DNA from: Promethearchaeota archaeon
Lineage (GTDB): Archaea > Asgardarchaeota > Hermodarchaeia > Hermodarchaeales > Hermodarchaeaceae
Assembly: GCA_048938385.1 (NCBI GenBank)
Contig: JBHLMG010000008.1
Location: 36,084-100,083 of the forward strand
Reading direction: 5' to 3'
Length of the DNA: 64,000 bases
The notes under the pieces are model-generated. The model was not told the DNA's origin. It worked only from the letters and a program-made list of their open reading frames with translations, and did not search any database. Both the position numbers and the translations under genes were made by a program. This document shows, one piece after another, positions 1 to 64,000 of this stretch. Each line of letters starts with the position of its first letter. The stretch's first letter is position 1.

Positions 1-174
1 AGATAATTTGAAGGCTAGCTCAAGAGATGGGTTGTAAGTGCCTTTTTCAATGGCAATAATGGTTTGTCGACTCACATCCACCCGTTGGGCAAGCTCTTTT
101 TGGGTCCATCTAGAGGGCACTGAATTCATTTGCATATGATGTTCGCGCAGTTCTCGTATTCGATTTGTAATCAT
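1..174 (-). CDS. XRE/Cro-C1 family HTH transcriptional regulator (COG1476-like), runs off the window edge
   Basis: Not in the ORF track. Manual translation from ATG 174: [58 protein letters not shown], with the classic TQx[21 protein letters not shown] signature. Confidence 0.9.
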
Positions 175-196
175 GGCTTCCACAGCCGTTCACTAG

Positions 197-241
197 TGTT
201 AACTTTACTTTACATCCAGATAATGTAAAGTTTACTTGACA
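197..241. promoter_or_regulatory. Two tandem 18-bp pseudo-palindromic operators (TGTnAAG-N4-CTTnACA type) upstream of the XRE gene
   Basis: TGTTAACTTTACTTTACA (197-214) and TGTAAAGTTTACTTGACA (224-241), just upstream of the HTH start codon. Confidence 0.65.
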
Positions 242-363
242 TAAGAGTGTTCCGGTTGTTACCAATCATCCCACTCCAATTGAATTTCTATCCGTGTTGT
301 TATGAAGGGTAATATTTAAAAAGAAACTAAAATCGGCGGTGAACACTGAGGTGAACCTTCAAA

Positions 364-1059
364 ATGCGGGTATCGCATCAGTTTACACTAATCTTGACTG
401 TGTGCTTCTTATTACCTGTTCTTTGTTGGCAACCAGTACAATCAGCTGAAGGTTACTGGCGCCGAGTGGGTTACGAATACAGAGGTTTATATGAAACGCT
501 ACCCGGGTATTCCCAATGGATTTTCAACCACACGCGCGGCCCGTATGATCGTTGGATTATCAACCTGACCCTCAGTGGTCATGGTTTCGCTCCCACAACC
601 GTGCTTATCTGTGACTCAACAGGGTATGCCCTATGGCAAGCATCAGGCTCCACGAGTCAATGCCAACTCGTTGAATCCGTTAATGCTACCTTGGATGGTT
701 GCGTTAATCTAACACATTATAGTCGGTGGTATTTCATTCTGAACAATACAGGCTCTATACCACTCTATTTTACCTTAGATATCGCACACTATGAATGGTC
801 TGCTGAACCGATCCCGACGGTTCCTCTTGATGTATTTTCTAGTCTAAGCACACTTCTTGCGTATTTTCTAATTATCTGTATCATCATCGTAGTTATTTTT
901 CCGTGTTTATGTAATTGTGGACTCTTGGGTCGTAGAAGAAATCGAAAACGAAAAACCCTTGATTCAGATATACACTATCGTCACATCGCCTTCTTGAATG
1001 TCACACCAGCACAACTCAAATCCCGAAATTCGACTGACGATAATGAAACCCATTCGTAG
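364..1059 (+). CDS. Type I membrane protein (signal peptide, beta-rich possibly GOLD/p24-like ectodomain, TM helix, Cys-rich and basic tail)
   Basis: N-terminal hydrophobic signal, WYFILNNT strand motif, TM at about aa 160-180, then CLCNCG and RRRNRKRK. Confidence 0.7.
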   Translation: MRVSHQFTLILTVCFLLPVLCWQPVQSAEGYWRRVGYEYRGLYETLPGYSQWIFNHTRGPYDRWIINLTLSGHGFAPTTVLICDSTGYALWQASGSTSQCQLVESVNATLDGCVNLTHYSRWYFILNNTGSIPLYFTLDIAHYEWSAEPIPTVPLDVFSSLSTLLAYFLIICIIIVVIFPCLCNCGLLGRRRNRKRKTLDSDIHYRHIAFLNVTPAQLKSRNSTDDNETHS

Positions 1060-1181
1060 GTTGCCCTCTTGAGGGCTAGATCCCTAATTGGGGTTCGAAC
1101 GAAGTAAAACGCAACGAGCACCAATCCAGTTAAAAGCCTACATAGAAAATAAATACTCAAGGTACTACTGACCCTGAAGGA

Positions 1182-2336
1182 GTGCACCCCATATTGAGCA
1201 AGCCCACGTATATCTTTAAATGCCCCGTTGCAGGTGATGGCGCGGTCGGGAAAACCAGTCTCATTGTCCGATATACTCAAGGAACATTCACAGATACCTA
1301 CAAAATGACGATCGGTACTTCCTTTGCAGTGAAAACAGTCGATTTAGGAAATGTAATGGTGAAACTTCAGATATGGGACCTCGCGGGTCAACCACATTTT
1401 GGTGGTGTGCGGCCCCTCTTTTACCAGGGCTCAACAGGTGTGATCTATGTTTTTAGTGTGATTGATCGTGCTTCCTTTGACCATCTATCAGGATGGCTGG
1501 AAGAAGCGCGGAAGAACGCTGGCAATGTTCCTGGGATTTTGATTGGAAACAAATCCGATCTTTCAGATCAACGAATGGTGTCTCGTGAAGAAGCGGAAGA
1601 CTTTGCCGCACAAACAGGATTAGCCTATCTTGAAACGAGTGCAAAACTCGACGAAAATGTGGGTGATGCCTTTCGTCAGATTGCTGTAACCATTATTCGG
1701 TCCAAATGGCCCGAATGGATACCCCCCGGCGAAGAGGTTGCTCCAGTATATCCTACACCATCTGAACCACCAACTCCGGCACCTGAGGTAATAGAAGAGA
1801 GCGCTGTAGAACCCGAGCCTACTCCAATCACCATACCAACAGAACCTATATCCCCTCCTGAACCGGAACCAATACCCCTTCCTGAACCCAGTGATGCACT
1901 TACATCCGAGCCACCCACACCTTCTCCTTCCTCCCCACAACCTACGGTTGATGAATTGACCCAACCAATTGAACCACCTTCAAATGAGCTAGAAATACCT
2001 CCTGAACTGGTTCCTTCTGAACTTGAAGAATCAGTGACCCCTGAACCAATCCCTACGATTGCTTCCTCAGCTGAGCAAGAACCTCCTAGCGAAGTTGAAC
2101 CAGTAGCTGAAGATATTGTGATTACTAGTCGTACTGAATCTGCATTAGTAGAGTTTGTAGGCGTAAATGTGCATGCTCTACACGATGAGGATTTTAAGAA
2201 ACGCGCCCTTCATGCTATGCAGCGTTTAGGGGTCAGTGAATCTGGGATCTTTGGAACTTTTCTACAAGGCTTAATGCTGCAGGGTCAACGGGATGTGGTA
2301 ATTCAAAGCCTGGAAAGCTTACAAGAAGAACGCTGA
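1182..2336 (+). CDS. Rab-like small GTPase with a long Pro/Glu-rich linker and a C-terminal helical domain
   Basis: G1 GDGAVGKT, G2 YKMTIG, G3 WDLAGQ, G4 NKSD, G5 ETSAK; RabF-like IGTSF and KLQIW. Confidence 0.93.
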   Translation: MHPILSKPTYIFKCPVAGDGAVGKTSLIVRYTQGTFTDTYKMTIGTSFAVKTVDLGNVMVKLQIWDLAGQPHFGGVRPLFYQGSTGVIYVFSVIDRASFDHLSGWLEEARKNAGNVPGILIGNKSDLSDQRMVSREEAEDFAAQTGLAYLETSAKLDENVGDAFRQIAVTIIRSKWPEWIPPGEEVAPVYPTPSEPPTPAPEVIEESAVEPEPTPITIPTEPISPPEPEPIPLPEPSDALTSEPPTPSPSSPQPTVDELTQPIEPPSNELEIPPELVPSELEESVTPEPIPTIASSAEQEPPSEVEPVAEDIVITSRTESALVEFVGVNVHALHDEDFKKRALHAMQRLGVSESGIFGTFLQGLMLQGQRDVVIQSLESLQEER

Positions 2337-2371
2337 ACCTCATTACGCGTCTTTTTCGAGGATTAGAAGGT

Positions 2372-2785
2372 TTATCGCTTCTGTTGACGGGCTGCCATCC
2401 ACGCGATGAAAAGCAGTTGAGCAACAATGATCATGATGGGGTAGGAGATTGGATCAAAATAACCTACATCTGAGGTTACTAGAATTAACCCCACTTCATC
2501 GATAGCCAATCCAAGTCCGAGTCCGAAGAAAAGGGCGCTAAAAGCTTTTGCACGGCGACTTTCCCAGTACATCGCAATGAATCCACCAAAAGACATGAGG
2601 ATAAGACCCCAGAGGATATGGTGGAAGTGGTAAATGCTGGTTTCAATGCTAATACCTGGACTCAAGACCTCTGTCACCAGGCGGGATACTACAACTGCAA
2701 TCACATACCATACAAGAACAAGTCCTGTTACTTGAGCAATCGACAATTCTTTTATTTTTTTACTCAGATCCACTGTTGTGCTCAT
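2372..2785 (-). CDS. Small multi-pass membrane protein
   Basis: Four hydrophobic segments; HFHHILWG and GLGLGLAIDE motifs. Confidence 0.75.
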   Translation of the reverse strand: MSTTVDLSKKIKELSIAQVTGLVLVWYVIAVVVSRLVTEVLSPGISIETSIYHFHHILWGLILMSFGGFIAMYWESRRAKAFSALFFGLGLGLAIDEVGLILVTSDVGYFDPISYPIMIIVAQLLFIAWMAARQQKR

Positions 2786-2950
2786 TGGATCCGCTCCAAT
2801 GAATGAGAAAGGAATGATTACTGGTACAGTTGCCGGTTTGTATGATAAATAGCTTCGCTTCCTGAGTGGTGCTTTAACGATGCGGAGAGCATAGTTATTT
2901 AGGGGGGCTTCAACCTATGATAGCCCACGAATCCTCAGAGTAGGTAAATA

Positions 2951-3351
2951 GTGTTGTTTCTCACTCCGCAACTATTGGCTGATTTTATAGCCTTTGGCAT
3001 TGAAGTTGTGGTGGCCTTCGTTGCCTTCTTTTTGCAGGCCGCCTTTTAACTAGAGTAAATACCAAAATTACTGATGCCCTGTTTGTCGCATTACTGGGAT
3101 TAATTGCACAACTAGTAATCGACATCATAATGGGATACTACTTACCTCCCGGATTGAATCCACTTGTCGTTTTATCTTGGGATATTGTAGGATTACTCGC
3201 TACCTTCAGCATCTGGATGATTCTTGTTCAGCATTTCTTTGATACACTCTTTTTCCGTGGTCTCACAATCGTTATCTTTGCGATTATTCTAATCGCTATC
3301 ATTGACTTTGGAACTAGCTACCTTTTTCCTATATTATTTCCCGGACCATAA
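2951..3351 (+). pseudogene. Membrane protein split by a 1-nt frameshift in a T5 run (3029-3033)
   Basis: GTG 2951 reads MLFLTPQLLADFIAFGIEVVVAFVAFF and stops at 3047-3049. The -1 frame continues AGRLLTRVNTKITDALFVALLGLIAQLVIDII into ORF 3130-3351. Confidence 0.6.
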
Positions 3352-3360
3352 CACAGCGAA

Positions 3361-3564
3361 TTAACGCTTGTAAAGATATGGTCTCGAGGATTCTTCATGT
3401 GTGTAGCGACCTGAGCAAAACGAGGCGATAATGAAAGCAACGAGAAGTATGACTAAACCGATGGCGAAAGGAAAAATTACGGGGTTAATGATTATTAGGA
3501 TCCAAACAACAATAATTGCAATTAATACGAGGACGAGGGGGACTAAGATGTCAATAGTTCGCAT
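3361..3564 (-). CDS. Small 2-TM membrane protein
   Basis: Two strongly hydrophobic helices and a polar tail; AGGGAA upstream of the ATG. Confidence 0.55.
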   Translation of the reverse strand: MRTIDILVPLVLVLIAIIVVWILIIINPVIFPFAIGLVILLVAFIIASFCSGRYTHEESSRPYLYKR

Positions 3565-3705
3565 GTCAATTCCCTTTTTTCACATTTCAGATAATCTTTA
3601 CGAAATATTCAGACTTCAAAGCGTTGTCATATGAAATGTAGAGTTAAAAGGTGTAAGGGCATATAGAATAAGAATCCATTCACTGGATACGCAATCTTAA
3701 CGGAA

Positions 3706-4413
3706 GTGCCTAAGACAATGACAAAAACGCAGATGATGCCAATTCACACATCTTGGTTTCAAGGTCCTTTAGCCTATACTAACTCTGAGATGACCCAAGT
3801 CATATTTACTCCTACCAAAGCTTGTTTTGAACGCCTACTCCCTAAGCCCTTGGCACCTGGACTTCTGGCGGGCGCTTATCTTGCAAGATTCCGAAACTCT
3901 CCTTTTGGTGACTTCTGGGAGGCAGCCATAGTTTTTCAGTGCACATTTGGAGAGCATTATGGTGTTTTTTGTACTTCGATGTATACTGATAACATTCCAT
4001 CCTTGGTGGCCCATCGTGAGATCTGGGGCTTTCCTTCAAAACCAGCTAAAATCAAATACACCCGAAAAGAGAATCGCATTAAGGCACAAATCATCAGTAA
4101 CAAAGTGCCAATCATGAAATTTGATGTTACCCTTGAAGGACCTGGAGAATGGATTGACACCGGTGATACTATCAACCTCAAAGTTATCCCCAGTGTTGAT
4201 GGAAAAGGCACTGATGTGAAACATATTACCCGCGCAAAATTAGACTTCATAATCCATGAAGGGCAAGCAGGTGATGCAAAACTCATCTTTGGGCACACCC
4301 AAGAAGACCCCCTCGACGAACTCTACGAAATCGAGAATATCGTTGCAGGCACATGGTTCCGAATCGACTTGACGACAAACCTCGGTTCTATACTCACCGA
4401 AATCAAAGAATAA
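3706..4413 (+). CDS. Acetoacetate decarboxylase family protein
   Basis: REIWGFPSK (cf. GRE.WG.PKK), F.EA.I motif and INLKVIPSVDG typical of the ADC fold. Confidence 0.85.
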   Translation: MPKTMTKTQMMPIHTSWFQGPLAYTNSEMTQVIFTPTKACFERLLPKPLAPGLLAGAYLARFRNSPFGDFWEAAIVFQCTFGEHYGVFCTSMYTDNIPSLVAHREIWGFPSKPAKIKYTRKENRIKAQIISNKVPIMKFDVTLEGPGEWIDTGDTINLKVIPSVDGKGTDVKHITRAKLDFIIHEGQAGDAKLIFGHTQEDPLDELYEIENIVAGTWFRIDLTTNLGSILTEIKE

Positions 4414-4560
4414 TCCCTACGATTCGTATTCCCCCAGTATTAACCAACTAGATTGTGGTCCCAATCATTTTGTATCTTTGAATGGGGAGCTTTTAGGATT
4501 GAAAACACGAATAGCATACAATCAACATATGATGCTGATCCCTTCACAGAAAACCTAAAA

Positions 4561-4643
4561 CGCTCATGAGCGGTGTGCAAGAAAGCGGTTGTCCTGAACG
4601 GCTAGTTGGGTACTTTCTTGCATGTCAGGTTGAGTCCTTTATA
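4561..4643 (+). promoter_or_regulatory. Palindrome, inverted repeat and TATA box upstream of the PolB2-partner gene
   Basis: Perfect palindrome CGCTCATGAGCG (4561-4572); inverted repeat TGCAAGAAAG (4576-4585) / CTTTCTTGCA (4613-4622); TTTATA at 4638-4643. Confidence 0.45.
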
Positions 4644-4667
4644 GCATGATGTGCATTTCAGCTAGCG

Positions 4668-4994
4668 GTGAGTCTTTTGGGGCGTACTGTACCCACTTAT
4701 CGCTTGCAATTGGAAAAGGAACGTCGTTGCTGGGGTATGTTCCGTACAGCGCTTCGTGCCGATGAGCAGCCTGCCTTCGATAACCTCTTCACCTACGCTA
4801 GGACCTACGCTGATGCTGCAAGCGCGGTAGCCCGACCCTGCGCGTCGGAGGCTATTTTCATGTCGATGATTCTGGGGCTCTACCAAGAAGTGCAACGGCT
4901 TCGTTTAGCCCTAGCCACCGTTGCTGGTGCTGTTAGTCCTGTTGCGAACACCAACTATCACCGCTCCATTCGACAGGTCCAGGCAGGACCTTAA
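4668..4994 (+). CDS. PolB2-associated small helical protein (arCOG07300-like)
   Basis: GRTVPTYR..LE.E...W..FR.ALR...Q.AFD.LF..AR..A.AAS...RP...E..FMSM.L matches the protein usually encoded with archaeal polB2. Confidence 0.8.
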   Translation: MSLLGRTVPTYRLQLEKERRCWGMFRTALRADEQPAFDNLFTYARTYADAASAVARPCASEAIFMSMILGLYQEVQRLRLALATVAGAVSPVANTNYHRSIRQVQAGP

Positions 4995-5057
4995 TCTGCT
5001 TGCCTGAATCGGTTAAGTTTTTAGTAGTAACATTGGGAGGTTGCCTGAATTGAGGCG

Positions 5058-6257
5058 TTGCCCTTGACTCCCAAACATTGGACCTTTTTTCTTTTGGTCG
5101 CTTTTGGTCTCTTCTCTTTAAGGCCTGAGGGTATCGCTGATTACACTCTCTTAGTTTCCCAAGTCCCTGATTATTGGCCTACCCAAGGTTGGCAAGTCTC
5201 ATCCCCTGAGTTACAGGGGATGAACCCAATAATTTTGCAGGAGATGCATGCCTTCATTGAAGACGGCAATTTCCCATTGGAGGCTCTTTTAGTGGTCCGG
5301 CATGGATATCTCATCTATGAGCATTATCCAAGTTCGTTCTACGATGAAGATGACCTGCACATCATCTATTCTTGCACTAAAAGCATCATATCGGCTTTGA
5401 CCGGTATCGCCTTGCAATACGGGTATCTAACAAGTATCAATCAGTTGGTAGTCGACATTTTCTCAGACCGAACTATCGCAAATTTGGATGCACGTAAGGA
5501 AGCCATCACAATAGAACATCTTCTAACTATGACGGCTGGTTTCGATTGGGATGATGATGTGAATTTCTTCGCAATGCAAAGTAGTGGAAACTGGGTTCAA
5601 TATGTGCTAGATTGTCCTATGAGAGCTAATCCAGGATCAGAATGGGAGTATAATTCGGGAGCGTCACATTTGTTATCTGCAATGATTAATGAGAATTCGC
5701 TAACTGGTACGATGACCTTTGCAGAAATGAATCTCTTTGATCCCTTAGGCATCACCGATTACCTCTGGTTGACAGATGATCAAAATGTACCCTTTGGTGG
5801 CAGTTCTCTATTTCTTACACCACGGGATATGGCTAAGTTCGGATTTCTTTACCTCCAGAATGGAAACTGGGCAGGTGAACAGGTTGTTCCTGAAAGCTGG
5901 GTGGAGGCTTCCACGATACCCCAGATATCTTTAGGGGGAAATACCGGCTATGGGTATCAATGGTGGACGAACGGGCAATTAGAATCCTTTGAAGCTCGTG
6001 GTTATGCAGGGCAGTACATCATTGTGATTCCCGAGCACGATATGGTAATCGTATTTACTGCAAATGATTTAGGATTTCAGGTTCCTGTAGGGACATTGAT
6101 TTATGATTACATACTTGCTGCCATTCAAGAACTACCAATAGGTCTATTTGAACTCATTCCCTGGCCAGTGCTAGTTATTCTTGGCGTGGCAATAATAGGG
6201 CCCACAATTGTTGGCGTTGGGTATTGGTTCCTTCGACGCCGAAGGCAATCGATTTAA
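5058..6257 (+). CDS. Serine hydrolase, beta-lactamase/AmpC-like family, C-terminally membrane anchored
   Basis: SxxK (YSCTKS), LLTMTAG, EYNSG, ARGYAGQ; signal peptide; C-terminal TM followed by RRRR. Confidence 0.9.
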   Translation: MPLTPKHWTFFLLVAFGLFSLRPEGIADYTLLVSQVPDYWPTQGWQVSSPELQGMNPIILQEMHAFIEDGNFPLEALLVVRHGYLIYEHYPSSFYDEDDLHIIYSCTKSIISALTGIALQYGYLTSINQLVVDIFSDRTIANLDARKEAITIEHLLTMTAGFDWDDDVNFFAMQSSGNWVQYVLDCPMRANPGSEWEYNSGASHLLSAMINENSLTGTMTFAEMNLFDPLGITDYLWLTDDQNVPFGGSSLFLTPRDMAKFGFLYLQNGNWAGEQVVPESWVEASTIPQISLGGNTGYGYQWWTNGQLESFEARGYAGQYIIVIPEHDMVIVFTANDLGFQVPVGTLIYDYILAAIQELPIGLFELIPWPVLVILGVAIIGPTIVGVGYWFLRRRRQSI

Positions 6258-6290
6258 TAAGACATTACTCCACACAACATTCCAGAAGGT

Positions 6291-6947
6291 TTGGTAGAAG
6301 TTGTGGCGCCCATGATACATGATGTCCTCATTGTCCATCGTCAAACTGAACTTCCTCTCTTTCATCATATTCCTGGCGAGAAGAGTAAGCTTGCAGAAAT
6401 GGGTATGGATGCACAATTATTCTCTCAGCTAGCGGTGACAATTGTTCGAGTTCTCCGCTCTGCTGGTGCGCTTGAACGGGTTCGACTATTACAGGCTAAA
6501 ATGGCATTCAATGTCTTTGAAAACCTTGTGTTCGCGATTCTAGCTTCCAATGACCATGATGAGTTCGAGCTAAACCATGCCCTAAATAGGTTCAGTTCTT
6601 TGTTCTTGCAATCCTATACTCCTGAGATTATTCAGCAATATAAAGACCAACTTCTCAGCTTCAATGGCTTCGATGTTCGAACCATTTTCCGAAGTGATCG
6701 TGTGGTAATAAGCGATACAGATACTTTGATGAAAAGTATGATACAACGCCTTGCGGATATGATTGCAGTTACAGGAAGACTGCAACAGGAAGCAAGTATG
6801 TTAGCTGAAAAACATAGCTTGGATGGCACGGTTATCATGAGCATAACTGCAATGCATCAGGAGCTAACAAATAAATTGGAGGCTTTTAAGTCACAAATGG
6901 ACCAGTTTCCAGCGCTATCTGGACCTCACTTCCCTGGATCGCACTGA
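6291..6947 (+). CDS. Longin-like domain protein with a C-terminal helical/coiled-coil region (probable start ATG 6312)
   Basis: MIHDVLIVH...LPLF, D.QLFS, LVFAILA, F...F...Y...F..FD pattern typical of Asgard longin-fold proteins. Confidence 0.65.
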   Translation: MVEVVAPMIHDVLIVHRQTELPLFHHIPGEKSKLAEMGMDAQLFSQLAVTIVRVLRSAGALERVRLLQAKMAFNVFENLVFAILASNDHDEFELNHALNRFSSLFLQSYTPEIIQQYKDQLLSFNGFDVRTIFRSDRVVISDTDTLMKSMIQRLADMIAVTGRLQQEASMLAEKHSLDGTVIMSITAMHQELTNKLEAFKSQMDQFPALSGPHFPGSH

Positions 6948-7031
6948 ATACCAAATCATCGTATTAGCATTGTTGCAATATTGTTCATGAGCTATTAGAT
7001 TAATAACTGGAATGGGTGTTATGTATCACAG

Positions 7032-7268
7032 GTGTTAGTGTTGCCCGTCGTTGTTTATGTGCTAATTCGGGTTGAAGCTGGAAAGGTATGGGATGTGGCC
7101 CAAGCCATTGGGAAGATTCCGGGAGTCAACCGATCTAATGTTGTTACTGGCCCATATGATGTGATTGCTTATGCAGTCTTACCTTCCACGGAGGATCTCC
7201 GGAAGTTAATGGAAGGGATTCATGGAGTTGATGGGGTTACGCGAACTGAAACATGCATCGCGATTTAA
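7032..7268 (+). CDS. Stand-alone Lrp/AsnC ligand-binding (RAM) domain protein
   Basis: YVLIRVEAG, VVTGPYDVIA, GVTRTETCI. Confidence 0.9.
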   Translation: MLVLPVVVYVLIRVEAGKVWDVAQAIGKIPGVNRSNVVTGPYDVIAYAVLPSTEDLRKLMEGIHGVDGVTRTETCIAI

Positions 7269-7281
7269 TGTTGCCTTGTGG

Positions 7282-8136
7282 CTAGTCCCGTTTATACTCT
7301 CTGCGAACCTTCTTTGGGATTAATTCACTAAATGCTTGAAATATTTGCTTTTTGGCGGGTTCCAAATCACCTATGATATTGATTTTATCGATGTTGATTT
7401 CACCTAACCCGCGAGCTTGAGCTTCTTGTAACACCGGCATCTTAGTTGTATCAAATCCCACCATATGTGCACCAACTGCTTCAACAGCAAAAGCGTCCTT
7501 GCCGACGATGAGGAGTTCTGGAGAGACGGTGATTCGTTTCTTCTCCCAGCCAAGAAAGACATGCGTTGCGTCTAAAACGGCAAGGTCAATACCGCCAACG
7601 GCTTCATACATGTCAAGAAGAGCTGTGGGTAGGTGGTCATGGAATCGGTGTTTGTTCATGTCAAGAATTAATCCTAGTAAGTTCTTGATGACGAATCCCA
7701 TGTTCATCAGATCTTCGAGTCCCGCCTTTTCATAGCGTCGAGGTACATGTGTGCTGATGAAGGTTATAGGGTCTAACAGGGTTTGGGCAAAGGGAACCTG
7801 TTCTCCGGCCACTTCAACCAGTTGTTTGTTCCTATCCCTTGATAGATTGAATGGAATTGCTTTGTCGGTATAACACTCATTCCAGACCTCTAATCGTTTT
7901 AAACCAGGTCCTGCTCCACTATCTGATTCAACGATCAGAATTTCTGAAGCCTGATCGAAGGCTGCAATGATGGAGTTTAGAGTTTTCACTGTGGAGCATA
8001 TACCTGTCTTGGGGTTGTAGATTCCAACTTTAATCACAACCCTTTGCTTCGGAGAGTTAAGGCCGTCTAGTCCACCTAAAGTTTCAATAGCCTGTGTGAA
8101 TGAATCACAGTTAACAACTACCACAGTGGGGTTCAT
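7282..8136 (-). CDS. DUF362 domain protein
   Basis: VVIKVG..NP, IVESD, IKNLLG, LAVLDA, GKDAFAVEAV..HMVG, GLGE motifs. Confidence 0.8.
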   Translation of the reverse strand: MNPTVVVVNCDSFTQAIETLGGLDGLNSPKQRVVIKVGIYNPKTGICSTVKTLNSIIAAFDQASEILIVESDSGAGPGLKRLEVWNECYTDKAIPFNLSRDRNKQLVEVAGEQVPFAQTLLDPITFISTHVPRRYEKAGLEDLMNMGFVIKNLLGLILDMNKHRFHDHLPTALLDMYEAVGGIDLAVLDATHVFLGWEKKRITVSPELLIVGKDAFAVEAVGAHMVGFDTTKMPVLQEAQARGLGEINIDKINIIGDLEPAKKQIFQAFSELIPKKVRREYKRD

Positions 8137-8699
8137 TGGAAACAGCTCATTCTTGTTTTAATTTCTTCTAACCCTTGTTTGAGTTCACAGTGGTGACATA
8201 GGGTCCCAAAGGGGATCAACCTCCATGAAAACAAGGGTAAATTTCTCGTTATGTGCGAATATTAAATCATTAAGTAATATTTATTTCTTATTGTATAAGA
8301 CTAATTGGGCGTTCTGAGGCCAGTAAGGAAAGAATAATCTGGTTACCAGACCATTGCTGTAAATCTCTTCCTTTAGCGGAGTTTGTAATAATCTTGCCCA
8401 TATACTCAAACTGGACACCTAACTATACCATTGACTCCAGGTATCTAACCGTGTCCTACGCTGAATTGACAGGTACCATTTACGCCTTCCTATGCAAGCA
8501 CTCAAACAATCTGAAAGGCTTGAGGCTTAGTGATCATTAGTGGTTGGGCAGGAGCAAAGAGGGTTTTAATGGTTCGAACCTAACTATGCATTTTGGAGGT
8601 GGTGTCGCATACAAATCCGATCAGGGGGTTTTTTCGTTCACCACTGTAGCGATAATAACAAAGACTGTTCCTGTCAGGTTATTCGTCTCTCTGTTACTG

Positions 8700-10118
8700 T
8701 TATTCATGTTCATGATTGTGGGTGTGAACATGGCTGGGATCGTAGAGGTTAGCAAGAGTTGTTACAATGAGTTCGGTGAGTGCAGGATGAATGTGCATTC
8801 CTTGGGCTAGCGTCCACATGTTACCACCAATTGCCATGATATCTACGACTTCTTGAATGAGCATTGGGGCGTACGGACCGATGATGTGAAATCCTAGGAT
8901 TTTGTAAGTTGCCTTATCGACAATGGCTTTAGCGAAACCGTCTTCTTCGACCATGGCTTCTCCTTTGGCTACATCGGAGTATCGTGCTGTTCCAACGAGT
9001 ATTTCGTGTTTTTGAGCGGCTTCGTTTTGGGTAAGACCAACACCTGCAATTTGTGGATAAGTAAAGACTGCATAAGGGACTGCGTGATATTCCATTTTTT
9101 GTTTTTCATCACGGGTGGCGTTGTTCCAGGCGATTTGTGCTTCACGGTTAGCTACATGTTTGAACATGTAACGCCCCGTGACATCACCGAGAGCCCAGAT
9201 ATTCTTCTTACTGGTTTCGAGGTAATCATTGACGATGATGAATCCTCGGTTATCCGTTTTGACTCCGGTTTTGTCGACTTTGAGGACATCGGCGTTTGAT
9301 CGACGCCCTGTTGCAACAAGTATGCGTTCTGCAATAAATTCAGCAAGTTCGTTAGTTTCTTGGTTTTTCCCGATGACAACATCGCCTTGCTTTGTGTGTT
9401 TTACTTCAATTGCGGAAGTATTGGTATGAATTGCCATTCGGCGCGAGAGGGCTTTAAGTAATGTAGTAGAGATTTCAGGTTCGTTGTTAGGTACTAAGCG
9501 TGGTCCGCGTTGAATCATAGTCACCTGCGATCCCATAGCTGCAAGGAAGTGCCCGTATTCTGCGGCAATATAGCCCCCTCCAATAATAGCCACACTTCTT
9601 GGTAATTTATCAATCTGCAGTAAGGTTTCATTAGTTAGATAGTCTACGGTTTCTAGGCCTTTTATGGGCGGAATTGAAGGTCGTGCTCCTGCCACAATGA
9701 AGATTTTCTTGCCTCGTATCTGTTCTTCTGCGACCTCCATTGTATAATCATCAATGAAGTAACCTTCAGTTTCATAGAAATCAAGATTTTTAGCATGTTG
9801 TAATCCTGCTCGCATGTGAGCTAGACTTTCATCGATCGGTCGGCGCATCCGCGCCATAATTGCTTTAAAATCAATGTTTTTTATTTCAGCATCAATGCCT
9901 AATCGATGAGCTTCTTGAATTTCAACGACGCGATCTGCTGGATAGATCAACATCTTTGATGGAATGCAACCTACATTTAGGCAGGTACCGCCGAGTGGTC
10001 CCCGGTCAACATATGCGACCTTGAAACCAGCGCGGTAGGCTGAGTCCAGAATGATGCCTCCTGAACCTGAGCCGATAACAATGACATCAAATTCCTTCAT
10101 GAGGCTAGTTGGATACAC
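8700..10118 (-). CDS. Pyridine nucleotide-disulfide oxidoreductase (dihydrolipoamide dehydrogenase/mycothione reductase-like)
   Basis: GSGSGG FAD motif, GGTCLNVGCIPSK redox disulfide, GGGYIAAE, ATGRRSN, HIHPALTE; His-rich tail. Confidence 0.92.
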   Translation of the reverse strand: MYPTSLMKEFDVIVIGSGSGGIILDSAYRAGFKVAYVDRGPLGGTCLNVGCIPSKMLIYPADRVVEIQEAHRLGIDAEIKNIDFKAIMARMRRPIDESLAHMRAGLQHAKNLDFYETEGYFIDDYTMEVAEEQIRGKKIFIVAGARPSIPPIKGLETVDYLTNETLLQIDKLPRSVAIIGGGYIAAEYGHFLAAMGSQVTMIQRGPRLVPNNEPEISTTLLKALSRRMAIHTNTSAIEVKHTKQGDVVIGKNQETNELAEFIAERILVATGRRSNADVLKVDKTGVKTDNRGFIIVNDYLETSKKNIWALGDVTGRYMFKHVANREAQIAWNNATRDEKQKMEYHAVPYAVFTYPQIAGVGLTQNEAAQKHEILVGTARYSDVAKGEAMVEEDGFAKAIVDKATYKILGFHIIGPYAPMLIQEVVDIMAIGGNMWTLAQGMHIHPALTELIVTTLANLYDPSHVHTHNHEHE

Positions 10119-10318
10119 TATCCTTAAAATAACTTCATAAATTCCAACTCAAAGATCTGATAAGGTATTACTGAACGCATTTTCGTTGGGACTTCAGTGA
10201 GGTGTTTTGAATTTTAATTACTCTAAGGAGGTAGCTACTTGGCTTTTTTTCGTGGGTACAGAACTTTTTCAAGGAGTATTGTGTTAGTGCTTATAGCTCC
10301 TGGGAGGATGGCTGTGCC

Positions 10319-11506
10319 ATGCCAACTTTGGTAAAAACTGCTGCGCGTTTACAATCAGTATCCCCTAGTGGGTTACGCGAATTTTTTGAAATTGGGGCTA
10401 AGCTTTCGGCCAAGGGAGTTGATGTGATTTCCTTGGGGATTGGTGACCTTGATTTACCTCTACCCACATTCCTTGGTGACGCGATCGCCGACGCTTTTGC
10501 TACTGGGCAAACTCATTATTCTTCGAATGCTGGAGTTCTGGAATTGCGTGAGGCAATTGCTAATAGGTATGAGAGCACATACCAACTCGATTATACTCCT
10601 GAGGAAGTTTTAGTTACTTGTGGTGCCTTGGAAGGTCTGCTAGATATTATGCTTGCGTTAATTGATCCTGGAGATAGGGTGCTAATCCAGGATCCAGCTT
10701 TTGGTTATTTTGCTAACCAAGCCATTATGGCTGGTGCAGAAGTAGAACTTATTCCCATGACAGTGGATTTTGATTTGAATGTAAACGCGTTTGATAGGGC
10801 CATTGAGAAATTTGGACCTAAACTAGTAGTGATTAATTCCCCCTGCAATCCTACAGGTTCTGTCGCCTCACGGAAGAACATCAAAGAGATAGTGGCACTC
10901 ACTAAGGAACATGATTGCATACTTGTTTCCGATGAATGCTATGAGTTCCTGCGTTACGATGGACATAAACACACATGTTCTGCTGAGTTTTCACAAGAGA
11001 ATGTCATCGTCGTCAACAGCTTTTCAAAGGCTCTGGCGATGACGGGTTTACGCTTAGGTTATGTAATTGCTCCCGCACAGTTGATGCGTCCAATCTATCA
11101 GGTCCACCAATACAATACGGCTTGTGCTCCAACGCCAATCCAGGTGGGTGCTACTAAGACGATTACCAATGCTGAGGCTTTTCAGGGAATCATTGATCTT
11201 CATCGGAATGTGTTAAATGAGCGGCGAAAAGTAGCCATCGAATGTTTCAAGCCCCTTGAGGGGTTCACTCTCACCTATGATCCAATTGCCGGTTTCTACC
11301 TCTTTCCCGATGTAACGGATACTGGCATGACCGGTCCCGAATTTGCCATTACACTCCTTGAGGAAACGGGGGTAATTGTGGTGCCAGGTGACCAATTTGG
11401 AAAAGCCTATCCAGATAATATTCGAATTAGTGTAGGGTCGACTCCTCCAAACAGAATTCGTGAAGCAGCTTCACGCATCTCTTCATTCCTTGAGAAGAAG
11501 TGCTAG
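10319..11506 (+). CDS. PLP-dependent aminotransferase class I/II (aspartate aminotransferase-like)
   Basis: NSPCNPTG, SDECY, SFSKALAMTGLRLG, VPG..FG...IRIS. Confidence 0.93.
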   Translation: MPTLVKTAARLQSVSPSGLREFFEIGAKLSAKGVDVISLGIGDLDLPLPTFLGDAIADAFATGQTHYSSNAGVLELREAIANRYESTYQLDYTPEEVLVTCGALEGLLDIMLALIDPGDRVLIQDPAFGYFANQAIMAGAEVELIPMTVDFDLNVNAFDRAIEKFGPKLVVINSPCNPTGSVASRKNIKEIVALTKEHDCILVSDECYEFLRYDGHKHTCSAEFSQENVIVVNSFSKALAMTGLRLGYVIAPAQLMRPIYQVHQYNTACAPTPIQVGATKTITNAEAFQGIIDLHRNVLNERRKVAIECFKPLEGFTLTYDPIAGFYLFPDVTDTGMTGPEFAITLLEETGVIVVPGDQFGKAYPDNIRISVGSTPPNRIREAASRISSFLEKKC

Positions 11507-13707
11507 CGGGTTCGAAGATAAGCATCAAGAACTCCCTGATCCCGTTTTTCGATGAAATGCTCTACTAGTCGTTCATAATGCCAGCCCAAGGACGAGAGAA
11601 GCGTATCGGTGGCACGGAGGAGGAGTTCTGTGTACTTGTCTTTGTCGTACTGGGCTGCTGCCGAGGTATGTGGTAGAGCGACGCGCCGGTGAGGGTGTCC
11701 GGCTTTGGCGTTGGTGTGTACATACATCACCGGTTGACCGGGATGTACTTCTTGGCCATAACGAATGGCGAGTTCAGCGGCAATAGCCTGGCTACATTGT
11801 TGTTGATAGTCAGTGGGGGATCGGCTGATGTTCTGAGTAATAACGAGGTCTTCAACTGCGACGACTCCGCTACGCACGCGGTTCACATAGTCGGTGACGA
11901 TGTCAAGCAGCAGGGGCAGCAGTTCCTGCATTTCTTCGAGGTCATCTGCTCCTGCCAGGCATGTGATGAGGTCAAGTTGGAGTTGCTTAATCAGTGGTGG
12001 CGTGTCACGGCGACGAAGTTCAATACCACGGACCTTGATGGTCCCGTCTTCTTTCACGCCACAGTACCGCGTGAGGGCTCCGTAGGGCTGCCCTCGGCAG
12101 GGAAGGAACATGATCCAGCGGTATCGTCCTTCGAACTCTATGTTGAGCCCTGTTGCCTCGCTTATGGCTTCGCCGACTTTGATGTAATCCTCCACGGAGG
12201 CGCCGGATTTTTGCAGCCAGACACAATCCACGATACCGTGGAGAACTTGGAAGCCCCGTCGCTCGCAGATAGTCTTCGTATCTAAGAGGACGCGACGACT
12301 AAAGGCGGTTACGCATTCGTAGGCCTCGACTCGACCAAACCGGGAGGCGCGAAATCCGAGGTAGCCAAATGACACAACTAACAACCATTTCAAGGCAGAT
12401 TGTCGGGCTTCGTAAATGGGGTCCTCGTGGCGATGCTGTTTGTAGAAAGTGCGTTTCTCAAGGATCGGCTGTAGGAAGGCGGGGACAATACCTGTCGTTC
12501 GTCGACATAACCAGTAGCCTAGTTCCGGCACGATGGTGGCGTCCTCGGGACAACAGTCGCAGAAGAGGGCTTCTGGCGATATGTTGTACTTGACCATCAA
12601 CGCTGGGTACATGGACAGAAAGTCTAACTCGCCCACATCGCTGAAGATGCCGACTCGGGGAGTAATCACATGTCCTCCTCGATCAGCGTTGAGTAGTTCA
12701 ATGCCCGTCTTGTACTGTTCCGGATCTGCCTTAGTCTCTGGAACCAGAACGCCACGGTACAGGGCTTCTTGCATCTGCAGCATGTTAATACCCGTGCCAG
12801 GACTACTCCGGGCCATCTGCTGCGGAGGAAAGGCGGTGAGCCGGCTCGCTTCGACTAACCCCTCGAAGTTGCCAAAAGTCATGTGCGATCGATCTAAGTG
12901 CAATCGGCCCCGCAAAATGAAAGGATGCGGTCGATAGAAGACAGGTCCGCCGTATCGGAACACGGCGCGCCCAGCAGGCAAAGTCTTGTCATGGAAGGTG
13001 TGAGGGGTTTGGTCGCGATTCAGCGAAAACTCTTGCACCATCCCCGCATCTTGGGCGCGTTGGATGAGGGCAGGAAAGACCTGTGCATCTCCGTGTTCGG
13101 TGAAGATGATGTCCGGATCTTGAGCCGTAACCCAATCTTGGAGCATCGAGGGCTCGGTTGTGTGAAGCGTCTCGCCTTTGGAGCTGGTGGCAGTGAAGAG
13201 ATCCTCTCCTTCCAGGCGCAGGTCTACGGTATCAAGGGGGGGCAAAGTATAATCCAGAGCCCAGCGGGAATCGCAAGAGTCGATCTGCGTCACACGGCGC
13301 CCCGAGGACTCGGTGTGAACCTCTACTTGCTCGAAGGGGAAGCGCCGCTGTTCAAGATACCACAGCTGCGTCGCGGAGAGATCGCCGTTGAAGATGCGAA
13401 ATCGAGGGACGGCGAGGGCTTTGATTTCGCGAATAACACGAGCGAGCTGAGTGCAGGAGGAAACGGTCACAGCGATGACCGGGCGTGGCGGACCTCGCAG
13501 CTGTAGCGGGTGAAACTCGGGCGTCACGGCGCTTACTAGGGGGTGACTTTCGAACAGCGGCGCATAGTCTTCGAAGCGTACTCCCGGAGCGTGTAAATAG
13601 AACCGTGGCTGGTAGGATACCTCTAGGGGCACAGTCGCTTTTTCCGTTCGTAGCCATAGGAGTAGGTGGTCGGCTCGAGGGGTGACATCGAGAATCATAC
13701 CACGCAT
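11503..13707 (-). CDS. polB2: Family B DNA polymerase, PolB2 (Dpo2) type
   Basis: Motif A DFLSMYP, motif B LKWLLVVSFGYLG, altered motif C HGIVDC, KVRGIE.RRRD; degenerate exonuclease region. Confidence 0.9.
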   Translation of the reverse strand: MRGMILDVTPRADHLLLWLRTEKATVPLEVSYQPRFYLHAPGVRFEDYAPLFESHPLVSAVTPEFHPLQLRGPPRPVIAVTVSSCTQLARVIREIKALAVPRFRIFNGDLSATQLWYLEQRRFPFEQVEVHTESSGRRVTQIDSCDSRWALDYTLPPLDTVDLRLEGEDLFTATSSKGETLHTTEPSMLQDWVTAQDPDIIFTEHGDAQVFPALIQRAQDAGMVQEFSLNRDQTPHTFHDKTLPAGRAVFRYGGPVFYRPHPFILRGRLHLDRSHMTFGNFEGLVEASRLTAFPPQQMARSSPGTGINMLQMQEALYRGVLVPETKADPEQYKTGIELLNADRGGHVITPRVGIFSDVGELDFLSMYPALMVKYNISPEALFCDCCPEDATIVPELGYWLCRRTTGIVPAFLQPILEKRTFYKQHRHEDPIYEARQSALKWLLVVSFGYLGFRASRFGRVEAYECVTAFSRRVLLDTKTICERRGFQVLHGIVDCVWLQKSGASVEDYIKVGEAISEATGLNIEFEGRYRWIMFLPCRGQPYGALTRYCGVKEDGTIKVRGIELRRRDTPPLIKQLQLDLITCLAGADDLEEMQELLPLLLDIVTDYVNRVRSGVVAVEDLVITQNISRSPTDYQQQCSQAIAAELAIRYGQEVHPGQPVMYVHTNAKAGHPHRRVALPHTSAAAQYDKDKYTELLLRATDTLLSSLGWHYERLVEHFIEKRDQGVLDAYLRTR

Positions 13708-13846
13708 AGGCGGTCAAGGCTGGTGTTCTTGGGGGGGTATAAAAAGCCGGAATCCTATGTGCAAAAGTGTTGTCAATGGAGGGGTATGATTTGGGGGTTT
13801 TTTGTGCTACAAACGGTGTACCTTGTCGGATAGTAATGTTACTGGG

Positions 13847-15784
13847 CTAGTCACGCATAGTGGAGGCTCCGCATGTAGGGCAGTACTGGGCTTGACTGGG
13901 TAGAAGAGCGCCACAGTAACCACAGAATCGTCCTGTTGGAGTAGTCGTTGGTTGCGTTGGAGTGTAGGTTGGGCCATATGGAGGGGGTGGTGAAGGTATG
14001 GATCGGCGCTTTATTGTAACGGCGATGATAATGGCTATAATCACGGCGAGTAATATTCCCCCGAGTAAAGCTGCAAGAAGCGCGGGACTAAAGGGTAGTG
14101 TAGGAAAGGTTGGGCCATCTCCGCCGTAGAAGGTGATTTGAAAAACCCCTGCATCGGTGGTGCTTGGGAATGAAAACACCTCGAGATAGTAAGAGCTACC
14201 GGCTGATAGCTGAATTTGAATCTCTTCTGTTGAGTCTGCACTTATGGAATAATCGAGACTGTTGAGGCTTGAGTCGTAGATGTAAAGGTCGAAGTCGGTA
14301 TCGTACTCAGGCCAGGCTGGAGCAAGGGTAATCGTGTAGTAGGCACTCGTTGTTGGGGTAAAAGTGAAGTAGACTGAGTCATCTTCGTCGTCAAGATAAC
14401 CGTAATAAGTGCCGGTCGGACTGATTGTGCAGGCTGTGCTGTGGTGTTCCCCAAAATCGAGGAAAGCTTCAATGAACTCATCCCAGAGGGATTCACTTGC
14501 GAGGAAGAGCGGGTTGCTTCCATAGTCTGCTGTGTAGATACTTAGTCCCTTAGCTCCAGGCACCGCGGATAGATGACTTTCATTAAACACGCATAGAATC
14601 ACTGCTGCCCCCAGTTCATAGGCGGAAATATGGATGGCAGGGTAGCTGTCATTTGCAAACAAGTTAACTATTCCTAACGCAAAGCCTCCAAGGTCCACAA
14701 ACTCTGGGGAGGAGAAAGTTTGCGTTGTGGCTAAAGACTGGCATACGCGATTATAGACATCAGATGACTGCGTTGGACTTTGAATTAAAGCAGCAAGTTC
14801 TCCAGCTAGGGTTTTCAAAGAATCAACAACCGGTTCAACTTGGGATGTATCAACTGCTGATAGGCAAGTGAAGCTAAAGGAAGGATCGTAGTATTGTCCA
14901 CCAACATCATAGGCGTCCGTGTAAAAGAAGACTATCTGGGATGCCAATTGTGGTGGTGTCGTACTAGGATTGTTTGTAAGGTCTTGGAGAATGTCATCGT
15001 AAGGAAACCCGTTGAGAGGAATGCCCTCTTCGGAGAACACAAGATAATTGGTTGTATTACGAAGTTCATAAGCAACTTCAATTTGAGCCATAAGGCATGC
15101 ATCAAAGGCTACAAGATCGAGGTGTTGTACGGCGGAGTCATTGAGTGCGTAATAGACATCGCGAACATCCATGGCAGTTCCGCTAGTGTCATCAACACAT
15201 AATCCAAGAGCACCAGCCCCATGGTCCCATAGTACGAGTAGGTATTGATCAGCGGGAGCATACGATTGACCAAAGACAACGAAATCACGGAGAGTTTGCC
15301 AGTTTCCCATATCAGGTTCAGAGGGCAATGAGGTTGAGAGCTCAATGGAATTAATGGTGTTTGTATTCATATCTTGTATCACTTCATAGCATTTGGCTCC
15401 TGAGTAGGGTGCATCCGACCCCGACCAAAAGTCAACATACACAATGATTTTGACATCGGCGGTTGATCCCACGAGTTCCATTTCATTAAGATCGATGAAG
15501 GCATACTCTTCGAGATCATTATCACCATCTAGGTATACTAGCACTGTCCAATTATCTCCTGGCTGAGGTGGTGGAATATCCATCGGATTCGGTGTAAAAG
15601 AATTGATACTGGATGTGGTTTGAAGTGAAAACTGTTTACTGTCGGTTTCGCCTTCTGAGGAGGGAATGACTGAGTATGGAGTCAATGAACTAATAACAGG
15701 TAAGAATAGGATCAACAACAGAGTGAAGGTAATTGAAAAATTCCGAGGCATCATGATAAAGGTCTCCCGCTGAAATTGGACCAT
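13847..15784 (-). CDS. Clostripain-family (C11) cysteine peptidase with PPC-like domain, TM helix, Pro-rich tail and Zn ribbon
   Basis: WTVLVYLDGDNDLE, LWDHGAG (His), FDACLM (Cys), DFDLYIYD, TM helix, CGYCG...CPTCG. Confidence 0.9.
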   Translation of the reverse strand: MVQFQRETFIMMPRNFSITFTLLLILFLPVISSLTPYSVIPSSEGETDSKQFSLQTTSSINSFTPNPMDIPPPQPGDNWTVLVYLDGDNDLEEYAFIDLNEMELVGSTADVKIIVYVDFWSGSDAPYSGAKCYEVIQDMNTNTINSIELSTSLPSEPDMGNWQTLRDFVVFGQSYAPADQYLLVLWDHGAGALGLCVDDTSGTAMDVRDVYYALNDSAVQHLDLVAFDACLMAQIEVAYELRNTTNYLVFSEEGIPLNGFPYDDILQDLTNNPSTTPPQLASQIVFFYTDAYDVGGQYYDPSFSFTCLSAVDTSQVEPVVDSLKTLAGELAALIQSPTQSSDVYNRVCQSLATTQTFSSPEFVDLGGFALGIVNLFANDSYPAIHISAYELGAAVILCVFNESHLSAVPGAKGLSIYTADYGSNPLFLASESLWDEFIEAFLDFGEHHSTACTISPTGTYYGYLDDEDDSVYFTFTPTTSAYYTITLAPAWPEYDTDFDLYIYDSSLNSLDYSISADSTEEIQIQLSAGSSYYLEVFSFPSTTDAGVFQITFYGGDGPTFPTLPFSPALLAALLGGILLAVIIAIIIAVTIKRRSIPSPPPPYGPTYTPTQPTTTPTGRFCGYCGALLPSQAQYCPTCGASTMRD

Positions 15785-15834
15785 TCACATTTCAGTTATT
15801 ATTTCTCCCTAATAAATTCACAGATTCCTGACAA

Positions 15835-17178
15835 CTAATCTTTAACAAATTTTCCTAAACGGGTTCCAAACGCGCGTTCTTTGGGTTTTAATTCTAAGGG
15901 TTTTTTAATTAGTTTTTCTGCGTTTCGAAAGAATATGGCGTATAGTACAACTTGAAGGCCGTAGAAGATAAGAGTCAACCAGAAGGGCAAAAGGTACTGT
16001 CCTTGATCAAACAGTTGTCCGACAAATTGTACGCTGGTTGCGCGACCAAATCCTTGCGCTGACATATTGAGGGCTGCTAAATTCGATCGCCATCGGCGTG
16101 GTACTAATTCCATGCGAAGGGTTTGCCCTACTGGCATTCCTGAGTTCATCAACGCGTTGCGAAGGAGATAACTCGCAATAGCAATATACGGATTCAAAAT
16201 AGTGGCTAGGACAATGATAAAGGGTAATGAAAGTGCCTGTGTAATAACGACTGTCCGTACTTTTCCAATTCGCGTTGAGAGGATTGGTGATAAGAGAACG
16301 CCTGTTGCCATGGTTGCCTGCCCTGTCGCAACGATGAGCCCTACAATGGGTGTGGGTAGATTATAGAACTCCCAGAACCAGACATTAATTAGGGGAACAA
16401 TGAGCCCTGCACCTAATCCGATTAGAGCGCTTATCACGATGAAGCGAAGAACGATGGAGACACGGAACTCGGGTTCAGAATCTAAATTGGCACTCTGGTT
16501 GCTGTTTTTATCATGGGAGGTGTTCAACTTGTTCGCTAGAGAATTTACTTTTAAGAAGAGCAGGGGAAAGATGCCGATGATGTAGGGGATAAACCAGATA
16601 GTCAGTGCAATTTGAAATGTAAGGGGGCTATCAAAGGGTAACACTAACCAAAGGGCAAATAGTCCAGGTAAAAAACCCCCAAGGGCGCTTCCAATGAAAC
16701 TGGAGCCAATTCGTGAAGCCTGAGAAGTACCAAAGAGATGGGTGCGCTCGTATTCAGAGCTACTTTCTGCCATTAGCGGAGAGTAAGAGGAGGTCTGTAA
16801 GCTAGATCCGAAGTTAAATAGTACTGTCATAAACAGCAGAATTGTTGGCTCGGGGTAAGCAACTTGAACGGCTGCGGTGACTCCGCTGATGAGGCTTGAA
16901 AGAATCAATGCGTTCTTTTCGCCGACTTTCCTTGTATATGGGCCTGCAACTAGAGCGCCTATAGCCATCGTGTAAATACCCAAAGCGAGGATTCCTCCAA
17001 CGAATGTGGTCGAGTAACCTAAGGAGAGTAGAAACAGATTGTAGATGGCTTGTCGGACGCCAAATCCTAATCGCGAAATGGCTTGACTGACAATTACCCA
17101 CCGTGCGTTTGGCGTAAATTGACGCACACGGTGCCAGTACGCTGCTACCTCACCTGTAAGGCTTTGAACCAGATTCAG
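15835..17178 (-). CDS. MFS transporter (probable CTG start at 17178; track start 17127)
   Basis: About 12 TM segments; close paralog of 25120-26439; homology extends upstream of the GTG (EVAAYWHRVRQF vs EANGYWQRIRQF). Confidence 0.85.
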   Translation of the reverse strand: MNLVQSLTGEVAAYWHRVRQFTPNARWVIVSQAISRLGFGVRQAIYNLFLLSLGYSTTFVGGILALGIYTMAIGALVAGPYTRKVGEKNALILSSLISGVTAAVQVAYPEPTILLFMTVLFNFGSSLQTSSYSPLMAESSSEYERTHLFGTSQASRIGSSFIGSALGGFLPGLFALWLVLPFDSPLTFQIALTIWFIPYIIGIFPLLFLKVNSLANKLNTSHDKNSNQSANLDSEPEFRVSIVLRFIVISALIGLGAGLIVPLINVWFWEFYNLPTPIVGLIVATGQATMATGVLLSPILSTRIGKVRTVVITQALSLPFIIVLATILNPYIAIASYLLRNALMNSGMPVGQTLRMELVPRRWRSNLAALNMSAQGFGRATSVQFVGQLFDQGQYLLPFWLTLIFYGLQVVLYAIFFRNAEKLIKKPLELKPKERAFGTRLGKFVKD

Positions 17179-17363
17179 TAGGAAACTCCTCCAAATGCGC
17201 TAGCTGAACGAACTGTAATAAAGTGATGACTACATCGCTCTTAGCCTTCATGGCATGGCTTCTTAGCTTAAAAGTATTGTAAACTATCAACAAAAATCGA
17301 AAGAATCAAGAAGAAAGAGAAGCGACGTCGCAAGTCTTTGGGCCCAAGTGAATGTTATGAGGT

Positions 17364-17579
17364 TCACTTCTTCTCTTTTTCAATTTCCGCGATGCGTTCA
17401 TCGATGTGCTTGAGGTAATCCTCGAGCTTCGACTTTAGCGCTTCAAGACTCTTGATTTGGGTCTTTTTGCTTGGTTCGTACATCGGATAGCACACTCCAC
17501 GGAAGTAGGGCATAAACCCCATATGGGGATGATGATCTCTATCTCCGCACAACATGATTTCACCTCTATTCAGGTTCAT
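17364..17579 (-). CDS. Small coiled-coil protein downstream of PadR (DUF5320-like; probable start 17555)
   Basis: PSKKTQIKSLEALKSKLEDYLKHIDERIAEIE coiled coil, echoing the PadR C-terminus; GAGGTG upstream of ATG 17555. Confidence 0.65.
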   Translation of the reverse strand: MNLNRGEIMLCGDRDHHPHMGFMPYFRGVCYPMYEPSKKTQIKSLEALKSKLEDYLKHIDERIAEIEKEKK

Positions 17580-18132
17580 TAGAACTCTTCAAATCCTCTA
17601 GGCGTTGTGCGACCCATTTGAGCTCGCGTTCCAGATACTCGCGATACCGCTTCAGGTATTCCAGATGTCGTGGACCACAATGTCCTGGTTGACAATGACG
17701 CCGTAAGGCAACAAAACCAAAGGGTGTGGGTTCTCTGGTTGACCATTCTAGTAGAGCGTCTTGAGCTTCGCCCTTAAGGCTGGTTCCTAAAAATCGCCAA
17801 AAATGGTCTTGCACTTGGAACTCGTCACCGAGGCTATGGAGCCCTTCTCGGAGTATCTTTTTGCCTTTCGGAGTTAGTTTGTATTCAATGGCGTCGGGGC
17901 GGTCTTCTTGTTGGACCTTTTCTTCGGAGATGAATTTTCGATCCCGAAGACTGTGGAGGGCTGGATACACTGTTCCGCTCTTGAGCCTCCATCGACCTAG
18001 TCGACCCTCAAGCCCTTGCATGACTCCATACCCGTGGGTTGGTTGTTGGTTAAGGAGGGTGAGGATAATTAACTGGACGAGGCTGATACTGCCTTCACTG
18101 GTTTTGATGCGACCTCTACCACCGAATGCCAT
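17566..18132 (-). CDS. PadR family transcriptional regulator
   Basis: IILTLL...PTHGYGVM, SGTVYPALHSL, YKLTPKG. Confidence 0.92.
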   Translation of the reverse strand: MAFGGRGRIKTSEGSISLVQLIILTLLNQQPTHGYGVMQGLEGRLGRWRLKSGTVYPALHSLRDRKFISEEKVQQEDRPDAIEYKLTPKGKKILREGLHSLGDEFQVQDHFWRFLGTSLKGEAQDALLEWSTREPTPFGFVALRRHCQPGHCGPRHLEYLKRYREYLERELKWVAQRLEDLKSSNEPE

Positions 18133-18149
18133 TATATAGACACCAACAT

Positions 18150-18192
18150 ATGTCGAGTTCTATATACCCTATGTAGAAATCTACTTATATAA
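18150..18192 (-). promoter_or_regulatory. PadR promoter: TATA box plus two imperfect palindromes (ATGTAGA-N2-TCTACAT consensus)
   Basis: ATGTCGAGTTCTATAT (18150-18165) and ATGTAGAAATCTACTT (18171-18186), 21 bp apart, between TTATATAA (18185-18192) and the start codon. Confidence 0.6.
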
Positions 18193-18378
18193 AGGTTACC
18201 TCGCGCCCACACAAATACCCATAAATACCCTCAACCCTAACAACTCTACTGTAGTTCACCGCGGCTACGGCTACAGACTAAACGAAAAACAGATTTCAAC
18301 AGCACCAATCGGGAAATCGTATCTCAGACAAGATTGTGAATCTAGCCAAGGCGAGCTACATCGAGGTAGAAAACAACA

Positions 18379-20619
18379 ATGCGTCAAATAACCTTCACCT
18401 TAACTTGCCTTCTCTTCGCCTTAATGCTAGTCCAAGTATCGACGCCTTTCATATATTCTTATGCTATGTCGTCGGAGACCCCCCCTGCAGTGGCTCAAAC
18501 ACCGCTTGCGAATCCTGTGAATCTCAACACGCTAACGATGCTCACCCTCGACTATGATTCGGACAATCGGCAATACAGTCTCATTGTGTCGAGTCCAGGG
18601 CAATACAGCTTCAACATGAGCTTCATCGTCGACTCTGCAGGACCCTGGCCACATGTAGACTTGAATGTATATCTTCGAGAAAACATGGTTCAGTATATTC
18701 CACACCTTCATGGCGACCTTGATGGTATGAATGGCTTCCGGTCTTGGAGCTGGCTCTTCCGAAACACCGGGTATAGTGATAGCGAGTACTATGAGTTTGT
18801 AGCCATCCAACCTGGTCGAATCATCATTGATTTCCAAATGAATGCTCGAACATCCACAGACCAAATCTCTGTGAACTTCACTCTTAGTCAACTCTACACC
18901 TTTGCATCCGTTCCCTCGGTGGATTGGGATCAACCCCCTACACTAGATTTCACTAGCGATAATTCCTGGATGGGAACCCGGTTCGTACTTCCCCAGAACA
19001 ACATGTATAACCTTTCCATGTTTGCTGAGCTAGATTATGCAACGACAGCGGGTTGGGGTGGAAATCCCGTTTTTCAGCCGTTTAACAAACTTACACTGCT
19101 TACCGCTACCTATGGAGAGCGTAACACCATCGATACATACAATCCGGTATTTAGTATTCCAATCGGTGCAGGTTCTGGCTCCGTTAACTGGACCTCTTGG
19201 GATCTTTTCTCGCTTACAACTGACACTTACTATCTCTTTGGGTACATCGATGATTTCGAGTTTCTAAACGGAAGTCAGGTAACAATTCAACTTGACATTA
19301 CACCAGTTGCAGGTTCAACCATTGCACCTGATGAATCCGTACGACTACGCTTCGATAACACCCCTGGCGGAAACAGTGCTTATGTTGGACTTACAGCACC
19401 GATTGGCTCTGATTACGACATATTTTTTGATTCCCATGCTGGAGCTAACTGGACCGTACAAGCCTTTGATCCCTGGGGCGGTTGGGTTCCGATCATGTAT
19501 ACTTACTATGAGGATCCAACATCATACACCATTTCCGAAGACCGCTTTGAACAGGCCTTTTCCTTCATTCAACCTGGAATGATGATTTCGCCCACACCAA
19601 CCTCTGGTGTTCTGGGAGATGCGTACATAGAACTTTATAATTTAGGTGGCTCAGATATCACCTATATCAATGATTCAGCGCAAGCGTTCTCTATGCACCC
19701 TGGGTTACTAAGCCCCTTCGACACTTACTTCATTCGAATTGATGCTTCCACTGCAGGCACTCCAACAACGACTTTCAATATCACGCTTCATCTCCAAGCC
19801 TCTACTATCCCCACTATTGTTCCTGCGGTTCCTGAAGTGTTCGCAGTAAATCAAACTATCGGACCACTTTATCAGCGCTTCCAGCTTCCCATAATTAGTG
19901 GTTACATCTACGAAATCTCAGCCTGGGCTTCCGAGTATACCGCCTCGGGCGGTGTGAGCCTCTTCACTCTTCCTGGCCCAGCTGGGTACGCGGACTGGCA
20001 ATGGGGCAACTACTTTATCCCCCTGTATCATCATACGCCCACCTCTAGCTCACCTTATGATGTATCGGCGATAAATGAGACCGCCACAATGCGGTTTGTT
20101 GCTGTTCGCTCAACGAATCTGTACTTCGGAGCACTTGGCGATGATATGTCAGGACCTCCTTCGGACACGACAGAGGTAACCGTCGAAGTAACCATCACCG
20201 CCCCTCTTCCCTACACCCTTGGTACAGTCGAAACGGCGACTATCAGTGATATGGACTTCAAGACCTATAGCTTCAGCATCATGGCAGGGGCATCGTATCA
20301 GGTGAGCCTCTCCTTAGATTCTGCGGGGAATTACGGTCTCTTGTCTGTCTTCAACAGCTTCGGTCATGTACCCTTCCATGTCACTCTATCTGATCTTTGG
20401 TGCGAAGTCTCCAGTGGTTATCTGAACATGACGCGCACCCTATCAGCTCTAGTTTCAGGTGTTGTGACAATCGTGTTGGTTGCTCAGGGCACCGTTCACT
20501 TCGCGTTCAATGCGGTTGGAGAAGCACCTGGGTCTTTTGCTCTCGGCTTAATCATCGGTTTGATTTTCATGATCATGGCGATTATCATCGTCTATATCGT
20601 CATGCGACGCCGTTATTAG
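18379..20619 (+). CDS. Secreted, C-terminally anchored beta-rich surface glycoprotein
   Basis: Signal peptide, many NxS/T sequons, repeated beta-sandwich-like segments, APGSF then TM then RRRY. Confidence 0.8.
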   Translation: MRQITFTLTCLLFALMLVQVSTPFIYSYAMSSETPPAVAQTPLANPVNLNTLTMLTLDYDSDNRQYSLIVSSPGQYSFNMSFIVDSAGPWPHVDLNVYLRENMVQYIPHLHGDLDGMNGFRSWSWLFRNTGYSDSEYYEFVAIQPGRIIIDFQMNARTSTDQISVNFTLSQLYTFASVPSVDWDQPPTLDFTSDNSWMGTRFVLPQNNMYNLSMFAELDYATTAGWGGNPVFQPFNKLTLLTATYGERNTIDTYNPVFSIPIGAGSGSVNWTSWDLFSLTTDTYYLFGYIDDFEFLNGSQVTIQLDITPVAGSTIAPDESVRLRFDNTPGGNSAYVGLTAPIGSDYDIFFDSHAGANWTVQAFDPWGGWVPIMYTYYEDPTSYTISEDRFEQAFSFIQPGMMISPTPTSGVLGDAYIELYNLGGSDITYINDSAQAFSMHPGLLSPFDTYFIRIDASTAGTPTTTFNITLHLQASTIPTIVPAVPEVFAVNQTIGPLYQRFQLPIISGYIYEISAWASEYTASGGVSLFTLPGPAGYADWQWGNYFIPLYHHTPTSSSPYDVSAINETATMRFVAVRSTNLYFGALGDDMSGPPSDTTEVTVEVTITAPLPYTLGTVETATISDMDFKTYSFSIMAGASYQVSLSLDSAGNYGLLSVFNSFGHVPFHVTLSDLWCEVSSGYLNMTRTLSALVSGVVTIVLVAQGTVHFAFNAVGEAPGSFALGLIIGLIFMIMAIIIVYIVMRRRY

Positions 20620-20629
20620 CATCTGTAAC

Positions 20630-20682
20630 CACCGGACCTAGAGTCCTATGGGAGCCTAGCGTCCGGTGCGCCCCTCTTTTTT
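20630..20682 (+). terminator. GC-rich hairpin followed by a T-tract
   Basis: CACCGGAC (20630-37) / GTCCGGTG (20661-68) with inner CTAG/CTAG pairing, then CCCCTCTTTTTT. Confidence 0.55.
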
Positions 20683-20818
20683 CAGTACTATTGCCTTGAA
20701 TGTTCCTCAGATAAGGGGGTACGGAATTTTATCACATCTTGCTCATTTCAGGTAATCAGTTTAGCTTACCTTTTAGCTAGTTCCTACTTGCTACTAGAAA
20801 ATGTGTCCCGGATCTGAG

Positions 20819-21703
20819 TTAACCACCATGTCGATGGATTTCATCTTCTAATCCTTTAATAGACGCGGTGAGTCGTATTCTTTCGTTTACATACTCCTCA
20901 CCACTAATTTGCCCTTGTTGAATCTTTTTATCTAGTTCTCCCAATTCCCGACTAAGCTTCAGGATTCGTTCTTTTAACTGGTCAACATAATTTACTGTTC
21001 CAAGATTAGCACCCATTTGAGCAGGCGTGTACGAACCCACTATGATTCCATCTTCTATCCGAAGAATTCGCCGACTCGCAGAAGCAACTATGGGGTTATG
21101 TGTGACGAGGATAATGGTTTTGTTGTAATCCTGGTTGATACGCAAAAGATAGTCAACAATAATTCGACTAGTTTCGGAATCTAATTCCCCTGTTGGTTCA
21201 TCTGCCAGTATTATGGGTGGATCGTTCGCTAGCGCTGCAGCAATGGCTACTCGTTGTTGTTGTCCACCGCTTAATTCATCTGGTTTATGGGCTAAACGAT
21301 CAGCTAAATCAACGATGCGAAGTAGTTCTTCTGCTCGTTGTCTACGAGTTGCTCGATTTGTTTCATTAAAAATCATAGGTAATTCCACATTCTCCAAAGC
21401 AGTGAGAGTGGGAATGAGGTTCAAATTTTGGAAAATATGTCCAACTATCCTACGGCGATAATTAACAAGTAGGGACGCAGGAGTAAAACCCAGGGACACA
21501 TCATCGACCATGATTGTTCCTGCATTGGCTCTGTCTAATCCTCCAAGGATGTTAAGGAGAGTTGTTTTTCCGGAACCTGAAGGTCCCATAATTGAGATCA
21601 TCTCTCCTTTGTCAACTTCCAAAGATAGACCTCGTAGTGCTGGAATTTCAATATCACCCATTCGATACACTTTCACAACATCTTTACAAGATATGAATGT
21701 CAT
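20819..21703 (-). CDS. ABC transporter ATP-binding protein (LolD/MacB-like) with a C-terminal coiled-coil extension
   Basis: GPSGSGKT, LSGGQQQR, ILADEPTG, VTHN. Confidence 0.93.
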   Translation of the reverse strand: MTFISCKDVVKVYRMGDIEIPALRGLSLEVDKGEMISIMGPSGSGKTTLLNILGGLDRANAGTIMVDDVSLGFTPASLLVNYRRRIVGHIFQNLNLIPTLTALENVELPMIFNETNRATRRQRAEELLRIVDLADRLAHKPDELSGGQQQRVAIAAALANDPPIILADEPTGELDSETSRIIVDYLLRINQDYNKTIILVTHNPIVASASRRILRIEDGIIVGSYTPAQMGANLGTVNYVDQLKERILKLSRELGELDKKIQQGQISGEEYVNERIRLTASIKGLEDEIHRHGG

Positions 21704-21713
21704 TTTTTCATCC

Positions 21714-24461
21714 CTACCTGAGAACCTCAGCTCCTTTTTGGGCCTTATGAGAAGCTAGTAAAACTGGTATTATTGCAAATACGATGAGCAGGATTATCAA
21801 TGATAAAAACTGCAAAATTAGATTAGGAGAAATAAGGATAGATATTTCCCGTGGGGTAAAAGCGTCTAAAGCTGTTAAATTCGTAACTTGGGCGTAAGAC
21901 GCAACAATTCCTACAAACCCTCCAATTACCAAAGCAAACAGTATCCAAAATACTGTTTCTCCTAGCAGAAGTATTCGGGTCTGTCGCAGGGAGGATCCTC
22001 GGGCTGCCATTAATGCAAGCTCACGCTCCTTTTCTTTCAATGAGGCTGTAATAATTATGATTGTACCAGAGGAAGCAAGTATGAATGAAAAGAAAACTTC
22101 AATTCGTAGGATATTCCCTGGAGCACTAAGTAAAGGATTTTGTGAATACTCGGCAAGTTGGTTCTGAAAGGATTCGATGGTTGATATATTTGGATATGAT
22201 TCAATTTCTGCTACGATTTCATTTACTTGGACTTGTAAGTCAGTTCGAATTAGCAATTGACAAATTGAATCTTCAAGAATTCCAAATTGTTCGAGCAATT
22301 CAAAAGACACTAATGAATAATCGCCACGATGTGAGTCTGTTTCTTGTGTTGAGAATTCAACTGGACCAAAAAACCCCTTGACCTCTAATGGAATTGATTG
22401 AAGCCCTCTCGACACGGTTATTGTGTCTCCTAGCCTCAATGATGTTTGGGCTGCAATTCCCTTTTGAAGGATAATGGAACGATTGTTGGATTTCAACGCT
22501 TCGAAGGCTTCTCTTGAAGACACACCGCTGAACCAATTTTCTTCAAAATAAGCAGTCTGGCTCCATTCGCTTGCATTGATGCCTCTGATGACTCTGTTTC
22601 CCACCATATTAACTACAACAGAGCTCCAATATTCAGTAGTAACAGACTGAACTCCTGGAATATTTTCTATAGTTGGAAGCAATGTTGAAGCATTTGAAGA
22701 GGGAAAAATGGTTACGGCAATATCTGATCCAACATCTGCGTAATTTGTTCGGTAAACATAATCTTGGTTACTAGCAAGGACTGCTAAGGTTTGAAACCCG
22801 TAAGCAATAACTAAAGCCAGAAGAAAGACAATAGCTGCGGTTCGTGCCGGGCTCCGTTTTATACTCCGGGTTGCAATGATGCCGGTGCCACCCATAAACC
22901 GTTGTAAAATTTTTCCAGATGCGTGATAGATGATTTGAGTTCCTTGAATGAGTAATTTACTGATTCCATATAAGAAGAGCAAAAGCGCAATTGGCGACAC
23001 AGCTAGATCAAAAATAAACCATGTCGACAAGAGGATCAGTAATAGTATTGAAGGCATTCCTATCTCTGTAATTATAGCAATAGGAGTAATCCCTGTTACC
23101 CACATTATAATTTTGTATGTACCCAGCATTAAAGCGGTCCATACGATTGCTTTACTGTACTCACTCGGATGCGATGCAGGGCTATATTCTCTTAATGCTT
23201 CAACTGTCGGTATTTTCACCGCATGTTTAGCTGAACTATAAATCGAAAGTGATGCAATTAGAACGGCGAACACTAAGGTCAAAAACATTAGGGGTACAGA
23301 AAAATCTGAAACGGGCTTAAAAATCGTGATTGGTCCTAATATCATAGGAAGAATAACAAAGGCAACTCCAATACCTAAGATCCCTGCAATAACTCCAATT
23401 AACAACGATTCGCTGAGGAAGATTCGCAATATTGTAGAGCGTTTTGCTCCTTTTGTTACTAACAAACCGATTTCTCGTCGTCTTAAATTAAATGTAACAT
23501 CACTCATCGTCACTCCCAAATAAAGTGCGATGAATAAAATGGGTATAGCTGATATGATGAATGTAATCAAATGGTTTAACGAATTTCCTGTAATAAGGTC
23601 AATGTTTTCACGCAAATAGTTGTAAATCGCTATGTTGGGTGAATCCCAAATCTCAGTAATCTCGTTTTCTAGGCTAGTCAATCTAATGAATGATCCCTGA
23701 ACATCCAAGGGGTTGATTACTGCAGATCTATCAAGAATTATCATGATGCTGTGCTCAAAAGCATGAGGGAGTGGGTATCCAAGTGTCAAATGATATGTTT
23801 CCCGAATTTCGGTTGCAAAGGTCAAGTCCCAACTAGTAATGCAGAGGAACCGATTTGGAGTATTTTTCCAACTTTCGGGGTCTTCAACTAAAAAACTAAA
23901 GGCTTGGTCAGTAACAGTGACAAACCCAGCGACTTGTAATGTAAGGTTTCGTGTGTAGGTTGTACCCAGCCCAACGAATACATTAAATGTGACGTTGAAC
24001 TCATCTAAGAGTCTCAAATCCGGGCGCATCGTCGATGAATTCACAATCCAGACTTGATTAAATCCTAGGGTGTTATTTCCAGAAACTACATTGATCCCAT
24101 TGAAGGCTCGCGAATTGTTCTCTATCCCTGAATACACTTCCCATTTTGAAAGCTCACCTCTTGGACCCCAATACTCACGATTTTGAACACGTGTCACAAT
24201 TTCTGTGTGAAGAACTGACGGTAATTGACCTATCTCCCTTTCAAGATACCTTAATTCACCTGGCATCCATCTGTCAATAAACGATCCAACTTCAACATCA
24301 ATGGGGTATCCTTCATAGGCTTTGTCGACCATACTCAGCAGTAATGCATTTGTACCAAACATAATTGTGCTAAATGTTGCTGTGGAAATGAAGACGCCAC
24401 TAAAGAGAATAATAAAGAGCGTTTTACTGCGTGAAACTCTCTTAATGGCGTAGTTAAGCAT
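21714..24461 (-). CDS. FtsX/MacB-like ABC permease (duplicated)
   Basis: RRREIGLLVTKGA and KERELALMAARG motifs; two large extracellular loops. Confidence 0.88.
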   Translation of the reverse strand: MLNYAIKRVSRSKTLFIILFSGVFISTATFSTIMFGTNALLLSMVDKAYEGYPIDVEVGSFIDRWMPGELRYLEREIGQLPSVLHTEIVTRVQNREYWGPRGELSKWEVYSGIENNSRAFNGINVVSGNNTLGFNQVWIVNSSTMRPDLRLLDEFNVTFNVFVGLGTTYTRNLTLQVAGFVTVTDQAFSFLVEDPESWKNTPNRFLCITSWDLTFATEIRETYHLTLGYPLPHAFEHSIMIILDRSAVINPLDVQGSFIRLTSLENEITEIWDSPNIAIYNYLRENIDLITGNSLNHLITFIISAIPILFIALYLGVTMSDVTFNLRRREIGLLVTKGAKRSTILRIFLSESLLIGVIAGILGIGVAFVILPMILGPITIFKPVSDFSVPLMFLTLVFAVLIASLSIYSSAKHAVKIPTVEALREYSPASHPSEYSKAIVWTALMLGTYKIIMWVTGITPIAIITEIGMPSILLLILLSTWFIFDLAVSPIALLLFLYGISKLLIQGTQIIYHASGKILQRFMGGTGIIATRSIKRSPARTAAIVFLLALVIAYGFQTLAVLASNQDYVYRTNYADVGSDIAVTIFPSSNASTLLPTIENIPGVQSVTTEYWSSVVVNMVGNRVIRGINASEWSQTAYFEENWFSGVSSREAFEALKSNNRSIILQKGIAAQTSLRLGDTITVSRGLQSIPLEVKGFFGPVEFSTQETDSHRGDYSLVSFELLEQFGILEDSICQLLIRTDLQVQVNEIVAEIESYPNISTIESFQNQLAEYSQNPLLSAPGNILRIEVFFSFILASSGTIIIITASLKEKERELALMAARGSSLRQTRILLLGETVFWILFALVIGGFVGIVASYAQVTNLTALDAFTPREISILISPNLILQFLSLIILLIVFAIIPVLLASHKAQKGAEVLR

Positions 24462-24561
24462 TTATAGACATCTCTTCTGAATGGTTTGAGAAAATATTTG
24501 AGCGCCTTTCCTCAACGAATATTTATTTAACTGTGATTATATCTGCATTCGAAAAATCGCC

Positions 24562-25011
24562 TTGCAGGTACTTGAAATGTCATCAAAGGATTTAGTTTCT
24601 GAACATGTCAGTGAAATAATTAAAGATTCCACAAAACGCTCGTTTAAGGAACCATTCCTCTTAATCCTTGCAGGTGTTTTTATTCTCGGAGGGAGTGCTT
24701 GGCAGTTATTCAACATCTCTGACTTGGTACAGTTTCTTCCAGAAGAACTTATACCCCTTCTCCTATCCCAGGCCGTCGAGGGATTCTATATTGGTATTCT
24801 TATTGGCGCATTATTATTTCTTAGTAGTGCAGTGATGTATCTAATGAATAAAACCATAGGTGCTGTTGTAGGACTCATCTGTTCTAGCCTTGGTTTCTTT
24901 GTTCCAGGCGCAGGTTTTTTCATTGGTCCTATTTTTGGTCTTATCGCTTGCTTTAATGTTTTAATGGTTAGTAAACCCATTGCGGTTGGAGATCCAAACG
25001 AAGTTCTCTAA
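24562..25011 (+). CDS. Small multi-pass membrane protein
   Basis: Four hydrophobic segments; GAGFFIGPIFGLI. Confidence 0.65.
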   Translation: MQVLEMSSKDLVSEHVSEIIKDSTKRSFKEPFLLILAGVFILGGSAWQLFNISDLVQFLPEELIPLLLSQAVEGFYIGILIGALLFLSSAVMYLMNKTIGAVVGLICSSLGFFVPGAGFFIGPIFGLIACFNVLMVSKPIAVGDPNEVL

Positions 25012-25119
25012 CTAGAAAATAAAATGGATATTCTCACAAAGCCTATTGAATTTAGTTTTTGGCTCAGAAGGGTTTTTCAAAGAATCAGAACTGGTTTTGA
25101 AAAATCCAAATCGATACCC

Positions 25120-26439
25120 CTAAGGGGCTCTAGCGTTGGGTACTTCGATCTTTTTTTCCATGCTCTTGGTTTCATTGTGTATGCGTTGCCGTGTTTCGAT
25201 GTTCCGAAAGAACACGGCGTAAACGAGAGTGGATGCTGTGTAACTGGTCAGGGTGAACCAGAAGGGGAGAAGGTATAATTGGAGATCAAAGAGGGGCCCA
25301 GTGATGAGCGTACTGATAGCCCAGGGGAAGTTCCACGAAAAACTGGAGACGGCGCTCATCGTGGGACGCCACCGTTCAGGGACGAGTTCCATGCGTAAGG
25401 CACTATCTACGGGTCCAGAGGCGTTCATAAGGACAACGCGAAAAATGTAGCTCGCAATTGCGACATACGGGTCGATGATGGTGGCAATAAGGAGAAGGAA
25501 GGGTAGGGAGAAGCTCTGGGTAACCACAACAGTTTTGACCTTACCAATTCGTGTTGAAAGCACTGGCGCTAGAAAGACTCCGACGGCAACGGAGAGGGAG
25601 CCTAATCCTTGGATAATGCCCACTAAATGAGTTGGTAAGTTGTAAAATTCCCAGAAGAAAATATTGAGGTAGGGAATGACGAAACCCGCGCCTAATCCGA
25701 TGAGGAGATTGACAATGCTGAATCGGAGGAGCAGTGGTTTTACTTCTTTTTGCAATACAGGGCGAAGCGTGCTAGTTTTGTCGGATAATTCAATTGTAGT
25801 AAATCTGTCTGTTTCTGAAATTAATAGAAGGGGAACTATGCTGAGTGCTAACGGAATTACATGGATGAACAAGGCGAGTTGAAAGGTTGGAGGGCTATCG
25901 ATGGGTAATTCCAAGGAGATGGCAAAGATGCTGGGAAGATACCCGGCGAAGGTGTTCGAAATGAAAGAACTTAAAATTACTATTGCTTGGGATGTTCCGA
26001 ATAAATGGGTGCGTTCATAAGCAGTACTACTCCGGGCAAGGAACGGTCCCCAGGATACATTGAGCAGAGCAAGGGCTAATCCGCTTACGACGCTTAGTGT
26101 GAGAAGGACCTCTGGCAGGGGGGCTCCAACTTGTAAGAAGCCCACCATGACTGAGATAATCATGGCGCTAATGAGGGCGGGTTTGGTTCCTACTCGGGAG
26201 ACATATGCTCCCATAATTAAGGAGGCGATTGCCATAGAAAAAGCGTTAAGAGACATGAGGCCCCCGAGGAATGTTTTGCTGTATCCTAAACTAATCCAAT
26301 ATAAGTTGAGGAGGGTTTGAGTGATGCCCCAACCGAAAGCGCGTGTGATGTTACTAAGGATGAGTTTTTTTGCGTTAGGGCTAAACTGTCGGATGCGCTG
26401 CCAATAGCCATTGGCTTCTTCTCGGAGAAATGTTGACAC
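25120..26439 (-). CDS. MFS transporter (paralog of 15835-17178)
   Basis: About 12 TM segments; RVGTK and RIGKV loop motifs. Confidence 0.88.
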   Translation of the reverse strand: MSTFLREEANGYWQRIRQFSPNAKKLILSNITRAFGWGITQTLLNLYWISLGYSKTFLGGLMSLNAFSMAIASLIMGAYVSRVGTKPALISAMIISVMVGFLQVGAPLPEVLLTLSVVSGLALALLNVSWGPFLARSSTAYERTHLFGTSQAIVILSSFISNTFAGYLPSIFAISLELPIDSPPTFQLALFIHVIPLALSIVPLLLISETDRFTTIELSDKTSTLRPVLQKEVKPLLLRFSIVNLLIGLGAGFVIPYLNIFFWEFYNLPTHLVGIIQGLGSLSVAVGVFLAPVLSTRIGKVKTVVVTQSFSLPFLLLIATIIDPYVAIASYIFRVVLMNASGPVDSALRMELVPERWRPTMSAVSSFSWNFPWAISTLITGPLFDLQLYLLPFWFTLTSYTASTLVYAVFFRNIETRQRIHNETKSMEKKIEVPNARAP

Positions 26440-26516
26440 TGAAGCCTTCCTCTGTAAGTCTCAGGGGCTATGCTCAAACATTAAAAAGAATTTCCATCAG
26501 TTGCTTGAACATATCT

Positions 26517-27677
26517 CTACAGATCGTATTCTTTGTATACTTCGCGTTGAATTAGAAAACGGAGGATCTCAGCGGTTCCGCCTCCTATGGTCATAAGTCG
26601 TGCATCTCGAAGATATCGTTCCACGGGGCGTTGCTTTGTGTATCCAATTCCTCCAAGTACTTGTAAGGATTCAGTTGCCGTGTCGATGGCTTTTTCGCAG
26701 GCATATAATTTGGCGATTGCTGCATCTTTCGTGGCAGGTTGTCCGGCATCAATCAAACGTGCGGCTTTGTATGTGAGTAGACGGGCTGCTTCAAGCTTCA
26801 TTGCCATGTCAGCGATCTTAAAGCTGATTCCTTCAAATTCTCGAATCTTTCGGCGAAATTGTACTCGCCAGTTACTGTAATGAATGGCCTCTTCCATCGC
26901 TGCTCGTGCAACGCCGTTCATTTCTGCTGCGAGAATCGTTCGTTCCGCATCCAATCCTGCCATGACCACACGAAAACCTCCATTCAATTCACCAAGTATG
27001 TTTGTTTCTGGAACATTGACATTGTCAAGCTTCAGGCGACCCACATGGGCACCATGCATTCCTAAGAGCTCGTATTCTTCGGCAACTTCAAAACCCTTCG
27101 ACTTGGTTTCAACGATAAAAGCTGTCATTCCTTGTTTCGCCTTTACTGTAGGATCTGTAATTGTATAACAGAGGATGTAATCGGCAATTGGACCATTCGT
27201 GATGAACCGTTTCTCCCCATTTATCACATAGTGATCGCCTTGTTTTTTGGCTCGGGTTTCTGTTCCAGCTACATCGCTTCCGACATTTGGTTCAGTGATA
27301 CCTAGTGCACCTATCTTTTCTCCGCGAGCTACTGGCTTGAGATATTTTTTCTTCTGTTCCTCGGTTCCAAATTCGAAAACGGGGTGGGCAAAAAGAATAC
27401 AAGAAGCTACACGGGCCATGTCTAGACCAGCGTTGACAGCACAAATTTCTTCAGTAACTAATACTTCATACATGAGGCCTTTTCCGATACCACCATACTC
27501 AGGAGGGTAACGAGAACCCAAATAACCGGCTTTTCCGAATTTCCGGATAATATCCCAGGCTTCTCTTTTACCGGTTTCAATGTCGTCTGAATACGGTGCA
27601 AGATTTCGCTGAACAAAATCCCTTGTCTCTTCTTGAAATTTAACTTCCTCTTCGGTGAGCATAGTCATTTTTGTCAT
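26517..27677 (-). CDS. Acyl-CoA dehydrogenase
   Basis: GITEPNVGSD, INGEKRFITNG, RVQFRRKI, QVLGGIGY, RDARLMTIGGGTAEI. Confidence 0.95.
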   Translation of the reverse strand: MTKMTMLTEEEVKFQEETRDFVQRNLAPYSDDIETGKREAWDIIRKFGKAGYLGSRYPPEYGGIGKGLMYEVLVTEEICAVNAGLDMARVASCILFAHPVFEFGTEEQKKKYLKPVARGEKIGALGITEPNVGSDVAGTETRAKKQGDHYVINGEKRFITNGPIADYILCYTITDPTVKAKQGMTAFIVETKSKGFEVAEEYELLGMHGAHVGRLKLDNVNVPETNILGELNGGFRVVMAGLDAERTILAAEMNGVARAAMEEAIHYSNWRVQFRRKIREFEGISFKIADMAMKLEAARLLTYKAARLIDAGQPATKDAAIAKLYACEKAIDTATESLQVLGGIGYTKQRPVERYLRDARLMTIGGGTAEILRFLIQREVYKEYDL

Positions 27678-27777
27678 TTGAAAAACACCTTCACTCGCTT
27701 ACAGACTCAAACGAATTTCAAGGAACCAAGATGCTTAAAGAGCTTCGCAACCCGCAAAAAATGTAACTAAAATGCTT

Positions 27778-28206
27778 CTAGCGTTTTGATTTGTGTAGGG
27801 CGGTTACTGCTTGTTCGCGTGTTCTGCGTTTAATTTCCTCAATCCTTTCAATAGCAGGAAGGATCGTGTCCACTAATTCGCTTTTTGCTTGGATTCCTTC
27901 ATGAGTCAAGAAGGCAACAGCTTCGCTTCGACTTTTAAAAATCTCTAGAGCTATCAAGGCATCCACAATACGCAGGTCACTATCCCAAAGGCGAGTCATG
28001 ACAATGTTATCACGAGGTTTGGCTTCTGGGAGATCTCCTTTCATGAAGAGCTGTTTTAAATCTTCCATTAGTTCTTGCTTCAATACTACTGGGTTATCTG
28101 ATTCTTCAATTAAAGCGTTGGTCGCAATGGCTTTCTTTTTTGCTTTCGGTTTGGTTGGAGGTGCCATAGTGAATCCCTGTTTTCTAGTGTGATTCAAGCA
28201 TTGCAT
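27778..28206 (-). CDS. Ribbon-helix-helix-like DNA-binding protein (probable start 28167)
   Basis: NIVMTRL....L..VDALI....FKSRSEAV..L...GI fits a CopG/RHH pattern. Confidence 0.6.
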   Translation of the reverse strand: MQCLNHTRKQGFTMAPPTKPKAKKKAIATNALIEESDNPVVLKQELMEDLKQLFMKGDLPEAKPRDNIVMTRLWDSDLRIVDALIALEIFKSRSEAVAFLTHEGIQAKSELVDTILPAIERIEEIKRRTREQAVTALHKSKR

Positions 28207-28355
28207 TTTAGCGTTACGCCCTTCACTCTTATGGCGTTACACTATTGCAAATTGCTGTTTCCAGGGTAATAAGGGCGGCAGGCTTATATACGAGAATAGG
28301 TTTTTGCTACTCAACCTTAACACTGTTAAGCCTAATGAGAAGGTGATATAACAGA

Positions 28356-28619
28356 ATGCCAGTATCCGAGAACCCAATCAGCGACACAGAAATTCACCAC
28401 CGCATCGATGCACGTGGCCTCTATTGTCCTATACCTGTGTATAAAACGCGACAAGCTGTCCTCGAGGCCAAACCAGGTCAGGTTGTCGAGATATTAGCAG
28501 ACGATCCAGCCGCTGAAGAAGATATCAAACGATGGGCTAAACGAACAGGTAATACTGTTCTAAGTTTTGAAGAATGTGACGATTACATACGGTTTCTCAT
28601 TAAAAAGACAGAAAGGTGA
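28356..28619 (+). CDS. tusA: TusA family sulfur carrier
   Basis: IDARGLYCPIP, ILADDPAAEEDI..W....G. Confidence 0.92.
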   Translation: MPVSENPISDTEIHHRIDARGLYCPIPVYKTRQAVLEAKPGQVVEILADDPAAEEDIKRWAKRTGNTVLSFEECDDYIRFLIKKTER

Positions 28620-28987
28620 AAGCTATGCCACAAAAAATTCTCTATGTAGTTGTGAGCGGTACCGATACTCCTGAACGATTATATGCGCCCTTTGTCTTAG
28701 CTACTACTGCGAAGAACATGGGTATTGACGCAACCATCTATTTTGTTGTTAAAGGAGTAACTGTCATGAAGAAAGGTGAAGCCGAGAAGATCAAGCTAGG
28801 CGGTTTTCCTCCATTAAAGGATGTCATTGACCAGGCTATCGAAGCTGGTGTTGAATTAATGGCTTGCGACCAAAGCACGCAAGTTCTTGGTTTAGACCGA
28901 GGTGGCTATGTCGATTCCTGCGGCGTTGTTGGGGCTGCAACCCTGAATGATTTAGCCCTTGAAGCTGATGCAATTTTAACTTTTTGA
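28616..28987 (+). CDS. DsrE/DsrF-like sulfur relay protein
   Basis: APFVLATTA..MG, GVELMACDQS, VGAAT; GTGA overlap with tusA. Confidence 0.85.
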   Translation: MKAMPQKILYVVVSGTDTPERLYAPFVLATTAKNMGIDATIYFVVKGVTVMKKGEAEKIKLGGFPPLKDVIDQAIEAGVELMACDQSTQVLGLDRGGYVDSCGVVGAATLNDLALEADAILTF

Positions 28988-29013
28988 GGAGCGTTTGAGA
29001 GGGAGATAAAGGT

Positions 29014-30225
29014 ATGGTGGAACAAGTTAGTTTCAATCACAGTGCGGGAGTACCGATTGATAAGCGGGTACTTGAGGCAATGCATCCTTACTTCCGCACC
29101 TACTATGGTAATCCCTCCTCCGTTCATACAGCTGGACAACAAAGCGCGAAAGCCGTAGAGAATGCTCGCATCCAAGTTGCACGATTAATCGGAGCTGAAC
29201 TCAAGGATCGCATTCTTTTCACCAGTGGAGCAACTGAAGCCAACAACCTCGCTCTCCAAGGGTATGCGTACCGCCATCGTCGAAAAGGAAATCATATAAT
29301 TATTTCTCAGATTGAACACCTAAGTATTATCAACACTGCTAAGTTCCTAAGTAAGCAGGGATTCGAATATTCGCAAGTTCCTGTTGACGAGTATGGTATC
29401 GTCGATACTAAGGCCTTAGAGGCTTTGATCACTGATCAAACCATTTTGATATCGATTCAGCATGCCAATAACGAAGTTGGGACCATTCAGCCTGTCAAAG
29501 CCATTGCAAAAATCGCTAATGAAGCAGAAATACCGTTGCATATGGATGCGGTAGCAAGTGCAGGCCAAATTCCAATAAATGTAACCGAACTAGGTATTTC
29601 GATGCTCAGCTTGTCTTCTAACGACTTGTACGGACCGAAGGGAGTTGGTGCTTTATATCTTCAACAAGGTATTGCGGTTCAACCGATTCTTCTTGGTGGC
29701 GGGCAAGAGTATGGTGTCCGTTCGGGATCAGAGAATGTTCCTGGTATCGTTGGTATGGGGGTTGCTGCTGAAATTGCTGAAAAGCAACTCGACGAATATG
29801 CCACTTACATGATGGGGCTCCGGGATGAGCTGATCAAAGGTATTTTTACACATGTTGCAGATGTCCATTTGAGTGGGCATCCAACGCTCCGCTTGCCCAA
29901 CAATGCTAATCTTCGATTTCGATTTATTGAAGGTGAGGCAATTACGCTCCACCTTAGCTTTCAGGGATTCCTTGTTGCTACAAGCTCTGCATGCACCTCA
30001 AAAACACTCGCTCCTTCACATGTGCTCTTAAGTATGGGAGTCTCAGAATCCGATGCACATGGAGCGCTCCAACTAACCTTAGGTCGTGAAAACACTCAAG
30101 ATCAGATAAATCGATTTGTCGAAGTACTTCCTCCGATAATTGAAAAATTACGCAAGATGTCTCCACTCTCAAAAGATACCCCTCCAGAAGAATTTGAAGG
30201 AGATGCAAATGACCATCATCACTAA
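29014..30225 (+). CDS. iscS: IscS/NifS-fold protein with the PLP-binding Lys replaced by Asp
   Basis: GNPSS.H, FTSGATEANN, HANNEVGTIQP, SSNDLYGPKG (normally SxHKxYGPKG), SSACTS. Confidence 0.9.
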   Translation: MVEQVSFNHSAGVPIDKRVLEAMHPYFRTYYGNPSSVHTAGQQSAKAVENARIQVARLIGAELKDRILFTSGATEANNLALQGYAYRHRRKGNHIIISQIEHLSIINTAKFLSKQGFEYSQVPVDEYGIVDTKALEALITDQTILISIQHANNEVGTIQPVKAIAKIANEAEIPLHMDAVASAGQIPINVTELGISMLSLSSNDLYGPKGVGALYLQQGIAVQPILLGGGQEYGVRSGSENVPGIVGMGVAAEIAEKQLDEYATYMMGLRDELIKGIFTHVADVHLSGHPTLRLPNNANLRFRFIEGEAITLHLSFQGFLVATSSACTSKTLAPSHVLLSMGVSESDAHGALQLTLGRENTQDQINRFVEVLPPIIEKLRKMSPLSKDTPPEEFEGDANDHHH

Positions 30226-30245
30226 TACAATTGAGGCGATGTAAA

Positions 30246-30638
30246 ATGTCGTATAGTCCAAAAGTTATTGAACACTTCACTAACCCTCGAAACATGGGAG
30301 AACTTGAAGGCGCTGACGCCATTGGGAAAGTAGGGAACCCAACTTGTGGTGACCTCATCTGGATTTATATCAAGGTCAAAAACGATATAATTACAGATGT
30401 GACCTTCAAGACCTTCGGTTGTGCTGCAGCGATCGCTACGAGCAGTATGATTACTGAACTAACGAAAGGAAAGACCCTCAAAGAGGCTTACCACTTAACC
30501 CGAAGCGATGTGGCTGAAAACCTTGAGGGTTTACCACCGATTAAGATGCACTGCTCAAATCTTGCTGCAGATGGTTTGCATAAAGCAATTGAAGAATACC
30601 TCGAGAAGAATGGACGAAGTGTAGACGAACTCAAATAA
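30246..30638 (+). CDS. iscU: Fe-S cluster scaffold IscU/NifU N-terminal type
   Basis: YS.KV.EHF.NPRN.G, NPTCGD, FGCAAAIA, LPPIKMHCSNL. Confidence 0.95.
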   Translation: MSYSPKVIEHFTNPRNMGELEGADAIGKVGNPTCGDLIWIYIKVKNDIITDVTFKTFGCAAAIATSSMITELTKGKTLKEAYHLTRSDVAENLEGLPPIKMHCSNLAADGLHKAIEEYLEKNGRSVDELK

Positions 30639-30654
30639 AACTGAAAAATGCATT

Positions 30655-31032
30655 TCAAGATTTAGTAAGGCGTTCGATGAGGGCTTTGAAGGTAGCTGCA
30701 GATAAGGCTCCTTTAATGAGGTAATCATTAGTGCCCATTTCCATTACCTCTTTTACTGTTTCATCGTCATCAATCGCGGTAAGAGCCACAATTGCTACAT
30801 CAGGGAATTCGGTTTTTACTTGCTGAATGAGGGTAGTTCCACTAATTTTTGGTAGGACCAAATCAACAAAGAAAATATCTGGAGGATTCGCTCGGATTTT
30901 TGTCAGGGCTTCTTGACCATCGATTGCTGTTTCGATGTCGTACTCTCGGAGTAGGAGTTTGGCCGCGCGAAGGAATGTTTCGGAATCATCCGCTAATAGT
31001 ATGCGGATTTTAGGCGATTTCTTGGAAGCCAA
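30655..31032 (-). CDS. Stand-alone response regulator receiver domain
   Basis: ILLADD, VDLVLP (phospho-Asp), ALTA, DYLIK. Confidence 0.92.
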   Translation of the reverse strand: MASKKSPKIRILLADDSETFLRAAKLLLREYDIETAIDGQEALTKIRANPPDIFFVDLVLPKISGTTLIQQVKTEFPDVAIVALTAIDDDETVKEVMEMGTNDYLIKGALSAATFKALIERLTKS

Positions 31033-32476
31033 TTTGGGGTTTTTCCTCCTTTAGATAGGTGTAAATACAATATTGGGGCGTTGAGGGGGTTATTCCATGA
31101 AATACTGTTACGCCTTCTTTAACGGCTAATTCGACATGGATGTCAGCGAGATCGGCGAGGAAACGGTTGATTTCGGGGGTGCTACTGTATCCAATGGTGA
31201 CTGCAAGGTTGCTTTCAGTAGCTGTGTCATTAGCAATTCGTGTTGCCCATCTGGGTAGTTCAGAGGCTCCTAGCCATGAATGTAACCAGCCAAAGCCTAC
31301 AACACTGAGGAGGTTTTTACAGCCTTGGTTGCGAAGTTCTTCAAGGACTAAACTCCAAGCGTTTTCTAGATCTGAGCTTTCTCGAAAGGCTATCGTTTTG
31401 TAATAGGGTTCTCCTAGTTCACCAGTTGCGCTTGATGCTCCGAGACTAGTGGCTGCGCTTGTAAATAGCCGAAGATGTGTATTCAGCTGATCGACAAATC
31501 CATACCGTAGTGCTGCTGCTTTAAGTCGTCGAAAGCTGAGTTTGTTTGGTGGGACGATTAAGACTCCTCCTTCCTGTCGTAGAAAGTTCGCGATCATGCC
31601 TAATACGAGGGAGTTAACTACTTCATTAGGTACACCCTCTGCAACATCAACAAAGAAGGTGCTACCTCGGCGAAATCCTCCGAAAACATCATCGAGTTCC
31701 TTATTACCGGATGAAAATCGTCCTGCTGTATGAGGAATTACATCAAAGTGTGAAATTCTATAGGCTTCTTCGGGATTAAAAGGGTGCAGAATTGAGAAAT
31801 ATCGTTCGCTTAGCGAAAATCCACGTTTACCACGGTCAATTGGGGTACCACGGAGCTTAATGAGACGAATACTTCGCCACATACGGCGTTCAGTTTGTGT
31901 TTTTATGACGCATAAGATGCCATCCACGATGTGATCAATGGGGGAGTCATCAATACCTTCCATGACGAGAATAAACTTCGCACAAAGACTATGACCCAAA
32001 TTCGTTAATGCGCTAGTGAGTCGCTGCGGGTCAGCTTGAGCTGCTTCGATTATTGCGTCAAAGGAGTCAATAACACAAACCGGATTCTGCATATCATGGA
32101 GGTAATCGTTTACTGCACTGATGAAGGTCAATTCGTCTGAATAGATCATACGTGAGTTTGAGGATGAATCATACCCTGATTCGAAGTCAGGGATTCCCAT
32201 TAGTGAAGGTGTGGCGTCAATAATCTTGCCCTCTGGAAGAAATCCAAAGACCCAGGGAAATTGAGCCTGAAGATTAACGCTGGCTACTCGAGAAGAAAGG
32301 TAGAGAAAATTATCAGCTTGGAACAAATCTGGATATTGTTGAGTCAGTTGATCTAATAGCGAAAGGACAAAGGTCGTTTTACCGGTTCCTGACCTACCTT
32401 TGACCAGAAGCGTCTGCCCCTGCTCCTTTCTTAAGAAACTTATGAGTTCTGGTGGTAATGTCATAGTATTGTGCAC
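31010..32476 (-). CDS. GvpD-like double-domain KaiC/RecA-superfamily ATPase (second domain degenerate)
   Basis: LPPELISFL, GRSGTGKT, VIDS, IKLRG; second domain begins FSSGNKELDDVFGG and has no Walker A. Confidence 0.82.
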   Translation of the reverse strand: MHNTMTLPPELISFLRKEQGQTLLVKGRSGTGKTTFVLSLLDQLTQQYPDLFQADNFLYLSSRVASVNLQAQFPWVFGFLPEGKIIDATPSLMGIPDFESGYDSSSNSRMIYSDELTFISAVNDYLHDMQNPVCVIDSFDAIIEAAQADPQRLTSALTNLGHSLCAKFILVMEGIDDSPIDHIVDGILCVIKTQTERRMWRSIRLIKLRGTPIDRGKRGFSLSERYFSILHPFNPEEAYRISHFDVIPHTAGRFSSGNKELDDVFGGFRRGSTFFVDVAEGVPNEVVNSLVLGMIANFLRQEGGVLIVPPNKLSFRRLKAAALRYGFVDQLNTHLRLFTSAATSLGASSATGELGEPYYKTIAFRESSDLENAWSLVLEELRNQGCKNLLSVVGFGWLHSWLGASELPRWATRIANDTATESNLAVTIGYSSTPEINRFLADLADIHVELAVKEGVTVFHGITPSTPQYCIYTYLKEEKPQIGFQEIA

Positions 32477-32479
32477 CTT

Positions 32480-33019
32480 TTATGTAACAGGCCTACTAGC
32501 ATGGTCTACGAGGAGTTCAGATATCACTTGAAAGAGTTCTTTCACATTTGTGCCTTCTTTTGCTGAGGTTTCCATATAACCTAGCATACCGAGATTTTTT
32601 GCTGTCTTTACAGCATCGTCCTGTTTAACGACGCGTTCAGTAGTGATGTCAACTTTGTTACCCACTAGATAGAGCAAAACGCCAGGAGCGCCTTTCTGAA
32701 CATCATCGACCCATTCTCGAATATTGCTCAAGGTGTCTTTACGAGTCAAATCAAAGACGGTGATTGCGAAATCTGTGCCAAAGAGATACTGGACACGGAC
32801 TCGACGAAAGGAAGTTTGACCAGCAAGATCCCAGACTTGAAGTGAAACATCAGATTTGTTCGCTTTCGTTTTAAAAGAGGAAATCGCGGCTCCGAGGGTT
32901 GCTTTGTACTCCTCATCGAAGGAGTTGGTCATGAAGCGCTTGATCAATGAGGTTTTTCCAACTGCGTAGTCGCCAATGACTGAAACTTTAAACATGTAGC
33001 GGCTACCTTTAACATCCAT
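32480..33019 (-). CDS. Rab-like small GTPase
   Basis: GDYAVGKT, YKATLG, WDLAGQ, NKVD, ETSAK; no C-terminal Cys. Confidence 0.95.
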   Translation of the reverse strand: MDVKGSRYMFKVSVIGDYAVGKTSLIKRFMTNSFDEEYKATLGAAISSFKTKANKSDVSLQVWDLAGQTSFRRVRVQYLFGTDFAITVFDLTRKDTLSNIREWVDDVQKGAPGVLLYLVGNKVDITTERVVKQDDAVKTAKNLGMLGYMETSAKEGTNVKELFQVISELLVDHASRPVT

Positions 33020-33115
33020 CTCTTCAACACCATACCCTGTTAAGTTCGCCCACGCAAGAGTAATGGTAAGTTATGCAGATGATTCGCATTAAGCTTATTG
33101 TTCTTCCTTCTTTGT

Positions 33116-33889
33116 TTATTGTATTGGTGGGAGATCTGAGACTTGAATGCCTTTGTCGTCGATCATTAGGAGAAGGGGATTCATTTGGTGAATAGACCCA
33201 CGCATTTTGGTGATTTCAATAGTCCGGATTCGAACATTGCCCTGGCGGACTAATCTCAGGGTGATTACACCATCCATAAGGAAGCCCTCGACATCGAATC
33301 GACCTATACTTTCGTCAGTCGGGCTTTCCACTGCTACTAGACATGTAGCATTAGTAATGCGGATTGACCTTACCAAGTTAAGGAGGTCGTGGCGAATACG
33401 AAACAGATCTTTATGCTGAAGTGTGAGTGTCGATATGGAATCAATGGCAACCCGCTTTGCTTTGATTTTTCTAATTTCTCGGTGAATTAAGGAAAGAAGA
33501 GATTCCATAGAGAATTCTTCTCGACCTAATACTGGGTGTTCGGGTCTTAACACCACTCGGTCGTTTTGAATCATTGGGGATGCATCAACAAGGGCTAGTA
33601 AACCTTTGGTTACAAGATCTTTGAGGTCCCAGCCAAATTGTCGCATGTTGCGATTCGTGGAATCAAGAGATTCCTCCATGGATACTAAGACGCCTGGTTC
33701 CTTATATTCTGTGGCGCCTTTAACGAGGAATTGGTTCATTAAAATCGATTTTCCTGTTCCTGGTCCACCACTGACTAATATCACTGAGCCTGTAGGAAAT
33801 CCACCGTGGAGCGCATCATCAAGTCCTGGAATGCCTGATTTGGTCTTGTCCACCACGCTGATCCCCCGTGTAGGTGGTTCTCCTAACAT
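33116..33889 (-). CDS. Single-domain KaiC-like (RAD55) ATPase with intact motifs
   Basis: SGIPGLD..L.GG.P, GGPGTGKS, SMEE, AIDS, KMRG. Confidence 0.92.
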   Translation of the reverse strand: MLGEPPTRGISVVDKTKSGIPGLDDALHGGFPTGSVILVSGGPGTGKSILMNQFLVKGATEYKEPGVLVSMEESLDSTNRNMRQFGWDLKDLVTKGLLALVDASPMIQNDRVVLRPEHPVLGREEFSMESLLSLIHREIRKIKAKRVAIDSISTLTLQHKDLFRIRHDLLNLVRSIRITNATCLVAVESPTDESIGRFDVEGFLMDGVITLRLVRQGNVRIRTIEITKMRGSIHQMNPLLLMIDDKGIQVSDLPPIQ

Positions 33890-33974
33890 GGATTACTCAA
33901 TCCCTCGCTTAAGAGGTTTATGTCATCCCTTAATCCCTTTAGAAATCACTACAGAGTTCCCAAAAGCTCCTGCA

Positions 33975-34286
33975 TTAAATGTCGGGATTGTATCGGGTCC
34001 CAAAAAGCCGGTGAGTCCAGTAATAGAGCACTGACCCAGAACATATCAGGAATATTATTCCGGTGACTAATACAAGTATGGGCTGCTGTTCGGGTGCAAT
34101 TGGGAAATATGTGAGAATGATGTAAAGTACAACAAGCCAGACAATAATTGTGATTAAGGCGCCTGGAACCCAAAGAGGCACACGTTTCACATACATCGAA
34201 TTTCCCTCCAATAGTGAATCGTTATCAACTTCCTCGTTTTTCATTCTTCCCTTCTTTTCGGTGTTGCTAAAACCTCCAAATAGCAT
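33975..34286 (-). CDS. Small 2-TM membrane protein (true start likely downstream, about 34244)
   Basis: Two hydrophobic helices; lies upstream of the KaiC gene on the same strand. Confidence 0.55.
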   Translation of the reverse strand: MLFGGFSNTEKKGRMKNEEVDNDSLLEGNSMYVKRVPLWVPGALITIIVWLVVLYIILTYFPIAPEQQPILVLVTGIIFLICSGSVLYYWTHRLFGTRYNPDI

Positions 34287-34385
34287 CTCAGAGTTTGCAA
34301 AAACCTTTTTTCTTACCAGACGCTCTACTTAATTATTCGGTGAGCAAACCATCGGGATGATCGGTGCTTCTCCGAGGGGGTTATA

Positions 34386-35087
34386 GTGCTTCTTGAATCC
34401 ATTATTTCAGGGGGTCTTCCTGCGGGTTCAAGTGTGCTACTTGTTGGACCTCCAGGTTCAGGTAAAACACTAATTAGTTTACAACTAGCCCATGAAGCAA
34501 CTATCTCTGGTCAAGACGCGTTGTACCTTTCCACTGAGAACACTCCCTCTACGGTATTTGCACAAGCTAAAGGTTTTGGATTAGCTCTCAATAAAGAAGA
34601 AAAGAGTAGCATACTTTTTGTGGATGCCTATAGCTGGCGAATTGGGATGCACAAGGATTTGATTGCTACGAGCCGAATAAGCAATCCTGGCAATCTCAAC
34701 GAAGTAAACATGATTGTGACTAACCAAGCGAAACTATTACGACCCAAATCATTGATTGTTATCGACTCATTATCCGGTTTGACTTTAGCTACACCTGATG
34801 AACAACGAATTAGAACTTTTGTGCATAGTCTAGCATTACGCATCGCGCAAATCAATCAAGTTTTGATTTTAGTACTTGAGGATCAAGCCCACGATCGACG
34901 ACTAATCAATAACATGCGTTCATTAGTTCAAGGTACCTTGAACACTAAAGTAGTTGAGGCTGATAATGGTCAAATGCAATGGAAACTGCGTCTCTATAGC
35001 CTTATTGGGGCCTCCTATACCACGCAATGGTTTACTCTTGTTCCAGGACCTAATGGATTAGAGTTGAAGGGAGGGGATTCTCATTAG
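34386..35087 (+). CDS. Single-domain KaiC-like ATPase
   Basis: GPPGSGKT, YLSTEN, FVDAYSWR, VIDSLS; lacks the K-x-R finger (LYSLIG). Confidence 0.88.
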   Translation: MLLESIISGGLPAGSSVLLVGPPGSGKTLISLQLAHEATISGQDALYLSTENTPSTVFAQAKGFGLALNKEEKSSILFVDAYSWRIGMHKDLIATSRISNPGNLNEVNMIVTNQAKLLRPKSLIVIDSLSGLTLATPDEQRIRTFVHSLALRIAQINQVLILVLEDQAHDRRLINNMRSLVQGTLNTKVVEADNGQMQWKLRLYSLIGASYTTQWFTLVPGPNGLELKGGDSH

Positions 35088-35763
35088 TGAGGTTTTTACT
35101 CTTGGATTTACGCCGCAGGAAATTCTTAAAATCCCTCGTGGATCCCAATTACTACTCCTTGGTCCTCCAGGTGTTGCAAAAACCCTCTTTGCTATTCGTT
35201 ATCTAGCTGATCGAATAGAGAAAAACGAGCCTTGTGTTTTTGCCACCACCCTGTGGTCTCCTGATCAGGTGCGTTTTAGTATTAGTCAACATCTCGCGAA
35301 GAACACCCAATCTGATTTATTGGTAGTAGATGGAGTAACTTGTATCACTGCTCAAGCCTCCGCAGAGCCTTATGCCTTTCAGAATCTGTATGATTTGAAT
35401 ACAATTAACCTAATACTATTGCAGGCTATTGCTGATGCACAGAACGGACATCTTTGCATAGATAATTTAACCACTCTCATGACATACTCCGCCCCTCATT
35501 CTGTCATCAAATTTCTCCAAGTACTTAGTGCACGGGTAAAAGATCATGGTGTCACCGGAATTTATCTCGTTGAATCAGGAGTTCAGACGCGGGAGATACT
35601 AAGAACTCTACAATTCTCAGTGGATGGGATGTTTGAAGTTCGGGATGAAGAAGTCGAAGGTCGACTAGTTCATCGACTCCGATTAGCCCATCTGCGTGGA
35701 ATCCAGGTTGATACACGGTGGCTAACTTTCCAAGAGAAAACGCCACTTTGGCTCGATTTTTAG
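35083..35763 (+). CDS. KaiC-like ATPase with a degenerate Walker A; N-terminus extends about 60 codons upstream of the track ORF
   Basis: In-frame upstream read ISEVFTLGFTPQEILKIPRGSQLLLLGPPGVAKT; CIDNL, FSVDG, HLRG. No ATG, GTG or TTG before the Walker A, so either an ATT start or a frameshift. Confidence 0.8.
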   Translation: MSEVFTLGFTPQEILKIPRGSQLLLLGPPGVAKTLFAIRYLADRIEKNEPCVFATTLWSPDQVRFSISQHLAKNTQSDLLVVDGVTCITAQASAEPYAFQNLYDLNTINLILLQAIADAQNGHLCIDNLTTLMTYSAPHSVIKFLQVLSARVKDHGVTGIYLVESGVQTREILRTLQFSVDGMFEVRDEEVEGRLVHRLRLAHLRGIQVDTRWLTFQEKTPLWLDF

Positions 35764-35852
35764 AATCCAATGGAACTGCTCTTTTAATCGCTTTGAAGTG
35801 AAAACATAATTCCTTGCGAAACCTAGATGGAATTGATTTTTTGATTTCGAGA

Positions 35853-36629
35853 TCATGCTTCACTAAAATTCGATTTAGGTGTTGGTTTGGGAGGGAAAAG
35901 GTAGTAGATCATGTCTTCAAAGGTTTCAATGAAACCGGGCACTAGTAGAATCGCTACAATGCATAGAACAAAAACTCCAACAACTCCTAAAACAAAACTC
36001 ATTGGGTAGTGTGCGATTTCCCAAGGTAGTATTCCCCAAAACACTAGCCAGATTTCATACACTACTCTGAGGACATTCGCAATGAACAACATTATGGTGA
36101 CGACAAGTAATGCGAGGATCTTCCGTCGCCATGTTCCTCGGGGCAAAGGCAGAATAAGCCCTGCAAAGACTGCTATAACTTGAATTCCAGTACACTCACG
36201 GACAATTTGGAACTCTTGGAAACCTATCACTACAACCAGAACAGCCGAGTTCACCCAATCTATCACCATGCCTGATGGAACTCCTAACCAAGTAAGAAGA
36301 ACCGCAGATACAGAAGCTGTTGGGACAGCAATAAGGAAGGGTTCGGGACCAAAATATACGATGACCGTTACAATAATAGCAATACACAAGTAGAGGACCA
36401 GTGCCCGTGGAGTCGGTCTGTTAATGTCCTCTGAAGCGTCTGTCACAGGTTTTTCAGGTTCGTCTAGGCTTTTGCTGGCTTTGTCAGTTGTTATAGGATT
36501 CACCGTCCTCTTGGTAGGTGGTGTCGCGTTCTTATGGGGGTGGACATTATTAGCGGAAGCCTTGGTATTAACTGGGGTCTTCTTATTTGCCTTTACTCTT
36601 TTATGTTGGATTGCATCTCGGCGACGCAA
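35853..36629 (-). CDS. Archaeosortase/exosortase family transpeptidase
   Basis: IVRECTG (Cys), ANVLRV (Arg), AHY (His); multiple TM segments. Confidence 0.88.
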   Translation of the reverse strand: MRRRDAIQHKRVKANKKTPVNTKASANNVHPHKNATPPTKRTVNPITTDKASKSLDEPEKPVTDASEDINRPTPRALVLYLCIAIIVTVIVYFGPEPFLIAVPTASVSAVLLTWLGVPSGMVIDWVNSAVLVVVIGFQEFQIVRECTGIQVIAVFAGLILPLPRGTWRRKILALLVVTIMLFIANVLRVVYEIWLVFWGILPWEIAHYPMSFVLGVVGVFVLCIVAILLVPGFIETFEDMIYYLFPPKPTPKSNFSEA

Positions 36630-36723
36630 GAAAGGCTAATCATGCAACCTCTTAACTGCTTATTAGCCTTATTGACTCATTAATTGAAAACACCAAAGGT
36701 TATCCAAGTCTAAAAAGAAGATG

Positions 36724-39700
36724 CTATGCCCATAGCGGAAGGAGAAATACGAATTTGGCTCCCTTGGTGTAATCTTCTTTCACTCGGTTTTCAACCCAAA
36801 TTTTTCCGCCGTAGCGGGCAACGATTTGTTGCACTAAGGTTAAGCCGATACCTGAACCTTGTGTTCTCTCATCAATTCGATGAGTGTATCGGGCAAAAAT
36901 TAACTCCTTGAGCGCTTCTGGTATGCCAGGACCGTTGTCAATCACTTCAATGCGAAGGAACCTTTTGTTCGCGTCATTTCGAACTTTGACTTCAAGTTCG
37001 ACTTTTTCGCTTTTATCGAATTTCACAGCGTTGTGTAAAAGATTATAGAATAAATCGATGAGAAGCTCATCGGCGAGAACCTGAAACTCGTCGGGATGGA
37101 TATTGGTATTAATTCGTATCGTCTTATTTGGAAATGCCTGCTTAACTGACTTGTAGGCCGATCGAAAATCTGGTTCGAGATCACGAACTTCGAGAAGGGG
37201 TTTGCTAGCACCGATTTGAGAGAATTTCTTGACTCGGCCAATCAGCGCCGAACTCCGCTCAACCTGATCCAGTGCAACTTGGATTTGGGCCCGGAGCTCC
37301 TGTGGAAACGCTTGGTGCAAGAGCGGCAATTCTAACGCAGATAAAATTGCTTGGTTAATGTTGTTTAGGTCATGTGCCATTAGGTCTGTGAAAAATTCAG
37401 CTCGTGCTTTGGCTTCATGGAGTTCTCGTTCTGCCTCTTTTCGTTTGGAAATGTTGCGCGTTACTAGAATATACCCCAAAGGATTACCCTTCACATCAGC
37501 AAGGAGAGACGCGCTAATTTCAGCTGGGAATGTTGTATTATCCTTATGGAGAAGTGTAAACTGACGGGGCGAAGCAGCTCCTAATTCAACGGTATAACGA
37601 AGGTTCTCAATGGCTTCTTTGCGTTGTTCCAGTATAACATAATCGAAATAATTCTGACCCAACAATTCTTTGTGCACAGAATATCCGAAAAGGTTGACAG
37701 CACGATCATTTACTAAGACTATATTGCCTTCTGGATCTGTGACTGTTATGGCGTCTGGTGATGTTTCAACTAGGGCTCGATACCGAGACTCAGATTCACG
37801 TAATACTTTATCCGCGTGCATGCGTTGAGTAATGTCACGACAGACACCCCGAAATCCAATAACTTGGTTCTGTTGATCAAGAATCGGACGCCCATTAGCT
37901 TCTAAGATTACAGTGCCACCATCACGGTGAAAGAAACGGTTCACGAGATTTTTGAAAGGGCGGCGTTGAGCAGTTCTCTCCCTCAAAAATTGTTTACTCT
38001 GTTCAACTTCCTCGGGGTTCATGTACTCCCAAAGAGTTCGACCAATCACCTGCCCTGCAGTGATACCCATAATATCTTCGACAGAGTTATTTGAATAAGT
38101 AATTCGTCCTTCGCTATCGATTTCCCAAACCCAATCCGCAGTATTTTCTAAGATTGAACGAAATTTCTCTTCTGAAGCCTTCAAAGCCTCTTCAGCAGTC
38201 TTGTATTCGGTGATATCATTTCCTGCAGTGAGAAAGCCTATTCTCTTTTCTTCTTCATTGTACAGTATAGCTGTATGCCAAGAAATTAAGCGTTCAGCTC
38301 CGCTTTTTGTAAGAATCGGATTCTCAACGAAGGGTTTTTGCTTAATTTCACCTTTTAAGACCGCTTCATAATTTTGTTTCATTCTGTTTCTAATTCGTTC
38401 AGGAATGCAGAGATCAAAGTAGTTTTGCCCAATCATTTCTTCTTCGGAATAACCGAAAACTTCGAGTGTCTTTTTGTTCACTAATGTTATTATTCCGCCA
38501 GCATTCACGGCTAGGAACAAGATTTCAGCGATGTCCAAATATTGCTGTGCACGATCTCGCTCTCGACGAATGGCGTCTTCGGCTATTTTGCGATCATGTA
38601 TGTCCATGAGGGTAGCTTGAGTTACGAGTTGCCCTTGATATTCAATCACAGCTAAGGAAAGTTCAAACCATCGAATATTTCCATTCTTTTGAATACCACG
38701 TATCTCTATGCTAGAGGATCCGGATTCACCTTCTACGAGTGCTCTAAGCTGTTCCAAAGGTCGATATCGATCTTCATGATGAATAAAGTCAAAAACTTGC
38801 CATGGTTTCCAATCAAGAATTTCTTCCTCGGAATACCCAGACAGCTCTACAAACGCGGGGTTCGTGAAGACTACCTTGCCCTTCTGGAGAATGAACAGTC
38901 CCTGAATAGATTGATCAACAAGCTGATGATAAGCTTCTTCAGCACGCTTCTGTGCTGTTATTTCATAGGTTACTTCGACAATACCGGTAAGAACGCCTTC
39001 TTCATCTTTCAAAGGATATCCACGGACTGTCCACACGCGACCATCAGGTGTGGTTATTTCGTTTTCTTGTATTTCATTAGTTTCTCGTGCTTTCACAACG
39101 GGGCAACCAACGCAGGGAGTGTCACGCTGACCCCACAAAGCATAGCAAAAATTACCAGTGATTTCTTCAACAGTTTTGTCAATGGACTCTGCAGCGACTT
39201 TGTTTGCCCAGATTATCTGATTGTTCAGATCTTGATAAACCACATGTTCTGAAATAGAATCTAAAATAATCGTCTTTTCTTCAACAGCTTGTTGAAATGC
39301 CGCTTTACTACCCTTTAGAGCTGTTTCAATTTCTTTAAGTTCGGTGATGTCTTGTTGGATTGATATCGAATGTAGGAGATTTCCTGCTGCATCTGTAACC
39401 GCACTTGCATTGAGTAAAACAGTTCGTTTTTCACCAGTTTTACTCAAAATGAGTAATTCTTCGTTGATGACGGTCCCATGAGTTTTCCAAGCCTGAAAGA
39501 CTTCTCTAACTCTGTCTTCATATTCAGGTGCATAGATCATACGGATGTGTTTTCCAATCAACTCCACCCTATTATACCCAAGGACCTTCAGCGCTGTTTT
39601 GTTGACATCCAGAATTATGCCTTTTGGGGAAACAATATAGCAATACAATGGGGCATTCTCAAAGAACGCGCGAAAGCGTTGGTATTCTTCCTCCCCATCG

Positions 39701-39753
39701 ATATCCTGTGTTCCTCGATTATTCGATAACATGCTTGTGCACCCAGGGTTCAT
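36724..39753 (-). CDS. Cytoplasmic multi-PAS (six) sensor histidine kinase
   Basis: Six PAS/PAC repeats; H-box LMAHDLNNINQ; NLLHNAVK, DNGPGI, GSGIGL. Confidence 0.95.
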   Translation of the reverse strand: MNPGCTSMLSNNRGTQDIDGEEEYQRFRAFFENAPLYCYIVSPKGIILDVNKTALKVLGYNRVELIGKHIRMIYAPEYEDRVREVFQAWKTHGTVINEELLILSKTGEKRTVLLNASAVTDAAGNLLHSISIQQDITELKEIETALKGSKAAFQQAVEEKTIILDSISEHVVYQDLNNQIIWANKVAAESIDKTVEEITGNFCYALWGQRDTPCVGCPVVKARETNEIQENEITTPDGRVWTVRGYPLKDEEGVLTGIVEVTYEITAQKRAEEAYHQLVDQSIQGLFILQKGKVVFTNPAFVELSGYSEEEILDWKPWQVFDFIHHEDRYRPLEQLRALVEGESGSSSIEIRGIQKNGNIRWFELSLAVIEYQGQLVTQATLMDIHDRKIAEDAIRRERDRAQQYLDIAEILFLAVNAGGIITLVNKKTLEVFGYSEEEMIGQNYFDLCIPERIRNRMKQNYEAVLKGEIKQKPFVENPILTKSGAERLISWHTAILYNEEEKRIGFLTAGNDITEYKTAEEALKASEEKFRSILENTADWVWEIDSEGRITYSNNSVEDIMGITAGQVIGRTLWEYMNPEEVEQSKQFLRERTAQRRPFKNLVNRFFHRDGGTVILEANGRPILDQQNQVIGFRGVCRDITQRMHADKVLRESESRYRALVETSPDAITVTDPEGNIVLVNDRAVNLFGYSVHKELLGQNYFDYVILEQRKEAIENLRYTVELGAASPRQFTLLHKDNTTFPAEISASLLADVKGNPLGYILVTRNISKRKEAERELHEAKARAEFFTDLMAHDLNNINQAILSALELPLLHQAFPQELRAQIQVALDQVERSSALIGRVKKFSQIGASKPLLEVRDLEPDFRSAYKSVKQAFPNKTIRINTNIHPDEFQVLADELLIDLFYNLLHNAVKFDKSEKVELEVKVRNDANKRFLRIEVIDNGPGIPEALKELIFARYTHRIDERTQGSGIGLTLVQQIVARYGGKIWVENRVKEDYTKGAKFVFLLPLWA

Positions 39754-40039
39754 GGAATAGGAATATCAGCTTCGTTGTGAAGCGAAGAAAAGCTCTTATC
39801 ATCTCGTCTTTCAGGATCCCCGCAGCCTATTGACTTCACAAGCCATTTGACGGATTACACTACATATCTGTTTCGGGTTTTTCGAAAAAGAACTCAAAAT
39901 GCTAAGCGAATCACATCTATCTCCCAAATTATTTAACACGGAGATTTGTGCTCCTGATTCAAGAGAAGAGGTGTCTCTCTAACCAAGCCATGAGATCCTG
40001 AAACTTTTTTGGGAATCAAACTACTGAATTGGTTTTAGC

Positions 40040-40276
40040 TTAAAAGGGTGTATTGGTGGAGGTACCCACATAATCCCTGTGTTCGGTGCCTCTCTCGTTT
40101 TTCTTCTTCCACCAACAGGTGCGGTGTGCAAAGTACCGGATTCCTAAGATAGCGGAAAAATGTAGAATGAGAACTGAAACCGGATTGATATACATCCACC
40201 ATAACAAGGCACTAATACCCATGGCAGTAGTGAACAAAGCGATTGCAATGTAATCTGCCCTTTTCATCTCGATCAC
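40040..40276 (-). CDS. Small 2-TM membrane protein
   Basis: Two hydrophobic helices and a basic tail. Confidence 0.45.
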   Translation of the reverse strand: MIEMKRADYIAIALFTTAMGISALLWWMYINPVSVLILHFSAILGIRYFAHRTCWWKKKNERGTEHRDYVGTSTNTPF

Positions 40277-40488
40277 ATTGACACTATCGTGGACATTTTT
40301 CTTTTCTTGGTTGTAGATGCACTGTTTCTTTTAGATATTTAGTAACTTGTGTGACGGGAAATTTTAAATAACGCATATCAACACCGGAGTTCGTCCAGCC
40401 CTCAGTAACGGAAGTTCCTACTCTGAGGGGAGAAGATCGGCATACTTGAAAGGAGAATAAACGCGAGCACATCTTCTGGTGACATGCA

Positions 40489-42453
40489 TTGAGCAAAATT
40501 GAAATCACATCGACTGAATCACGGGTCTTCAATCCTCCGAAGACCTTTAGCAAACAGGCTTACATCAAGAATATGGAAGAGCTAGGTAACCTGTATCAAG
40601 AATCAATTGAGGATCCCCCAGCTTTCTGGGCAAAAGAGGCAGAACAACTCGAATGGTTCGAAAAATGGCCAGGCCCTGTTCACACTTGGGATCCTGCTGA
40701 AGCGTATCACACCTGGTTTAAGGGTGGTAAGCTGAATGCTTGTTACAACTGCCTAGACAGACATGTGAAGAATGAGAATAAAGACAAAATCGCGCTTATC
40801 TGGGAAGGAGACGATCCTAATCAAGATAAGACCTTTACCTTCCAACAGCTCTTTGTCGAGGTTAATAAGTTTGCCAATGTTCTCAAGAAATTAGGCTATA
40901 AAAAAGGCGACCGAGTCGCCATTTATTTGCCCATGATCCCAGAACTTGCCATTGCCATGCTTGCTTGTACCCGACTTGGCATTATTCACAGCATTGTGTT
41001 TGGTGGATTTAGTGCTGACAGCCTGAAAGATCGCATTCTCGATGCCGACTGTACAGGTCTCATCACTAGTGATGGAAGCTTCCGTGGAGGTAAATCTATC
41101 CCCTTAAAAAGCAATGCCGATACCGCATTGAAAAGTTGCCCCAATGTTAAACACTGTGTCGTAGTCAAGCGTACAGGCATCGATATTGGCATGAAAAATA
41201 AACGAGACCTCTGGTGGCATGAACTTATGGAGGACCCTGCAGTCCAAGGGAACTGTCTTCCAGAACCTATGGACGCCGAGGATCCTCTCTTTATCCTTTA
41301 CACTAGTGGTTCTACAGGTAAACCCAAGGGAGTCCTTCACACCACGGGTGGATACCTAACATATGTTTTGACCAGCTTCAAGTACATTTTCGACTACCAA
41401 CCCACTGACATATACTGGTGTACCGCGGACATTGGCTGGATCACAGGGCATAGCTACATCGTCTATGGTCCCCTAGCCGCAGGTGCCACTACTGTAATGT
41501 TCGAAGGTACTCCCACACATCCGGATCCAGATCGGTTCTGGGCTATTGTTGAAAAATGGAAAATCAACCAGTTCTATACGGCTCCCACTGCAATTCGTGC
41601 TATCATGCGTTACGGTGATGAATGGGTTAACAAACATGACTTAAGCTCTCTCAAACTCTTAGGTACAGTTGGTGAACCTATCAACCCTGAAGCCTGGATG
41701 TGGTATCACCAAATCGTTGGTAAAGGTAAAGTTCCCATCGTTGACACCTACTGGCAAACCGAAACAGGCGGCGTGGTCATTACTCCTATTCCTGGTGCTG
41801 TCCCTTTGAAACCAGGCTCTGCAACTCTTCCCTTTCTGGGTATTGAAGCCATGATCGTAGATGAATCGGGACAAGAGGTAGGGGTCAACGAAGGTGGCTA
41901 CCTCGTCATTAAGAAACCCTGGCCAGGTCTGATGCGAACGGTATATGGTGACCATCAACGCTTCATTGACACTTACTTCAAGACTTTTCCACCCTACTAC
42001 ATGACCGGTGATGGGGCACGCAAAGACCAAGATGGTTACTTCTGGGTTGTTGGACGCATCGATGATGTGGTCAATGTCAGCGGACACCGTATGGGTACTG
42101 CTGAAATCGAATCGGCCCTCGTTACTCACAAATCTGTTTCTGAAGCCGCTGTCGTAGGCTTCCCTCACGACATTAAAGGTCAAGCTCTATACTGCTTCGT
42201 CACCCTCAAACTGGGTTATGAGAAAACCGAAGATCTTCGCGCAGAACTCCGTCAACACGTCCGTAATGAAATCGGACCTATCGCTACACCTGATAAAATT
42301 CAATTCGCAGATGCCCTTCCCAAAACTCGGAGTGGTAAAATCATGCGACGGATCCTCAAGAAAATCGCTGCGGGCGATACTAAGGATCTGGGCGACACTA
42401 CGACATTAGCTGATCCATCGATTGTCCAGAAACTTATCAAAGAACGCGTATAG
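40489..42453 (+). CDS. acs: Acetyl-CoA synthetase (AMP-forming)
   Basis: [57 protein letters not shown]. Confidence 0.97.
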
Positions 42454-42460
42454 AACCAAC

Positions 42461-42501
42461 GAGGTGGGAGGCAATACAATCTCCCATTTCTTTTCTTTTT
42501 T
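42461..42501 (+). terminator. Hairpin plus T-tract after acs
   Basis: GAGGTGGGAG...CTCCCATTTC followed by TTTTCTTTTTT. Confidence 0.6.
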
Positions 42502-42655
42502 AGCCGATACAAATAGAGCCTTTTACTCCGTTTGCCGCTTCCTAAGAGGTTATAACATACACTCTTGGAAGGTTAGGCATCCAACCTGTTTTGGTGGATA
42601 TGTTTTGGAATACTTTTCCTGGATGAACTCTAAGTTTGCTTTATTGCGCGGCTAG

Positions 42656-44359
42656 GTGCTGATATTGACAATTGAGGAGACAAACCCCGCAAGGGAATCT
42701 GAACCCTCTGGTGCTTTTTTATTCAATGCGTTGATGAGTCAGCCCGTCATCTGGCTTTTATCAATGAATGGCTGGGGTAAGAAGAAAACAAGTTTCGTAA
42801 AATCCAGTGCGCTGTTCATTGGGGCTGTTAGCCTCATATGGTTCCTTTTTCGAACAGGAATCAAACCCACACGCGTTGTCTATCCTTGTCAGCGTGCTGC
42901 TGTGAGTAACATGTCGGTGTCAGCGCAAACACTGCTTCCCTCTGCAATAACCTCTCTATTTATTGGCCTTCCTTGGTGGTTAAAGATATCAGCTGCAAAA
43001 ATCAAGACAGGATTGAAACGGTATTGGAAACCCATTGTTGCGCTTCTCGTAATCGTACCTACAGCAGGATTTGGAATCGCTTTCCTCTGGAATAGTCTAC
43101 AACCACCTTCATATCCTGATGATGTAAACCTCGTATTAACTCCACAAACAGCGACCTCCTATCCTGCTTCCAATATCTTCGTCCTTAAAGGTCGCCCTTT
43201 CGCTCATATTGCCAATCTCATCGACCTCATGGGATCGAATGGGCTTGACTTTTACCTGTCAGGTTCTTCGGACACTAACCAAGGACCTTCAGGTCTTATT
43301 GGCAGCACCGATGTGGTCCTCATCAAAATCAACAGTCAATGGGATGAAAGGGGCGGAACAAATACGGATTTGCTTCGTGAACTGATCCAATCAATTCTCG
43401 ATCATCCTGATGGATTCAATGGCGAAATTGTAATCGCAGATAATGGACAAGGATTCGGGAGTTTGAATTGGGAAGAAAACAATGCAGAAGATGAAAGTCA
43501 ATCAGTGCGTGATGTTGTTAGGAGCTTTTCAACGCTGCATCCAGTTAATATGTTCGATTGGCAATCCATCCGCGGAATTGAAGTCGATGAATATTCCGAT
43601 GGTGACATGAACGACGGATACATCCTCTATGACCTCCCCGACGCCGATACAGGCATCTATGTATCATATCCAAAATTCCAAACTAGAGACGGGACTTACA
43701 TCAGCTTCAAGTACGGTATTTGGAATGGTAACTCCTACGAAAACCGGCTCAAAGTGATTAACCTTCCCATTCTCAAATCCCATCTCAATTACGGTGTTAC
43801 AGCTGCCACAAAACATTACATGGGAGTTCAATCCGAAGGTTCTGCTAACCCTGGCGGGTTAGCTAATGGTCACATGAGCATTGCCACAGGCGGTATGGGA
43901 ACCCTTATGGCAGAAGCACGATTCCCGGTACTTAATATCCTAGATGCGATCTGGGTAAACGCTAACCCCTGGCCTTCCTTCCAATGCGGGCCTTCTACCA
44001 ACTACGAAGAAGCAACACGGGTTAATGTCCTTATGGCCAGTACTGATCCAGTCGCCTTAGATTATTGGGCAGCTAAACATGTCCTTATGCAAACAGCCAG
44101 CCTTGTTGGTTATGAAGATACCTATACTATTGATCCTGATAGCACCCTACCAAGTGGGCTAACCGAAGCCTTTGGAATCTGGTTACCTCTCACAGAAGCA
44201 GAACTTATCCAATATGGATACACAGTCACCACTAATGAAGCCCGAATGAATGTCTATATCACTCAACCCCTTCTCATCACCCAAGACTATCCTGCCTTTT
44301 CGTTAACAGATGGGCAACAAGTTATGGCTATAGTAAATTCAGTGAAACCACCTGGCTAG
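42656..44359 (+). CDS. Membrane-anchored DUF362 domain protein (probable start about 42764)
   Basis: WFLFRTGIKPTR..YPCQRAA, VLIKINSQW, LPILKSH..YGVTAATKHYMG, STDPVALDYWA. Confidence 0.8.
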   Translation: MLILTIEETNPARESEPSGAFLFNALMSQPVIWLLSMNGWGKKKTSFVKSSALFIGAVSLIWFLFRTGIKPTRVVYPCQRAAVSNMSVSAQTLLPSAITSLFIGLPWWLKISAAKIKTGLKRYWKPIVALLVIVPTAGFGIAFLWNSLQPPSYPDDVNLVLTPQTATSYPASNIFVLKGRPFAHIANLIDLMGSNGLDFYLSGSSDTNQGPSGLIGSTDVVLIKINSQWDERGGTNTDLLRELIQSILDHPDGFNGEIVIADNGQGFGSLNWEENNAEDESQSVRDVVRSFSTLHPVNMFDWQSIRGIEVDEYSDGDMNDGYILYDLPDADTGIYVSYPKFQTRDGTYISFKYGIWNGNSYENRLKVINLPILKSHLNYGVTAATKHYMGVQSEGSANPGGLANGHMSIATGGMGTLMAEARFPVLNILDAIWVNANPWPSFQCGPSTNYEEATRVNVLMASTDPVALDYWAAKHVLMQTASLVGYEDTYTIDPDSTLPSGLTEAFGIWLPLTEAELIQYGYTVTTNEARMNVYITQPLLITQDYPAFSLTDGQQVMAIVNSVKPPG

Positions 44360-44635
44360 CAACATCTAACCCTCAAGCTGCAAGGAACAATTATTTTCAT
44401 GAACTCGAGTAAACGATCTATTCTGTAGGTTCACATTGCGTATCTACTAGACCTTATGTATAACGGCGTCCACATCGTTTTTGGAGGTGTTTAGTGGATA
44501 GTGTCCCTCTGGGCATTTCCTTGTATACACGAAATGAATTGCGGATATTAGATTAGATAGTTGATAAGGCAAATACAGGAAAATCTGGCTCTGAAGCGAC
44601 AAGACTGGTTCGACTACATCGTTAAAGTTTGGGGA

Positions 44636-45136
44636 TTATTCAATTGCAGCTCCGCATTCAGCACAAAACTCTTCTTTTGAACTTAGATGTTTTTTACAGA
44701 CTGGGCACACAGTGGGTCTAGGAGATGTTGAATCCGGCGTTGAGGGAATTTGAGTAGGAATTCGTTTCCACTTTCGTGCTACGATATAAGAAATGACAAA
44801 TATTACAATTACTCCGAAAAGAATTCCACCCACGACTGGTAATGCTAGAGATGGTACGAATAGGTGTGGTAAGAAAAAATATAACGCTCCAAAAACCACG
44901 GCAATGATTAGTATATATACTTGGATTAACATTGCACACAAATTCAATGACAGAAAAAATGTACTTTGCTCTGCTTTAGGTTTCTGCTCCTGTCTTTTTC
45001 CATAATAATAGGAAGCCAGAAAGCAGACACCTATACATCCAAAGATTACCACAAGGATGGCAATCCCAGCAAAAAGAGAATACCAACCAGAATCTATTCC
45101 TTGTAATAGAAGCAGCTGACTTTTTATCAATACCAA
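44636..45136 (-). CDS. Membrane protein with a C-terminal Zn ribbon
   Basis: Three TM segments, Pro/Ser linker, CPVC...FCAECG. Confidence 0.75.
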   Translation of the reverse strand: MVLIKSQLLLLQGIDSGWYSLFAGIAILVVIFGCIGVCFLASYYYGKRQEQKPKAEQSTFFLSLNLCAMLIQVYILIIAVVFGALYFFLPHLFVPSLALPVVGGILFGVIVIFVISYIVARKWKRIPTQIPSTPDSTSPRPTVCPVCKKHLSSKEEFCAECGAAIE

Positions 45137-45436
45137 AATCCCTCAGTGTACCAATCAAAAGAGCAATCAACTCTTAAATTGCTTCCTTTGGTTTACAAAT
45201 TTAAATTTGAACCTACAAATCCTAGAGACAAAATGTATGGGATATATAAAGAGTTAATGCCTTATTGATAAACTGAGGGATGGAATCAATCATACAACGA
45301 AACCAAGAAAATGAATAAGAGGAATACTTCAACAAAAAACCGCTGATATTAACGAGGTTTGATTGTTCCTAGCTCCCCTCATCTCGGAAAAAACCCGGTA
45401 ATGGCCGTCTTCATGGTGGGTAATGAGTTCTGATTC

Positions 45437-47827
45437 GTGGAGGGAAATAGATCAATGGATAAGGCCAAACGGAATCAGTTGGCATGGATGCTTGTACTTG
45501 GGCTTCTTGTGTTTTTCTTTTTGAACTTAGGTCCAACTAATTTACCAACTGTTCGTGCTGCATCTCATTTCTATAGTGAAGATTTCACCTCAATCAATTA
45601 CCAAGATGATGTGATGACGAATGCTTCAGGTTGGGGGTTTGGCAGCCTACAACTCCCATATAAACATCCCAAACTACTTGGCATCCAGGATACTCCAGGT
45701 TGGGCATTTCAACTTAGCCTGCAAGGACAACTGGCACTCGTTGCAGATGGTGATGCAGGGATTCATATCTACGATGTTCAGAATCCAGCATTCCCTGTGT
45801 TTGTCAGTACATATGATACTCCGGGTTATGCCCGTGATGTGAAAGTACAGGGAAATGTTGCCTATGTCGCTGATGGACCATCGGGTTTATTGGCGATAAA
45901 TATCGCGAATCCCAGTGCTCTCTCGTTGCGTGATGTTTTTAACACAAATGGTTGGGCTTGGGCTGTTGCAATTCAGAGCAATATAGCCGTTGTCGCTGAT
46001 GGTAACGCTGGAATAAGTGTAGTGAATATTACCAATCCAGATAACTTGAACAGATACGATGAGGCCCTTGGGAGCGGTATCTCCTTGGATGTGTTCATTG
46101 ATGGAACCTTTGCATATGTAGCAGATGGAGACCAAGGGCTAAGAGTGGTAGATATTTCAAATCCGGAGAATGTGATTGAAAAAGGTCAATACATATCCTC
46201 AGACATCGTTGAAGGGATCTTCGTTGAAGGTAACTATGGATACCTAGCGGTCGCGGAAGCTGGTTTAGAAATAATCGATGTTTCTAATCCCGATGTTCTG
46301 CAATTCGTCGGTTCCTATAATACTCCTGGCTGGGCGCATGATGTCGTGGTTAGTGGTGATTTTGCTTATGTGGCTGATGATTCGAGAGGATTGACAGTCG
46401 TTGATGTATCAAATAAAGCAGATCCAACCTATGGTCCATTTTCTCAGATACCTGACAAAGCCTGTGGAGTCACTCTCAGCGCATTGACTTGTTATATTGC
46501 AGATGAAAAGGGAGGCTTTCTTGCCTTTGACATTGAGGATCTCATCACCTACAGTTACCCTGCCATTGGTCAATCGCGCAATGTCTTTTTTGGCTTGACA
46601 ACGAGACGATTTACGACCGCCTATCTAACCGCAACGACCTCCATTCCAGCTCAAACCCAAGTGACCTTCCAAATTTCTGCAGATGGGGGTCTACATTGGG
46701 AAACCATCATCCCCGATACCTTACACTCCATTGCCTACACAGGGAATAGTCTGAAATGGAGAGTAATTTTCCAAACCACTGATAACACCACGACCCCCGA
46801 ACTCTTCAGTTTATCAATCGCCTACGATTCTGTGTTAGTTTACCCTGATACGATATATCCTGATGATAATGAACTAATTTGGTCCCCGTCTGTACCTCTA
46901 TACTGGGAACCGGTTGAGGGCGCACAATATTACATCGTTCAAATTGATAATACAACGAGTTTCAATTCGCCCTTCTTGGTAAACATTTCCACTACCCTTA
47001 CGAACTATTGGTATGGTTGGCAGGGTGAAGGTATATGGTATTGGCGTGTTGCGACTGTGGATAACACAAACGCTCGTGGCTTCTTCTCGCCTACGATAGG
47101 TTTTCGACACGATGTCTATCCCCCTAGAGCACCAACTATTATATCTCCTGAAATTGACTTGGTCACAAACGAAACTCCCACCTTTAGTTGGATTGCTGTA
47201 CCGGAAGCCGAAACCTACATTCTAGAATTTAGTAGCTATGTTATATCCTTCGGTCACCCAAACTTTACCTTTAGTGGAATTCAAGAAACTAGCTATACAC
47301 CTGATTGGAATTTTTCCATCGTGGCAGAATATGGATACTGGGACTGGCGAGTTAGCGGAGTTGATGAATACTATCGTAAAGGTGACCCCTCTTATGGCTC
47401 ATTTTTGATTGACAAATGGCCTCCTTATATTGAGCTTCAAGGATGGTATCCACATAGAGAAATTTGTCAAGATGATGACTTTACTTTCACTCTCGTCGGT
47501 TGGGATGATTCTCGTTTTATTGAGTGGACAGTAAGTGATCCAATTACCTTTGAGCTCTCCGTTGAGGACACTGGTTGGGAAAGCGTTTGCACCATTACAA
47601 AGGTTAACCTACTCTCACCAGGAGATCATAATTTCACTGTCTTTGCTACTGATGAATTCGGGTACACCTCGACCTATTCATTCTTGGTAGAAGTGGGTCG
47701 CTGTATTCGTATTCCAGGTTTTCCCCCTGAGACAATCATTCTCGGTCTAGTTGCCGCCCTCTTACCTGTGATAGTTATCCGATATCGTCGACAAAAAGCT
47801 ACTAACCGAAAGATTCTGCACAGCTGA
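45437..47827 (+). CDS. LVIVD-repeat beta-propeller surface protein with Fn3/Ig-like domains and a PGF-type sorting signal
   Basis: Seven YVADG..GL.VVDVSNP-type repeats; WYWRV; IPGFP then TM then RYRRQK. Confidence 0.9.
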   Translation: MEGNRSMDKAKRNQLAWMLVLGLLVFFFLNLGPTNLPTVRAASHFYSEDFTSINYQDDVMTNASGWGFGSLQLPYKHPKLLGIQDTPGWAFQLSLQGQLALVADGDAGIHIYDVQNPAFPVFVSTYDTPGYARDVKVQGNVAYVADGPSGLLAINIANPSALSLRDVFNTNGWAWAVAIQSNIAVVADGNAGISVVNITNPDNLNRYDEALGSGISLDVFIDGTFAYVADGDQGLRVVDISNPENVIEKGQYISSDIVEGIFVEGNYGYLAVAEAGLEIIDVSNPDVLQFVGSYNTPGWAHDVVVSGDFAYVADDSRGLTVVDVSNKADPTYGPFSQIPDKACGVTLSALTCYIADEKGGFLAFDIEDLITYSYPAIGQSRNVFFGLTTRRFTTAYLTATTSIPAQTQVTFQISADGGLHWETIIPDTLHSIAYTGNSLKWRVIFQTTDNTTTPELFSLSIAYDSVLVYPDTIYPDDNELIWSPSVPLYWEPVEGAQYYIVQIDNTTSFNSPFLVNISTTLTNYWYGWQGEGIWYWRVATVDNTNARGFFSPTIGFRHDVYPPRAPTIISPEIDLVTNETPTFSWIAVPEAETYILEFSSYVISFGHPNFTFSGIQETSYTPDWNFSIVAEYGYWDWRVSGVDEYYRKGDPSYGSFLIDKWPPYIELQGWYPHREICQDDDFTFTLVGWDDSRFIEWTVSDPITFELSVEDTGWESVCTITKVNLLSPGDHNFTVFATDEFGYTSTYSFLVEVGRCIRIPGFPPETIILGLVAALLPVIVIRYRRQKATNRKILHS

Positions 47828-50800
47828 TTATGTTTGAAGCTTCTTGAGTTTGCGCCGTCTAGCGACCGTAAAAATGACGCTCACGGCGACGATTACGACA
47901 GCGAGTATGAGAATATAGATTAGAGTTGTGAACCCAAGTCTATCAGGTTGATGAGGATCACCAGTGGTGACGATAATTTCTCTATGGAGCTCAGGGCTCC
48001 AATTTCCTTGGTGGTCTAATGCTCGTACACGAATAGTGAAGGTGCCAGGTTCATGAATGTGAAATGTTATGCAGTAAAGATTGGTACCATCTATTGGCTG
48101 AGCTTGAATCCAGTCCCCATTGTTTATACACAGTTCAACCTTTTGAATCAAACCAGCATCTAACGCAAGTACTTCAACGGGGATAGTAGCAGGTATTGTA
48201 TAGGTTCTTTGTATAGCAGAATAAAATGTGATATGGGGTGGCTCTCGATCAGTCCATTCAAAGGCATACACATTTCCTCCTTCTGTAGTGATGACAATTT
48301 CCATCAAATAGTTACCATTGGTGTCCCCAACAGCTAGATCAGTAACGGATTGCGAGAAAGTCTGGGAGGCCCAAATTTGTGAAAAGGTTTGTCTCGTCGT
48401 GTTGTATAAAAAGACAAGTAGCTTGGTCCAAGTGCAGGCGATCATTTCAAGCATTCCATCGTTATTTGTATCAACGATTGCTACTCTAACTGCCTCTTGG
48501 AGCTCCGTGGACCACCAACCGACCGTTGGATGGTGAGAAACGAATAGATAATCAAAGCCATCGAGTGGTGTGGCAATATAACAGATGGCGATTCCGCCTG
48601 CTAGGCGTTTTGTTAGGGAAGTCATCGGGAAGGCTGTAAATGATGCTGGAACTTGAAGGGTTGTGGGTTCAGACCAGATCTTTTCCCCAAAGAACCAAAC
48701 TTGTCCTTTCAATTGGCTAAGTGAGTGGTATAAGACCATCATATAATTCTGCTCTAATCCAAGTAAAGATGGAGCAGTCTCATTCACATTAGAATGTGTA
48801 ATTAACACAGGGTTCTTCCAATTGTCAGTATGCCAAGTATCAGGTTGAGAAATGGAATAACACGACCAAATATCGGTGTCGGTTTTGCCTAAAGCTTTAT
48901 CCAGTCCTTCTATCACGAGAACCCATCTGTATTTGAGATTCTTTGAATCGAACACAGTCTCTAAATCGTGGTCAATTGCAGTGATTCCTTCAGTAGTCAA
49001 GATGGAAACTTCTACAGGAAGTGGAATTGTCTCTGGGTTTGACCAAATCCAGGTTGGACTAGACCAATAATTTCGAGTGTAATTAATTCCGAGGAGTGGA
49101 TCAATGTAAGTAAGAATGAATCGCTCGTTACTGTTTGGGCTCGGTGTAAGTTTTGGAGACAATACATTCGAATTTGGAATAAGATATTGGCAGTTGAGTG
49201 CATCAGTCCATGTTATCCCATCAGAGCTGTTACTTAGCCAGATCCCCTCGTAGCCATCTGAGGTTCTTCTTCCCCGAAACGCCAAATATAACATGTCGTT
49301 TGTTTCACTAATCGTTGGCTCTTCCAGAGTATCAAAACCTGTGGAAAATACCTGGGTTTCTCCTGACCAATGAATTCCATCCGAACTTGTACGAATACGA
49401 AGGCGCTGAGCCGCCACGCCACTTTTCACTTGATAAAGTACAACATAGCTGTGATCCGCCCGCTGTAAAATCTCCATGTCTTTGTAGCCTGTACTACTGA
49501 GTTTTCTGTCAATCCAGTCATGATTAGCTAAGTAGTTGAATGAGCCGCTAACCAGTTGAAAGAGCTCATAAGTGTCGTCGGGAATTGAGGTGTTCCAATG
49601 GTAGATCGAAATACCTTCATCATGACCTACTAAGAATTCCATTGAACCTGAAGCGAGTAAATCATAGACAATCACGGAGTGAGCAGGGTTTTCTTCGTAA
49701 TGTACGAGAGGTGGAGTCCAAACCAGGTCCAGGGTGTTGTTCGCTAAACTCTCACAGACGATAACGACTCCATCTGTCCCGTTTATCCCTACTACGACCA
49801 AATCTTTGCGAGTATCCCCATCCAATGTGCCCATAGCAAGGCTGTTAATCTTTTCAATCGAAGAGATTTCAGTAACCCAGGTTAATAGGTGTGTGTCATC
49901 TTTTGGAGCCTCATAAAAAAATAGTGAAGACCCAGATGCGAAGATAATCTCCGGGAATGTGTCGCCATCAAGGTCATTAACCACCGTAGTAAAGGATGTT
50001 TTGTTGGATCCAGGGAGGCAAAGAGTCTCTGTTAGTACATATTGTAAACTTCCTGATTCTTCGAAAATATACCCATAATTTGTACCCGTCGCAACAATAA
50101 TCTCTTGTAGACCATCAAGATCGGTGTCGCCTAACGCTAAAGCAGTTACATCATCCCACAATCGTCGAGTTCCTTCCCACCTTGTTAAATCGGGGCTCCT
50201 CCAAGCCCTTCGATATGTATTGTTGAACAAATTTTCAAAGACATAGATGTTTTGATCGAAGGAACCAACGATTACTTCGTTCATGCCATCTGAGTCCATA
50301 TCTCCAATCTTGACCGCCATTGTCCAATCCTCAAGTTCAGGAAATGTATCCCATGAGACATACCCGGCATAACCATAGAAGGCTGCTGGGTCTCGCCGAT
50401 CGATTTCTACCCAAGCGGTCCGTGGGTATGTTGCTACAATGAAACTATCATGGGCGATGACTGGGGCTTCGGGAGGGATTAAAGCGGTTGAATGAAAACC
50501 TTCCATATATCCGGTTTCGTTTCGTAAAACCATGGTGTAAAGGTCTTCGTACGCACTACCTAGAATCACGGGATCGTGGTATCCAGTAAAATCCCTACCT
50601 AGATATTCTGAATCGCGGATCCAGTCTGGTTCTGTGAAGGTTCCCTTTTGGACAAAATACATTACTTCACTTCGAGATTTGAAATTTCCAGCTTCACCAA
50701 ATATGCGATTAATACTAATGATGAGATCGTCGTCTCCATCTTTATCGAAATCGATGAAGCTGGAGCGTTCATAATTAGCGTTTGAGGTCAGGTGTTGATT

Positions 50801-53284
50801 TACTGATTCAAAGAATGCTGCACGGTGTGTCCAAACAGGAGTAACAGATGTGCCTGTATTTTCAAACAGTAACAATTTATGGCAGCTTACGACGAGGTCC
50901 AAGTCTCCATCGTGATCGATATCAAGAAAGGTTGCATATGGTAGAGCTTTGAGGTTCAGAGTCTGAAGGGTGAAATTAATTGTTTCAAAGAAGTTGGGTT
51001 GAAACTGTAAATTCCCCCATTGTTGATTTCGCCAACAGTAGAATCCAGGGTCACTTTGGGTATCATTTAAAATTGTTCCGACAATGACATCATTAGTTCC
51101 ATCTCCGTTCATGTCAGCAAGTGTAGGGGCGACTTGTCGATCCTGAAGAAGTGGATTCATCGAAAGGATCTCTTGAGAGTAAACGAAATTCGGCTGAAAA
51201 ACCGTGTCGGTATTTTCGTATACATGTAGGTTTCCGTACCCACCTGAGTAATTTCCTATTATGAGTGCTTGCAAAGTGAAGTTAATAATTACATAGTTTC
51301 CGAATGTAAAGGTTGTACCGTTTCCAAGGTAAGAAAAGTGTGGATCGTGAATTGAAGGGAAGTACTTCTTCCAGGTGGGCATTCGCCCAAACTGGAAGCT
51401 TCCAAGATTCAACTGGATTAAGGACCAGATGTTATCTCCTAGAGTGAAATAGTCTTCCTCATAGCTGTCCCAAAGCCTCGTCCACCCTTTAATCCCAGGG
51501 TGCAGCTCAGAGGTTACATTAATTGGTGCTGAAGCCCTTTGGTCGTATCCGTAGACGACCATACGACCATCTGAGGTTCCCATTATGAGTTGGTTGGTGT
51601 GAATCGGTACAGATGTGTCGATTTGAAGACTACCAATCGTAAGGCTCAAAGCGGAGGATTCTGGACGAAAGATAATCCCTTCGATGGCATCAACTTCTTC
51701 GTCGATGCCACTTTTGACAACGAATCTAAGATACCGGAACCAATTCCACCTTGCCGCTGATAATGCGGTATCAACATCGATAGTAAGATTGTATTCCCGC
51801 TTGCTTCCTGTTTCAAAGTAATAGTAGCGTAAGGCGTCAGCTGGAACAGTGGTATAATTGATGCTATTCTGTGATATTTGAACCACATAATCTTCTGTCA
51901 CATTGATTAAATCGGGATCATCAGCGATGTTACGACGAAGGCGTATGAGCAGATCAGCAGTGTCGTTGAGGCTAGCGGTTAACTCTTCATCCATACCAAA
52001 ATCTACAATTACCTCGGCTTCTGGGTAGATGCTGGCTTCAAAGATTGCGTAGTTGTCATCAGGTGCCCCTCCAATCGAGCTATTATACGGGTAAGTAATA
52101 TCATGTGGACTACCTTCCACCAGATCAGAATCATCGAGATTCTTCTTGTATATGACTGTGTCTACATAGATGTCTAGAGGAAGCAGACCGATAGTTTCCC
52201 AATGTTGTAGTGGTCGCATTACATGCTCAAGAGTATATTGCCCCTCATTGAACGCGATTATATACACTCCGAAGCCGTATACTGTAGCAACTACTTCTTC
52301 GTACGAATCTCCATCTAAATCTCCAACGCTCAAAGCTCGTGGAATTCCCAACAAGGAAGTGCTGCTATTCCAGATTTGATTGTATGAATTGTCTGTTCCA
52401 TTGTTTTCCCAGATGTAGATGCTCTTGTCTGATGCCCCTACAATGATTTCTCGGAACCCGTTAGCATTAGTATCACCCGTGGCAACTGAGTATACTTCAA
52501 TCAGGTCTAAAGGAGAAGAGTCCCAAACTTCGGTATATTGCTGTGAATGATTAGAAACCGTGGGAAATCCTGAATTTCTTAGATACTCAAAAACATGAAC
52601 CCTGCCATCCCAGCTGCCAACGACAACATCTTTGAGGGAGTCTCCATCAATATCATCGATGGCTATAGACCATATCTGCGAAATGGCAGACTCGTCGGAT
52701 ACCCATGAAAGGTTGAAAAGAACTCCATTGGGAAAGTTCAGAATGGGAGTATTCTGTTCGAAGATGTATACGTGTCCATCGGCACTTCCTGCAACAACTT
52801 CATAGTAACCATTACCGTCGAGATCGTCAATTGCTAGAGCCATAACATCATTTTGAATGAGTGAATCGCCACTGTCCCAGACATGCTCAAAACGGCTGGT
52901 AGATTGATTATAAGTGAAAATGTGAACGGTGTTATCGCTCAAATACCCACCCCCAGTAGCAATAAATTCTCGGTTGGGTGAGACGGCTACCGTGTGTGTA
53001 GAACCATGGATGATGTTAGGCTCCCACACAAGTGAATAATCGTATGTTTCATTTGAGCCCAAAGGTGATGTGACAAGGTAATTAGCAAGGAAATTTTGAA
53101 GATCGATATAGGCGTTGTTCTCTTCAGGTGTTAACGAATGCGATTCTGGATCTGCTTCCATCATGTTTAGGCTCGTAATAGCACCTAACGGTCCCCCCAT
53201 ATAGCCCAACGAAAAGCAGAGAAGTATTAAGAAAGTGAGTAGGCTAACGTGTTTCTTTACATGAAATGAAGTGATAACAGACAT
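47828..53284 (-). CDS. Giant FG-GAP/VCBS repeat surface protein with Asp-box domain, Ig-like domain and C-terminal TM
   Basis: About 14 DxDxDGxxE/D motifs, SSDGIHW and SSDGITW Asp-boxes, TM then RRRK; probable start ATG 53284 (track 53317). Confidence 0.88.
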   Translation of the reverse strand: MSVITSFHVKKHVSLLTFLILLCFSLGYMGGPLGAITSLNMMEADPESHSLTPEENNAYIDLQNFLANYLVTSPLGSNETYDYSLVWEPNIIHGSTHTVAVSPNREFIATGGGYLSDNTVHIFTYNQSTSRFEHVWDSGDSLIQNDVMALAIDDLDGNGYYEVVAGSADGHVYIFEQNTPILNFPNGVLFNLSWVSDESAISQIWSIAIDDIDGDSLKDVVVGSWDGRVHVFEYLRNSGFPTVSNHSQQYTEVWDSSPLDLIEVYSVATGDTNANGFREIIVGASDKSIYIWENNGTDNSYNQIWNSSTSLLGIPRALSVGDLDGDSYEEVVATVYGFGVYIIAFNEGQYTLEHVMRPLQHWETIGLLPLDIYVDTVIYKKNLDDSDLVEGSPHDITYPYNSSIGGAPDDNYAIFEASIYPEAEVIVDFGMDEELTASLNDTADLLIRLRRNIADDPDLINVTEDYVVQISQNSINYTTVPADALRYYYFETGSKREYNLTIDVDTALSAARWNWFRYLRFVVKSGIDEEVDAIEGIIFRPESSALSLTIGSLQIDTSVPIHTNQLIMGTSDGRMVVYGYDQRASAPINVTSELHPGIKGWTRLWDSYEEDYFTLGDNIWSLIQLNLGSFQFGRMPTWKKYFPSIHDPHFSYLGNGTTFTFGNYVIINFTLQALIIGNYSGGYGNLHVYENTDTVFQPNFVYSQEILSMNPLLQDRQVAPTLADMNGDGTNDVIVGTILNDTQSDPGFYCWRNQQWGNLQFQPNFFETINFTLQTLNLKALPYATFLDIDHDGDLDLVVSCHKLLLFENTGTSVTPVWTHRAAFFESVNQHLTSNANYERSSFIDFDKDGDDDLIISINRIFGEAGNFKSRSEVMYFVQKGTFTEPDWIRDSEYLGRDFTGYHDPVILGSAYEDLYTMVLRNETGYMEGFHSTALIPPEAPVIAHDSFIVATYPRTAWVEIDRRDPAAFYGYAGYVSWDTFPELEDWTMAVKIGDMDSDGMNEVIVGSFDQNIYVFENLFNNTYRRAWRSPDLTRWEGTRRLWDDVTALALGDTDLDGLQEIIVATGTNYGYIFEESGSLQYVLTETLCLPGSNKTSFTTVVNDLDGDTFPEIIFASGSSLFFYEAPKDDTHLLTWVTEISSIEKINSLAMGTLDGDTRKDLVVVGINGTDGVVIVCESLANNTLDLVWTPPLVHYEENPAHSVIVYDLLASGSMEFLVGHDEGISIYHWNTSIPDDTYELFQLVSGSFNYLANHDWIDRKLSSTGYKDMEILQRADHSYVVLYQVKSGVAAQRLRIRTSSDGIHWSGETQVFSTGFDTLEEPTISETNDMLYLAFRGRRTSDGYEGIWLSNSSDGITWTDALNCQYLIPNSNVLSPKLTPSPNSNERFILTYIDPLLGINYTRNYWSSPTWIWSNPETIPLPVEVSILTTEGITAIDHDLETVFDSKNLKYRWVLVIEGLDKALGKTDTDIWSCYSISQPDTWHTDNWKNPVLITHSNVNETAPSLLGLEQNYMMVLYHSLSQLKGQVWFFGEKIWSEPTTLQVPASFTAFPMTSLTKRLAGGIAICYIATPLDGFDYLFVSHHPTVGWWSTELQEAVRVAIVDTNNDGMLEMIACTWTKLLVFLYNTTRQTFSQIWASQTFSQSVTDLAVGDTNGNYLMEIVITTEGGNVYAFEWTDREPPHITFYSAIQRTYTIPATIPVEVLALDAGLIQKVELCINNGDWIQAQPIDGTNLYCITFHIHEPGTFTIRVRALDHQGNWSPELHREIIVTTGDPHQPDRLGFTTLIYILILAVVIVAVSVIFTVARRRKLKKLQT

Positions 53285-53285
53285 T

Positions 53286-56200
53286 TTATTTCCCCTCCTC
53301 TCCAGAAGACGCCTCATCTGTTAGCGGTTTTTTCCTATGGCGTATTTTTCTGTAAATTTTTCGCATTTTTCCTGCTTCACCAGGTTTAATGTTAGCTCTA
53401 CGAAACGCCCTTCGTTCTCTGTATCGCTTTATCCCAGGTACTCCCCATCTTGTGAAAAAGACTCCTGCGCAGAATGATGAGAATACGGCAAGGCCTCCCA
53501 CCGTTGCTATTAGAGAATTCACCCTTGTTTGGACTGACAACCAAACCTCGAGTGCAGATGTATTGGCGTTTGCATTAGTACCAAAGAAAAGCTCCAGATA
53601 ATCGGAATAACCATCACCATCCGTGTCCCATGAGGTGGGATCGGTTCCAGTTCGAATAATTTCGTCTCCATCGATTAGTCCATCAAAATCAGAATCTGGA
53701 TTCTGGTATCCACCACCTGGATTAGTGTTTGTTTGAGAAGTATAGAATTCATCTCCATCTGTCAACAAGTCGCCATCTGAATCTAGTTGGTAACCATCAA
53801 GTACTCCATCATTATTAGTATCGCCATCTAACGGATCCATATTGATTCCATAATGCGCTGCTGGAATCCACTCAGGCGCAAGCAGGATTTCTAAACCATC
53901 GGGGAGTCCATCGCCATCTGTGTCGCTCTTGTTCGCATTTGTACTATAAATTGGCTGATAACTACCACCTGGTGTATGATCGGTTAGTTCAAGATTATCC
54001 GCAAGGTCATCACCATCTGTATCATTGTTAGCAGGATGGGTATGGTGGTAATATACCTCATCAAAATCGGATAAAGTATCCCCGTCACTATCGTTTGAAA
54101 GTGGGTTAGAACCCCACTCTATAACCTCTACTCCGTCTGATAACCCGTCTGAGTCGGTGTCATTCAATACGGGATTGGTTCCCAAAGGAAAGATGACCCT
54201 TAGTCCTGTATAGGGATAATGTATCAGTATCACTTCTTCTATCACTATTTCATAACCATCAATCACGCCATCGTTGTCAGTGTCATTGCTTAAAGGATTC
54301 AAAGCAAGGGGTTCCAGCATTAGTGAACCTATGCCAAGGAGTAGTTCTTCAGCATCGGTAACACCATCTCCATCAGTATCCATAGTCACTGGGCTTGTTC
54401 CATAGGAAACTTCTTGGCCATCACCCCAAAGGAAGGAAGGATTACCGTATCTATCTGGAATGAGAATAGAATCATCATCCGAGTCCCAATCTAATGGGTC
54501 ACTCTCATGAAGATATAGTTCATCACCATCGATCAATCCATCATCGTCAGTGTCAGAATCAACAGGGTCAGTGTAATATTGTTCGAGTTCTAATCTATCA
54601 GTTATTCCATCAAAATCGGAATCCGGGTTCATTGGATCCGTCCCTGACACATACACTTCAAATCCATCAATTAATCCATCTAAATCCGAGTCCGGTGCTA
54701 GAGGGTTCGAATAGAAGAAGTAAAGTTCTTCTCCATCAGATAATCCATCGTTATCTGTGTCGTTCACCCATGGCATTGTGTGATAGATGTAGTATTCGTC
54801 TCCATCTGAGACGAGGTCATCGTCGGTGTCAGGATCCAAGGGGTCTGTCAGTAGCTTGACATCGAGCAGGTCCCCTAGCCCATCACCATCTGTATCTCGG
54901 TTGAGAGGGTTTGTGTGTGTGCAGTTAGGATTAGTGCCTTCTAATCCATCAATGAGCCCATCACCATCAGTGTCATTATTAGTCGGATCTGTTTGTAATA
55001 TGACGATTTCGTAGGCATCGAATAGTGTATCATTGTCTGTATCAGGAGAACAGGGATTCGTAACAAGCAATTTGGGTATCAATTCAGGTACTGTGTCTGT
55101 CTGAACATACACCGTAAACCAACGGGGTGTGACTTCTGCTTTATCGGTCATATCCATTAGGTAAGTATTACTTGGATGGATGCTCCCATTAGCATATTGG
55201 AGGAAGGAATCATCATCGGTATCAGCGTCAAGCGGATGAGTGACTCCATAATTGAATATGGGTCCACCACCAGTGAAGTACGCTGGGTCCGTATAGTTGG
55301 TACCACCAATACCCTCCTGTCCATCTAAGAGACCATCGCCGTCAGTATCTGGATTCCAAGGATCAGTTCGATCATTGTAGCCAACACCACCAATAATTAC
55401 TTGTGTAACCGTTGGAGTACAATTGTCGAGTGAATAAGCGTAATGAACTTCGAAGGAATCAGATAGCCCATCATCATCTGAATCCAAATCATTAGGATTT
55501 GTTAAATAAATTTCAACCTCCTCATAATCCGAAAGGTGATCATAGTCTGTATCAACTGCAAGAGGATCAGTTTGGTGGATTAGAATCTCTGCTCCATCCA
55601 TTAATCCATCGTCGTCAGTATCCGGGTCAAGGGCATCAGTGTAACTAAAGTCAAATTCATAACCATCGTTAAGCCCATCATCATCAGTGTCTGCGTCGTT
55701 TTTATCAAGGCCCGTGAACAAATCTTCAAATAGATCCGAAAGCCCGTCTCCATCGCTATCTGGCCCCTGCGCATTGTTATCCCATTCAGGAGTTCCAGGC
55801 GCGGGATTTATCCAGATTCCATCCTTTCCTAACGGATAGTAACTTGCTTTAAACTTCCAATCCAACCAAGCCAAGTTAATATTAACTTTAATATAGAATT
55901 CGATGTTGAAATTGAACCTGAGTTGGGATTTCGCGATATCCATATACCAAGTTAGAGTTAATTCAAGACCAAGACTGACAGTCACTCCTTGTTTAATCTT
56001 CTTATCAAAGACTTTGATTACTACTCCGAAAAATAATTTGATATAGCCACCAATTGCAATCTTCAAACTGATGGTTGACTCGGGGGTTTTTCCACCTCCT
56101 GGAAGGCGGAATGTGCCCTCAATTGTGAACCGAACATAAACGATTAGTTTGATATCGGAGAGTTCCATCGCTCTTTCAAGTGGGCGAAGCGCTCTTCGTG

Positions 56201-57923
56201 ATCCCATTGAAATTAGGTCTAAAAGTGAAAGTTCTACTCGAATACCTAACTGGGCTTTAAAACCCCAACCAGTTAGCAGACACGAAGGGGGCTCATTGGA
56301 TCCCTCTCGTAACCGTGTAACCGCGAATTCTGCCCATCCACCACCACCAAATTCAAAATAAACCCCGACATGTTCTTCGATTAGCTTCATAATTGAAGCG
56401 GCACGAGTTTTCATAGCTTCCACTAAGAATCCTATCTTAAAGATAGGTTGGATTGTAAGGGCTTCACTTTGGTAGAATTTTGTGAACACAGCAAAGTCTG
56501 TTGCTGGTTGCCAATTGGTGATTAGTGTGTGATTAAGAAAATTAACAAGATGCTTTATATCAAGAATACCTCTGGCAAAATATCCAAGTGTGAAATGAAA
56601 TGTATTCTTAAAGGCATCATAGTCTTTTAGTTTGCCATCTACTTGTATAGATTGTTTTACACTCCATTCTATTGTCCCCTCCCAGGTTCCTATAACTTCA
56701 ATTATTTCGTTCAATTCTTCAAGTTTTTCATTTATAGGTCGGGAAATTTCATTAGCAATTCCTTGAAGCGCCTGATGGAAAATACCCTCTTTTCCGATCT
56801 GTTGAAGTTCTATCAAGCCTTCCTGAATTGTATCGATGGGCTTTCCGATAAAACGACTAATGATTTCTTTTATACCTGTTTTTGTTTCTGATACTCGTTC
56901 CCAAATATCTCTGCCAAAATCAGACAGATAAGATCCTGAAATTTGAACAATGAATGTGTCATTCGTTAAACCATAGTAATCTAAGAGATATGTTAGGAAA
57001 GGCTGCCAGATGGCTTGAATAATGACGCCTGATGGACCAGAGATGGAAACCTCACCAGGTAATTTGCCTAGAGAAAATGTTTCATCCGGTGGTGGAACTA
57101 TGCTTGCTGGTCGAATTGTGAGAAGTGGAGCTGATTTGTTAAATGTGTCTATTACCTTGTTGAGGTTAGCGAGTTGGTCGAGAGTATTACCAGTAGGATA
57201 TATTTCGGGAATGAACTCTTCTTCATCATAGTCGTATTGTTCTGTGAAATTATATGCACCAAGGGTGTCTTGTGGAAATATAGCCCGACTATAGAGGTCT
57301 GATGTGTCGTCAAGGTAAACATTAAGCGCCAAGAATTTGAGATCTTCACTTGCTTTGCGTTCAAGGTCAAATTGGCTTGCTTCGAAAATTTCAGCTGTAG
57401 TCCAGATCAAATAAAGATAGGCTAGATGAACATCAATTACTTCACTTCCTTCACAGTGTATTTTTTTCTGATTCTTCACTATCAATTCTAATTGTTTGGA
57501 ATTCCCGATAGCTATTAGGTGATGCTTAAGTGGTTGAAGAAGGAGTTGTTGAGCAAAATCTTCCCATGTGAGCAATTTGCCATTAATATAAAGCCCTTCA
57601 AGATTGCTTTTGAAGCAATAAATAAAGATCTCACCCTGTGTTTCAAGTGTTTCCTGTAATTGCTCCTCGTCAACAATTCTGATCATCTCTGTGTTTGAGT
57701 GAAATTGGATAATCGTGTTTTTAGTCAAATGAGCTAGCTGTTGATGCAATCCTGGAGTGCCATCATGGAGTAGTACAACCTTATGGGTCGATTGTTGAAT
57801 CATCCTCTGACCAGATTCTCCATATGTAATGGCAACAACTGGGGATTGCAAGACAAACATTACAAGAAACAAGATTCCTACCAAGGATTTGAACGATGAA
57901 TTAGAAAATCGCATTTGAAACAC
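53286..57923 (-). CDS. Giant surface protein with about 26 thrombospondin type-3-like Ca-binding repeats and a C-terminal TM
   Basis: Signal peptide; repeated TDP...DTDxDGLxDGxE; amphipathic beta-rich middle region; TM and basic tail. Confidence 0.88.
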   Translation of the reverse strand: MFQMRFSNSSFKSLVGILFLVMFVLQSPVVAITYGESGQRMIQQSTHKVVLLHDGTPGLHQQLAHLTKNTIIQFHSNTEMIRIVDEEQLQETLETQGEIFIYCFKSNLEGLYINGKLLTWEDFAQQLLLQPLKHHLIAIGNSKQLELIVKNQKKIHCEGSEVIDVHLAYLYLIWTTAEIFEASQFDLERKASEDLKFLALNVYLDDTSDLYSRAIFPQDTLGAYNFTEQYDYDEEEFIPEIYPTGNTLDQLANLNKVIDTFNKSAPLLTIRPASIVPPPDETFSLGKLPGEVSISGPSGVIIQAIWQPFLTYLLDYYGLTNDTFIVQISGSYLSDFGRDIWERVSETKTGIKEIISRFIGKPIDTIQEGLIELQQIGKEGIFHQALQGIANEISRPINEKLEELNEIIEVIGTWEGTIEWSVKQSIQVDGKLKDYDAFKNTFHFTLGYFARGILDIKHLVNFLNHTLITNWQPATDFAVFTKFYQSEALTIQPIFKIGFLVEAMKTRAASIMKLIEEHVGVYFEFGGGGWAEFAVTRLREGSNEPPSCLLTGWGFKAQLGIRVELSLLDLISMGSRRALRPLERAMELSDIKLIVYVRFTIEGTFRLPGGGKTPESTISLKIAIGGYIKLFFGVVIKVFDKKIKQGVTVSLGLELTLTWYMDIAKSQLRFNFNIEFYIKVNINLAWLDWKFKASYYPLGKDGIWINPAPGTPEWDNNAQGPDSDGDGLSDLFEDLFTGLDKNDADTDDDGLNDGYEFDFSYTDALDPDTDDDGLMDGAEILIHQTDPLAVDTDYDHLSDYEEVEIYLTNPNDLDSDDDGLSDSFEVHYAYSLDNCTPTVTQVIIGGVGYNDRTDPWNPDTDGDGLLDGQEGIGGTNYTDPAYFTGGGPIFNYGVTHPLDADTDDDSFLQYANGSIHPSNTYLMDMTDKAEVTPRWFTVYVQTDTVPELIPKLLVTNPCSPDTDNDTLFDAYEIVILQTDPTNNDTDGDGLIDGLEGTNPNCTHTNPLNRDTDGDGLGDLLDVKLLTDPLDPDTDDDLVSDGDEYYIYHTMPWVNDTDNDGLSDGEELYFFYSNPLAPDSDLDGLIDGFEVYVSGTDPMNPDSDFDGITDRLELEQYYTDPVDSDTDDDGLIDGDELYLHESDPLDWDSDDDSILIPDRYGNPSFLWGDGQEVSYGTSPVTMDTDGDGVTDAEELLLGIGSLMLEPLALNPLSNDTDNDGVIDGYEIVIEEVILIHYPYTGLRVIFPLGTNPVLNDTDSDGLSDGVEVIEWGSNPLSNDSDGDTLSDFDEVYYHHTHPANNDTDGDDLADNLELTDHTPGGSYQPIYSTNANKSDTDGDGLPDGLEILLAPEWIPAAHYGINMDPLDGDTNNDGVLDGYQLDSDGDLLTDGDEFYTSQTNTNPGGGYQNPDSDFDGLIDGDEIIRTGTDPTSWDTDGDGYSDYLELFFGTNANANTSALEVWLSVQTRVNSLIATVGGLAVFSSFCAGVFFTRWGVPGIKRYRERRAFRRANIKPGEAGKMRKIYRKIRHRKKPLTDEASSGEEGK

Positions 57924-58160
57924 AACTCCTCCCGCGGTAACCGCAGGTTAATCCCTCCACAATTTTGTGGTCTTAGGAACCACTTGATATATTAGAAACT
58001 GGATGTATTTAAAAACGAAGGGTTTCTACTCGCAAAAGCAAGAAAAAATGCTTCTACGAATACTAAATTGTTATTGAATTGTTTCTGCTGTACTAATCAT
58101 TATCTGTCGATTTGGTCTATTATCTATGGTAAAAATAGCCATATTATCAACTGCATTAGC

Positions 58161-59885
58161 CTAGATATTTTCAATTATAGAAGTTGATCGATGTTTTCGT
58201 CGAATTAGAATCAAGGTTCCCATCGCAACGATGGCTCCAACAATGATCGAGATTAGGGGAAAACCGGGAATGGGTGGTGGGATGACAACATCGGTGAGAG
58301 GGAGTTCTATGTATCCTGTGTAGTTGTTACCGATCCAAAGGGATTTATTTGATCCGATATCTGCAGTGGGAAATTGAAGAAGAAGAGGTACTGTGTGTCC
58401 CGCCTCTAAAGCAGGTATGGTATGCAGTAGGGTACCGTTGGAGTTTCGAAATTCGATGTCTTCAATGGTGCTGAGTCGTGGACTTAGATTGCTCAAATTA
58501 ATTGTTAAGGTGATGCTTTCGTTGGTTTCGGTTTTTCCTGTTAAGAGTCCGGTTAGGCGTGGAGTTTGTTGAAGGAGGTAGTCGAAGGCGGGGATAATAT
58601 CGTGCCATAGTTCGTTGATAGCGGAAGTTACAGGGTTGAAATACCCATAGATGCCAGTCCATTCTTCGATGTAATGTGTGTCGTTTCTATAGATTTCAGT
58701 AGTAGAGCTAGCGCTGATTGAAGAGGCGTTATTATAGATTTCAAAGCAGATTGGGACAGCGGTTCCTCGTTCTTCGAACATCCAATCCTGCCATAAACCG
58801 TAGTCCCCTGCCGCTAGGTATGCCGCGCTACCTTTCAACGCGTAACCATTGTAGGCATTCCACCAAGAGGGAAGGAGCGAGTCAAGTTCATTGTACATGA
58901 TTGGATAGAGTATGGGATCACGGAATGTGTTGTATTGATCGGATGGAAAATAGGTGGCGTTGATACCTGAGTGGAGTGAAAATGCCATCGCAAATCGGTG
59001 GTTGAGTGCGAAGTCACGAAAAGCTTGGGTTTCGGGTTCTGAAAAGGGAGTGGGTCCGTGGTAGACTTGGTTGTAGGGATCATTCGACGAGCCTGGGTTT
59101 CCGAAGCCGGTGGGGTAATTACGGTTTAGATCCACATATCCAATGGGGTCTTCGTTGATTTGACCATCCGCATCATTGTCAATGCCTTCATAGTAGGAAT
59201 AGAGGTATATGTCACTCGTAGTAAAGACATCAAAGGAGGAAAGAATACCATCACCGTTGACATCGTCAATGCCATCCTCATCAAAAGATCCATCGCTATC
59301 GTGGTCGAACGGTCGGAGGTTTTTGCGTAACCAATGATCGCCGTGGTTTACAGAGTGTTCGAGAGTGTCGGGGTTTAGGCTAGGAATGACAAAGATTTCT
59401 TGGTTGTTTAGAAAATTGGTAAGGGTGGGGTTCACTTCGTAATTGTTGAGGAGTCGAAGGATAAATCGGAGGGCTACTTCTACGGTAATCTGCTCGCGTC
59501 CGTGATGGTGGGCCACAATAAGGCTTTTGGCTTTTTGGCGAATGTCTGTTTCATTGGTGATTCGGACACATGTGATGTTGAGTCCTTCGTAGCTTTGCCC
59601 AATGATCTCGAGGTCAATCAGATCGGGGGCTTGAGTTTGAAAATTAGCGAGTTCTTCTTCCATCTCGAAGTAATCGTGAAATTCCCCGGGATATAATAGG
59701 GTTAGTGGAGTCTGTATTTGCGTTGAAGGCATCTTCAATTGCAGGTCAAGATGCGTTATAGCTCCTAATACTGAGGTATTCGCAGCAGGGATTAATGTTA
59801 ACGAAAATAGAACGATTAGGATGACAACAAGCTCGCCTTTTGTTGATAACTGATGACCTCTCATGCGAGGAGCTTCGTAAATCAC
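58161..59885 (-). CDS. M14 zinc carboxypeptidase with a PGF-type sorting signal
   Basis: HHGRE, LRKN, DLNRNY, FSEPET, SLHSG, FEI; PPPIPGFP then TM then RRKHR. Confidence 0.9.
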   Translation of the reverse strand: MIYEAPRMRGHQLSTKGELVVILIVLFSLTLIPAANTSVLGAITHLDLQLKMPSTQIQTPLTLLYPGEFHDYFEMEEELANFQTQAPDLIDLEIIGQSYEGLNITCVRITNETDIRQKAKSLIVAHHHGREQITVEVALRFILRLLNNYEVNPTLTNFLNNQEIFVIPSLNPDTLEHSVNHGDHWLRKNLRPFDHDSDGSFDEDGIDDVNGDGILSSFDVFTTSDIYLYSYYEGIDNDADGQINEDPIGYVDLNRNYPTGFGNPGSSNDPYNQVYHGPTPFSEPETQAFRDFALNHRFAMAFSLHSGINATYFPSDQYNTFRDPILYPIMYNELDSLLPSWWNAYNGYALKGSAAYLAAGDYGLWQDWMFEERGTAVPICFEIYNNASSISASSTTEIYRNDTHYIEEWTGIYGYFNPVTSAINELWHDIIPAFDYLLQQTPRLTGLLTGKTETNESITLTINLSNLSPRLSTIEDIEFRNSNGTLLHTIPALEAGHTVPLLLQFPTADIGSNKSLWIGNNYTGYIELPLTDVVIPPPIPGFPLISIIVGAIVAMGTLILIRRKHRSTSIIENI

Positions 59886-59968
59886 CTATTTCTAATCATG
59901 GTATGCGGCAAACCACATTGTAGCATTATTCTGTGCTAGATTTCCTACTTCCAGGGCCTTTGTAGTTC

Positions 59969-61903
59969 TCACTCAGAGTTGCGGATGGCTTCCAACGATT
60001 CTGGGTTTTCCACCGAAGATAAATCACCAGGTGTCTCTCCTAAATAGATCATTTTGATGAGTCTGCGAAGGATTTTTCCCGAACGAGTCTTTGGTAGTGC
60101 CGAAACGAAGCGAACATCTTGGGGAATGAAAGGTTTCCCCATCGTGGTGCTTACATATTCCTTTAGTTCGGTTCTTAGTCTTTCAGAGGGTTTAATGCTG
60201 GACTTCAAGACGACATGAACTACGATTGCTGATCCTTTAAGTGAATGTGGGATACCGATGGAGGCTACCTCTGAAACCAAGGGATGACTGATGAGTGCTG
60301 TCTCCACTTCTGCAGGTCCAACTCGTTTTCCTGCCACCTTGATAACATCGTCTGCACGCCCTAAAAGAAACCAGAATCCATCCTCGTCGATGAGGGCTAA
60401 GTCTCCATGCCACCAGACGCCCGGAAAAGTTGACCAGTATGTTTCAATATACCTTTCTGGGTCATTCCAAAATCCCCGGGTCATAGATGGTGCTGGTTTT
60501 CGGCATATAAGCGTTCCAATTGCTCCTTGAATGCTTGTTCCTGAATCATCTATTACATCAATTGCCATGCCCAATCCTGGGCCACGGAGTGTTCGTGGCT
60601 TTAGTTCAGTAATTGGCAATGGGCTTAGGAAGCACCCAAAGATCTCAGTCCCCCCTGAGATGTTAATTATGGGGATCTTACCCTGCCCAATTTTTTCGAA
60701 ATACCACATCCAGCTTGTGTTATCCCAAGGTTCGCCTGTAGAACCTAGAATGCGCAAAGAAGAGAGATCATGATTTTCCACCCATTGATCGCCTTTTCGC
60801 ATCAAATGTCGTACCGCTGTCGGAGACAGTCCAAAAATAGAGACGGCGTGTTTGTCAATAATGGACCACAATTGATCAGGTGCAGGATGATCAACTGCAC
60901 CTTCGTAGATAAGGTGGGTTGCGCCTTGATGTTGGGCGCCGATAACTTGCCACGGCCCCATCATCCATCCTAGATCCGTCACCCAAAAGAGCAGATCATT
61001 TGGTTTAACATCGATGTAATAAGCGACTTCTTTTGCTGCTTGTACTAGAGAACCAGCATGGGTGTGGATGGTGCCTTTAGGTTTTCCTGTGGTCCCTGAG
61101 CTGTATAGGACCATGGCAACATCTTCTGAGTTCATTGGTGTCGTTGGGCTATTTGTGTCTTGGTTTTTGAGCAGCTCTTCCCAGGTGATATCTCGTTGAG
61201 TTGTCCAGGGCATTTCTGTGCCCATCCGATTTACAACAATCACATTCTGGATGCACGCAAGTCCTTCTACACTTTTATCAGCCACTTTTTTGAGTTGAAT
61301 GATCTGCCCTCGTCGAACAGAAGCATCGGCAGTAAAGAGGACCTTAGCACCGACATCTTGGAGACGCATTCGTATTGCATCAAATCCGAACCCAGAGAAA
61401 ATGGGGACTGCAATTGCCCCTATCTTGAAAATCGCCAGAAGGGCTATGATGGTTTCAGGAATCATGGGCATCACAATGCCCATCGGATCGCCCTTACCAA
61501 ACCCTCGATTTCGTAAAGAGTTAGCAAGGCGACAAACCTGTTTATTTAGCTCCCGATATGTTAGTGTTTGTTCTTCACCGGTTTCACTAATCCACAGTAG
61601 AGCTGGTTTTTCAGAAACCTCATCCCGACAATGGCGGTCAAGGATATTATGAACGATGTTGAGTTGTCCATCAGTGAACCACTTTGTCCACTCGATACCA
61701 TTTGAACTATCAAGGACCTTAGTATACGATTTATACCACTCTATACCAAGATCTTCCAACGCGGCACTCCAGAACCATTCAATATCATCAATACTCCGCT
61801 GAACTAGCTCCGTATATGAACGAATTTCATGCTTCTTCATGAATTGATAGATGTTACTCTCTTCGATGTATTTCTTTGAAGGCTTCCAGGCAATTTGTTC
61901 CAT
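59969..61903 (-). CDS. AMP-forming acyl-CoA synthetase (acetyl/acetoacetyl-CoA synthetase-like)
   Basis: [48 protein letters not shown]; GGAGG upstream of ATG 61903. Confidence 0.92.
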   Translation of the reverse strand: MEQIAWKPSKKYIEESNIYQFMKKHEIRSYTELVQRSIDDIEWFWSAALEDLGIEWYKSYTKVLDSSNGIEWTKWFTDGQLNIVHNILDRHCRDEVSEKPALLWISETGEEQTLTYRELNKQVCRLANSLRNRGFGKGDPMGIVMPMIPETIIALLAIFKIGAIAVPIFSGFGFDAIRMRLQDVGAKVLFTADASVRRGQIIQLKKVADKSVEGLACIQNVIVVNRMGTEMPWTTQRDITWEELLKNQDTNSPTTPMNSEDVAMVLYSSGTTGKPKGTIHTHAGSLVQAAKEVAYYIDVKPNDLLFWVTDLGWMMGPWQVIGAQHQGATHLIYEGAVDHPAPDQLWSIIDKHAVSIFGLSPTAVRHLMRKGDQWVENHDLSSLRILGSTGEPWDNTSWMWYFEKIGQGKIPIINISGGTEIFGCFLSPLPITELKPRTLRGPGLGMAIDVIDDSGTSIQGAIGTLICRKPAPSMTRGFWNDPERYIETYWSTFPGVWWHGDLALIDEDGFWFLLGRADDVIKVAGKRVGPAEVETALISHPLVSEVASIGIPHSLKGSAIVVHVVLKSSIKPSERLRTELKEYVSTTMGKPFIPQDVRFVSALPKTRSGKILRRLIKMIYLGETPGDLSSVENPESLEAIRNSE

Positions 61904-62293
61904 GTTTAGCCTCCTTGGAATCATACTTGAACTTGTAAGGTCTATATGAAGCATTGTTGCAATATAAATGAAATAGAAAAACGACTGACCAACTTGAATA
62001 GATAAGCTACGAGTTGGGCTTTCCTAGAAACGCTTTATGAAATAGTCTAATCGGAACGAAAAGCTACGACATCTAATTAGGTAGAATGTAAGGCATAGGG
62101 TTCCCATTCAATGAGGATAACAATTAACAGGCTCTCTAAGCCATTATGTGGTGTTCTTACAACACTCCTTTTATTAGGCGTTTTTCTACATGACTTATTA
62201 GCAAACCCTGTGCTTATTGTGAATTCTGAACCACCGTTCACTCTTACAAATTTAATTTAAAGAACCTCTGTCTAACTATAAGGGTGTTAATGG

Positions 62294-63073
62294 ATGGTTG
62301 GGTACATGGCCGTTGAGGATTTGCTGCTTTTAGATCACTTTCTTTATTCCTTCAATACTCCCGTTTTCAACAGGCTCAAAACGCTTAGCGATCTTATCAA
62401 AAATTGTGAGTATTCGATAATAACACGGCCTGATACCAGTTATGAAGGCGTCTACCTGTTCGCTCAGGACGGTAGCTACTTGGAAATGTACAAGAATCCT
62501 GTTCAGACTCCGAACATTTTTGCCCTCGCTTTTAGTTCCTTGTCATCCGATCAAGAAACCGTTGGAGAACTCCCAACACGCTTCCCTACTTTACAATGGG
62601 CTTCTGAACAAATTTTGGATGCAGAGAACAAGCCATGGTACACTTATTTCGGACAAGCTCCGATAGCAGCCACTCGTCAACAAGGCATCGTGCTCTGGGC
62701 AATGCAATACCACAATCTCCGACGACATCGATCATACCAGTATCATAAAAAAACACCATCCAGGAAGAAATTCACCGTTCAAGAATTCACCGCAACCAGA
62801 TTCAAAATACCACCAAGATACCTTGAAATAGTTCGGACTCAATCACAATGGATACCCGGAAACCATAACATCACCGACTCTAAAGCCGTATTACGCGTTC
62901 TGAACCCTTCTTTAAATGTGTTCGAAGCTATCATGGAAGTTGATAAGGACAAAGCCGAGAGTAAACCAGTAAGTGTCACTATGCAACTTGTTGAAGGGGC
63001 ACAAATCACCTCAAAACACATCAAAGGCATTCGTTTAACACGACAACAGAACACGCTCATCATCAACTTCTAA
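62294..63073 (+). CDS. Hypothetical protein, possibly glyoxalase/VOC-like fold
   Basis: LDHF, YEGVYL....SYLEM, ALAFSS pattern; open 259-codon frame. Confidence 0.55.
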   Translation: MVGYMAVEDLLLLDHFLYSFNTPVFNRLKTLSDLIKNCEYSIITRPDTSYEGVYLFAQDGSYLEMYKNPVQTPNIFALAFSSLSSDQETVGELPTRFPTLQWASEQILDAENKPWYTYFGQAPIAATRQQGIVLWAMQYHNLRRHRSYQYHKKTPSRKKFTVQEFTATRFKIPPRYLEIVRTQSQWIPGNHNITDSKAVLRVLNPSLNVFEAIMEVDKDKAESKPVSVTMQLVEGAQITSKHIKGIRLTRQQNTLIINF

Positions 63074-63232
63074 TATGGAAATATACTCACATTCCAAAAG
63101 TCAAAGAAATTTGCAAAAAATCTGGATTCCAATACCAAATAACTATTGCATCTGCAAGTGGAATAATCACTTATAGTTATATTCTAAAGGCTCTATTAGG
63201 AAATATGAGAATACCTCACTTCAAGAAAAGAT

Positions 63233-63534
63233 ATGATAATATAAATTGAAATCCACGATTTAACCAAGCAGTTTGGTGATATTATGGCCGTTAACCATGT
63301 TAGCTTGGAAGTCCAAAAGGGAGAAATCTTTGGCTTTTTAGGTTCGAATGCTGCAGGAAAATCTACGAAAGTACAGAGGGAAGACGGACACATCGCCTTT
63401 GGGGTAGAGGAAGCCTACCGCACCAATCCCCCTATCAATCGTTCACTCATTGAAGCTAGTCTGCATATCGTGGAGCTCCGTGAATGTATGCTCAGTCTCG
63501 AAGATATCTACTGAATGTCATCGGAGGTCGATGA
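63233..63534 (+). pseudogene. Decayed ABC-2 type ATP-binding gene (early stop, large internal deletion, frameshift)
   Basis: MII*IEIHDLTKQFG..AV..VSLEV..GEIFGFLGSNAAGKST joins directly to the C-terminal ELRE..LSLEDIY; no signature motif or Walker B. Confidence 0.85.
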
Positions 63535-64000
63535 ATGTATGCTGAAAAAAAGCGTGGGTAATGGCTCGTACTGAAATCCGTATGGTCTTCAAAAGTCGCC
63601 AAGTTAAATCCATCCCTGTGATGGTTATCATATTCTCTGTCTTGTTTTCTGTGTTTATGGCGTGGTTTATCATTGCCATGCCTGCACTCCCGGATCCTTT
63701 CCTCTACCGTTTAATGATGGCCTCCACAATGGGTCTGGTCGTCGTCATGATGCCGGTGATATTACCCGTAATGATTGCTGCTGATTCCATTGTAGGTGAG
63801 AAAGAGCGCCACACCCTAGTCCCCTTACTGGCTACGCCGCTTACCGATTCAGAGCTGTTACTTGGCAAGTGCCTTACCGCCATTGTGCCGGGTTTGGTAG
63901 TCGCTTATGCTAACTTCGTCTTAGCCATTGGCATAATGAACGGGATGTTCCTCTTTATGGCACCCTTCTTGCTGTGGGTGTGGCCCACCCTACTGGATGT
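63531..64000 (+). pseudogene. ABC-2 type permease with an in-frame TGA at codon 5 (could restart at ATG 63561); runs off the window
   Basis: MNVC*KKAWVMARTEIRM...AADSIVGEKERHTLVPLLATPLTDSELLLGK. Confidence 0.75.

Follow-up and report, generated by a model that had tools for sequence, protein, structure and literature searches.

A lysine-less IscS encoded with TusA, a DsrE-type protein, and IscU in an operon conserved across Asgard and Halobacteriota archaea

The locus lies in a window of 64,000 nucleotides (the whole stretch of DNA analysed) from an archaeon whose Asgard affiliation is evident from the source names of the homologues. Positions 28356-30638 of the window form a single operon of four genes, tusA, dsrE, iscS, and iscU, all on the forward strand and separated by intergenic gaps of 5, 26, and 20 nt. 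The tusA gene (28356-28619) encodes a sulfur-carrier protein of 87 aa, the active-site Cys24 of which is located in a CPIP motif (codon 28425-28427). Upstream on the same strand, the sequence suggests a putative Shine-Dalgarno-like site, AGGTGAT (28341-28347), 8 nt before the tusA ATG, and a possible archaeal TATA box, TTATATA (28284-28290), 66 nt 5′ of the tusA start. The dsrE-type gene (28625-28987, 120 aa) has a conserved Cys81 in an ACDQS motif (codon 28865-28867) and an alternative GTG start at 28616, which overlaps the tusA stop codon. It is followed by iscS (29014-30225), which encodes a 403-aa protein of the IscS/NifS type that has the class-V fold and lacks the PLP lysine, and by iscU (30246-30638), which encodes an Fe-S scaffold of 130 aa and has an alternative TTG start at 30231. 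A divergent upstream ORF of 142 aa was considered as a regulator of the whole module, a role that is unsupported; this ORF is conserved within the host's family only and has no family match.

The IscS protein matches the Pfam family Aminotran_5 (PF00266) with 236 bits over residues 10-368, consistent with the class-V fold, and it matches solved IscS/NifS chains over its full length. In an alignment with E. coli IscS, the PLP-binding Lys206 corresponds to Asp204 (GAC, 29623-29625) and the preceding His205 to Asn203 (the pair being encoded at 29620-29625), within a local motif L-S-S-N-D-L-Y-G-P-K-G, compared to SGHKIYGPKG in the E. coli enzyme. The cofactor pocket shows further changes, namely Gln183 to Ala181 (29554-29556) and GGGH to GGGQ; His102 and Asp178, the equivalents of E. 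coli His104 and Asp180, are retained. Formation of a PLP-lysine aldimine is impossible for this protein. The mobile-loop cysteine is retained as Cys327, which lies in ATSSACTS (codon 29992-29994), aligns with E. coli Cys328, and is the sole cysteine of the protein. Among the features of a class I cysteine desulfurase, it thus has the fold and the loop cysteine but neither the PLP lysine nor an equivalog-level score, falling below every NCBIfam NifS/IscS cut-off (470 versus 531 bits for NifS; 364 versus 643 and 363 versus 548 bits for IscS).

Neither a sequencing error nor a mutation confined to one strain can explain codon 204. Asp, in the form of SSND, SSSD, or ASND, occupies the lysine site in 117/117 motif-matching proteins among the 120 nearest homologues (54-84% identity), the other three of the 120 lying outside the motif search pattern. 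Furthermore, the codon is free of variants in the contigs that cover it, which come from four runs in three studies and all read GAC, while the neighbouring silent sites 29619 and 29628 vary. Because of both observations, Asp204 is regarded as real. The best solved match is Archaeoglobus fulgidus IscS (PDB code: 4EB5; E value of 5e-131), which has the same SSND motif. In a quick tree with a single support measure, the protein falls within a clade (SH-aLRT 99) whose 20 rows all lack the lysine, and the site pattern HDASNDC is common to it and the 19 other sampled members of this SSND clade. With the SSND motif, Ala in place of Gln183, the position in the tree, and the adjacent intact iscU all in agreement, it is orthologous to the inactive, lysine-less IscS of A. 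fulgidus, and an intact IscU is always paired with it. The original prediction, made from the letters of this DNA, had described an Asgard-type host, a lysine-to-Asp204 change like that of A. fulgidus IscS, the retention of Cys327 and of all IscU ligands, and a four-gene operon, and had named AAA or AAG reads at the codon as a reason to abandon the idea; each of these descriptions is borne out by the data above and by the IscU sequence below, and the contigs gave no such reads. It had also linked the operon to the origin of eukaryotic Fe-S systems, a link that finds no support, the match to mitochondrial NFS1 (E value of 7e-90) being much weaker than that to the archaeal protein (5e-131). Mitochondrial NFS1 retains the PLP lysine.

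The other three proteins keep the key residues of their families. IscU possesses the ligands Cys34, Asp36, Cys59, His102, and Cys103, together with an LPPIK motif, and scores as a scaffold with both Pfam NifU_N (156.6 bits) and NCBIfam NifU_clost (197.4 bits, above the cut-off of 187.9). TusA exceeds the Pfam TusA cut-off of 28.6 bits with a score of 91.9, and 19 operon-linked TusA proteins all share D18, G21, C24, P25, and P27 as well as the DDPA motif; the domain, the C24-P-I-P motif, and the invariant D49-D50-P51 identify it as a carrier of the TusA/SirA type. Its 47 bits fall short of the 78 bits set as the cut-off of the E. coli TusA equivalog, and the TusA and YedF models give it roughly the same score. 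The DsrE-type protein belongs to the DsrE family (Pfam DsrE, PF02635; 64.6 bits, cut-off 22.7), and all 19 operon-linked DsrE proteins compared, from both lysine-less IscS clades, have its Cys81. It does not belong to DsrE2 (NCBIfam NF047629), to which it gives a weak match of 44.6 bits against 210, in the C-terminal part only. The residues of E. coli IscS that contact TusA are partly replaced (W45 by Q42, and E49 by K46), so TusA need not dock as it does in E. coli. A predicted complex of the IscS dimer with TusA scored 0.01, a value that speaks neither for nor against docking.

The association of the carriers with lysine-less IscS was examined in three samples. In the first, comprising 80 genome loci drawn non-randomly by similarity to the SSND alignment, with linkage defined as a TusA gene on the same strand at a distance of up to 2.5 kb, TusA was found beside 29/37 lysine-less IscS genes compared to 1/45 lysine-bearing ones, and DsrE beside 12/37 compared to 0/45. 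The second sample covered Asgard genomes, in which all of the best loci (29/29) are of the SSND type; TusA is present in 26 of these, the remaining three ending at a contig edge, and DsrE in 18. In the third, from Halobacteriota, TusA accompanies 24/26 SSND loci, the other two being cut, and none of the four complete lysine-bearing loci. A second lysine-less IscS clade, which is bacterial (SH-aLRT 100), is likewise linked to TusA and DsrE and differs from the SSND clade in gene order and in DsrE subtype. DsrE is not obligatory, being absent from many TusA-linked loci. Collectively, the operon tusA-dsrE-iscS-iscU is conserved in Asgard and Halobacteriota genomes alike, and the pairing of TusA, often with DsrE, to lysine-less IscS is kept over archaeal phyla and in the bacterial clade. 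The co-occurrence of the lysine-to-Asp change with tusA-dsrE, which had been suggested as a check, is thus strongly positive in three samples, albeit from two independent lysine losses. As only these two losses underlie them, the linkage statistics overstate the case: the Fisher p value of 8e-14 for the association of TusA with lysine-less IscS is inflated by shared ancestry, and an independent-pairs test yields two contrasts, with which significance is unreachable.

The host genome (89.8% complete) contains no SufB/D and no IscA-type gene as judged by PF01521 matches, and whole-genome searches showed that iscU is its only NifU_N-type gene and tusA its only TusA match. Genomes without SufB/D account for 18/19 in the host's family compared to 96/151 in the phylum, and no other scaffold of the IscU or SufB type was found in the family. 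What is new here is that 18/19 genomes of the family lack SufB/D and that the only IscU and the only TusA of the host genome are both encoded by the operon. The operon appears to be the only such scaffold system in the host, and the family appears to depend on it alone. With no SufB/D, one IscU, and one TusA, the lysine-less IscS is probably part of an essential machine rather than a relic.

Several known systems resemble the operon in part. The A. fulgidus IscS2-IscU complex (PDB codes: 4EB5, 4EB7, and 4HVK; D199K variant, 4R5F) shares the SSND motif, the Cys loop, and the adjacent IscU; its IscS has no desulfurase activity and gives a Cys ligand to the [2Fe-2S] cluster of IscU (PMC7585200; PMC8918507; PMC13066941). 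The published work on A. fulgidus covers the IscS-IscU pair by itself, whereas tusA and dsrE precede the pair in the host operon. The crystallised copy retains, of the carriers, only an N-terminally truncated dsrE; the other copy, at about 165 kb on the chromosome, is a complete four-gene module with tusA and dsrE before the pair. A. fulgidus also differs from the host in having SufB. In Methanosarcina acetivorans, the isc1 cluster (IscS1, MA0808; IscU1, MA0807) was published with its neighbouring genes left uninterpreted, and IscS1 was not amenable to study owing to inclusion-body formation; at 24 kDa, IscU1 is longer than the plain 130-aa scaffold of the host. The MIS system (MisS/MisU, Garcia et al.), common in anaerobic archaea, is likewise an IscS-like and IscU-like unit without chaperones or A-type carriers, neither of which is found in the operon. 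Its published description includes a functional cysteine desulfurase and lacks accessory sulfur carriers, whereas in the host operon the lysine is absent and two carriers are added. The E. coli IscS-TusA-TusBCD relay (IscS-TusA structure, 3LVJ) shares a class-V IscS, a TusA with a CPxP cysteine, and a DsrE-family protein (TusD), and TusA Cys19 lies about 4 Å from IscS Cys328 (PMC2854127). In that relay, however, IscS is an active desulfurase, sulfur flows outward to tRNA, and the genes and iscU do not form a single operon. Finally, in the DsrE3/DsrE2-TusA cascades of sulfur oxidisers (sHdr), protein-bound sulfur is also passed between conserved cysteines (PMC11094781); the sulfur there goes into dissimilatory oxidation instead of to an Fe-S scaffold, and the host DsrE is far below the DsrE2 cut-off.

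The explanation that we favour, with somewhat better than even confidence in it as a whole, is that the operon encodes a minimal Fe-S assembly unit of the ISC/MIS type with a sulfur relay at its front. The lysine-less IscS would take no sulfur from cysteine itself and would serve as the docking partner of IscU, with Cys327 acting as a persulfide arm and cluster ligand, by analogy with the A. fulgidus (IscS-IscU)2 structure. Sulfane sulfur, bound in persulfide form to TusA Cys24 and DsrE Cys81, would be handed on to Cys327 or to IscU, and the transfer from TusA to IscS would be the reverse of the E. coli IscS-to-TusA step. Subsequent reduction on IscU could then give the [2Fe-2S] cluster. The carriers might be loaded with cysteine sulfur by a separate SufS-family enzyme of the host or, equally, with environmental sulfide, polysulfide, or thiosulfate.

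The first of these sources would make a split system in which cysteine is still the sulfur donor and a lysine-bearing desulfurase charges TusA and DsrE for delivery to IscS-IscU. This version falls within the favoured explanation, which admits either source, and opposes only the claim of cysteine independence; we consider it a minority version, its probability being a part of, and not an addition to, that of the whole. A 424-aa lysine-bearing SufS-family protein with SGHK and RAGHHC motifs is encoded on another contig of the host and is conserved in 16/19 family genomes. Moreover, two closed Asgard genomes of another family carry an operon tusA-dsrE-iscS, with lysine-less IscS, followed by a gene for a 120-aa unknown protein and a SufS-type gene with HK and RxGxHC motifs. 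The general requirement of type II desulfurases for a dedicated sulfur acceptor also favours such an arrangement. Against it, the host SufS-family gene is unlinked to the operon and adjoins an E1 gene of the MoeB/ThiF/UbaA type, which suggests thiocarboxylate pathways, and its product is only 30% identical to that of the operon-linked SufS-type gene. In addition, A. fulgidus has the full module and no lysine-bearing desulfurase, its third PF00266 match being an AGXT-type aminotransferase; it is the only case found of a module without any such enzyme. Given the lysine-bearing enzyme kept in 16/19 family genomes and the SufS-type gene in the operon of the other lineage, the cysteine-independent route of the original prediction is only a possibility. 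That the operon is the sole housekeeping Fe-S line of the Asgard family and uses sulfane sulfur from sulfide, polysulfide, or thiosulfate rather than cysteine is a tentative and rather unlikely proposal.

Sulfur might instead flow outward, TusA and DsrE taking it from IscS-IscU or from the cluster for tRNA thiolation or Moco synthesis. In E. coli, members of the three families follow this order (PMC2854127; PMC13066941), and any TusA-dependent thiolation in the host must use the operon TusA because it is the only copy in the genome. However, a sulfur acceptor would then be expected beside active desulfurases, where TusA is nearly absent (1/45, versus 29/37 for lysine-less IscS), and the ORF list and Pfam matches show no TusE, MnmA, or Moco genes in the operon; this direction of flow seems improbable. 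Still less probable is co-regulation with no hand-over of sulfur, in which the carriers regulate or protect, by competing with IscU for IscS or by buffering reactive sulfur, or in which the gene order is merely inherited. Competition of E. coli TusA with IscU for IscS, which modulates Fe-S assembly (PMC11302665, PMC11446229), is in line with this idea, as is the fact that the association goes back to two independent origins only. On the other hand, the linkage outlasts several archaeal phyla and changes of gene order and recurs in the second clade with another DsrE subtype, and the carrier cysteines are invariant. Continued enzymatic activity of IscS, by another lysine, by non-covalent PLP/PMP, or on selenium in a system like YedF with Sec lyase, is very doubtful: the retained His102 and Asp178, the binding of PMP by A. 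fulgidus IscS (PMC8918507), the near-equal TusA and YedF scores of TusA, and the known linkage of YedF, a TusA-DsrE fusion, to Sec lyase (PMC5322559) are outweighed by the lack of desulfurase activity in wild-type A. fulgidus IscS, whose D199K variant carries PMP too (PMC7585200, PMC8918507), and by three more pocket residues altered throughout the clade (Gln to Ala, His to Asn, and GGGH to GGGQ), and the selenium variant is rejected since no SelD lies above the cut-off in the host genome (best 81 versus 125 bits) and DsrE has ACDQS instead of the YedF CGxC motif.

In literature outside subscription journals, the neighbouring genes of lysine-less iscS are mentioned once, as genes of unknown function, and publications naming TusA, DsrE, and IscU together contain nothing on the tusA-dsrE-iscS-iscU module. 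Cluster assembly by A. fulgidus IscS-IscU without a desulfurase was listed as an open question in a 2022 review of cysteine desulfurases (PMC8918507). The operon offers a testable idea on how such "dead-enzyme" systems are supplied with sulfur, and the conserved association of two persulfide carriers with precisely those IscS genes that lack the lysine turns it into a concrete hypothesis that can be addressed with four small soluble proteins. If non-cysteine sulfane sulfur were indeed used, it would constitute a third sulfur supply for Fe-S clusters, beside cysteine desulfurases and the direct use of sulfide proposed for SMS.

The operon on the forward strand of the window (28356-30638) consists of four ORFs in one orientation, spaced 5, 26 and 20 nt: tusA (28356-28619, +; Pfam TusA, 91.9 bits; C24-P-I-P), dsrE (28625-28987, or from a GTG at 28616, +; Pfam DsrE, 64.6 bits; Cys81), iscS (29014-30225, +; Pfam Aminotran_5, 236 bits), and iscU (30246-30638, +; Pfam NifU_N, 156.6 bits). 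The IscU ligands Cys34, Asp36, Cys59, His102, and Cys103 are all retained, together with LPPIK, and the protein passes the NifU_clost curated cut-off, while the IscS scores under all curated NifS/IscS equivalog cut-offs. When aligned with E. coli IscS (from NC_000913.3), the window's IscS carries Asp204, encoded by GAC at 29623-29625 within LSSNDLYGPKG, in place of the PLP lysine, Lys206; Asn203 and Ala181 are aligned on His205 and Gln183, respectively, and GGGH is changed to GGGQ. His102 and Asp178 are conserved, and Cys327 (ATSSACTS) is the sole cysteine. The sequence features described in the original prediction were thus all found where it had placed them.

The Asp codon is real. Aspartate occupies the site, in the variants SSND, SSSD, or ASND, in all 117 proteins that fit the motif search among the best 120 database homologues (54-84% identity; from Asgard, Bathyarchaeia, and others). 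Four public runs, belonging to three studies, have contigs over the codon, and neither AAA nor AAG was found in them; the codon is without variant there, and the silent third positions of its neighbours, 29619 and 29628, vary in two of the three studies. A sequencing error or a private mutation is ruled out by the homologues and the invariant codon. The closest solved structure is A. fulgidus IscS (4EB5, 4EB7, and 4HVK; E 5e-131), followed by its D199K variant (4R5F), and the common SSND motif shows that the Lys-to-Asp change is the same in both proteins, as had been predicted. In published work, A. fulgidus IscS was reported to lack desulfurase activity, to carry PMP, and to supply a cysteine as ligand of the [2Fe-2S] cluster on IscU (PMC7585200; PMC8918507; PMC13066941).

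The predicted co-occurrence of this change with tusA-dsrE was seen as linkage in all three samples examined, and two independent lysine changes underlie it. In a tree of 82 IscS proteins out of 80 genome loci, lysine-less proteins fall into two separate clades, namely the SSND clade, which includes the window (20 rows, SH-aLRT 99) and is nested within archaeal Lys-bearing IscS, and a bacterial clade with A-G/A-x-Q motifs (18 rows, SH-aLRT 100). At these loci, which were selected for their resemblance to an SSND alignment, TusA is encoded on the same strand within 2.5 kb of 29 of 37 lysine-less iscS genes vs one of 45 Lys-bearing genes, and DsrE beside 12 of 37 vs none of 45; the single TusA-linked Lys-bearing gene lies at a locus that also contains a lysine-less copy. 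The Fisher p value (8e-14) is inflated by kinship; on the tree, the lysine state switches just two times, which gives two independent contrasts, both in one direction, too few for a sign test to reach significance. All of the best 29 Asgard loci are of the SSND type, with TusA at 26 (the remaining three are cut by contig ends) and DsrE at 18. Among the best 30 Halobacteriota loci, TusA is present at 24 of 26 SSND loci, the other two being cut, and at none of four complete Lys-bearing loci. The gene order is tusA-(dsrE)-iscS-iscU in the SSND clade, whereas it is iscS-iscU-dsrE-tusA in the bacterial clade, and DsrE is of a short subtype in the former and DrsE_2-like with an insert in the latter. 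The carrier cysteines of TusA and DsrE are invariant in both clades.

The source names of homologues point to an Asgard host from the Hermodarchaeota. Neither a SufB/D core nor an A-type carrier was found in the window's genome (89.8% complete), which encodes one ApbC/Nbp35-type ATPase, and its single NifU_N and TusA genes both lie within the operon. SufB/D was likewise not found in 18 of 19 genomes of the same family, the only match being at a contig end of a 74%-complete assembly, or in either of two closed genomes that belong to another Asgard family; across the phylum, 96 of the 151 genomes that are at least 85% complete possess it. Given the lack of SufB/D and the single IscU and TusA, this lineage probably has no primary Fe-S scaffold system other than the operon, which argues for the lysine-less IscS as part of a working, essential machine.

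The most economical reading of the operon is inward delivery, in which TusA and DsrE would deliver persulfide sulfur to Cys327 or straight to IscU, and the lysine-less IscS would provide the docking partner, the persulfide arm, and the fourth ligand of the cluster. The original prediction went further in proposing a cysteine-independent route, which is not borne out, and in some lineages the sulfur may still come from cysteine, shuttled by TusA and DsrE, because SufS-type enzymes occur in two settings. A SufS-family protein of 424 aa, marked by SGHK and RAGHHC motifs, is encoded on another contig of the window's genome and has been kept in 16 of the family's 19 genomes. Its gene abuts a MoeB/ThiF/UbaA-type E1 gene (L001:1453-3613), a layout reminiscent of csdA-csdE/tcdA in E. 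coli that points to a separate thiocarboxylate pathway. In the closed genomes of the other Asgard family, G012 (L177:4943-8617) and G023 (L178), the operon itself, without iscU, continues from tusA-dsrE-iscS into a gene for a 120-aa protein matching no known family and a SufS-type gene with HK and RxGxHC motifs, whose product is only 30% identical to the 424-aa protein; the lysine-less cassette is here joined to what looks like an active type II desulfurase. On the other side stands the genome that we take to be A. fulgidus DSM 4304, in which the module is present without any Lys-bearing desulfurase among the three PF00266 matches (the two SSND genes plus an aminotransferase of the AGXT type whose motif is SQK). 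The opposite flow, outward from IscS to the carriers in the manner of the E. coli relay to tRNA thiolation, agrees poorly with the linkage data, because TusA avoids active IscS genes and goes with inactive ones. The E. coli contacts for TusA are retained only in part, and TusA may therefore dock in another geometry: on IscS, W45, E49, and D52 are replaced by Q42, K46, and E49 and R55 is retained, and on TusA, R27 is retained and R31 is now hydrophobic. A selenium role for the module was also tested, without support.

The A. fulgidus genome, which also contains SufB, has a full tusA-dsrE-iscS-iscU set at ~165 kb. At ~512 kb (L158:1217-5454), the iscS copy is the match to the crystallised protein (382 aa; 4EB5); tusA is absent, and of the carrier genes only a dsrE frame without N-terminus and start codon stands ahead of it, with feoB and a DtxR-like repressor frame farther upstream. 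The two loci look like a segmental duplication with its edge inside dsrE.

Lysine-less IscS is already known from A. fulgidus and as M. acetivorans IscS1, and in the literature outside subscription journals no paper was found that names TusA, DsrE, and IscU together for such a module; what is added here is the inventory that points to a sole system, the link to SufS-type enzymes, and a closer description of both A. fulgidus loci. For the suggested relevance to eukaryotic Fe-S origins there was no evidence, NFS1 being a much weaker match to the window's IscS (E 7e-90) than the archaeal protein.

Several other features were observed around these genes. A 142-aa ORF divergent from tusA (27778-28206, -) has no Pfam or NCBIfam match and keeps its position at 13 loci from within the genus and family; it was not found beside the operon outside them, and could be a local regulator or merely inherited gene order. 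Converging with iscU at a distance of 16 nt are a response-regulator receiver gene, constant in position throughout the family, and an overlapping gene for a 488-aa KaiC/GvpD-type P-loop ATPase (30655-32476, -), followed by putative small GTPase-like (32480-33019) and KaiC/RadA-like ATPase (33116-33889) ORFs. The sole IscU of G012 (C1:2722196-2723713) and G023 (C1:2679439-2680956) matches NifU_N in two pieces (2-34 and 32-126) ~1.1 kb apart in one open frame of 518-541 aa, and the gene looks, from this pattern, to be interrupted by an intein. Beside SSND IscS in several lineages (L110, L111, L113-L117, L022, L025, L036, L151, and L154), the IscU ORF reaches ~260 aa or longer, vs 130 aa, apparently through fusion with an additional domain at its C-terminus.

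Follow-up and report, generated by a model that had tools for sequence, protein, structure and literature searches.

Introduction

Small GTPases of eukaryotic type are encoded by the dozen in Asgard archaea, and partners are known for very few of them. In the cultured Lokiarchaeon MK-D1 (Prometheoarchaeum syntrophicum) most GTPase genes lie outside operons that contain candidate regulators, and the genome layout rarely matches GTPases to regulators (PMC10933270). Small GTPases are tied to two-component parts in the MglA/MglB system with RomR and Frz, in the Streptomyces conservon (CvnA-D), where the GTPase was proposed as the output, and in the Rup group 1 (PMC4316618). The archaeal KaiC-like ATPases have been called "signal transduction hubs" (Makarova, Galperin and Koonin 2017, as quoted in PMC5847659 and PMC13700489), and KaiC-REC fusions are known in Methanosarcinaceae (PMC5847659). 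Haloarchaeal GvpD binds GvpE and lowers the GvpE level, for which the P-loop and an Arg-rich region of GvpD are required (PMC4390858).

The locus described here lies in a window of 64,000 nucleotides, the whole stretch of DNA that was analysed. Like the archaeal KaiC hubs, as these are portrayed in the two papers quoting them, it encodes several KaiC-family ATPases, with inactivated KaiC domains among them, together with two-component parts. It differs in that a eukaryote-like Rab-type GTPase is found inside the operon; the Loki-type genomes have one Ras-like and one Rag-like GTPase there. A GvpD-like ATPase of the locus has the Walker motif and the Arg-rich segment that GvpD needs, but its identity to GvpD is low, the GvpD-like family is widespread in archaea without reported gas vesicles, no GvpE-like gene or gvp cluster is nearby, and a receiver and a GTPase are encoded instead of a transcription activator. 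With the MglA and conservon systems the locus shares a Ras-superfamily GTPase that is linked, through its gene or its action, to a histidine kinase or to receiver proteins. Those systems use a roadblock/MglB-type partner and no KaiC ATPases, whereas the GTPase here is Rab-like and not MglA-like, and a profile search found no roadblock/LC7 or longin family among the cluster proteins. The GTPase resembles the Asgard Thor-Rab (PDB 7ezb; PMC10933270), which likewise consists of a small, soluble G domain, has all its motifs and lacks a tail for prenylation; unlike the GTPases of MK-D1, it is encoded within a conserved operon. In the open literature searched, no paper named KaiC, Asgard and GTPase together, and nothing relevant was found on GvpD in Asgard archaea. 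Within that literature the composition of the cluster is without a characterised counterpart, as the first-pass annotation had held, and the pairwise themes of its components are already known.

Gene content of the locus

Profile searches of the ORFs in the window confirmed nine genes with the domains that the first-pass annotation had assigned to them. On the minus strand, an intact single-domain KaiC ATPase (33116-33889), a Ras/Rab-like small GTPase (32480-33019), a GvpD-like two-domain KaiC-family ATPase (31010-32476) and a CheY-like stand-alone receiver (30655-31032) follow one another. The gap of 3 nt between the GTPase stop and the GvpD-like start and the overlap of 23 nt between the GvpD-like gene and the receiver were also borne out, and the four genes probably form one operon. 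The operon faces a pair of half-degenerate KaiC-like genes on the plus strand. This pair had been called divergent; both genes are present, but they are arranged in tandem and are divergent only relative to the minus-strand operon.

The GvpD-like ATPase and the Rab-like GTPase

Both Pfam GvpD domains were recognised in the GvpD-like protein, the P-loop domain PF07088 with 53 bits (cut-off 24) and the basic region 2 PF20440 with a marginal 29.1 bits (cut-off 27.9). For the second mark of GvpD, a gene placed with gvpE in a gas vesicle cluster, no gvp-type family was found among the nine cluster proteins by profile searches, and a genome search for GvpA gave no match while its positive control likewise matched nowhere. 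We therefore use the name GvpD-like rather than GvpD. The N-domain has Walker A and Walker B motifs and the K/R fingers; inspection of the sequence and the alignment revealed no P-loop in the C-domain. The residues D137, E173, R201, K207 and R209 were invariant in the alignment, and G27, G30, G32 and K33 were kept in at least 90%. A structure model (pLDDT 87.7) aligned over about 500 columns to full-length KaiC (E 1e-22), and the predicted structure is that of a two-domain KaiC fold. The relatives of near-equal length were close relatives only, and REC or GTPase fusions were not seen among them.

The GTPase of 179 residues (PF00071, 2e-45) has complete G1 to G5 motifs including the catalytic Gln. 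In its orthologues GxxxVGK, DxxxQ, NKxD and SAK were invariant and T41 was present in at least 90%. When it was compared to the PDB, all 60 matches listed were Rabs or Rab-family proteins (Ypt6, Rab35, Rab6 and Thor-Rab 7ezb), with an E-value of 3e-29 for Thor-Rab. The C-terminus (...DHASRPVT) contains no Cys for prenylation or lipidation, and the same holds for the orthologues. Judged by its sequence, the protein is therefore Rab-like only and not a bona fide Rab, because the C-terminal Cys prenylation motif is absent. It contains no hydrophobic segment and appears soluble. A control of membrane or surface processes, which had been suggested for the locus, finds no support in a GTPase that has neither a lipidation Cys nor a hydrophobic segment. 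A complex prediction for the GvpD-like ATPase with the GTPase, GTP and Mg returned a score of 0.00, for which controls were not run, and it weighs neither way.

Conservation of the cluster in Asgard archaea

The KaiC and GvpD-like ATPases, the receiver and the Rab-like GTPase had been proposed as a unit, and they do form a tightly packed cluster that is conserved in relatives. In a synteny search across Asgard genomes the order was kept in 11 genomes of the host genus, within a family of generally high synteny. A core of five genes (KaiC, GvpD-like ATPase, receiver and the KaiC-like pair) was found again in a sister genus and in a Thorarchaeota-labelled genome at 39-56% identity. In a different family, where the flanks differ, the core persists at 36-56% identity. 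The arrangement exceeds chance, because it is syntenic in the 11 same-genus genomes and its core recurs in other families.

In a tree of the GvpD-like proteins every member of the clade of the window (support 100%) had an overlapping receiver. Of the 12 members of a second, separate clade (96%), 8 had a receiver immediately downstream, and the four members without it belong to one family. A receiver is thus joined to the GvpD-like gene, by overlap or by abutment, in two clades that are distinct on the tree.

Orthologues of the GTPase with 59-77% identity were found upstream of the GvpD-like gene. On metagenome contigs, orthologous GTPases with 67% and 59% identity precede GvpD-like genes whose products share 62% and 59% identity with that of the window. 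A third further lineage (GvpD-like identity 63%) was matched by its gene order, which is the same. In four sublineages, one of them judged by gene order, the GTPase therefore directly precedes the GvpD-like gene, down to a GvpD-like identity of 59%. An insertion of the GTPase confined to one genus was considered and dropped, since these contigs add three lineages. At the locus L217 an inserted gene separates KaiC, and the GTPase has stayed with the GvpD-like gene. In the sister genus, four loci had KaiC, the GvpD-like gene and the receiver but lacked a GTPase among these genes; nor was an orthologue found elsewhere in that genus (best match 42%). Its absence there means that the GTPase is not obligatory.

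Small GTPases that are not orthologous to the one in the window were found beside other GvpD-like genes. All nine loci of a Loki-type family, from five genera, have a Ras-like GTPase 4-51 nt downstream of the GvpD-like gene, and of four loci that were scanned, three have a Gtr1/RagA-like (Rag-like) GTPase next. In a family allied to the Loki-type one the GTPase is divergent from the GvpD-like gene. We rejected a single conserved GTPase lineage that follows all GvpD-like genes, since the GTPases beside these genes in the Thor, Loki and f22 clades are no orthologues of that in the window. In total, at least three clades have a non-orthologous small GTPase as a neighbour of the GvpD-like gene, and two have a stand-alone receiver as a neighbour. 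Outside Asgard archaea, the GvpD-like genes had neither a GTPase nor a receiver as neighbour. Both pairings of the GvpD-like gene that had been noted in the window, with the receiver and with a GTPase, thus recur in independent Asgard clades.

The neighbourhood was also counted. GTPases made up 14 of 110 genes adjacent to Asgard GvpD-like genes versus 7 of 488 genes at a distance of at least three positions, and receivers 12 of 110 versus 3 of 488; these counts include related genomes and the enrichment statistics are therefore overstated. With this reservation, GTPase adjacency is about nine times the local background. The recurrence of the GTPase comes from few independent events, in genomes with about 1% GTPase genes (27 of 2406 in the host genome; 3 to 54 matches per genome among relatives).

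We interpret the locus as a signalling module built on KaiC-family proteins, from an Asgard archaeon of the Hermodarchaeum type, in which the GTPase would be partnered with the GvpD-like ATPase, and assign this reading a probability of about 0.55. The most serious alternative accepts the module of KaiC, GvpD-like ATPase and receiver as real and takes the Rab-like GTPase as a co-transcribed passenger, a paralogue that settled in a permissive intergenic spot and neither acts on the ATPases nor is influenced by them. The sister genus that keeps the rest of the cluster without a GTPase at this position would fit a passenger, and so would the non-orthologous GTPases in the Thor, Loki and f22 clades and the large number of GTPase genes in the host and its relatives. 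A passenger is, however, not expected to be held directly upstream of the GvpD-like gene down to 59% identity while it diverges in step with the GvpD-like protein and keeps all its G motifs intact, nor to show an adjacency above background that has arisen in at least three clades, one of them with a two-GTPase operon. We therefore regard the passenger as possible, at about half the weight of a partnership between the GTPase and the GvpD-like ATPase.

Receiver and histidine kinase

The receiver (start TTG; PF00072, 73.9 bits) has the residues of a CheY-like phosphorylation site, and these are conserved: the acidic DD pair, the acceptor Asp (FVDLVLP), the Thr (ALTA) and the Lys (LIKG). The histidine kinase (36724-39753, minus strand) has 1009 residues and six PAS_9 stretches. 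The hydrophobicity of its sequence gave no convincing TM segment, consistent with a soluble protein. The H-box AHDLNN with its His, the N box LLHNAVKF, the G1 box DNGPGI and the G2 box GSGIGL can be read in the sequence, as in class I histidine kinases; HATPase_c passed with 80.4 bits, whereas HisKA reached 16.9 bits, under the cut-off of 26.9.

The kinase gene is 5.7 kb away from the receiver and four genes intervene. A profile search of the genome, which is 89.8% complete, found three PF00072 receivers and three kinase-type HATPase_c genes. The other two kinase-receiver pairs sit together on contig C51, and the 6-PAS kinase is the only one of the three without a closer receiver. It is probably the cognate kinase of the cluster receiver, and the most plausible one, because this is the sole pair that remains when the two obvious pairs on C51 are removed. 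In the Thor locus kinases abut the receiver; most other receiver-linked GvpD-like loci have no kinase nearby.

Proposed mechanism

In the partnership that we favour, the PAS kinase would sense a cytoplasmic cue and phosphorylate the receiver. The phosphorylated receiver may then dock on the GvpD-like ATPase and alter its nucleotide or oligomeric state. The GvpD-like ATPase would bind its partner in a nucleotide-dependent way, as haloarchaeal GvpD does with GvpE, the partner here being the co-expressed Rab-like GTPase, and it could either hold the GTPase in one state or relay the state of the GTPase. KaiC and the complementary KaiC-like pair would be ring ATPases that cooperate with the GvpD-like protein or compete for it.

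The GvpD-like ATPase is a specific and recurrent neighbour of GTPases in Loki-, Thor- and Hermod-type clusters and hence a candidate partner. The PAS kinase, acting through the receiver, offers a plausible input to a GTPase cluster. The concept of KaiC-type signalling hubs in archaea would thereby come to include GTPase switches, and the question of what the Rab-like GTPase does becomes one of a few binding, ATPase, GTPase and phosphotransfer assays. A wider proposal, which we make with considerable reserve and hold to be rather doubtful, is that GvpD-like ATPases are the dedicated partners of Asgard small GTPases. As nucleotide-state readers, chaperones or exchange/turnover factors they would set Rab-, Ras- and Rag-like switches under a His-Asp phosphorelay via the receivers. 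If true, eukaryote-like GTPases would have a prokaryote-style layer of control without longin or roadblock regulators.

Archaeosortase-like and 2-TM neighbours

A membrane protein of the exosortase/archaeosortase family (35853-36629, minus strand; TIGR04178, 40.6 bits, cut-off 23) is encoded next to the kinase. It scored under the cut-offs of all named archaeosortase subfamilies, with 52.3 versus 130 bits for heimdallarchaeosortase, 48.5 versus 200 for ArtH and 34.5 versus 75 for ArtA; on these profiles it has the family signature only and is a member of no named subfamily. When it was used as a query, it was found in 52 of 400 genomes with one match in each.

One could take the whole stretch including the archaeosortase as a single system, in which the phosphorelay and the ATPases control surface-protein processing or membrane events via the GTPase. 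The kinase and the archaeosortase-like gene are indeed co-oriented and 94 nt apart, and both genera of the family have them beside the KaiC cluster. However, the archaeosortase-like gene adjoins the cluster only where unrelated flanks are also syntenic, and its adjacency is uninformative because these flanks (IscS/IscU-type genes and others) are equally syntenic in both genera. The Thor cluster has kinases and no archaeosortase, the archaeosortase-like gene is single-copy where it is found, the surroundings of six distant homologues, out to about 1.5 kb, contained neither a kinase nor a KaiC-type gene, and the GTPase is without a membrane anchor. We consider a system of this extent improbable, and the archaeosortase, which the first-pass annotation had included as a component, is left with general synteny.

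The small 2-TM ORF (33975-34286, minus strand) has two hydrophobic segments and no family match. It had been listed in the same run of genes, but it is variable, with a counterpart at 40% identity or more in only 1 of the 11 same-genus loci. An internal ATG at 34196 is preceded by GGAGGG, which suggests a shorter product starting there. The archaeosortase-like and the 2-TM genes are thus not supported as parts of the cluster and are treated as its neighbours.

KaiC and the KaiC-like pair

The KaiC ATPase of 257 residues (PF06745, 8e-66, 222 bits, cut-off 26.6) has a complete and conserved catalytic set (GGPGTGKS, MEES, IDS and KMRG), and its orthologues from Thor to Hermod are 56-83% identical. 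KaiC-like protein 1 (34386-35087, plus strand; PF06745, 3e-24) has an intact Walker A (GPPGSGKT) and Walker B, but its Arg finger is absent (YSLIG), and this pattern is the same in all orthologues. KaiC-like protein 2 (35083-35763, plus strand) has a degenerate Walker A (GPPGVAKT) and has retained the Arg finger HLRG. The Hermod and Thor orthologues share the degenerate Walker A and carry an LRG or VRG finger, with VRS in one genome. The two proteins are complementary, each being without what its partner keeps, the Walker A or the Arg finger.

These features bear on the view that the genes are neighbours by descent only and share no pathway, the KaiC-family genes having separate functions, for instance in DNA repair or of the archaellum type. 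In favour of this view, the genome is rich in KaiC/RadA-like ATPases (11 PF06745 matches exceed the cut-off), and the family shows high synteny in general. Against this, the genes overlap or nearly abut (the ATTAG of the KaiC-like pair and the 3 and 23 nt of the operon), the complementary motif losses of the pair are conserved from Hermod to Thor, and the five-gene core persists at 36-56% identity in a different family with different flanks; descent without a shared pathway is very unlikely. A timing oscillator of the cyanobacterial KaiABC type or an anti-virus defence system is most improbable: there are KaiC-family domains and a two-domain protein that aligns full-length to KaiC, but a search for KaiB in the 89.8%-complete genome gave no match (the control was positive in Synechococcus), the two-domain protein lacks a P-loop in its C-domain, the equivalog scores were far under the cut-off, and PADLOC gave weak matches at the P-loop level only.

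KaiC-like protein 2 has no ATG, GTG or TTG start in the window sequence. The most likely start is the ATT at 35083, because it is preceded by GGAGG and the orthologues use ATG, GTG, TTG or ATA at this place. The stop of KaiC-like protein 1 overlaps this ATT (ATTAG), and the pair is described as translationally coupled.

Gene content of the cluster

The genes named in the first-pass annotation were all found with an ORF list and profile scans. On the minus strand, a 2-TM ORF (33975-34286), a complete single-domain KaiC (33116-33889), a Ras/Rab-like GTPase (32480-33019), a GvpD-like two-domain ATPase (31010-32476) and a stand-alone receiver (30655-31032) follow each other. Only 3 nt separate the GTPase stop from the GvpD-like start, and the TTG start of the receiver lies 23 nt within the GvpD-like gene. 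Two KaiC-like genes on the plus strand are located between the 2-TM ORF and an exosortase/archaeosortase-family gene (35853-36629, minus strand), and a histidine kinase of 1009 aa with six PAS stretches is encoded at 36724-39753 (minus strand). The window is on contig C34 of a genome that comprises 2.48 Mb and is 89.8% complete.

The ATPases, the GTPase and the receiver are all soluble as judged from their sequences. KaiC retains Walker A, the Glu pair, Walker B and the Arg finger. In the GvpD-like protein, the N-domain has Walker A and B and the invariant residues K207 and R209, and the C-domain has no P-loop. When its AlphaFold model (pLDDT 87.7) was compared with full-length two-domain KaiC, the alignment covered about 500 columns (E 1e-22), with a predicted relative domain orientation unlike that of KaiC (TM about 0.4). 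KaiC-like 1 has an intact Walker A and no Arg finger, whereas KaiC-like 2 has a degenerate Walker A (GPPGVAKT) and retains the Arg finger, a complementary pattern that is common to nearly all Hermod and Thor orthologues. The GTPase has all five G motifs and the catalytic Gln and lacks a C-terminal Cys; in a PDB search, the 60 matches listed were all Rabs or Rab-family proteins, including Thor-Rab. No KaiB was found in the 89.8% complete window genome, and the cluster had no match to defence-system families.

The start of KaiC-like 2 was set by orthologue comparison. No ATG, GTG or TTG start was found upstream of the P-loop region. The orthologues have ATG, GTG, TTG or, in two cases of the same genus, ATA at the exact codon of the window's ATT 35083, which is 8-10 nt past a GGAGG and overlaps the upstream stop as ATTAG (window 35068-35090). 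For these reasons the gene was placed at 35083-35763 and its translation appears to start at ATT 35083. The non-canonical start codons suggest that initiation in this lineage could be driven by the Shine-Dalgarno sequence (GGAGG) or coupled.

Conservation in Hermod and Thor relatives

Across the whole region, gene order is shared by 11 genomes of the genus. This says little, since unrelated flanks, e.g. IscS/IscU-type genes, are likewise syntenic. The sister genus lacks the GTPase, with only 89-130 nt between KaiC and the GvpD-like gene; these two are retained, as are the receiver, the kinase, the KaiC-like pair and the archaeosortase-like gene. In a Thorarchaeota-labelled locus (L058), the receiver, the GvpD-like gene and KaiC face KaiC-like 1 and KaiC-like 2; next comes a GTPase, beyond which a HisKA-REC protein is encoded. 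The immediate neighbours of the receiver here are PAS kinases. In a second Thor genome, the receiver and the GvpD-like gene face a GTPase.

Metagenome contigs of three further lineages were reached via protein search. Their GvpD-like proteins are 59-63% identical to that of the window, and in each lineage a GTPase precedes the GvpD-like gene and the receiver. The GTPases of two of these lineages were compared and showed 67% and 59% identity to that of the window. They are therefore orthologues that have diverged in step with the GvpD-like proteins. In one of these lineages (metagenome locus L217), an inserted LplA-type gene separates KaiC from the cluster, and the GTPase and the GvpD-like gene have a 101-aa gene between them, but these two still stay together. 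The tree of this clade shows an unresolved three-way split, with L217 and the GTPase-less genus as two of the branches and all other members as the third; the missing GTPase could reflect a loss in that genus or a gain after it branched. L217 also encodes, at 117-3145, another small GTPase of 204 aa followed by two TackOD1-domain proteins, directly adjoining the KaiC-like pair.

GvpD-like genes and their neighbours

GvpD-like proteins occur widely among archaeal groups, e.g. in Methanomassiliicoccales, other Thermoplasmatota, ANME-1 and Nitrososphaerales; outside Asgard, neither a receiver nor a GTPase was found among the neighbours. Matches at E 1e-10 or better were obtained in 96 of the 400 Asgard genomes. 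A tree of 62 Asgard and 7 outgroup sequences was labelled by neighbour genes. The clade of the window (100% support) always has the overlapping receiver. In another, separate clade (96%), a receiver immediately follows the GvpD-like gene in 8 of 12 members and is missing from the other four, which belong to one family. In a clade of Loki-type genomes and an allied family (95%), 9 of 10 members have a co-oriented Ras-like GTPase that lies 4-51 nt downstream; in the tenth, this gene is divergently oriented. A further clade has a convergent Arf/Ras-like GTPase of 249-304 aa in 3 of 5 members. The pairing had more than one origin, since the GTPases found in these clades are not most closely related to one another.

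Over all fetched Asgard loci, 14 of the 110 genes immediately next to GvpD-like genes were GTPases, versus 7 of 488 three or more positions off, and for receivers the counts were 12 of 110 versus 3 of 488; nominal P values overstate the case, because the genomes are related. The safer statement is that GvpD-like genes have become paired independently at least three times with a GTPase and twice with a receiver. We regard the cluster as real and as a conserved variant of the archaeal KaiC-type signalling clusters, one that includes the Rab-like GTPase.

Of the four Loki loci scanned, three have a Gtr1/RagA-like GTPase of 428-454 aa as the next gene, after the GvpD-like and Ras-like genes (L062:6793-10246, L063:9552-13137, L069:2064-5741). 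The G3 motif of the Loki-type Ras-like GTPases reads DLASQ instead of DxxGQ in three of five sequences aligned.

The two-component pair and the proposed pathway

The receiver has the acidic pair, the acceptor Asp, the Thr and the Lys. In the kinase, the H, N, G1 and G2 boxes are readable and no convincing membrane segment was seen. Family searches of the whole genome found exactly three receiver domains and four HATPase_c genes, three of which are PAS kinases. Contig C51 carries two kinase-receiver pairs, one with adjacent genes and the other with 2.9 kb between them, and the third kinase and the third receiver are both in the window, 5.7 kb apart. By elimination these two are likely cognates, a pairing that we infer, as the genome is about 10% incomplete. 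The two-component set on C51 and C34 (three receivers and three PAS-rich kinases) is very small compared with the 27 small GTPase genes among 2406 ORF-genes in an ORF scan. At L058:13218-13928 (Thor-labelled genome), a 237-aa HisKA-then-receiver protein without an ATPase domain is convergent to the cluster GTPase and may be a phosphotransfer or phosphatase-type intermediate.

For every step from the kinase to the GTPase we propose the following. The PAS kinase would phosphorylate the receiver, which would then regulate the GvpD-like ATPase, and this would engage the GTPase nucleotide-dependently. The hub would also contain KaiC and a complementary KaiC-like heteromer as additional ring ATPases. 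An analogy for the GvpD-like step on the GTPase is haloarchaeal GvpD, which binds the activator GvpE and reduces its level, requiring the P-loop and an Arg-rich region (PMC4390858). In bacteria, small GTPases are linked to two-component parts in MglA with RomR and Frz, the conservon and Rup (PMC4316618); unlike the window cluster, these have no KaiC ATPases. The KaiC-hub concept and KaiC-receiver links have already been published (cited in PMC5847659). In the open literature searched, no paper joined KaiC, Asgard and GTPase.

Neighbouring genes outside the system

The composition given in the first-pass annotation was too inclusive: KaiC, the GTPase, the GvpD-like ATPase, the receiver, the KaiC-like pair and the kinase stay, whereas the archaeosortase and the 2-TM gene drop out. 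The archaeosortase-like gene is single-copy in every genome where it was found (52 of 400) and follows the cluster only where all else is syntenic too. Its homologues in other families had no kinase or KaiC-type neighbour within fetched flanks of roughly 1.5 kb. The 2-TM gene was found in only one other locus, of the same genus.

The archaeosortase-like protein has a basic, Pro/Thr-rich N-terminal extension of roughly 70 aa (window 36420-36629), where seven orthologous matches (L194, L202, L204-L208) have in-frame stops, and its true start may be further downstream. In the 2-TM ORF (window 34194-34286), an internal ATG at 34196 is located eight nt past GGAGGG, and the ORF probably starts there, with a product of 73 aa and not 103 aa.
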